From contig NZ_BCZP01000018.1 in the NCBI RefSeq assembly GCF_001598795.1, positions 30,001 to 62,000 of the forward strand: a stretch of 32,000 bases of DNA, read 5' to 3'. This DNA is from Delftia acidovorans NBRC 14950. GTDB taxonomy: Bacteria > Pseudomonadota > Gammaproteobacteria > Burkholderiales > Burkholderiaceae_C. The translations under genes and the position numbers were made by a program. The notes beneath the pieces were generated by a model. That model did not search any database and was not told the DNA's origin. It saw only the letters and a list, made by a program, of their open reading frames with translations. Each line of letters starts with the position of its first letter. Within the stretch, counting starts at the first letter, position 1. This document shows, piece by piece, positions 1 to 32,000 of the stretch.

Positions 1-61
1 CTACTCCTCGCAGCAAGTGCGGGAGCGCGCCAAGCGGCGCTGACAGGCCAGGGGCCTGCCT

Positions 62-100
62 GCAAGGGCCGGGCCGCCGCGCAGTCCGGCCAGCCCTTGC
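62..100 (-). terminator. GC-rich imperfect hairpin just downstream of the metY stop (possible terminator, or bidirectional with a + gene ending near 43)
   Basis: gcaagggc (62-69) is the exact reverse complement of gcccttgc (93-100), and the interior can pair partially (ggccg/ccggcc). It lies 8 nt past the metY stop (108-110). There is no clear U-tract, so intrinsic-terminator status is uncertain. Confidence 0.35.
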
Positions 101-107
101 GCGGGAA

Positions 108-1397
108 TCAGACCTTGGCCAGCGCCTGCTCCAGGTCGGCCAGCAGGTCGCTGATGTGCTCGATGCCCACGGACAGGCGCACCATGCCTTCGGTCACGCC
201 GGCCTTGGCAAGCTCCTCCGCGTCCAGTTGGCGGTGCGTGGTCGATGCCGGGTGCGTGGCCAGGGACTTGGCGTCGCCGATGTTGACCAGGCGCGTGAAC
301 AGCTGCAGCGCATCCAGGAAGCGCGCACCGGCGGCGCGCGTGTCGCTGTCGCCGCTGCCGTTCTTGAGGCTGAAGGAGAGGATGCCCGAGGCGCGGCCGC
401 CCAGCTGCTTCTTCACCAGGGCGTGGTCGGGATGGTCCTGCAGGCCAGCGTAGCGCACCCATTCGATCTTGGGATGCTTTTGCAGCGTCTCGGCGATCTT
501 CTGGGTGTTCTCGCAGATGCGGTCCATGCGCAGGGCCAGCGTCTCTATGCCCTGCAGGATGAGGAAGGCGTTGTGCGGCGACAGCGCGGCGCCGGTATTG
601 CGCAGCGGCACCACGCGCACGCGGCCGATGTAGGCGGCCTCGCCCAGGGCCTCGGTGTAGACCACGCCGTGGTAGCTGACATCGGGCTCGTTCAGGCGCT
701 TGAAGCGTGTCTTGTGCTCGGCCCAGGGGAACTTGCCGCTGTCCACGACGGCGCCGCCCACGCTGTTGCCGTGGCCGCCGAGGTACTTGGTCAGCGAGTG
801 CACGACGATGTCGGCGCCGTGCTCGATGGGGCGCAGCAGATAGGGGCTGGGCACCGTGTTGTCCACGATCAGCGGCACGCCATGGGCGTGGGCCACGTCG
901 GCCAGCGCGCGGATGTCGGTGACATTGCCCAGCGGGTTGCCGATGGACTCGATGAAGATGGCCTTGGTCTTTTCATCGATGTGCTGGGCAAAGCTGGCCG
1001 GGTCGCGCGGATCGGCAAAGCGCACCGTGATGCCCTGCTGCGGAAAGGTGTGGGCGAACAGGTTGTAGGTGCCGCCGTAGAGCGTGCTGGCCGAGACGAT
1101 GTTGTCGCCGGCCTCGGCAATCGCCTGGATGGCATAGGTGATGGCGGCCATGCCCGAGGCCACGGCCACGGCGGCAATGCCGCCTTCCAGCGCCGCGACG
1201 CGCTTTTCGAGCACGTCGGTGGTGGGGTTCATGATGCGCGTGTAGATGTTGCCGGCCACCTTGAGGTCGAACAGGTCGGCGCCATGCTGGGCACTGTCGA
1301 AGGCGTAGGCCACGGTCTGGTAGATGGGCACGGCGGCCGACTTGGTGGTGGGGTCGGGCGAGTAGCCGGCGTGGACGGCCAGGGTTTCGATGCGCAT
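108..1397 (-). CDS. metY: O-acetylhomoserine sulfhydrylase (PLP-dependent Cys/Met metabolism family)
   Basis: Track ORF 108..1457(-). The family-typical N-terminus [12 protein letters not shown] starts at the 21st codon, which puts the ATG at 1397 (cat at 1395-1397 on +). The PLP-lysine region [11 protein letters not shown] is present, and 429 aa is typical for MetY. Confidence 0.9.
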
Positions 1398-1421
1398 GGA
1401 AGATTGCCTTTCTGGTGACGG

Positions 1422-1493
1422 CTTACGCAAGAAGGGTACGGGCGGGCCATTTGCCATGGGGAGCGGCGCGTTCCCGCATCCTGTTTGCGTAAG
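1422..1493 (-). promoter_or_regulatory. Nested-helix RNA element in the metY 5' leader (candidate cis-regulatory RNA, class unassigned)
   Basis: On the minus strand CTTACGCAA (comp. 1485-1493) and TTGCGTAAG (comp. 1422-1430) form a perfect 9-bp closing helix. It encloses inner GCGGG/CCCGC and CCAT/ATGG pairs. The element ends about 24 nt upstream of the metY ATG. Confidence 0.3.
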
Positions 1494-1640
1494 TCCTGAG
1501 GTTTTACTAGCGGAGGACGGTTGGCATTGTGGCGTGCCGGCCTCCGGTGCCCAACGATGCGTTGGTTACGAACATATACGCCGCAGCCCGGTTGCTCCTC
1601 TGCCACGGGCAGATATGCCCAGCCTGACATTCCCAGGACC

Positions 1641-1690
1641 GTGAGTGAATGTGTATTTTTGTTAACGATGTGTTGTAACGTGACCTGATC
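1641..1690. promoter_or_regulatory. AT-rich island between divergent metY and the GGDEF gene (likely promoter/operator region)
   Basis: This looked like the most AT-rich stretch I noticed in the window: gtgagtgaatgtgtatttttgttaacgatgtgttgtaacgtgacc. It contains the direct half-repeats TGTTAACG / TTGTAACG. No confident -35/-10 assignment. Confidence 0.35.
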
Positions 1691-1712
1691 GCTAGACTCC
1701 ATCAGGGAGTTG

Positions 1713-2891
1713 ATGGTGACGTTGACAGCAAGACATCTTCTGGCGCTGGCGGTGCCCCTGTGCACCTTGCTGCTGGCCGGCTGTTTCTATGTCTGCTGGC
1801 GGCATCTGCGTGCCCGGCGCGAGTTGCGCAGCATGTCCTTCGCCTTCACCGGCTTCAGCCTGGCGCTGCTGCTGCAGATCCTGGAGCGGCCTGCGGCCGT
1901 TCCCGTCAATGCATTGACGACGGCCGCGCTGCAACTGTGCGCGGCCTGGTTCATCACCGAGGCCATGGCCATACGCCAGGGCGTGCGCCCCGATGCACCG
2001 CTGGCGGCCGGCTTTGGCGGCGCGGTGCTGGTGGTGCTGGGCTACTACGCCTGGGCCGTGCCCGATGCCCAGGCGCGCCAGCATGTGCTCAATTTCGGCC
2101 TGGGCCTGCAGCTGGCCCTGCCGCTGTGGCGGCTGCCACGCAGGCATCCCTGCACAGGCTGGGACCGGCTGCTGCTGTGGGTGTTCGTGGTCTTTGCGCT
2201 GAGCTTTTTCGTCCGCACGCTGTGGGTGACGCCGCGTGCTGCTTCGGTATCGGCCAGCGCAGCCGGGGAATGGCTGGGCATTTCTTCCTCGTGGATGGCG
2301 CTGCAGTTGAGCCTGCTGGTGTTCGGCCTGCTGTTTGCCATGCTATTCCTGGCCGCGGCGGTGCGCGACACCGTGCAGGAGCTGCACGAGGAGCGCGACC
2401 GCGATCCGCTGACCGGGCTGCTGAACCGGCGCGCCTTCAAGGAGGCCGTGCAGCGCCGGCTGGCCGAGCAGCCGCAGCTGTCGGCCGCCGTACTGGTGTG
2501 CGACCTGGACCATTTCAAGCGGGTCAACGACGGCTGGGGCCATGCGGCGGGCGACGAGGTGCTGCAGCGCTTTGCGCGCCTGCTGCTGCGCAGCACACGC
2601 CAGCAGGACCTGGTTGCACGCTTTGGCGGGGAGGAGTTCGTGGCCCTGCTGCCGCACGCCGACCCGCTGGCCGCGCAATGGATAACCCGGCGCATCCAGA
2701 CCCAGCTGCGCCTGATGGGCTTCAGCGCGCTGCCCGACGACATACGCATCACGGCCAGCTTTGGCGTGGCCTGGATGGCCCAGGGCCAGACGCTGGAGCA
2801 GGCGCTGGCGCGTGCTGACGCCATGCTCTACGAGGCCAAGCGCGCAGGCCGCGACCGGGTGCGGCTGGTGCCGCAAGAGGAAGAGGCCTAG
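1713..2891 (+). CDS. Membrane-anchored diguanylate cyclase (GGDEF domain)
   Basis: Track ORF 1710..2891(+). The C-terminal domain has the A-site RFGGEEFVALL and an RxxD I-site (RQQD) exactly 5 residues upstream. The N-terminal ~200 aa are hydrophobic and multi-span. The start is ambiguous (TTG 1710, ATG 1713, GTG 1716) after GGGAG at 1705-1709. Confidence 0.9.
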   Translation: MVTLTARHLLALAVPLCTLLLAGCFYVCWRHLRARRELRSMSFAFTGFSLALLLQILERPAAVPVNALTTAALQLCAAWFITEAMAIRQGVRPDAPLAAGFGGAVLVVLGYYAWAVPDAQARQHVLNFGLGLQLALPLWRLPRRHPCTGWDRLLLWVFVVFALSFFVRTLWVTPRAASVSASAAGEWLGISSSWMALQLSLLVFGLLFAMLFLAAAVRDTVQELHEERDRDPLTGLLNRRAFKEAVQRRLAEQPQLSAAVLVCDLDHFKRVNDGWGHAAGDEVLQRFARLLLRSTRQQDLVARFGGEEFVALLPHADPLAAQWITRRIQTQLRLMGFSALPDDIRITASFGVAWMAQGQTLEQALARADAMLYEAKRAGRDRVRLVPQEEEA

Positions 2892-3781
2892 CCAGGGCTT
2901 GGCTTGCCCGGTGTGACCGGCGCCTGCAGCAGGCGTGGGGTGCGGGAAGGGCGTGGCGATGAGCGTGGGGCGCTGGACTCGCGCGGTGCATGTGGCTCAT
3001 GCGGCTCGTGCGGCTTGTGCGACACATGCTGCTCGTGCGACACATGCGGCTCGCGCGGTGCGTCCTGCTCGCGTGGCGCGTGGGCCCTGCGTGGTCCCCG
3101 CGGGCCGCTGGAGCTGCCGGGGCCGCGGGGTTCAGGCGCAGGCCTGGCGGGCCTGGCCGGGCGTTCGGCCACGGCCGGCTGGCGCTGTTCCCAGGCGGGC
3201 AGGGCGGCATGCACCATGGCGGCGCCGTGGGCGTCGTTGGCCGCGTAGTGGCGCTGGGCCAGGCTCAGCTGCGGTGCAGCCCAGTTGGAGGTGGAGATCT
3301 TCTTGGACTTGTGGAAGTTCTGCCCCAGCACCAGGGCCACGGCCGCGCGCACGCCCACCGAGCTGGCATAGCCGTGGCGCTTGAACACGCGGTCCAGGTC
3401 GATCACGTTGTGCAGCGCAACGCCCAGGCGCGCGGGCAGCGCGCTGCGGTCATGGTCCAGGCCGAAACCGGCCTTGCAGATGGACTCGCTGGCCAGTACG
3501 TCGGCCGCAAGCGCGCGTGCCTGCGCATGGTGCAGCTGCAGCAGCCAGGCCTGGTCGCAGGTGGCCAACTGCACCACATGGGGGCCGGTGTCGGTCTGGT
3601 GGGCGTGGAACAGCGGCTTGCTCTCGGTATCGAAACCGAGCACGGGAGCCGCCATCAGCGCAGCGCGTGCGGCCGCGAATTCGGCGTCGGTGGCGGGCAC
3701 GTGGATGCAGCGCTCGGGCAGGGCGGCAAAAGGCGGCAGCAGGCGGCTGTCATCCTTGCTGGGAGCGTGCAGGCGGGGCAT
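2888..3781 (-). CDS. 3'-5' exonuclease, DEDDy (RNase D/WRN-like domain) with a low-complexity C-terminal tail
   Basis: Track ORF 2888..3781(-). Exo motifs are visible: GFDTES (ExoI), GFGLDHD (ExoII) and YAANDAH (ExoIII, Y-x3-D). The last ~100 aa are Pro/His/Arg-rich. No obvious SD precedes the ATG at 3781. Confidence 0.8.
   Translation of the reverse strand: MPRLHAPSKDDSRLLPPFAALPERCIHVPATDAEFAAARAALMAAPVLGFDTESKPLFHAHQTDTGPHVVQLATCDQAWLLQLHHAQARALAADVLASESICKAGFGLDHDRSALPARLGVALHNVIDLDRVFKRHGYASSVGVRAAVALVLGQNFHKSKKISTSNWAAPQLSLAQRHYAANDAHGAAMVHAALPAWEQRQPAVAERPARPARPAPEPRGPGSSSGPRGPRRAHAPREQDAPREPHVSHEQHVSHKPHEPHEPHAPRESSAPRSSPRPSRTPRLLQAPVTPGKPSPG
2989..3087. repeat. Eleven degenerate 9-nt units (consensus CRTGCGGCT) encoding the exonuclease tail
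   Basis: The units read consecutively: catgtggct catgcggct cgtgcggct tgtgcgaca catgctgct cgtgcgaca catgcggct cgcgcggtg cgtcctgct cgcgtggcg cgtgggccc. gtgcgacacatgc recurs exactly at 3017-3029 and 3035-3047 (18-nt period). Confidence 0.6.
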
Positions 3782-3998
3782 GGGAAAAGAGGGGGAAGCC
3801 GAGGCAAGCCGTCAAGTATGCCTGCACTTGCATGCCCCTCAGGCACCGGGTTTTTATCCCCGGTGCGTGTGGACGGAGTTGTGGAAAACTCCGGGTGTAA
3901 CTTGCCGAATCCGCGCCCTGCAAGGCTTTCCACGGAATGCCTAAAAAATCAGCGCAGTGGCGAAAGGGCGTCGAATAAGGGTATTTGCGGATGGCTGC

Positions 3999-4023
3999 GC
4001 CGGACCCCGATGCAGGGTCCGGC
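3999..4023 (-). terminator. Hairpin at the 3' end of the 14-gene minus-strand cluster
   Basis: GCCGGACCC (3999-4007) and GGGTCCGGC (4015-4023) form a perfect 9-bp stem with a 7-nt loop. It lies 19 nt downstream of the stop at 4042. The U-tract is weak. Confidence 0.45.
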
Positions 4024-4041
4024 GGCTGTTTCAAAAGGTGT

Positions 4042-4854
4042 CTAAAGGCCTTGATCGTTGAATACCGGCACCCGCTTTTCCAGGCCGGCGCGCACGGCCT
4101 CGGCCTGGTTGGGGCTGCCCAGCAGGGCCTGCTGCTCCTGCGCCTCGGCCAGCAGGATGTCTGCGGGAGAAGCGGTTTCGCTGAGCTGCATCAGGCGCTT
4201 GGAAGCGCGTATGGCGTGCGGGCTGCTGGCCGCGATCTGGCGGGCCAGATGGCGCGCTTCCTCCAGCGGCGCAGCGCTCACGCGCGTGGCCAGGCCCAGG
4301 GCCACGGCCTCGGGGCCGGGCACGACGCGGCCGGTGTAGACCAGTTCGCGCAGCACATCGCCGCGCACCAGCGGCGCGGCCAGCGCGCAGCCGGCCATGT
4401 CGGGCACCAGTCCCCACTTGATTTCCATGATGGACAGCCGCGCATCATCGGCCACCAGGCGGATGTCCGCGCCAAGGGCCAGCTGCAGGCCGCCGCCGTA
4501 GGCCACGCCGTGCACGGCGGCGATCACGGGCACGGGCAGTTCGCGCCAGCCCCAGCAGATCTGCTGGAAGCGGTTGGCCATGCCGTGCGTGCGCGCGGCC
4601 AGGTCCGTCATGTCCGCCGTCTGCTGGCCGTCGGCAATGCCGGCCATGCTGCCCATGTCCAGGCCCGCGCAGAAGGCGCGCCCTTCGCCATGCAGCACCA
4701 CGGCGCGCAACCCGGGCGTGTCCCGCAGCCGCGCCAATGCGTCGATCAGTGCGTCGAACATGGCGGGGTCCAGCGCATTCATCTTGTCGGGCCGGGCCAG
4801 GGTCACCTCGGCCACGCCGTGGTCCACCGATATGCGCACGCGTTCTTGGCTCAT
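4042..4854 (-). CDS. Enoyl-CoA hydratase/isomerase (crotonase family)
   Basis: This is the C-terminal 270 aa of track ORF 4042..5631(-). It starts MSQERVRISVDHGVAEVTLARPDKMNAL, preceded by AAGGAGA. Crotonase signatures HGEGRAFCAGLD and AAVHGVAYGGGLQLALGADIR are present. Confidence 0.9.
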   Translation of the reverse strand: MSQERVRISVDHGVAEVTLARPDKMNALDPAMFDALIDALARLRDTPGLRAVVLHGEGRAFCAGLDMGSMAGIADGQQTADMTDLAARTHGMANRFQQICWGWRELPVPVIAAVHGVAYGGGLQLALGADIRLVADDARLSIMEIKWGLVPDMAGCALAAPLVRGDVLRELVYTGRVVPGPEAVALGLATRVSAAPLEEARHLARQIAASSPHAIRASKRLMQLSETASPADILLAEAQEQQALLGSPNQAEAVRAGLEKRVPVFNDQGL

Positions 4855-4871
4855 GGCTTGTCTCCTTGTGT

Positions 4872-5762
4872 CTATGCGGTTCTTTGCTGGCGGTCGGCCG
4901 CGTTGCGCGATTCGATGGCGCTGCGCGCATTCGCCCAGTCCTGATCGCTCCAGCTGGCCAGCCCGGCGAAGTTGCCGCCCGTCGCCTGGTATTGTCCGCC
5001 GTCTATGGCAATGGTCTGTCCCGTCAGGTACTCGGCCTGGCGGCTCATGAGGAAGACGGCCAGGTTGGCCAGTTCGGGCATGCGGCCGTTGCGGCCCATG
5101 GGGTTGTCGGCGCGCACATGCTCGCCGCCCTGCGGGTTCAGCCGCGCGCTCATGCCTTCGGTGGGGAACAGGCCCGGCGCGATGGCGTTGAAGCGTATGC
5201 CCCGGTTGCCCCATTCCACGGCCAGCGATTGCGTCATGGCATGCACGCCCGACTTGGCCATGGCCGAGGGCACGGTGAAGGCCGAGCCGTTCCAGACCCA
5301 GGTGGTGAGGATGGACAGCACGCTGGCCTTGCGGCCCTCGGCCAGCCAGCGGCGGCCGCACTCCAGCGTGAGGTTGAAGCTGCCGCGCATGACGATGTTG
5401 GCCACGGCGTCGAAGGCGCGCATGGACAGGTCCTCGGTGCGGCTGACGAAGTTGCCGGCCGCGTTGTTGACCAGGCCCGTGAGCGCGCCGCCATCGGCCC
5501 AGATGGCCTCGATCATCTGCTCCACGGCCTCGGGCTGGCGCACGTCGCAGGCATGGCCTACGGCCCGGCCGCCGTGCTGCTGCATCAGCTCCTGCGCTGT
5601 CTGCTCGACCACGGCGCCGCGCCGGCCGCACAGGTGGATGTCGGCGCCCATCATGAGAAAGGCCTCGGCCATGACACGGCCCAGGCCGGTGCCGCCGCCA
5701 GTGACGAGGATGCGTTCGCCCTTGAGCAGGCCGGGCTTGTAGATGAGGTCGTCGAGGGTCAT
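4872..5762 (-). CDS. SDR oxidoreductase, 2,4-dienoyl-CoA reductase (DECR)-like
   Basis: Track ORF 4872..5762(-). It has the cofactor motif VTGGGTGLG. The segment FTVPSAMAKSGVHAMTQSLAVEWG resembles the DECR-type active-site segment (recalled from memory: ...PSASAKAGVEAMSKSLAAEWG). AGGAGA lies upstream of the ATG. Confidence 0.88.
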   Translation of the reverse strand: MTLDDLIYKPGLLKGERILVTGGGTGLGRVMAEAFLMMGADIHLCGRRGAVVEQTAQELMQQHGGRAVGHACDVRQPEAVEQMIEAIWADGGALTGLVNNAAGNFVSRTEDLSMRAFDAVANIVMRGSFNLTLECGRRWLAEGRKASVLSILTTWVWNGSAFTVPSAMAKSGVHAMTQSLAVEWGNRGIRFNAIAPGLFPTEGMSARLNPQGGEHVRADNPMGRNGRMPELANLAVFLMSRQAEYLTGQTIAIDGGQYQATGGNFAGLASWSDQDWANARSAIESRNAADRQQRTA

Positions 5763-5839
5763 GGCTGCTGTCTCCTGTGCTGCCGGGGAAGGGATAGGGG
5801 AACTGCGGCAGCGCTTGGCGCCGCCAGGGGATCAGAGCG

Positions 5840-6988
5840 TCAGAGCGCGCGAGCGATCACTTCCTTCATGATTTCGCTGGTGCCGCCGTAGATGCGCTGC
5901 ACGCGCGCATCGGCGTACATGCGGGTGACCATGTATTCGTTCATGTAGCCATAGCCGCCATGCAGTTGCACGAGTTCGTCGAGCACCCGGCCCTGCGCTT
6001 CCGAGCCCCACAGCTTGGCCATGGAGGCCGTGGCCGTGTCCAGCGTGCCGGCCACCAGTTGCTCCACGCAGCGGTCGATGAAGGCGCGGCCCACGGTGAG
6101 GGTGGTTGCCACCTCGGCGAGCTTGAACCGGGTGTTCTGCATGTCGGCAATGGCCTGGCCGAAGGCGCGGCGCTCGCGCACATAGGCCAGCGTGGCCTCG
6201 TAGGCGCCTTCCATGCAGGCCAGGGCGGCCAGGCCGATGATCAGCCGCTCGTAGGGCAGGTCGCCCATGAGCTGGTAGAAGCCCTGGCCTTCGCGCCCGC
6301 CCAGCAGCGCGTCCTGCGGCACGGTCACGTCATCAAAGAAAAGCTCCGAGGTGTCCTGGGCCTTCATGCCCATCTTGTCGAGCACGCGGCCCACGCGAAA
6401 GCCCGCGCAGTCCTTCGTCTCCACGATGAGGATGGAGGTGCCGCGCGCGCCCTGGGCCGGGTCGGTCTTGCAGACCACGAGGATCAGGCCGGCCAGCAGG
6501 CCGTTGGTGATGAAGGTCTTGCTGCCGTTGATGCGGTAGCGGCCGTCCCTGAGTTCTGCGCGCGTGCGCACGCCCTGCAGGTCCGAGCCCGCGCCGGGCT
6601 CGGTCATGGCGATGGCGCCCACCAGCTCGCCGCGCGCCATGGCGGGCAGGTACTTGCGCTTTTGCGCCTCGGTGCCGTGGTTGAGCAGGTAGTGGGCCAC
6701 GATGGAATGCACGGAGTTGCTCATGCCCGAGAGGGCACGGCGCGCCATCTCCTCGTGGATCACGGCCTCGTGGCGGAAGTCGCCGCCGCCGCCGCCGTAG
6801 TCCTCGGGGATGTCGGTGCACAGCAGGCCCAGCTCGCCGGCGCGGCGCCAGATGGCATGGCCCACGTTGCCGCGCTGGCGTGCGGCCTCGTCCTGCGGCT
6901 GCATTTCGGTTTCCAGAAAGCGCACGGCGGTGGCGCGCAGGCTTTCCAGCTCGGGGGTGCTCCAGGAGCGTGTCAGTTGCAGTGGCAT
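5840..6988 (-). CDS. Acyl-CoA dehydrogenase (LCAD/IVD-type)
   Basis: Track ORF 5840..6988(-), 382 aa. The C-terminal RIYGGTSEIMKEVIARAL has Gly where MCAD-type enzymes carry the catalytic Glu (YEGT), as in long-chain and isovaleryl-CoA dehydrogenases (established knowledge, from memory). Confidence 0.9.
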   Translation of the reverse strand: MPLQLTRSWSTPELESLRATAVRFLETEMQPQDEAARQRGNVGHAIWRRAGELGLLCTDIPEDYGGGGGDFRHEAVIHEEMARRALSGMSNSVHSIVAHYLLNHGTEAQKRKYLPAMARGELVGAIAMTEPGAGSDLQGVRTRAELRDGRYRINGSKTFITNGLLAGLILVVCKTDPAQGARGTSILIVETKDCAGFRVGRVLDKMGMKAQDTSELFFDDVTVPQDALLGGREGQGFYQLMGDLPYERLIIGLAALACMEGAYEATLAYVRERRAFGQAIADMQNTRFKLAEVATTLTVGRAFIDRCVEQLVAGTLDTATASMAKLWGSEAQGRVLDELVQLHGGYGYMNEYMVTRMYADARVQRIYGGTSEIMKEVIARAL

Positions 6989-7013
6989 GGCTTGGACCGG
7001 TGGATTGAGGGGT

Positions 7014-8576
7014 TCAGTTGATGCGCCGTTCGCGGCCCTGCCAATAGGGTTCGCGCAGTTGGAATTTCTGCAGCTTGCCGGCGGCCGACAGCGGCAGCTC
7101 GGCGCGGAACTCCACCGAGCGCGGGCACTTGTAGCCCGCGATGCGTTCGCGGCAGTGGGCGATGACCTCGGCCTCGGTCAGCGGCTGGCCCTCGCGCGCG
7201 ACGATCACGGCGTGCACGCGCTCGCCCCAGCGTTCGTCAGGCACGCCGATGACGGCGCACATGGCGACCTGGGGCAGCTGGGCGATGGCGTTCTCGACCT
7301 CGGCCGAGTACACGTTCTCGCCGCCGCTGACGATCATGTCCTTGAGCCGGTCCACGACGAAGAGGTAGCCGTCGGCATCCAGCCGGCCCATGTCGCCCGT
7401 GTGCATCCAGCCGTCCTTGAGCGCGGCGGCCGTCTCGGCGGGCCTGTTCCAGTAGCCCTGCATGACCATGGGGCCGCGTGCCGTGATCTCGCCCACCTCG
7501 CCGGCAGGCAGCTCGCGGCCCTCGCCATCGACGATGCGCACCTCGGCAATGGTCACGGGCCGGCCGGCCGCGCGCAGCAGGCGCTCGCGCTGCGGGCCGG
7601 GACGGTGCTCGGCCGGGCCCATGGACACGATGGTGGGCGACAGCTCGGTCATGCCGTAGGCCTGGGCGAAGTCGGCGCCGGGCAGCGCCTGCATGGCGCG
7701 CTCCAGCAGGCTGGCGTCTATGGGCGCCGCGCCATAGAGCATGAGGCGCAGGCTGGACAGGTCGAACTCCGCCAGGCGCGGATGCTCGATCAGCCGGCGG
7801 ATCATGGTGGGCACCAGGAACAGCTCGTTCACGCCGTGCTGCTGGATGCCGTCCAGGATGGCCAGCTCGTCGAAGGCCGGCACGATGACCTGGGGCACCA
7901 GGCGCTGGGCCATGAGCAGGGCCAGGCCGCAGCCGGCCACATGGAACATGGGCGTGACCACCATGCCCACCTTCACATGCTGGCGCGGCACGTTGCTGGC
8001 ATTGGACAGGGCGTTGATGAACAGGTTGTCGTGGCTGAGCATCACCCCCTTGGGCCGGCCCGTGGTGCCGCCTGTGTACATGACGGCAGCCAGGTCGTTG
8101 CCGCTGCGCAGCGCGTCGGCGCAGGGCGTGGCGGCGGCCAGCAATTGCTCGTAGTGCAGCGCGCCTTCGGGCGCGGCGCCCGTGCCGCAGAACACCACGG
8201 TGCGCAGGCTGGAGGACAGCTCGCGCAGCCGGGGCACCAGGGGCGCGAAGGCATCGTCCACGAAGAGCACGCGCGTGTCGCAGTCGTCCAGCGAGTAGGC
8301 CACCTCGTGCGCGCTCCAGCGGATGTTGACGGGGTTGACCGCGGCGCCTGCCCACCAGCAGCCATAGAAGTATTCAAGGTAGCGGATGGAGTTCAGGCCC
8401 ATCATGCCGACGCGGTCGCCGGGCGCCACGTCCAGCGCCCGCAGCAGGCCGGCACAGCGTTCGATGCGCTGCGCAAGCTGCGACCAGCTGGCCTGCTCTG
8501 CGCCGCAGATGGCCGCCGTGGCGCCGGCCCTTTCGCGGCGGCCCTTGCGGATGGCCTGGGTGAGATACATGGGCAT
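7014..8576 (-). CDS. Acyl-CoA synthetase (AMP-forming, ANL superfamily)
   Basis: Track ORF 7014..8576(-), 520 aa. The AMP-binding motif is MYTGGTTGRPKGV. GAGGAA lies 5 nt upstream of the ATG. Confidence 0.92.
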   Translation of the reverse strand: MPMYLTQAIRKGRRERAGATAAICGAEQASWSQLAQRIERCAGLLRALDVAPGDRVGMMGLNSIRYLEYFYGCWWAGAAVNPVNIRWSAHEVAYSLDDCDTRVLFVDDAFAPLVPRLRELSSSLRTVVFCGTGAAPEGALHYEQLLAAATPCADALRSGNDLAAVMYTGGTTGRPKGVMLSHDNLFINALSNASNVPRQHVKVGMVVTPMFHVAGCGLALLMAQRLVPQVIVPAFDELAILDGIQQHGVNELFLVPTMIRRLIEHPRLAEFDLSSLRLMLYGAAPIDASLLERAMQALPGADFAQAYGMTELSPTIVSMGPAEHRPGPQRERLLRAAGRPVTIAEVRIVDGEGRELPAGEVGEITARGPMVMQGYWNRPAETAAALKDGWMHTGDMGRLDADGYLFVVDRLKDMIVSGGENVYSAEVENAIAQLPQVAMCAVIGVPDERWGERVHAVIVAREGQPLTEAEVIAHCRERIAGYKCPRSVEFRAELPLSAAGKLQKFQLREPYWQGRERRIN

Positions 8577-8585
8577 GGGGTTTCC

Positions 8586-9668
8586 TCAGGAGCGGGCGTT
8601 CCACGCGGCCAGCGTGTCTTGCAGGCTGGCGGCGCGCGGGGGGCGGGGCTGCTCGGGCACGCTGCGCGAAAAGCGCGGCGCCGGCGCGGGCTGGAGCACG
8701 CCACCGGCCTCGGTGAACGTGGCGCGCGCGCGGTTGTGGGCGTGCTGGGGCGCCTCGTCCCAGTCGAGCACGGGGGCGAAGCAGGCATCGCTGCCTTCCA
8801 GCAGCTCGCACCACTGCTGGCGCGTGCGCGTGCGGAACACATCGGCCAGGCGCAGCTTGAGCAGGGGCCAGCGTGCGGCGTCCAGTTGCGCGTCGAACAG
8901 CGGGTCCTGTATGCCGCAGCGCTGGCGCAGCTCGGCGTAGAACTGCGGCTCGATGGCGCCTATGGCGATGTATTTGCCGTCGGCGCAGGCATAGGTGTCA
9001 TAGAAGTGCGCGCCGCCGTCCAGCAGGTTCTCGCCGCGCTGGTTGCTCCACTGGCCCTTGGCCTTGAAGCCGTACATGAAGGCCGACAGCAGGGCCGTGC
9101 CATCGGTCATGGCCGCATCGATGACCTGGCCCCGGCCGCTGCGCCCGGCCTCGTGCAGGGCGGCCAGCAGGCCCACGGCCAGCAGCATGCCGCCGCCGCC
9201 GAAGTCGCCCACGTAGTTGAGCGGCGGCACGGGCGCCTCGCCCGCGCGGCCGATGGCGTGCAGCGCGCCGGAGATGGCGATGTAGTTGATGTCGTGCCCC
9301 GCCGCATGCGCCAGCGGACCGTGCTGGCCCCAGCCCGTCATGCGGCCGTAGACCAGGCGCGGGTTGCGCGCCAGGCAGGGCTCGGGCCCCAGGCCCAGGC
9401 GCTCCATCACGCCGGGCCGAAAGCCCTCGATCAGCAGATCGGCGCGTGCGATCAGCGCCAGGGCCGAGGCCTGGCCTTCCTCGCCGCGCAGGTCGATCTC
9501 GACCTGGCTGCGGCTGCGCGTGGTGATGTCCTGTGCATCGACCGGCGTGCCGGGCCGCGCGATGCGCAGCACCTCGGCACCCATGTCGGCCAGCAGCATG
9601 GCGCAGAACGGCCCCGGGCCCAGGCCCGCGAACTCGACAACGCGCACGCCTTCAAGCGGTCCTGGCAT
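8586..9668 (-). CDS. Family III CoA-transferase, alpha-methylacyl-CoA racemase-like
   Basis: Track ORF 8586..9668(-), 360 aa. The N-terminus is [42 protein letters not shown] matches the AMACR/MCR signature GHDINY (from memory). AAGGAGA lies upstream. Confidence 0.88.
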
Positions 9669-9680
9669 GGAGGTCTCCTT

Positions 9681-11336
9681 TCAGGCTGTGGGCAGTGGAT
9701 GGTTCTTGTACTGCTCGCGCAACTTCGTTTTCAGCAGCTTGCCGGTGGCTGTGTGCGGCAGCTCGGCTACCTGCAGCACATCGTCGGGCAGCCACCATTT
9801 GGCGATGCGCGTGGACAGGAAGTCGAGCATGGACTCGCGGCTGACGCTGTGGCCTGCGCGCGGCACCACCAGCAGCAGCGGCCGCTCCTGCCACTTGGGA
9901 TGGGCCACGCCGATGATGGCGGCCTCGGCCACGCCGGGATGGCCCATGGCGGCGTTCTCCACGTCGATGGAGGAAATCCACTCGCCGCCCGACTTGATCA
10001 CGTCCTTGGCGCGGTCCACCAGCTGCAGGAAGCCGTCGGCATCGATGGTGGCCACGTCGCCCGTGGTGAAGAAGCCTTCCTCATCGACGGGCGAGCCGCC
10101 TTCGCCCTTGAAGTAGCCGCTGGCGATCCAGGGGCCGCGCACGCGCAGGTGTCCCCGGGCCTGGCCGTCCCAGGGCTGGGGCCGGCCGTCGTCGTCCACG
10201 ATCTTGAGGTCCACGCCCCAGACGCCGCGTCCCTGCTTGAGCTTGACCTTGACCAGCTCCTCGCCCGACAGCGCGTCGTGCCGGGGCAGCAGCTTGCTGA
10301 CCACGCCGATGGGGCTGGTCTCGGTCATGCCCCAGCCCTGCACGACCTGGGCGCCGAACTGGTTCTCGAAGCGCTCCAGCATGGCGCGCGGCACGGCCGC
10401 GCCGCCGATGCCTATGCTCTTGACGCCCAGCGCGCGCGGGTCGATGTCGGGATGCGCATCCAGGTACTGGAACAGCATCAGCCACACGGTGGGCACGCCC
10501 TGCGAGAAGGTGACCTTCTCGTCGCGCATGAGCTCGTAGACGCTCTGGCCGTCCAGGTGGGGGCCGGGCAGCACCAGCCGGGCACCGGCCATGGCCGCCG
10601 CATAGGGCGTGCCCCAGGCGTTGGCATGGAACATGGGCACGATGAGCATCACGGTCTCGCTCGCGTTCAGGCCGAAGGTGTCGGGCGCCAGCTCCATCAG
10701 CGTGTGCAGCACGGTGGAGCGGTGCGAGTACAGCACGCCCTTGGGGTGGCCCGTGGTGCCCGAGGTGTAGCACAGCGACGAGGCCGTGCGCTCGTCGAAC
10801 TCGGGCCAGTCGAAGTCCTCGCTCTGGTTGCCCACCAGTTCGTCCCAGCAGTGCAGGTCGGGCAGGTCCAGCGCGGGCATGTGCTCGCGCGAACTCATGC
10901 AGACATAGGTGGTGACGGTCTTCAGATGCGGTGCGAGCTTTTCCACCAGCGGCGCGAAGGTCACGTCGAAGAACAGCACCCGGTCCTCGGCATGGTTGGC
11001 GATGTATTCGATCTGCTCGGGAAACAGGCGCGGGTTGATGGTGTGCAGCACCGCGCCGCTGCCCGAGACGCCGAAGTACAGCGCCAGGTGGCGCCAGCTG
11101 TTCCAGGCCAGCGTGCCCACGCGTTCGCCGGGCTGCACGCCCAGCGACTGCAGGGCGTTGGCCACCTGGCAGGAGGCGCGGCGCATGCCGGCCCAGTCGG
11201 TGCGGTGCAGGCCACCGTCCCGTGTTTCCGGCAGGCGCGAGACGATCTCGGTGTGCGGGTGAAAGCGCGCCGCATGCTCGATCAGCGACGAGATCATGAG
11301 CGGGCGGTCCTGCATCAGTCCTTGCAAGGCGGGCAT
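9681..11336 (-). CDS. Long/medium-chain acyl-CoA synthetase (AMP-forming)
   Basis: Track ORF 9681..11375(-). I chose the start at the 14th codon (MPALQGLMQDRPLMISSLIEHAARFH) because AGGAGA precedes it. The AMP-binding motif is YTSGTTGHPKGV. Confidence 0.9.
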   Translation of the reverse strand: MPALQGLMQDRPLMISSLIEHAARFHPHTEIVSRLPETRDGGLHRTDWAGMRRASCQVANALQSLGVQPGERVGTLAWNSWRHLALYFGVSGSGAVLHTINPRLFPEQIEYIANHAEDRVLFFDVTFAPLVEKLAPHLKTVTTYVCMSSREHMPALDLPDLHCWDELVGNQSEDFDWPEFDERTASSLCYTSGTTGHPKGVLYSHRSTVLHTLMELAPDTFGLNASETVMLIVPMFHANAWGTPYAAAMAGARLVLPGPHLDGQSVYELMRDEKVTFSQGVPTVWLMLFQYLDAHPDIDPRALGVKSIGIGGAAVPRAMLERFENQFGAQVVQGWGMTETSPIGVVSKLLPRHDALSGEELVKVKLKQGRGVWGVDLKIVDDDGRPQPWDGQARGHLRVRGPWIASGYFKGEGGSPVDEEGFFTTGDVATIDADGFLQLVDRAKDVIKSGGEWISSIDVENAAMGHPGVAEAAIIGVAHPKWQERPLLLVVPRAGHSVSRESMLDFLSTRIAKWWLPDDVLQVAELPHTATGKLLKTKLREQYKNHPLPTA

Positions 11337-11371
11337 GGGGGTGTCTCCTGTCGTTGTCCTGAAGGCCGGGG

Positions 11372-12580
11372 TCATTGCACGGGCGCGTAGCGGCTGCCGT
11401 CGAAGCGCACGAGCTGCATCTTCTTGATGGGGAAGAAATCGTCCGCACCGGTCTGCAGGCTGATGCCCGGGTAGAGCATGGGCAGGTCCATCTTCAGGCT
11501 GGCGGCCTGCTTCATGATGTTGGCGCGCGTGAGCTCGTCGCCGGCCTGCCTGAGCACCTGTACCAGGGTCTGGGCCTGTGAGTAGCCGATGACGTTGAGC
11601 GAATCGTTGGGGTCGCCGGCCGGGTAGAACTGCTTCATGAAGGCCAGGTAGCCCGCCAGCTCGGGCGTGCCCTGGTTGGTGGGGTCCGAGGGCTCGCGCA
11701 GGTAGCTGGCCGTCATCACGCCGCGTGCGTTGTCCAGGCCCGCGGGCTTGAGCACCGAGCTGATGGACAGCGAGACGCTGACCAGGTAGTGCGCAGGCTT
11801 CCAGCCGATGTCGGCGGCCTTGCGTATGGACTGGGCCGCGAACTTGGGCGTGCTGATGTTGATGAAGGTGTCCGCCCCCGAGCCCTTGAGCGCCACCATC
11901 TGGCTGTCCACCGTGGGGTCGCCGACCTCGTAGGTCTGCTGCACGACGATGCGCTGCTTGGCCTGCTCGCCAAAGCCGTCGAGCACGCCCTTGAGGTAGT
12001 CCTTGCCGAAGTCGTCGTTCTGCATCAGGACGGCCACCTTGGCCTGGGGCCGCGTGGCCAGGATGTGCTGGGCGAAGGTGCGGCCTTCGAGCTGGTAGGT
12101 GGGCTGCCAGCCCATGGTCCAGGGGAAGTTCTTCGGATCGCCCCAGCGCGTGGCGCCCGTGGAGACGAACAGCTGGGGCACCTTGCGCTGGTTCATGTAG
12201 CGATGCACGGCCTGGTTGTGCGAGGTGCCCAGCGCGCCGAACATCAGCAGCACGCCGTCGCGCTCGACCAGCTTGCGCGTCTGCTCCACGCTCTGGGCGG
12301 GGTTGTAGGCGTCGTCGGCGGAGAGGTAGGTGATCTTGCGGCCGTTGATGCCGCCTTCGGCATTGATCTTGGCGAAGTAGGCCGCATGGGCCTTGCCGAT
12401 GGTGCCGTAGGCCGACACCGGGCCCGAGTAGGGCACGAAGTTGCCGATGCGGATCTCGGTGTCGCTGGCGCCGGTGTCGTACTTCTTCTGGGCCTGGGCT
12501 GGCGCCTGGGTGATGGCCGGCAGGGCCAGCGCCAGGCAGGCGATCAGGGCCCAGGGGCCCCGGGCGATGGTGTTGCGCAT
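11372..12580 (-). CDS. ABC transporter substrate-binding protein, Leu/Ile/Val-binding (type I PBP, HAAT) family
   Basis: This is the C-terminal 402 aa of track ORF 11372..13297(-). It starts MRNTIARGPWALIACLALALPAITQAPAQA (signal peptide), preceded by CAGGAGA. The mature part is typical of LivK/LivJ-like proteins. Confidence 0.9.
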   Translation of the reverse strand: MRNTIARGPWALIACLALALPAITQAPAQAQKKYDTGASDTEIRIGNFVPYSGPVSAYGTIGKAHAAYFAKINAEGGINGRKITYLSADDAYNPAQSVEQTRKLVERDGVLLMFGALGTSHNQAVHRYMNQRKVPQLFVSTGATRWGDPKNFPWTMGWQPTYQLEGRTFAQHILATRPQAKVAVLMQNDDFGKDYLKGVLDGFGEQAKQRIVVQQTYEVGDPTVDSQMVALKGSGADTFINISTPKFAAQSIRKAADIGWKPAHYLVSVSLSISSVLKPAGLDNARGVMTASYLREPSDPTNQGTPELAGYLAFMKQFYPAGDPNDSLNVIGYSQAQTLVQVLRQAGDELTRANIMKQAASLKMDLPMLYPGISLQTGADDFFPIKKMQLVRFDGSRYAPVQ

Positions 12581-12596
12581 GGTTGTCTCCTGGCTT

Positions 12597-12620
12597 GCGG
12601 GCGCCGTGCCCGCTTTTCTT
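12597..12620 (+). other. Hairpin plus T-run oriented on the + strand (antisense to the operon), abutting the SBP ribosome-binding site
   Basis: gcgggc (12597-12602), loop gccgt, gcccgc (12608-12613), then ttttctt (12614-12620). On the minus strand the same hairpin sits directly 5' of AGGAGA-ATG and is preceded by an A-run. Confidence 0.4.
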
Positions 12621-12660
12621 GTGGTGGCCGGTCCATGGTAGGAACCGGCCCGGCGCGCGC

Positions 12661-12682
12661 CCATCGTCGATTCCGACGAATG
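12661..12682. promoter_or_regulatory. Palindrome site 1: ccCATCGTCGattcCGACGAAtg (candidate operator or RNA hairpin)
   Basis: The inverted-repeat core is TCGTCG-N4-CGACGA. It lies between the crotonase stop (12711) and the SBP ATG (12580), and matches site 2 at 20 of 22 positions. Confidence 0.55.
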
Positions 12683-12710
12683 CATGTGCGGGCGCAGCAA
12701 GGTGCGGCGG

Positions 12711-13568
12711 TCAGCCCGGCTGGCGTGGCGCGAAGACGGGTTCGCGCTTTTGCATGAAGGCCTGCACGCCCTCCATGAAGGCCGGCGCGCCCACCAGCTC
12801 GCGCTGGCGTTCAGCCTCGTAGTGAAGCTGCTGCTCCAGCGTGGAAGCGGCTGCGTGGTCCAGCGCGCGGCGGGCTTCCAGCACGGCACCGGCCGGCAGC
12901 CGCGCCAGGCGTGCGGCCGTGGCCAGGGCCTGCTCGCGCAGGGCCTCGTCGTCCACGCAGGCCCAGACCAGGCCCCAGTCGGCGGCCTGCTGCGCGCCAA
13001 GCCTGTCGCCCAGCAGGGACAGGCCCAGGGCGCGCGCACGGCCCAGCCGGCGCTCGATGAACCAGGTGGTGCCCAGGTCCGGCACGATGCCCAGGCGCGG
13101 CAGGAAAGGCAGGTAGAAGTAGGCCGAGCGCGCCGCCAGCGCCACGTCGCCGGCCAGGGCCAGGCCCACGCCGGCCCCGGCTGCCGCGCCGTTGATGGCG
13201 CAGACCACGGGCACGGGCAACTGCTGCAGGTCCAGGATGAGGCGGTTGGACAGCTGCTGCATGTTGTCGGCCGTCTGCGCGCCCAGCGTGCGGCCATCGG
13301 CCTGGGCCCCGCCTTGTGCCCCGCCTTGTGCGCCGCCCATGGACGACAGGTCCGCGCCCACGCAAAAACCCCGGCCCTCGGCGGTGAGCACCAGGGCGCG
13401 TAGGGTGGTGTCCTCGCGCACCTCGGCTAGCAGTTCGCGCAGCCGCAGCTGCAAGGGCCTGCCCAGCGGATTCATGCGGGCGCTGTCCTGGAGGACGATG
13501 AGGGCGATCTCGCCGCTGTCGCCGTTGTTGCCGTGGCGTTCCATGCGGACGGCCGGACTGGAATTCAT
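12711..13568 (-). CDS. Enoyl-CoA hydratase/isomerase (crotonase family) with a GGAQ-repeat insertion
   Basis: This is the C-terminal 285 aa of track ORF 12711..14105(-). It starts MNSSPAVRMERHG, preceded by AGGAG. Signatures LTAEGRGFCVGADL and CAINGAAAGAGVGLALAGDVA are present. Confidence 0.88.
   Translation of the reverse strand: MNSSPAVRMERHGNNGDSGEIALIVLQDSARMNPLGRPLQLRLRELLAEVREDTTLRALVLTAEGRGFCVGADLSSMGGAQGGAQGGAQADGRTLGAQTADNMQQLSNRLILDLQQLPVPVVCAINGAAAGAGVGLALAGDVALAARSAYFYLPFLPRLGIVPDLGTTWFIERRLGRARALGLSLLGDRLGAQQAADWGLVWACVDDEALREQALATAARLARLPAGAVLEARRALDHAAASTLEQQLHYEAERQRELVGAPAFMEGVQAFMQKREPVFAPRQPG
13307..13330. repeat. 12-nt in-frame tandem repeat (ccccgccttgtg x2 plus degenerate flanks) encoding GGAQGGAQGGAQ
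   Basis: Two perfect copies lie at 13307-13318 and 13319-13330. The protein reads GADLSSMGGAQGGAQGGAQADG. Confidence 0.7.
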
Positions 13569-13597
13569 GGGGGACTCCTGTGGGTGGGGATGGAAAG

Positions 13598-14638
13598 TCA
13601 GGTGCGCGGCCGCTGCCGGGGCAGGCGACGGCCCGGCCGGCCCGGCCGGCCCAGTCGGTGCAGCAGGCCCATCACGCCGCCGGGCATGGCAAACATGAAG
13701 ACGATGAGCACGGTGCCGTAGACGGCCCAGGGCGCGGCCTTGGAGACCTGCTCGGCCAGCCCCGGGATGAACATGATGAACAGGGCGCCGAACAGCGCGC
13801 CCCACAGCGTTCCCACGCCGCCCACCACCACGCCCACCAGCAGCGAAATGGACAGGAACATGGTGAAGGAGTCGGGCGCCACGAACTGCACGGCAATGGC
13901 CGACAGCGCGCCGCCCACGCCCGTGTAGCCGGCCGAAATCGCAAAGGCCATGGACTTGCAGTGCGCGTTGTCCACACCCATGGCCTCGGCCGCCATGGCG
14001 TGGTCGCGGATGGCGCGCAGCGCCAGGCCGCTGCCGCTGTCTATGAGGTTGCGCGCCATCCAGAACAGCAGCGCCGCCACGGCCAATGCATAGAGGTAGA
14101 ACCACTGGTCGGCATCCAGCGGCAGGCCCCAGGGCGCCTCGGGCTTGGTCAGCACGATGCCGCCCACGCCGCCGGTCCAGGCCTCCAGGTGGCGGTACTT
14201 GAGCAGCTGGGGCATGGCCACGCCCAGCGCAAAGGTGGCCAGCGCCAGGTACAGCCCTTCCAACCTGAGCGCGGGCCGCCCGAACAGGTAGCCCGCCGCC
14301 AGGCTCACCAGGCCCGCTGCAGGCACGGCCAGCCAGTAGGCCAGGCCCGCGCGGTCCATCAGGATGCCGGCCGCATAGGCGCCTATGGCGAAGAAGGCGC
14401 CATGGCCCAGCGAGATCTGGCCGCTGTAGCCCGTGAGGATGTTCAGCCCCACCAGGGCCACGGCATAGGCCAGCACCATGGTGGCCTGGAACAGCTGGTA
14501 GCCCTTGGCCACGAAGACCAGCGAGCAGGCCGCCAGCGCCAGCGTCGCGATCAGTACCGTGCCCAGGGGCAGGGGGCGGCGCGCGCTGGTGGCGGCGACC
14601 AGTGCGTCAGACGAGGAGGCGGATCGTGTGGACATCAT
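13598..14638 (-). CDS. livM: Branched-chain-type (HAAT) ABC transporter permease
   Basis: Track ORF 13598..14809(-). The plausible start is the ATG-ATG pair at 14638/14635 (MMSTRSASSS...), after GGAGAACA. The rest is a multi-span hydrophobic LivM-like sequence. The symbol denotes the family only; the substrate is unknown. Confidence 0.85.
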   Translation of the reverse strand: MMSTRSASSSDALVAATSARRPLPLGTVLIATLALAACSLVFVAKGYQLFQATMVLAYAVALVGLNILTGYSGQISLGHGAFFAIGAYAAGILMDRAGLAYWLAVPAAGLVSLAAGYLFGRPALRLEGLYLALATFALGVAMPQLLKYRHLEAWTGGVGGIVLTKPEAPWGLPLDADQWFYLYALAVAALLFWMARNLIDSGSGLALRAIRDHAMAAEAMGVDNAHCKSMAFAISAGYTGVGGALSAIAVQFVAPDSFTMFLSISLLVGVVVGGVGTLWGALFGALFIMFIPGLAEQVSKAAPWAVYGTVLIVFMFAMPGGVMGLLHRLGRPGRPGRRLPRQRPRT

Positions 14639-14812
14639 TGTTCTCCAGGGCGTTTGGCACAAAACTGGCGTGGCCCAAAAGCGAGGGAAACCGAGCAAGG
14701 GCCTACGCCGGCCGCGCCGCCCCGCCGCGAGGGTGTCGTCCCCCTCCTGCGTAGCGAGAGAGGGGGCGCCGTGCAACGGGAAGCGGCGTCCGCCGCTCAG
14801 GGGGGGCATTGT
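14639..14812. repeat. 174-nt GC-rich REP-like spacer between livH and livM
   Basis: CCCCCTC (14740-14746) pairs with GAGGGGG (14760-14766), and there is a near-palindrome GCGGCG-TC-CGCCGC (14783-14796). It loosely resembles the reverse complement of the 27600-27670 element (GCG.AGC.AG...GGGGGC.CC.GT). Confidence 0.4.
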
Positions 14813-15685
14813 TCAAACCCTCCTGACGACTTTGCGGCCCATCAGCCCGGCCGGCCGCACGATGAGCACGCCCACGATCAGCACCAGGGCCACAGAAAGC
14901 TTGAGTTCGGTGCCGACCACGTAGCTGCCCACGAGGTTTTCAAGCACGCCCACGATGAAGCCGCCCAGCACGGCGCCCGCGGGGCTGTCGATGCCGCCCA
15001 GCAGCGCGCCCGCAAAGGCATACAGCAGCACGCCGCTCATCATGTGCGGATCGAGGAAGACCACGGGCGCCACCATCATCCCGGCCACCGCGCCGATGGC
15101 GCCGGCCAGGCCCCAGCCCAGCATCAGCATGCGCCCCACGGAGATGCCCACCAGGCGCGAGGAGGCCGGGTTCTGAGCGGCCGCGCGCATGGCCAGCCCC
15201 AGCGGCGTGAGCCGGAAGAAGGCAAACAGCAGGGCCACGATGGCCAGCGCCACGAAGATGGTGCCCACCTCATGGGCCGACATCAGGGCGCTGCCATACC
15301 AGGCGTCGGCCGGGAACGGGCTGGGGAACTCCTTGATGGTGTAGCCGAAGATCCAGCCGGCCAGGCTGTGGAAGACGATCAGCAGGCCGATGAAGACCAC
15401 CACCTGGGCCAGGTCCGCCGCCTTGTGCATGGGGCGGATGATGGCGAACTCCACGGCCGCGCCCAGCACGAAGGACAGCGCCACCGTGGCCAGGAAGGCC
15501 CACCAGTACGGCAGCCCCGCCTGCAGCAGCGCCCAGGCGATGAAGGTGGAGAACATGGCCATCTCGCCCTGCGCGAAATTGATGTGGTGCGTGGCCTGGT
15601 AGATCATGACCAGGGCCAGCGCCACGGTGGCGTAGATGCCGCCCGTGGCCAGGCCGGCCAGCAATTGGTGGATGAAGGCGTCCAT
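14813..15685 (-). CDS. livH: Branched-chain-type (HAAT) ABC transporter permease
   Basis: Track ORF 14813..15685(-), 290 aa. It is a LivH-like multi-span sequence starting MDAFIHQLLAGLATGGIYA. GGGGAG lies upstream. Confidence 0.92.
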   Translation of the reverse strand: MDAFIHQLLAGLATGGIYATVALALVMIYQATHHINFAQGEMAMFSTFIAWALLQAGLPYWWAFLATVALSFVLGAAVEFAIIRPMHKAADLAQVVVFIGLLIVFHSLAGWIFGYTIKEFPSPFPADAWYGSALMSAHEVGTIFVALAIVALLFAFFRLTPLGLAMRAAAQNPASSRLVGISVGRMLMLGWGLAGAIGAVAGMMVAPVVFLDPHMMSGVLLYAFAGALLGGIDSPAGAVLGGFIVGVLENLVGSYVVGTELKLSVALVLIVGVLIVRPAGLMGRKVVRRV

Positions 15686-15690
15686 GGCCG

Positions 15691-16416
15691 CTACTCCCCG
15701 AGATAGGCCTGGCGCACCGCGTCGTTGCGGCGCATGGCTTCGCTGGGACCGTGCAGCACGATGCGGCCGGTCTCCAGCAGGTAGGCGCTGTGCGCCAGCT
15801 CCAGCGCCAGGCGCGCGTTCTGCTCCACCAGCAGGATGGTCGTGCCCTGCTCGGCGTTGATGCGCCGCAGGATGCCGAAGATGTCGCGCACCACCAGCGG
15901 CGCCAGCCCGAAGGAGGGCTCGTCAAGTAGCAGCAGGCGCGGGCGGCCCATGAGGGCACGGGCAATGGCCAGCATCTGCTGCTCGCCGCCCGACAGCGTG
16001 CCGGCCTGCTGGGTGCGGCGCTCGCGCAGGCGGGGGAAGTAGCCGAACATGCGCTCCATATCGCTGCCCACGTCGGCACGGGCCGCACGCGTGGGCCGGG
16101 CCTGCGCCCCCAGGCGCAGGTTGTCCTCGGCGCTGAGCTGGGCGAAGGTGCCGCGCCCGTCGGGCACATGGCCCACGCCCTGGCGCGCGATGCGCTCGGT
16201 GCTGTGCCGGTCTATGCGTTCGCCGGCCAGGCGCACCTCACCGCGTGTGTCCACCAGGTGGCGGCAGATGGCGCGCAGCGTGGTGGTCTTGCCCGCGCCA
16301 TTGGCGCCCAGCAGGGCCGTGACGCGGCCTTCGGCCAGGTCCATGTCGATGCCGTCCAGCACGCGCACCGACCCGTAGGCCGCATGCAGTCCGCGGATTT
16401 CAAGCAGTGCCGGCAT
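15691..16416 (-). CDS. livF: ABC transporter ATP-binding protein (LivF-type)
   Basis: Track ORF 15691..16485(-). The start is at the 24th codon (MPALLEIRGLHAAYG), preceded by GGAGGTGG, and overlaps the livG 3' end by 17 nt. Walker A is GANGAGKTT and the ABC signature is LSGGEQQ. Confidence 0.9.
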   Translation of the reverse strand: MPALLEIRGLHAAYGSVRVLDGIDMDLAEGRVTALLGANGAGKTTTLRAICRHLVDTRGEVRLAGERIDRHSTERIARQGVGHVPDGRGTFAQLSAEDNLRLGAQARPTRAARADVGSDMERMFGYFPRLRERRTQQAGTLSGGEQQMLAIARALMGRPRLLLLDEPSFGLAPLVVRDIFGILRRINAEQGTTILLVEQNARLALELAHSAYLLETGRIVLHGPSEAMRRNDAVRQAYLGE

Positions 16417-17224
16417 GCGCCACCTCCCTGTCCTGGTCCTGCGGCTGCATGTCCGAACCCAGGTAGGCGCGGATGACTTCGGCATGGGCGCGAACCTCGC
16501 CCGGCGTGCCCTCGGCGATCTTGCGGCCGAAGTTCAGCGCCACGACCTTGTCGCTCACGCGCATGACCAGGCCCATGTGGTGCTCCACCAGCAGCACGGT
16601 CAGCCCCAGCCGGTCGCGCAGCGACAGGATCAGGTCGCCCAGGCCGGCCAGCTCCTCATGGTTGAGGCCGCAGGCCGGCTCGTCCAGCAGCAGCAACTGC
16701 GGGCGGCAGGCCAGGGCGCGCGCCAGCTCCACGCGCTTTTGCGTGCCGAAGGGCAGGTCGGCCACGCGGCGCTCTGCCACGCCCGTCAGCTCCAGCAGGG
16801 CCATCAGCGATTGCGCCTGGGCGCGGGCTTCTTCCTCGCGCCGGCGCACGCCGGGCAGGCGCAGGGCGTCGCGCACAAAGCCGGCGTGCTGGTGGCTGTG
16901 CGTGCCCAGGCGCACGTTGTCGGCCACCGTCATGCTGGAAAACAGGGCCAGGTTCTGGAAGGTGCGGCCCATGCCCAGCGCGGCCATGCGGTGGCGCGCC
17001 AGCGTGTCCAGCGGCTGGCCGCGAAAGCGGATGTGGCCGGCCTGCCAGGCATACAGCCGAGACAGGCAGTTGAACAGGCTGCTCTTGCCTGCGCCGTTGG
17101 GGCCGATGAGGCCGCAGATCTGGCCTGCCGCAACATCGAAACTCACGCCGTCCAGCGCGACGATGCCGCCAAAGCGCAGCGAAACGCCTTCGATGCGCAG
17201 CAGGGGCTGCGAGTCCTGGCTCAT
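16400..17224 (-). CDS. livG: ABC transporter ATP-binding protein (LivG-type)
   Basis: Track ORF 16400..17224(-), 274 aa. Walker A is GPNGAGKSS, and the LivG-type C-terminal extension is present. GGAGGG lies upstream. Confidence 0.92.
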   Translation of the reverse strand: MSQDSQPLLRIEGVSLRFGGIVALDGVSFDVAAGQICGLIGPNGAGKSSLFNCLSRLYAWQAGHIRFRGQPLDTLARHRMAALGMGRTFQNLALFSSMTVADNVRLGTHSHQHAGFVRDALRLPGVRRREEEARAQAQSLMALLELTGVAERRVADLPFGTQKRVELARALACRPQLLLLDEPACGLNHEELAGLGDLILSLRDRLGLTVLLVEHHMGLVMRVSDKVVALNFGRKIAEGTPGEVRAHAEVIRAYLGSDMQPQDQDREVAHAGTA

Positions 17225-17248
17225 GGCTTTCCCTCCCCCCGATGGTGG

Positions 17249-17275
17249 GCGACCGGCGCGGCCCGCGCCGGTCGC
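17249..17275 (-). other. Perfect 12-bp GC hairpin in the thiolase-livG spacer
   Basis: gcgaccggcgcg (17249-17260), loop gcc, cgcgccggtcgc (17264-17275). No U-tract follows on the minus strand. Confidence 0.5.
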
Positions 17276-17293
17276 ACCGTGGCATGGCGGCGC

Positions 17294-18466
17294 CTACAGG
17301 CGCTCGATGATGGTGACGTTGGCCATGCCGCCGCCCTCGCACATGGTCTGCAGGCCGTAGCGCCCGCCGCGCGCATGCAGGGCGTGGACCAGCGTGGCCA
17401 TGAGCTTGGTGCCCGAGGCGCCCAGCGGATGGCCCAGCGCAATGGCGCCGCCGTTGACGTTGAGCCGCGCCGGATCGGCGCCCGTGGCCTGCAGCCAGGC
17501 CAGCGGCACGGGGGCAAAGGCCTCGTTGACTTCGTACAGGTCGATGTCGGAGATGCGCATGCCGGCCTTCTTCAGCGCGGCCTGGGTGGCTGGGATGGGG
17601 GCCTCCAGCATGATCACGGGGTCATGCCCCAGCAGGCTCATGTGGTGGATGCGCGCCAGCGGCTGCACGCCCAGGGCCTTGAGGCCGCGCTCGCTGACCA
17701 CCATGACGCCGCTGGCGCCATCGCAGATCTGGCTGGCCGTGGCCGCCGTCACGCAGCCGCCTTCGCGGATGGTCTTGACGCCGGCAATGCCTTCCAGCGT
17801 GGCGTTGAAGCGTATGCCTTCATCCACCGTGTGCGGCTGGCCTTCGCCTTCGGCGCTGCGCGCCTGCACGGCCAGGATCTCGCGGTCGAAGCGGCCCTCG
17901 CGCGCGGCCTGCACGGCGCGCTCATGGCTTTGCAGCGCATAGGCGTCCAGCTGGTCCTTGGTCAGGCCGTACTTGCCGGCCATCATCTCGGCGCCCATGA
18001 ATTGGCTGAACTCCACGCCCGGGTAGCGCTGCTGCATGGCTGGGCTCATGTACACGCCCAGGCCGGCCTTGGCGGGCAGGGCGTTGGGCGTGCCCATGGG
18101 CACGCGCGACATGCTCTCCACGCCAGCGGCGATCACCATGTCCATGCTGCCCGACATCACGGCCTGGGCCGCGAAATGCAGGGCCTGCTGGGAAGAGCCG
18201 CACTGCCGGTCCACCGTGGTGCCCGGCACGGACTCGGGCAGGGACGAGGCCAGCACCGCGTTGCGCGCCACGTTCGTCGCCTGCTGGCCGACCTGGCTGA
18301 CGCAGCCCATGATCACGTCCTCGACCTGGGCCGGGTCGGCCTGGCTGCGGCGCACCAGCTCGTCCAGCACCTGGGCCGCGAGATCGGCCGGATGCCAGCC
18401 CGAGAGCTTTCCGCCGCGCTTGCCGCCCGCCGTGCGCGTGGCGGCGACGATGTATGCCTGTGCCAT
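17294..18466 (-). CDS. Acetyl-CoA C-acyltransferase (thiolase)
   Basis: Track ORF 17294..18529(-). The start is at the 22nd codon (MAQAYIVAATRTAGGKRGG), preceded by AGGAGA. The nucleophile region VDRQCGSSQQA and the C-terminal CEGGGMAN are present. Confidence 0.92.
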   Translation of the reverse strand: MAQAYIVAATRTAGGKRGGKLSGWHPADLAAQVLDELVRRSQADPAQVEDVIMGCVSQVGQQATNVARNAVLASSLPESVPGTTVDRQCGSSQQALHFAAQAVMSGSMDMVIAAGVESMSRVPMGTPNALPAKAGLGVYMSPAMQQRYPGVEFSQFMGAEMMAGKYGLTKDQLDAYALQSHERAVQAAREGRFDREILAVQARSAEGEGQPHTVDEGIRFNATLEGIAGVKTIREGGCVTAATASQICDGASGVMVVSERGLKALGVQPLARIHHMSLLGHDPVIMLEAPIPATQAALKKAGMRISDIDLYEVNEAFAPVPLAWLQATGADPARLNVNGGAIALGHPLGASGTKLMATLVHALHARGGRYGLQTMCEGGGMANVTIIERL

Positions 18467-18505
18467 GGATATGTCTCCTGTTCCTGTATTCCTGGGGGGA
18501 TGGTG

Positions 18506-18527
18506 GCCCGGCCGGCGCGGGCCGGGC
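18506..18527 (-). other. 8-bp GC hairpin adjacent to palindrome site 3
   Basis: gcccggcc (18506-18513), loop ggcgcg, ggccgggc (18520-18527). Confidence 0.4.
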
Positions 18528-18546
18528 ATCGTCGCAAGCGACGATT
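18527..18546. promoter_or_regulatory. Palindrome site 3: CATCGTCGcaagCGACGATt
   Basis: The extended perfect inverted repeat is ATCGTCGC-AA-GCGACGAT. It lies between the SDR stop (18600) and the thiolase ATG (18466). Confidence 0.55.
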
Positions 18547-18599
18547 CCGGCCAGGGAAAACGCGGGGACGGTGCCTGCCGTGAGGCCTGGGCTGTACGC

Positions 18600-19382
<783 letters not shown>

Positions 19383-19503
19383 GTGAAGGTCTCCTTGGTT
19401 GGTGCGTTGGCGGCACGCCGTTGCCTGTCGCCTTGGATCGGGACAGGGGGCGGTTCGCCACCTATGATCTGCCTTCAAGTCTAGGAATCGCCCCGTCTTG
19501 CCG

Positions 19504-19525
19504 CCATCGTCGAAACCGACGAAAG
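19504..19525. promoter_or_regulatory. Palindrome site 2: ccCATCGTCGaaacCGACGAAag, in the divergent regulator/operon control region
   Basis: It has the same TCGTCG-N4-CGACGA core as sites 1 and 3. It lies 39 nt upstream of the regulator ATG (19564) and 122 nt upstream of the first operon ATG (19382). Confidence 0.55.
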
Positions 19526-19563
19526 TGCCCGGTGCCTCACCCCTTCACAGTGCCCCTGCCTGC

Positions 19564-22338
19564 ATGCAGCCCCCAGCGCCCACCCCTTCCTCCGGCCCCG
19601 GTCCGGGTTCCGGCTACGTGCCGCAGGCCAAGCTGAGCCCGCCGCGCGCCGCTGCCGCCCAGGTGGCCCGGCTGGCCGTTGCCGCGCGCTGGCCGGAGGC
19701 CTTGCGCGCCCGCGTGGTGCTGGTGCGCGCGCCGGCCGGCTTCGGCAAGACCACGGCCATGCGCCAGATGCGCGAGCGCCTGCAGGCCGAGGGCCAGGCC
19801 ACGGCCTGGCTGACGCTGGATGCCGCCGACAACGATGTCTCGCGCTTTCTGCAGTGCCTGGGCGCGGCCGTGCGCACCCTGGGGGTGGGGCCGTCGCAAG
19901 GCGCCGGCGAGTTGTCCCAGGCCCTGCATGCGCTGGCCGGCGAGGGCCGCTCCTTTGCGCTGTTCATCGATGATTTCGAGGTGCTGCACAACGATGCCGT
20001 GCTCGGCCTGGTGCGCCAGCTCATGGAGCAGCTGCCCGAGCGCGGGCGCCTGGTCATAGGCTCGCGCGCGCTGCCGGCCCTGGGACTGGGGCGGCTGCGC
20101 ACCAGCGGCCAGTTGCTGGAGATCGATGCGGCGCTGCTGCGCTTTTCCGTGGGCGAGGCCGAGGAGTTCTTTCGCCTGCGCGGCTGCCCGCTGCCGCGCG
20201 AGGCCCTGGCGCGGCTGCTGGACAAGACCGAAGGCTGGATAGGCGCGCTGTGGCTGGCCTCGCTGGCGCTGGAGCGCCATGGTCCGCACAGCGATTTCAT
20301 CGAGCGCTTCTCGGGCTCGGAGCGCGCCGTGGCCGACTACCTGGCCGAGGATGTGCTGGCCCAGCAGCCCGCGTCCGTGCGCGACTTCCTGCTGCGCACC
20401 AGCATCCTGCGCACGCTGGACGCCCAGGTTTGCCAGGCCCTGGTGCCGCGCGCCGACGGCGCCGCCATGCTGCAGGCGCTGGAGCAGGCCCACCTGTTCC
20501 TGGTGCCGCTGGCCGACGAGGCGCAGGGTGGCCAGGGCGGGCACAGCTGGCGCTACCACAGCATGTTTGCCGACTTCCTGCGCGCGCAGCTGCTGCGCGA
20601 GCAGCCCGGTGAATTGACGCGCCTTCACCTGGCGGCCAGCGGCTGGTACGAATCCTGCGGCCGGCCCGTGCCCGCCATCGAGCATGCGCTGGAAGGCGGC
20701 GACCTGCCGCATGCCCTGTCCCTGCTGGCGCGCCATGCCGAGGCGCTGATGGAGCAGGGCCGCATGCGCCTGCTGTCGCGCTGGTTCTCGGCCATGCCGG
20801 CGCCGCTGATGGCGCGCGAGCCGCTGCTGCAGGCCGTGGCCGCCTATGCCGACTGCTTCACGCGCGGCCCCTGGCAGGCGCAGCAGCGGCTGGACGCCTT
20901 GCGGCCCCGCATGGCCGCAGACCCCGCCGCGCAGGCGCTGGTCATGGCCCTGCAGCCGCTGCTGCTGGCCATGATGGACCGCGTGGAAGAGGCGGCGCCC
21001 CTGGGCCGCCAGGCGCTGGCCTGCCTGCCCAGCTGCCGGCCGTTTGCGGACAGCTCGCTGACCAATGCCATGGCCTACGTGGTGTCGGTGCTGGGCGATG
21101 CCGAGGAGGCCCACCGCCTGCTGGACGCGGCGCGCAGCACCCAGGCCGGCAGCCTGTTCAGCCGCATGTACACCGAGGCCATGGAGGGCGTGCTGGACCT
21201 GTCGGGCGGGCGGCTGCGGCAGGCGGCATCGCGCTTTCGCGTGGCGCTGGCCGCCACGCCGCGCAGCGCCTCCTACAACCCCACCAACGGCAATGCCTGG
21301 GCCGGCGTGCTGCATGCCGGCGTGCTCTACGAGACCAACGACCTCGATGGCGCCGACCACCTGCTCAACGTCTACCTGCCGCTGGCCCGCGACGTGGGCC
21401 TGCCCGACCATGTGATCTCCAGCTACCGCATGCGTGCGCGCATTGCCTTCGTGCGTGGCGATGTGGATGCGGCCTTCGGCCTGCTGACCGAACTGGAGTA
21501 CCTGGGGCATGAACGCCAGCTGCCCCGCGTGACGGCCAGCGCGCGGCTGGAGCATGCGCGCATCTTCGTGCTGCAGGGCAACCGGGCCGCCGCGTCCGAG
21601 GCGCTGGAGCGTGCTGACGATCCCGGCGTATGGCCGCGCGTGGAACGCCTGCGCCTGCCGCCGCACGAGGTGGAGGACATCGCCATCGCCCGGCTGCGCT
21701 GGGGTCTGCACTTTGGCGACTGCCGTGCCGTGCGCGATGCCATCGCCCCCTTGCTGGCCGATGCGCAACTGCGCGGGCGCCGCCACCGCAGCCTCAAGCT
21801 GCAGGTGCTGTGCGCGCTGGCCGAGGCGGGCTGCGGCGACTTGGACGCCGCAGCCGCCATGCTGGCCCAGCCGCTGCGCCACGGTGCCAGCGAAGGCTTT
21901 GTGCGCCTGATGCTCGATGAGGGGCCGCTGCTCGCGCCCGTGCTGCAGCGCGTGCTGTCGCCCTCACTGTCGCCTTCACTGCCGCTTTCACTATCGCGCC
22001 GCACGGAACCGGCGGAGCCGGAGGCTGCCGCCCATGCACAGCGGCTGCTGTCTGCCCTGGGCGAGCCTGCCGAGTCCGCCGATCCCCCCGAGCTGCAGGC
22101 AGCGGATGCGCCCCAGGGCCCGGCGCCCGCCACCGTGCTTGCCGAGCCCCTGACCCGCAAGGAGCTGCGCGTGCTGGAGCTGCTGGCCTCGGGCTACTCC
22201 AATGCGGCCATGGCCGAGAAGCTCTTCGTCTCCGACAGCACGGTGCGCACCCACCTGCGCAGCATCAACCTCAAGCTGGGCGCGCGCAGCCGCACCCAGG
22301 CCGTGGCGCTGGCGCGGGAGCTGCGGGTTTTGCGCTAG
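19564..22338 (+). CDS. Large ATP-binding LuxR-family (LAL / MalT-like) transcriptional regulator
   Basis: Track ORF 19498..22338(+), which opens on TTG. I prefer ATG 19564 because 19504-19525 is a motif shared with two non-coding junctions. Walker A is VRAPAGFGKTTA, the central region is long and helical, and the C-terminal LuxR/GerE HTH is LTRKELRVLELLASGYSNAAMAEKLFVSDSTVRTHLRSINLKLG. Confidence 0.88.
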   Translation: MQPPAPTPSSGPGPGSGYVPQAKLSPPRAAAAQVARLAVAARWPEALRARVVLVRAPAGFGKTTAMRQMRERLQAEGQATAWLTLDAADNDVSRFLQCLGAAVRTLGVGPSQGAGELSQALHALAGEGRSFALFIDDFEVLHNDAVLGLVRQLMEQLPERGRLVIGSRALPALGLGRLRTSGQLLEIDAALLRFSVGEAEEFFRLRGCPLPREALARLLDKTEGWIGALWLASLALERHGPHSDFIERFSGSERAVADYLAEDVLAQQPASVRDFLLRTSILRTLDAQVCQALVPRADGAAMLQALEQAHLFLVPLADEAQGGQGGHSWRYHSMFADFLRAQLLREQPGELTRLHLAASGWYESCGRPVPAIEHALEGGDLPHALSLLARHAEALMEQGRMRLLSRWFSAMPAPLMAREPLLQAVAAYADCFTRGPWQAQQRLDALRPRMAADPAAQALVMALQPLLLAMMDRVEEAAPLGRQALACLPSCRPFADSSLTNAMAYVVSVLGDAEEAHRLLDAARSTQAGSLFSRMYTEAMEGVLDLSGGRLRQAASRFRVALAATPRSASYNPTNGNAWAGVLHAGVLYETNDLDGADHLLNVYLPLARDVGLPDHVISSYRMRARIAFVRGDVDAAFGLLTELEYLGHERQLPRVTASARLEHARIFVLQGNRAAASEALERADDPGVWPRVERLRLPPHEVEDIAIARLRWGLHFGDCRAVRDAIAPLLADAQLRGRRHRSLKLQVLCALAEAGCGDLDAAAAMLAQPLRHGASEGFVRLMLDEGPLLAPVLQRVLSPSLSPSLPLSLSRRTEPAEPEAAAHAQRLLSALGEPAESADPPELQAADAPQGPAPATVLAEPLTRKELRVLELLASGYSNAAMAEKLFVSDSTVRTHLRSINLKLGARSRTQAVALARELRVLR
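21955..21990. repeat. 12-nt in-frame tandem repeat x3 (ctgtcgccctca / ctgtcgccttca / ctgccgctttca) in the linker before the HTH
   Basis: It encodes LSPSLSPSLPLS. A degenerate fourth unit follows at 21991-22002. Confidence 0.6.
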
Positions 22339-22350
22339 GCCGCTGGCGGC

Positions 22351-22809
22351 TCAAGCCTGCAGATGGCGCGCATAGGTCAGGAACACTTCGTCACGCACCC
22401 AGCCCAGCGACTCGTACAGCGCCTGGGCGCGCAGGTTGTTGCGGGCCGTGGTCAGGTCCATGCGTGCATGGCCCGTGGCGCGGGCATGGGCTTCGGCCGC
22501 CTGCAGCAGGGCGCGGCCCACGCCCAGGCGGCGCGCATCGGGCAACACGAAGAGGTCGTAGAGCACGTAGATGGGCGCGGCCAGCACGGAGCAGAACGAG
22601 GGATAGAGCTGGCAAAAGCCCAGGGCGCTGCCGTCCGGTCGGCGGGCCAGCAGGATCACGGATTCGCCGCGCTCCAGCCGCGCCGTGATGAAGGCCAGCG
22701 CCGCGTCGGCATCCGCAGGTTGCTCGTAGAACTGGCGGTAGGCATCGAACAGCGGCGCGATCAGCGCGGCGTCTTCGGGGATGGCGGTGTGTATGGCTGT
22801 TGAGTTCAT
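22351..22809 (-). CDS. GNAT family N-acetyltransferase
   Basis: This is the C-terminal 152 aa of track ORF 22351..22992(-), starting MNSTAIHTAIPEDAALI. An acetyl-CoA-binding-type motif is present (ARRLGVGRALL). It is convergent with the regulator with only 12 nt between the stops. Confidence 0.85.
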   Translation of the reverse strand: MNSTAIHTAIPEDAALIAPLFDAYRQFYEQPADADAALAFITARLERGESVILLARRPDGSALGFCQLYPSFCSVLAAPIYVLYDLFVLPDARRLGVGRALLQAAEAHARATGHARMDLTTARNNLRAQALYESLGWVRDEVFLTYARHLQA

Positions 22810-22937
22810 CGGTGGTCCGGGGCTGAGGTTGCCAGCATGGCGCAGGGCAAGGATGCCGTGCTCATATCTTTGCTGAATCTCTCCATTTGGAGATGTGATT
22901 TGACCTGGATCATGGACAGGCGGAACACTTCCGGCCC

Positions 22938-25280
<2,343 letters not shown>

Positions 25281-25290
25281 AGTGCAAGGC

Positions 25291-25572
25291 ATGGAAGAAC
25301 TGGCCGCCGCCATCCTGCGCGAATTGGCCACCGAGCCCGCACCCATGTCCCTGCCCAGGCTGGGCAAGCGACTGGGGCAGGGCGCCAGCGTGCTCATGCG
25401 CTGCCTGGCGCTGATGGGCGATGCGCCCATTGCCGGCACACCGGGGCCGGGCTGGGTCAGGCTGGAGCAGGAAGAGGGGCGGTGGCTGGCGGCCCTGACG
25501 GAGCGCGGGCGCTTGTGGGTGGAGGCCGAGGCCTGTCAGGCGCTGGCCGAAGGCACGGGACGCGTGCGGTAG
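25291..25572 (+). CDS. Small hypothetical protein (93 aa), possibly winged-helix-like
   Basis: Internal ATG of track ORF 25027..25572(+), 10 nt after the ydeP-like stop. It starts MEELAAAILRELATEPAPMSLPRLGKRLGQGASVLMRCLALMG. Third positions are strongly G/C. It overlaps the convergent U32 gene 3' end by 37 nt. Confidence 0.5.
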   Translation: MEELAAAILRELATEPAPMSLPRLGKRLGQGASVLMRCLALMGDAPIAGTPGPGWVRLEQEEGRWLAALTERGRLWVEAEACQALAEGTGRVR

Positions 25573-27542
25573 AACTGCATCGGAAACTCCTGCATTTCCT
25601 TGGCGTGCTGGTTGATCACCGCGCGCTTCATCTTGCCGACCACGTGCATTTCGCAGGGCTTGCAGTCGAAGCGCAGCGTGAGTTTTTCCTTGCCGTTGAT
25701 CAGCTGCAGCGGCTCGGCCTTGATCGTGCCCTTGACGCCGATGACGCCCTTGGCCTGCTTGGGGCACAGGCTCATGGAAAAGCGCACGCAATGCTTGGTG
25801 ATCATCAGGCTGACTTCGCCTTCTTCTTCCTTGCTCTCGTAGGCCGCGTCCATGACCTTGACGCCGTGCTTGATGTAGAAGTCGTGCGCCTTCTGGTTGT
25901 AGACGTTGGCCAGATAGGTCAGCGTGTCCTCGGGGAAGGGCACGGGCGGCTCCACGGGCATGGCGCGCGGCAGGCGCACGAAGCCGGCCTGGCGCGCGGC
26001 CTCCAGCGCGGCGACGGCGTCGCGGCGCAGCTGGTTCAGGGCCGAGGCCGGCACGAACCAGGGCTGGCTCAGCTGCAGGCCGATGTCATGCACGGAGAAG
26101 ATGGTGGCGCCGAAGCGGCCCAGCTGCTCGCGCAGCGTGGCCTCGGCACGGGCTGCGTCGGTGGCGGCCTGGTGTTCCTGCACGATGGCGGCGGTGGCGG
26201 TGAAGCCGTCCTCGTCGGTCAGCGTGAGCGCAAAGCCGTCGGGCGTTTCCTTGAGTTCGGCCCACAGGCCGATGCGGCGGTCGCTGGACTTCTTGTCCAG
26301 CGTGCGCACCCAGGCCATGTCGCGGTTGCGGTTGACCTCCAGGCCCTTGCGCAGGTCCTTGAAGCCGGCGATGGGGTCCTTGGGGAACAGGCGCCACAGC
26401 GACTTCTTCGCATCCACCGACTCGGCGCGGTTGATCTGCAGGCCCACCAGTTCCTTTTGCAGGTCGTAGTAGCACAGGCCGTCGCCGTTGTGCAGTTCGG
26501 TGTCGCGGCTCGATGTCTCGATCTCCACGAAGTTCTCGCCCACCTTGGTGACCCAGCCGATGGCGCGGCCCGGCGTCTTGGGCGTGTCGAAGGCGCCGAT
26601 GTCGTCCTTGCGGCCGTTGACGAAGTAGTCGGTGAACTCGCGGTTGAAGTTCTGGTCGGGGTCGGGCGTGAAGCTGAACGTGGTGCTGCCCGAGGACGAG
26701 CGCGCCAGGGGCGTGTCGGAGAACTCGCGCTCCTCGATGATTTCGTCCAGCAGCTTGCGGTAGTGGGCCGTGATGTTCTTCACGTAGCCCATGTCCTTGT
26801 AGCGGCCCTCGATCTTGAAGCTGCGCACGCCGGCGTCGATCAGGGCGCGCAGGTTGTCGCTCTGGTTGTTGTCCTTCATGGACAGCACGTGCTTTTCGTG
26901 GGCGATGATGCGGCCGCTCGCGTCCAGCACCTCGTAGGGCAGGCGGCAGGCCTGGTTGCAGTCGCCGCGGTTGGCGCTGCGGCCCGTGTGGGCGTGGGTG
27001 ATGTAGCACTGGCCCGAGTAGGCCACGCACAGCGCGCCGTGCACGAAGAATTCGATGGTGGTGCGCGCCGGGTCGGTGGCCGCGCGCACGGCGGCGATCT
27101 GCTGCAGGTCCAGCTCGCGCGCAACGACGATCTGCGACAGGCCGGCGTCCTGCAGGAAGCGCGCCTTCTCGGGCGTGCGGATGTCGGTCTGGGTGCTGGC
27201 GTGCAGCTGGATGGGCGGCAGGTCCAGCTCCAGCAGGCCCATGTCCTGGATGATCAGCGCGTCGGCACCGGCCTCGTAGATCTGCCAGGCCATCTTGCGG
27301 GCGGCCTCCAGTTCATCGTCGCGCAGGATGGTGTTGAGCGTGATGAAGATGCGGCTGCCGAAGCGGTGCGCGTGGTTGATCAGCCGCTGCAGGTCGCGGA
27401 TGTCGTTGCCTGCCGTGGCGCGTGCGCCGAAGGCCGGGCCGCCGATGTAGACGGCGTCGGCGCCATGGTTCACGGCCTCGATGCCGATGTCGGCATCGCG
27501 CGCGGGTGACAGGAGTTCGAGCTGGTGGGGCAGGAGGGACAT
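25536..27542 (-). CDS. Peptidase U32 family protein, RlhA/YdcP-like (long form)
   Basis: Track ORF 25536..27698(-). The start is at the 53rd codon (MSLLPHQLELLSPARDADIGIEAVNHGADAVYIGGPAFGARA). At 668 aa it is close to the long U32 paralogue YdcP/RlhA rather than YegQ or UbiU (sizes recalled from memory). Confidence 0.88.
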   Translation of the reverse strand: MSLLPHQLELLSPARDADIGIEAVNHGADAVYIGGPAFGARATAGNDIRDLQRLINHAHRFGSRIFITLNTILRDDELEAARKMAWQIYEAGADALIIQDMGLLELDLPPIQLHASTQTDIRTPEKARFLQDAGLSQIVVARELDLQQIAAVRAATDPARTTIEFFVHGALCVAYSGQCYITHAHTGRSANRGDCNQACRLPYEVLDASGRIIAHEKHVLSMKDNNQSDNLRALIDAGVRSFKIEGRYKDMGYVKNITAHYRKLLDEIIEEREFSDTPLARSSSGSTTFSFTPDPDQNFNREFTDYFVNGRKDDIGAFDTPKTPGRAIGWVTKVGENFVEIETSSRDTELHNGDGLCYYDLQKELVGLQINRAESVDAKKSLWRLFPKDPIAGFKDLRKGLEVNRNRDMAWVRTLDKKSSDRRIGLWAELKETPDGFALTLTDEDGFTATAAIVQEHQAATDAARAEATLREQLGRFGATIFSVHDIGLQLSQPWFVPASALNQLRRDAVAALEAARQAGFVRLPRAMPVEPPVPFPEDTLTYLANVYNQKAHDFYIKHGVKVMDAAYESKEEEGEVSLMITKHCVRFSMSLCPKQAKGVIGVKGTIKAEPLQLINGKEKLTLRFDCKPCEMHVVGKMKRAVINQHAKEMQEFPMQFYRTRPVPSASA

Positions 27543-27599
27543 GGGGCTTTGTGGTGTTCTGTGTTCGTACCCGCACCGGCATGGGGGCCGGGCGTCGGG

Positions 27600-27740
27600 C
27601 GCAATGCGGGGGAAACTGGCCCCCACGCTACCCTTGCTGCGCAAGGTCCGCTGCCCCCCAAGGGGGCCGCTTTTTGTCTTGGGGCGGCCCGGCGACAAAA
27701 AAAGGCCCCCACTCTTGGGGCGGTCCGGCGACGAAAACCT
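27600..27740. repeat. REP-like GC-rich palindromic elements, including two 24-nt direct repeats with a 36-nt period
   Basis: tcttggggcggcccggcgacaaaa (27677-27700) and tcttggggcggtccggcgacgaaa (27713-27736) match at 22 of 24 positions. Upstream lie the C5/G5 palindromic segments ggcccccacgctacccttgctgcgcaaggtccgctgccccccaagggggccgc. Confidence 0.6.
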
Positions 27741-27866
27741 CGCAGCCCGCTTGCGGTGAGGCGCAGCATTATCGCCGCAGCACCGAAAAAACGCGCGCCA
27801 GGGGGTATGCGCCCGATGCCCTGGCGGGCGGCGCCGGTTTTTGCCTATCCTTTAGGATGCGCACTG

Positions 27867-27904
27867 CACGGGCCGGGCCGCCATGCCGGATACCCCGGCC
27901 CGTG
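27867..27904. repeat. Perfect 11-bp GC hairpin (cacgggccggg / cccggcccgtg) in the spacer upstream of the orphan SBP
   Basis: The left arm is 27867-27877, the loop is 16 nt, and the right arm is 27894-27904. Shortly after it comes the 14-nt palindrome tgcccggccgggca, whose coordinates I did not pin. Confidence 0.6.
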
Positions 27905-28045
27905 CCTGCCCCGCCCCGGGCCTGATGCGCGCTTTCTGCGCCAGGCCTTGCCCGGCCGGGCAGCGCCCGAGTGGGCCACGCCGCAGCGGATTTCGTTTGC
28001 CAGGGCGCCTGTTTCACAGATTGACCGTTTTTTCCAGGAGTTGCC

Positions 28046-30746
<2,701 letters not shown>

Positions 30747-30813
30747 GCCTGCGCCGCCGGCCCCTTGCCGGGGCTGCGCAGCGGCAGTGCCCCGTCTTCA
30801 CTCCCCTTGCAAT

Positions 30814-32000
30814 ATGGAGCATGCCGGCCAGGGCCGGCATGGAACCACCTTGGCCACTTCGCGCAGTTCCCGCTCTTCCAGCACGCCCGGCACACCCAGC
30901 ACATCCGGCACGCCCCGCAAAAAGGCAGCCGCTGCCGCGCCTGCACCCGTTGATCATGCGCACGAACATGTGCATTCCGCCGACGGCACCTGCTGTGCCC
31001 ATGGGCACGAACATCCACATGACGATGGCGCTGCCCACAGCCACGACCACGACCACGACCACGACCACGAGCACGATCACGATCACGATCACGATCACGA
31101 TCACGGCCATGTGCATGCCGCCGACGGCAGCTGCTGCGGCCATGCGCATGACCAGGGTCCGCGCCACATCTATATCTACTCGCCCGCCGGTGCCGTGCGC
31201 GACAAGGCCGGCTTCAAGCGCGGCGTGCGCCGCCTGGAGGCCATGGGCCATCAGGTGGAGATCGATGCCGATGCACTGAGCAGCCACCAGCGCTTTGCAG
31301 GCGACGACGCCACGCGCCTGGCGGCCATCGAGCGCGCAGCGGCCAGCGGTGCCGACCTGGCGCTGCCCACGCGCGGCGGCTACGGCCTCACGCGCATCCT
31401 GCCGGGCATCAAGTACAAGGCCGTGGCCAAGGCCATCGCAGGCGGCACGCGCTTCGTGGGCCTGAGCGACTTCACGGCGCTGTCGCTGGCCCTGCTGGCC
31501 AGGACCGGCGCCACCACATGGGCCGGCCCGCTGCTGGTGCACGACTTCGGCCGCCCCGACGACGAGGGCGGCGTGGACGACATCATGCTGGACTGCTTCA
31601 ACGACCTGCTCAGCGGCCAGGGCGAGGGCGCGGGCTGGCAGATGCCGAAGATCGGCCTGCGCGAAGACGGCAAGCCTGCCGTCAAGGACTTCTACATCAG
31701 CGGCGGCGCCACGCTGTGGGGCGGCAACCTGGCCGTGCTGGTCTCCCTGCTGGGCACGCCTTACTTCCCGCAGATCAAGGGCGGCATCCTGTTCCTGGAA
31801 GACGTGGGCGAGCATCCCTACCGCGTGGAACGCATGCTGACCCAGCTGCTGCATGCCGGCGTGCTGGCCCAGCAAAAGGCCATCGTGTTCGGCCAGTTCA
31901 GCGAGTTCAAGCTCAGCTCGCATGACAAGGGCTTCAAGCTGCAGACCGTGATCGACTGGCTGCGCAGCCAGGTCAAGTGCCCCGTGCTGCAGGGCCTGCC
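30814..32000 (+). CDS. ldcA: LD-carboxypeptidase (peptidase S66, LdcA/MccF family), 3'-truncated by the window end; maximal ORF includes a His-rich N-terminal region
   Basis: This ORF is not in the supplied track. I hand-translated frame 1 (every 60-nt line start from 30781 on is a codon start) and found no stop from at least 30742 to 32000. The S66 body runs from about 31168: IYIYSPAGAV...GLSDFTAL (nucleophile Ser)...GGILFLEDVGEHPYRVERMLTQL. The only in-frame ATG is at 30814. Alternative starts are TTG 30850, GTG 30970 and GTG 31111, and none has a clear SD. Confidence in the S66 domain is about 0.9; confidence in the 30814 start is about 0.35. Confidence 0.75.
   Translation, partial: MEHAGQGRHGTTLATSRSSRSSSTPGTPSTSGTPRKKAAAAAPAPVDHAHEHVHSADGTCCAHGHEHPHDDGAAHSHDHDHDHDHEHDHDHDHDHDHGHVHAADGSCCGHAHDQGPRHIYIYSPAGAVRDKAGFKRGVRRLEAMGHQVEIDADALSSHQRFAGDDATRLAAIERAAASGADLALPTRGGYGLTRILPGIKYKAVAKAIAGGTRFVGLSDFTALSLALLARTGATTWAGPLLVHDFGRPDDEGGVDDIMLDCFNDLLSGQGEGAGWQMPKIGLREDGKPAVKDFYISGGATLWGGNLAVLVSLLGTPYFPQIKGGILFLEDVGEHPYRVERMLTQLLHAGVLAQQKAIVFGQFSEFKLSSHDKGFKLQTVIDWLRSQVKCPVLQGL
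30820..30841 (+). other. Perfect 9-bp hairpin overlapping codons 3-10 of the longest ldcA reading frame
   Basis: catgccggc (30820-30828), loop cagg, gccggcatg (30833-30841). It lies 74 nt after the tadA stop. No U-tract. Confidence 0.5.
31042..31104. repeat. Hexanucleotide tract (cacgac x4, cacgag, cacgat x5, cac) encoding (HD)4-HE-(HD)5-H
   Basis: Read directly from the sequence. It is flanked by two 54-nt direct repeats (30961-31014 and 31102-31155, 44/54 identical by hand count) that encode HEHVHSADGTCCAHGHEH and HGHVHAADGSCCGHAHDQ. Confidence 0.9.

Follow-up and report, generated by a model that had tools for sequence, protein, structure and literature searches.

A His/Cys-rich N-terminal extension on the LD-carboxypeptidase LdcA of Delftia: a putative metal-binding arm behind a candidate hairpin-bridged start site

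Introduction

LdcA, a murein tetrapeptide LD-carboxypeptidase of family S66 that serves in the recycling of the cell wall, is a Ser-His-Glu peptidase for which we know of no metal requirement. Tails rich in His and Cys have been characterised on other housekeeping proteins, and the tail of Escherichia coli SlyD, for instance, reads AHGHVHGAHDHHHDHDHDGCCGGHGHDHGHEH. SlyD tails range from 2 to 50 residues depending on the species and bind up to 7 Ni, and in E. coli the enzyme is reportedly modulated when its tail binds Ni (PMC7840056). In Helicobacter pylori, Ni is sequestered by a lineage-specific His/Cys extension of the GroES protein HspA (PMC7840056). Unusual translation initiation sites have been described in phage T4, where the Shine-Dalgarno (SD) sequences of genes 38 and 25 lie 22 and 27 nt from the start codon and a hairpin cuts these distances to 5 and 11 nt, respectively (PMC3014915). 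Here, the ldcA locus within a 32,000-nt stretch of Delftia acidovorans DNA (the window) is compared with these systems. No description of a histidine-rich tail was found in the literature on LD-carboxypeptidase or muramoyltetrapeptide carboxypeptidase, and a His/Cys-rich tail on LdcA is, as far as the literature searched is concerned, not described.

The ldcA reading frame and its peptidase domains

Frame 1 contains no stop codon between 30418 and the end of the window at 32000, and the ATG at 30814, from which all residue numbers given here are counted, falls in this frame. An earlier note on this DNA had already read frame 1 as open from before 30814 to the window end, had placed an S66 LD-carboxypeptidase from about 31168 onwards and had remarked that this ORF was missing from the ORF track. 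All three statements stand, and the last has a trivial cause: the ORF runs past the window end, and such ORFs are unlisted. The peptidase is recognised by two successive Pfam matches, Peptidase_S66 (PF02016; E 3.7e-22, 79.2 bits against a cut-off of 25), which begins at residue 119 or nt 31168, and Peptidase_S66C (PF17676; E 3e-26, 92.8 bits against a cut-off of 23.7), as well as by the LdcA structures 6UUK (2.3e-53) and E. coli 5Z01 (4.5e-49) in sequence searches of the PDB. We discount an antisense ORF at 30301-31923 as an artefact of GC-rich sequence; the matches to Pfam and the PDB fall on the + strand.

Orthologues at full length have 311 residues beyond the tail. About 34 C-terminal residues lie beyond the window end, among them the catalytic His (GHV motif), which is found in P0001, an 86%-identical orthologue. 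S218 within GLSDFTA (nucleophile elbow) and E329/E333 within LEDVGE are invariant in ldcA orthologues. Full-length P0001 scores 292.6 bits with the NCBIfam LdcA equivalog NF008424, which is under the cut-off of 378, but this is nevertheless its sole family match, and the closest solved structures are LdcA proteins and not MccF. The AlphaFold2 model of P0001 matches 6UUK with a TM-score of 0.90-0.92 and 5Z01 with 0.88 (normalised to the PDB chain). The features of the locus are collected in Table 1.

Table 1. Features of the ldcA locus (coordinates are those of the window)
Feature	Position	Strand	Remarks
ATG, start assumed in the earlier note, probably not real	30814..30816	+	no SD upstream
GGAG, Shine-Dalgarno-like box	30816..30819	+	identical in all 47 loci aligned; shares the G of ATG 30814
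Hairpin CATGCCGGC-cagg-GCCGGCATG	30820..30841	+	between SD-like box and start; minimum-free-energy fold
TTG, likely ldcA start codon	30850..30852	+	TTG/GTG/ATG at the equivalent position in relatives
Basic Ser/Thr/Pro/Ala-rich N-terminal linker ATSRSSRSSSTPGTPSTSGTPRKKAAAAAPAPV	30853..30945	+	conserved motif, Tandem Repeats Finder
His/Cys/Asp-rich tract	30946..31167	+	74 codons: 25 His, 4 Cys
Distal module HAHEHVHSADGTCCAHGHEH	30952..31013	+	direct repeat of the proximal module
Internal GTG	30970..30972	+	annotated start in some records; P0129 begins MHSADGTCC
Hexanucleotide (His-Asp)n tract, unit CCACGA	31041..31109	+	Tandem Repeats Finder, 11.5 copies
Proximal conserved module ..HGHVHAADGSCCGHAHDQGPRH	31093..31167	+	adjoins strand 1 of the S66 domain
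Internal GTG	31111..31113	+	annotated start in many Delftia records; P0121 begins MHAADGSCCGH
S66 LD-carboxypeptidase domains	31168..32000	+	Pfam, PDB sequence matches; window end truncates the gene

Composition and repeats of the tail

Counted from ATG 30814, the extension has 118 residues with 27 His. Its final 74 codons contain 25 His (15 CAC and 10 CAT), in good agreement with an earlier hand count of about 25 His in 73 residues, along with 4 Cys and 18 Asp/Glu. The linker ahead of this tract contains an ATS(R/K)K motif, which is kept in Comamonas and Delftia, and a tandem repeat with a period of 9/18 nt at 30878-30919 (Tandem Repeats Finder). The two modules form a 62-nt direct repeat (30952-31013 and 31093-31154, 81% identical), which is the same feature that had been given as 54-nt repeats with 44/54 identical positions, and the (HD)n hexanucleotide tract, previously put at about 10.5 units, is likewise present and reads (CAC GAC)x4, CAC GAG, (CAC GAT)x5. 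Further in-frame tandem repeats, with periods of 9, 12, 18 and 21, occur in window genes.

The lower third-position G/C noticed earlier was also seen: the tail has a GC3 of 0.68, whereas neighbouring genes reach 0.86-0.92. This drop is largely compositional, resulting from the usage of His and Asp codons, and gives no sign of non-coding DNA: CAT makes up about 50% of the His codons in three compared neighbouring coding regions too (16 CAC, 16 CAT), and GAT is used in half of the tract. When 0.91 Mb of related DNA was scanned in all six frames, tracts of the His/Asp/Cys type were found in ldcA only, and the tail is not a product of chance. AlphaFold2 gives a pLDDT below 50 over the tail in one long-tail and one short-tail orthologue, with a confident S66 fold; in P0001 the low values cover the region equivalent to the His/Cys/Asp tract.

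Distribution, conservation and selection

Among the DNA of 80 species, His/Cys-rich tails ahead of LdcA strand 1 are found in Delftia, Comamonas, Acidovorax, Paracidovorax, Simplicispira and Giesbergeria, where they share the ending C-x-H-x-H-GP-x-H before the S66 domain, and are absent in Polaromonas, Rhodoferax, Limnohabitans and Ramlibacter. As these sister genera lack it, the tail is dispensable for LdcA catalysis. At the protein level, 119 of the 120 best homologues had a scorable N-terminus, and nearly all of these have a His-rich tail before IYIYSPS, most of them with Cys too, so that the question raised in the earlier note, whether orthologues carry His-rich N-termini, can be answered with yes. 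Within a set of 150 S66 cluster representatives (50% identity), His-rich tails are confined to close relatives. The models of Pfam and NCBIfam leave the tail uncovered, as do the relatives in the PDB, and its sole sequence match in the PDB is a low-complexity one to the uncharacterised Pseudomonas aeruginosa protein PA4063 (E 0.019). A search of a 5.8-billion-protein database with the tail only, a short and low-complexity query, returned 6 candidates, none of which scored.

H101, C108 and H112 are invariant and H110 is nearly so in 18 diverse orthologues. They belong to a proximal core that reads H-x6-C-x-H-x-H-x5-H in the window and has x3 to x5 before the last His in other genera. In frame, the proximal module has a pN/pS of 0.335, and the two other frames give 1.66 and 1.30; the ratio at the start of the S66 domain is 0.216. 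The tail as a whole is variable, with lengths of about 15 to 106 residues across genera. Short-tail genera keep the His/Cys core without the basic segment, and in the variant P0031 about 130 residues of Ala/Lys/Pro-rich repeats take the place of the distal His tract. L068, from a lineage without the N-terminal tail, has an independent His run at its C-terminus, WGHMHGHAHHHH. A metal site formed jointly by the two termini was also considered; the C-terminal WGHxH, however, occurs in tail-less genera too.

Length variation within Delftia

Six Delftia alleles were located through DNA sequence anchors on either side of the variable tract. The distances from GGAG to the anchor are 238, 244, 265, 292, 298 and 304 nt, and all differences are multiples of 3. 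The earlier note had suggested checking whether indels are multiples of 3 or 6 and whether frame 1 is conserved; in these alleles they are multiples of 3 and the frame is kept. Between the window and L001 the indels are 9 and 18 nt, the 9-nt indel being located in the linker. The number of repeats is polymorphic between Delftia strains, with 1 HD unit in SPH-1 and L084, 2 in L082, 3 in P0127, 5 in L083 and 9-10 in the window, and is always in frame, since the repeat unit is 6 nt long and slippage preserves the frame. This bears on one of three options raised earlier, namely that the hexanucleotide tract is a contingency locus at which slippage turns ldcA translation on and off. No part of ldcA varies more in length than this tract, as such a switch would lead one to expect, but a frameshifted allele was seen in none of the six retrieved through the anchors and the tract lies within the coding region and not in a promoter. 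Slippage would hence tune the length of the tail rather than the expression state, and we consider a switch extremely unlikely.

The translation start of ldcA

Public annotations of the Delftia gene conflict, with product lengths of 311, 330, 359, 362, 375, 377 and 405 aa, many of which exclude the tail. A start at GTG 31111 gives the 330-aa protein P0121, present on 63 contigs, and a start at GTG 30970 gives the 359-aa P0129 of D. acidovorans SPH-1. A second option of the earlier note was that ldcA indeed begins at one of these GTGs and that the His-coding DNA upstream is untranslated or a decaying microsatellite. Apart from these NCBI starts, the lowered GC3 of the tract and the E. coli enzyme, which begins just about 4-5 residues ahead of the first strand, speak for this proposal. 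However, the GC3 drop is accounted for by codon choice, all six length variants keep the frame, and the proximal module has a pN/pS of 0.34 in frame as against at least 1.3 out of frame. Furthermore, His/Cys tails that differ in sequence are retained across genera, the tail begins at its 5' end with a conserved SD-hairpin-start element that is in frame in 47/49 cases, and the ORF of short-tail genera has no other start. A start at an internal GTG is thus very unlikely. The option that the note had listed first, a real N-terminal extension, is the one that agrees with the conserved tails, the in-frame purifying selection, the in-frame indels and the conserved initiation site. As judged from the genomes compared, the tail is coding, conserved and under purifying selection, lineage-specific and variable in length, and its initiation site is conserved. 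The comparative evidence fixes the likely ldcA start amid the conflicting annotations and assigns the tail to the protein.

The start of ldcA is most likely TTG 30850 rather than ATG 30814. TTG, GTG or ATG stands at the position of TTG 30850 in Delftia, Comamonas and Acidovorax loci, and the frame of L009-L012 is closed by a stop codon 3 codons before the equivalent start. By comparison, the triplet equivalent to ATG 30814 is ACG in several Comamonas loci, and the equivalent ATG is out of frame in L009-L012. GGAG lies 30 nt from TTG 30850 in the linear sequence and 8 nt from it when the intervening hairpin is folded. The hairpin is kept in 52/75 loci as compared with 3.8% of random segments, and 46 of these 52 loci have the arrangement GGAG, hairpin, 6-8 nt and TTG. 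An in-frame start follows 5-10 nt after the hairpin in 47 of 49 perfect hairpins, and in none of the 49 is there an out-of-frame start alone. Five of the seven pairs vary on both sides, and the share of paired cells in the hairpin alignment is 95.7%, as against 76.7% for shuffles. In its GC-rich context, the 71-nt leader has a non-significant folding z-score of -0.38, and the case for the hairpin is therefore built on covariation and not on energy.

With a box more than 15 nt from the start codon and an intervening hairpin that restores a spacing of 5-11 nt, the predicted GGAG-hairpin-TTG element resembles a split SD site. Alternatively, the hairpin might restrict or control initiation. Comparison of 30700-31250 with Rfam yielded nothing but miRNA and sRNA matches at chance level and below threshold, which places the hairpin outside known RNA families. 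A promoter scan found no sigma-70-like promoter. The possibility that the hairpin is an intrinsic terminator was ruled out, because the terminator scan called none on the + strand in the stretch from the upstream gene to ldcA; the hairpin also lacks a T-run.

A putative metal-binding arm

We consider it probable that Delftia LdcA has a translated N-terminal extension of 106 residues that starts at TTG 30850 by means of the GGAG-hairpin element and forms a metal-binding arm. GGAG would present TTG 30850 to the ribosome, with the 22-nt hairpin bringing the box within 8 nt of it. The extension would consist of a short basic Ser/Thr/Pro/Ala linker followed by a flexible tract rich in His, Cys and Asp. 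In this tract, the 20 residues directly ahead of the first beta-strand are conserved, and the hypervariable distal part would expand and contract in frame by module duplication and slippage of the CACGAY hexanucleotide. Like the tails of SlyD and the HspA C-terminus, the tail may be a multi-site arm for divalent metal (Zn, Ni or Co, possibly Cu(I)), which would buffer or store metal on an abundant cytoplasmic enzyme or tie the activity or stability of LdcA to the metal load. In view of its variability, much of the distal tract may be selected for composition alone or be under no selection.

As in tails of the SlyD/HspA type, the tract is terminal, rich in His, Cys and carboxylates, predicted to be disordered and of a length that varies between species. 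A Smith-Waterman comparison of the window tail with the SlyD tail scores 131, as compared with 74.8 +/- 11.5 in composition-preserving shuffles, of which 0/2000 reach 131, and a BLASTP comparison of the two, with composition filtering in force, gave no alignment. The score above the shuffles points to a shared pattern and not to common descent. By analogy with such tails we infer metal binding, the choice of metal and an effect on the enzyme. Inspection of the 32-kb window and of the downstream DNA in L001 brought up neither metal-homeostasis genes nor a Zur- or NikR-like context.

This neighbourhood without metal-related genes is one of several observations in line with a tail that is translated but has no metal role, being for the most part a neutral expansion of low-complexity sequence that is tolerated at a free end of the protein, in a genome that is GC-rich and prone to repeats. 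The other in-frame tandem repeats in window genes, the predicted disorder, the wide variation in length and sequence and the lack of the tail in sister genera point the same way. Against this, the Cys and His residues adjoining the domain are invariant across family-level divergence, the proximal module is under purifying selection, the bias is always to His, Cys and Asp and never to another composition, and a C-terminal His run has arisen independently in L068. Neutral expansion appears unlikely overall, though it deserves serious consideration. We regard it as distinctly unlikely that the tail has a function other than metal binding, such as regulation in response to pH or redox state (Cys-Cys), the docking of a partner protein or, through its basic ATSRKK, tethering to membrane or nucleic acid. 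The basic N-terminal motif is kept in Comamonas and Delftia, P0031 has exchanged its distal His tract, and Cys-Cys pairs could act as redox switches, all of which would suit such functions. However, short-tail genera drop the basic segment and retain the His/Cys core, and the His-x-His and Cys-Cys pattern fits characterised metal-binding tails (PMC7840056).

A more far-reaching version of the metal-binding reading, which we consider unlikely, is that LdcA has been recruited as a moonlighting metal handler in the Acidovorax-Comamonas-Delftia lineage. Its Cys/His core would make peptidoglycan recycling responsive to cytoplasmic Zn or Ni, or would deliver or store metal, with slippage of (His-Asp)n tuning the capacity by strain and the hairpin-bridged SD and TTG gating synthesis. 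If so, cell-wall turnover and metal homeostasis would be connected in a way not recognised before. If the tail binds metal, LdcA would join SlyD and HspA among the few housekeeping proteins with a second role as metal buffer or sensor, and its orthologues would provide a natural series of tail lengths for studying evolution by in-frame slippage. The tail is conserved over several genera, which include environmental and opportunistic bacteria, and LdcA proteins of this type are expected to co-purify on Ni or Co affinity resins.

Comparison with known systems

The window protein shares the two-domain S66 fold with canonical LdcA (E. coli 5Z01, Oxalobacter formigenes 6UUK and P. aeruginosa 1ZRS; TM-score 0.88-0.92 for the orthologue model). 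However, canonical LdcA begins a few residues ahead of strand 1 (about 4-5 in E. coli LdcA), whereas the protein described here has 106 more. The closest counterpart of the tail itself is found in E. coli SlyD. Both tails are terminal, disordered and rich in His, Cys and Asp, sit on a cytoplasmic housekeeping enzyme and have in common the pattern GHVH, (HD)n and DG-CC-G-H-x-H. In contrast, the SlyD tail is C-terminal on an FKBP prolyl isomerase and the ldcA tail N-terminal on an S66 serine peptidase, homology between them is undetectable, and metal binding by the ldcA tail is only putative. We know of no link between the ldcA tail and hydrogenase maturation. The C-terminal extension of H. pylori HspA is, like the ldcA tail, a lineage-specific His/Cys addition to a conserved housekeeping protein, but the host protein, the terminus and the organism are different. 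HspA also holds two Cys-Cys pairs. Gastric Helicobacter has an obvious Ni demand through urease, and to our knowledge a demand of that kind is not evident for Delftia or Comamonas.

With respect to initiation, the predicted ldcA element parallels the split SD sites of T4 genes 38 and 25, in that a hairpin brings a distant SD sequence near the start codon, from 30 nt in the linear sequence to 6-8 nt in the case of ldcA. Furthermore, the arrangement is conserved inside one clade and absent beyond it in both systems (PMC3014915). Unlike the T4 sites, the ldcA element precedes a chromosomal bacterial gene with a TTG start, and its enhancing effect is putative. The SD-hairpin-TTG element is hence a chromosomal candidate for the type of split ribosome-binding site known from phage T4.

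The ldcA reading frame and its repeats

On the + strand, frame 1 runs without a stop from 30418 to the window end, and the N-terminal S66 domain, followed by the C-terminal S66 domain, begins at residue 119 of the ATG-30814 ORF (nt 31168; Pfam), as the earlier note had read it. The ORF is missing from the feature track, as that note had seen, because it passes the window end and ORFs of that sort are left off the mechanical list. The 74 codons 5′ of 31168 encode 25 His (15 CAC, 10 CAT), which agrees with the note's count, and four Cys, and the two HxHVHxADGxCCxHxH modules that it placed around an (HD)n tract are present as a 62-nt direct repeat of 81% identity. Its remark on low third-position G/C holds as an observation (GC3 of 0.68 in the tract versus 0.86–0.92 in the S66 part and two upstream genes) but not as a mark of non-coding DNA, since CAT also makes up about half of the His codons in three neighbouring coding regions used for comparison and five units of the hexanucleotide tract use GAT; the value reflects His and Asp codon choice. 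When 0.91 Mb of related DNA was scanned in all six frames, tracts of this His/Asp/Cys type appeared only in ldcA.

A second tandem repeat, of period 9/18 (30878–30919, + strand), lies within the Ser/Thr/Pro linker of the tail, as we call the His/Cys-rich N-terminal extension of LdcA, and differs by one 9-nt unit from that of Delftia acidovorans MMO-42. Another in-frame repeat of an N-terminal region, built of GCTGCACCT, encodes (AAP)n in a Leu/Ile/Val-type periplasmic binding protein, and a 3′-5′ exonuclease (DNA_pol_A_exo1 domain) carries a repeat-built tail at its end, in which His is present and Cys absent.

Features of the window and of the MMO-42 locus
Feature	Position	Strand	Basis or setting
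9/18-nt tandem repeat, low-complexity tail ..PREPHVSHEQHVSHKPHEPHEPHAPRE..	2978-3058	-	within gene 2888-3811
9-nt tandem repeat GCTGCACCT, 6.9 copies, 98% matches	28202-28263	+	within ORF 28046-29341
TadA + alpha/beta-hydrolase fusion, upstream gene	29256-30746	+	TadA NCBIfam, 217.6 bits
Shine-Dalgarno-like GGAG	30816-30819	+	conserved element
Hairpin CATGCCGGC-cagg-GCCGGCATG	30820-30841	+	conserved, covarying, 6-9 bp across loci
Spacer of 6-8 nt, then start codon TTG	30850 (TTG)	+	conserved element
Hexanucleotide array CCACGA, 11.5 copies	31041-31109	+	Tandem Repeats Finder
Branched-chain amino-acid transport, fatty-acid oxidation, MalT/LuxR-type regulator			32-kb neighbours
Molybdopterin oxidoreductase, U32 peptidase, periplasmic binding protein			32-kb neighbours
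Fatty-acid hydroxylase family gene, penicillin-amidase family gene, solute-binding protein			MMO-42, 3′ of ldcA

Identity of the enzyme and gene surroundings

Sequence and model comparisons indicate that the peptidase domain is a genuine LdcA-type S66 domain. The closest genomic match to the gene is that of MMO-42 (94% protein identity), and the best PDB sequence match is the muramoyltetrapeptide carboxypeptidase of Oxalobacter formigenes (6UUK, 2.3e-53), with E. coli LdcA (5Z01) at 4.5e-49 and MccF proteins far weaker. The AlphaFold2 model of P0001, an 86%-identical full-length orthologue, gives TM-scores of 0.88–0.92 against 6UUK and 5Z01 (normalised to the PDB chain). The sole family match of P0001 is the NCBIfam LdcA equivalog, whose score of 292.6 bits is under the cut-off of 378, hence the generic public name 'LD-carboxypeptidase'. 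The catalytic His position falls past the window end. These LdcA proteins, those of tail-less genera included, end in W-G-H-x-H. The 32-kb surroundings are ordinary chromosome, and no metal-related genes were found in the window or downstream of ldcA in MMO-42. The order tadA-ldcA is preserved among related loci; TadA is a tRNA adenosine deaminase, and the hydrolase half of the fusion resembles haloalkane dehalogenases.

Distribution of the tail among relatives

A scorable N-terminus was available for 119 of the 120 best homologues, nearly all of which have a His-rich tail directly N-terminal to IYIYSPS, in most cases also with Cys. Alignment of 18 diverse orthologues shows H101, C108 and H112 (numbered from ATG 30814) to be invariant and H110 nearly so. 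Across the DNA of 80 species, Delftia and Comamonas have long tails of 44–106 residues that begin with a basic M-ATS(R/K)K and contain a Cys-Cys motif; Acidovorax, Paracidovorax, Simplicispira and Giesbergeria have short tails of about 17–34 residues (e.g. M-HDHDHDHSQCHHDHGPKH); and Polaromonas, Rhodoferax, Limnohabitans and Ramlibacter are without a tail (MKKH- or MAH-IY...). In a set of 150 S66 representatives clustered at 50% identity, only close relatives had His-rich tails. This presence in some genera and absence from others and from the wider S66 family point to the tail being a trait derived within a single sub-lineage of what we take to be the family Comamonadaceae. In L068, a locus of a tail-less lineage, the C-terminus is extended to WGHMHGHAHHHH (~6922–6980), which hints that LdcA has acquired a His-rich terminus more than once. 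The metagenomic protein P0031 (492 aa) retains the proximal HVHSADGSCCGHDH core and has, in place of the distal His tract, about 130 residues of Ala/Lys/Pro-rich repeats that recall histone H1 or AlgP.

Evidence for translation of the tail and its probable start site

Four independent lines, namely conservation, distribution, selection and a frame kept at variable length, argue that the tail is very probably translated and conserved. Over the 19 codons 5′ of IYIY, pN/pS in 14 Delftia and Comamonas loci was 0.335 in frame 1 versus 1.66 and 1.30 in the other frames, with 0.216 over the 38 codons that open the S66 domain. Length was compared in six Delftia alleles (the window, MMO-42 and four metagenome contigs found by the proximal-module DNA sequence) as the distance between two DNA anchors, independently of gene calls. 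From GGAG to the anchor the alleles measure 238, 244, 265, 292, 298 and 304 nt, all differences being multiples of 3, and frame 1 is kept throughout; the window and MMO-42 are separated by indels of 9 and 18 nt. After 'AAHS' there is one His-Asp unit in SPH-1 and in locus L084, two in L082, three in the protein P0127 and five in L083, and the (HD)4-HE-(HD)5 of the window is the longest run seen. A contingency switch on ldcA translation, which the earlier note had raised for this length-variable region, does not fit the numbers: gain or loss of 6-nt units leaves the frame intact, none of the six alleles is out of frame, and slippage alters tail length, not expression state.

Comparison of the loci makes TTG 30850, rather than ATG 30814, the likely start of ldcA. 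Relatives have TTG, GTG or ATG at this position, then A-T-S-(R/K). Several Comamonas loci have ACG in place of ATG 30814; in four others (L009–L012) the ATG is present but out of frame and an in-frame stop lies three codons 5′ of the start, so that an earlier start is impossible there. 'ATGGAG' is conserved because GGAG, hairpin, spacer and start codon form a nucleotide element, which occurs in 52 of the 75 loci with a locatable gene (46 of the 52 with TTG); an identical search on random 420-nt segments of those loci succeeded in 3.8%. When hairpins were sought without demanding a start codon, 47 of 49 were followed by an in-frame start 5–10 nt on, and in no case was the only start out of frame. 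With 47 distinct sequences aligned by MAFFT, 95.7% of hairpin cells were paired, versus 76.7% in shuffles and 17–44% with a slid partner. The value of 95.7% is inflated because the sequences were chosen for having the hairpin; the stronger evidence is the 3.8% background together with both-sided changes at five of seven pairs (54 cells versus 16 expected). The element is found in most tail-bearing genera and is absent from tail-less ones. When folded, the hairpin sets GGAG 6–8 nt from the start, an arrangement like the 'split' ribosome-binding sites of phage T4 genes 38 and 25 (PMC3014915). No Rfam family matches the hairpin, and an intrinsic terminator was rejected, the stem having no following T-run. 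In the predicted leader fold (30801–30819) CUCC 30801–30804 pairs with the GGAG box, possibly as an anti-SD pairing in competition with the ribosome.

Public start annotations, compared for P0121–P0134 (Delftia cluster) and P0135–P0148 (Comamonas cluster), conflict, and most NCBI entries cut the tail off at an internal GTG. Many entries of the Delftia 90%-identity cluster have 330 aa and begin MHAADGSCCGH, equivalent to GTG 31111, the SPH-1 entry has 359 aa and begins MHSADGTCC, equivalent to GTG 30970, and other Delftia products have 311, 362, 375, 377 and 405 aa. Both GTG codons had been considered as starts in the earlier note; tail conservation, pN/pS, the kept frame and the conserved TTG initiation element argue against them. 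The N-terminal extension that the note set beside these options is supported by pN/pS, conserved residues, in-frame lengths and the conserved start site.

Possible metal binding by the tail

In AlphaFold2 models the S66 fold is confident in both P0001 and the short-tail P0100 (mean pLDDT 92.8), and pLDDT is below 50 for residues 1–81 and 1–8, respectively; these models therefore make the apo tail a flexible arm. Its alternating His-x-His, Asp/Glu and Cys-Cys pairs ('GHVH...DG-CC-G-H-x-H') follow the pattern of characterised metal-binding tails. The sole PDB sequence match of the tail is a low-complexity one (E 0.019) to P. aeruginosa PA4063, named in PDB entries only as an uncharacterised DUF2796 protein, which we take to be a zinc-binding periplasmic protein.

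By analogy, we lean towards metal binding by the tail inside the cell, with a bearing on function. The tail would best be read as a multi-site divalent-metal arm, in which the conserved core beside strand 1 would form a defined metal site and the variable distal tract would provide further capacity. Candidate metals are Zn, Ni and Co, and the Cys-Cys pairs would also admit Cu(I). The lack of metal-related neighbours and the tail-less sister genera argue against a strong metal claim, as does the fact that, to our knowledge, S66 peptidases have no known metal requirement. A role of the tail in regulating LdcA, or in tying cell-wall recycling to metal homeostasis, seems unlikely.

Comparison with known tails

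Similar His-rich tracts occur in Hpn and in the His stretches of HypB and UreE. BLASTP gave no alignment between the ldcA tail and that of E. coli SlyD (AHGHVHGAHDHHHDHDHDGCCGGHGHDHGHEHGGEGCCGG..., read from the K-12 genome); an unfiltered Smith-Waterman comparison scored 131, versus 74.8 +/- 11.5 for 2000 composition-preserving shuffles, none of which reached 131, and the likeness is one of shared pattern, not homology. Across species the SlyD extension ranges in length from 2 to 50 residues and that of E. coli binds up to seven Ni, and HspA of H. pylori has a lineage-specific, nickel-sequestering His/Cys extension (PMC7840056). Full-text literature searches for a histidine-rich LD-carboxypeptidase or muramoyltetrapeptide carboxypeptidase found no report. 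The host enzyme is an ordinary LdcA and such tails are already known from SlyD and HspA; what is new is the combination of a His/Cys tail with LdcA, the fact that several genera conserve it, the documented hypervariability of its length in frame and its conserved hairpin-bridged initiation site.
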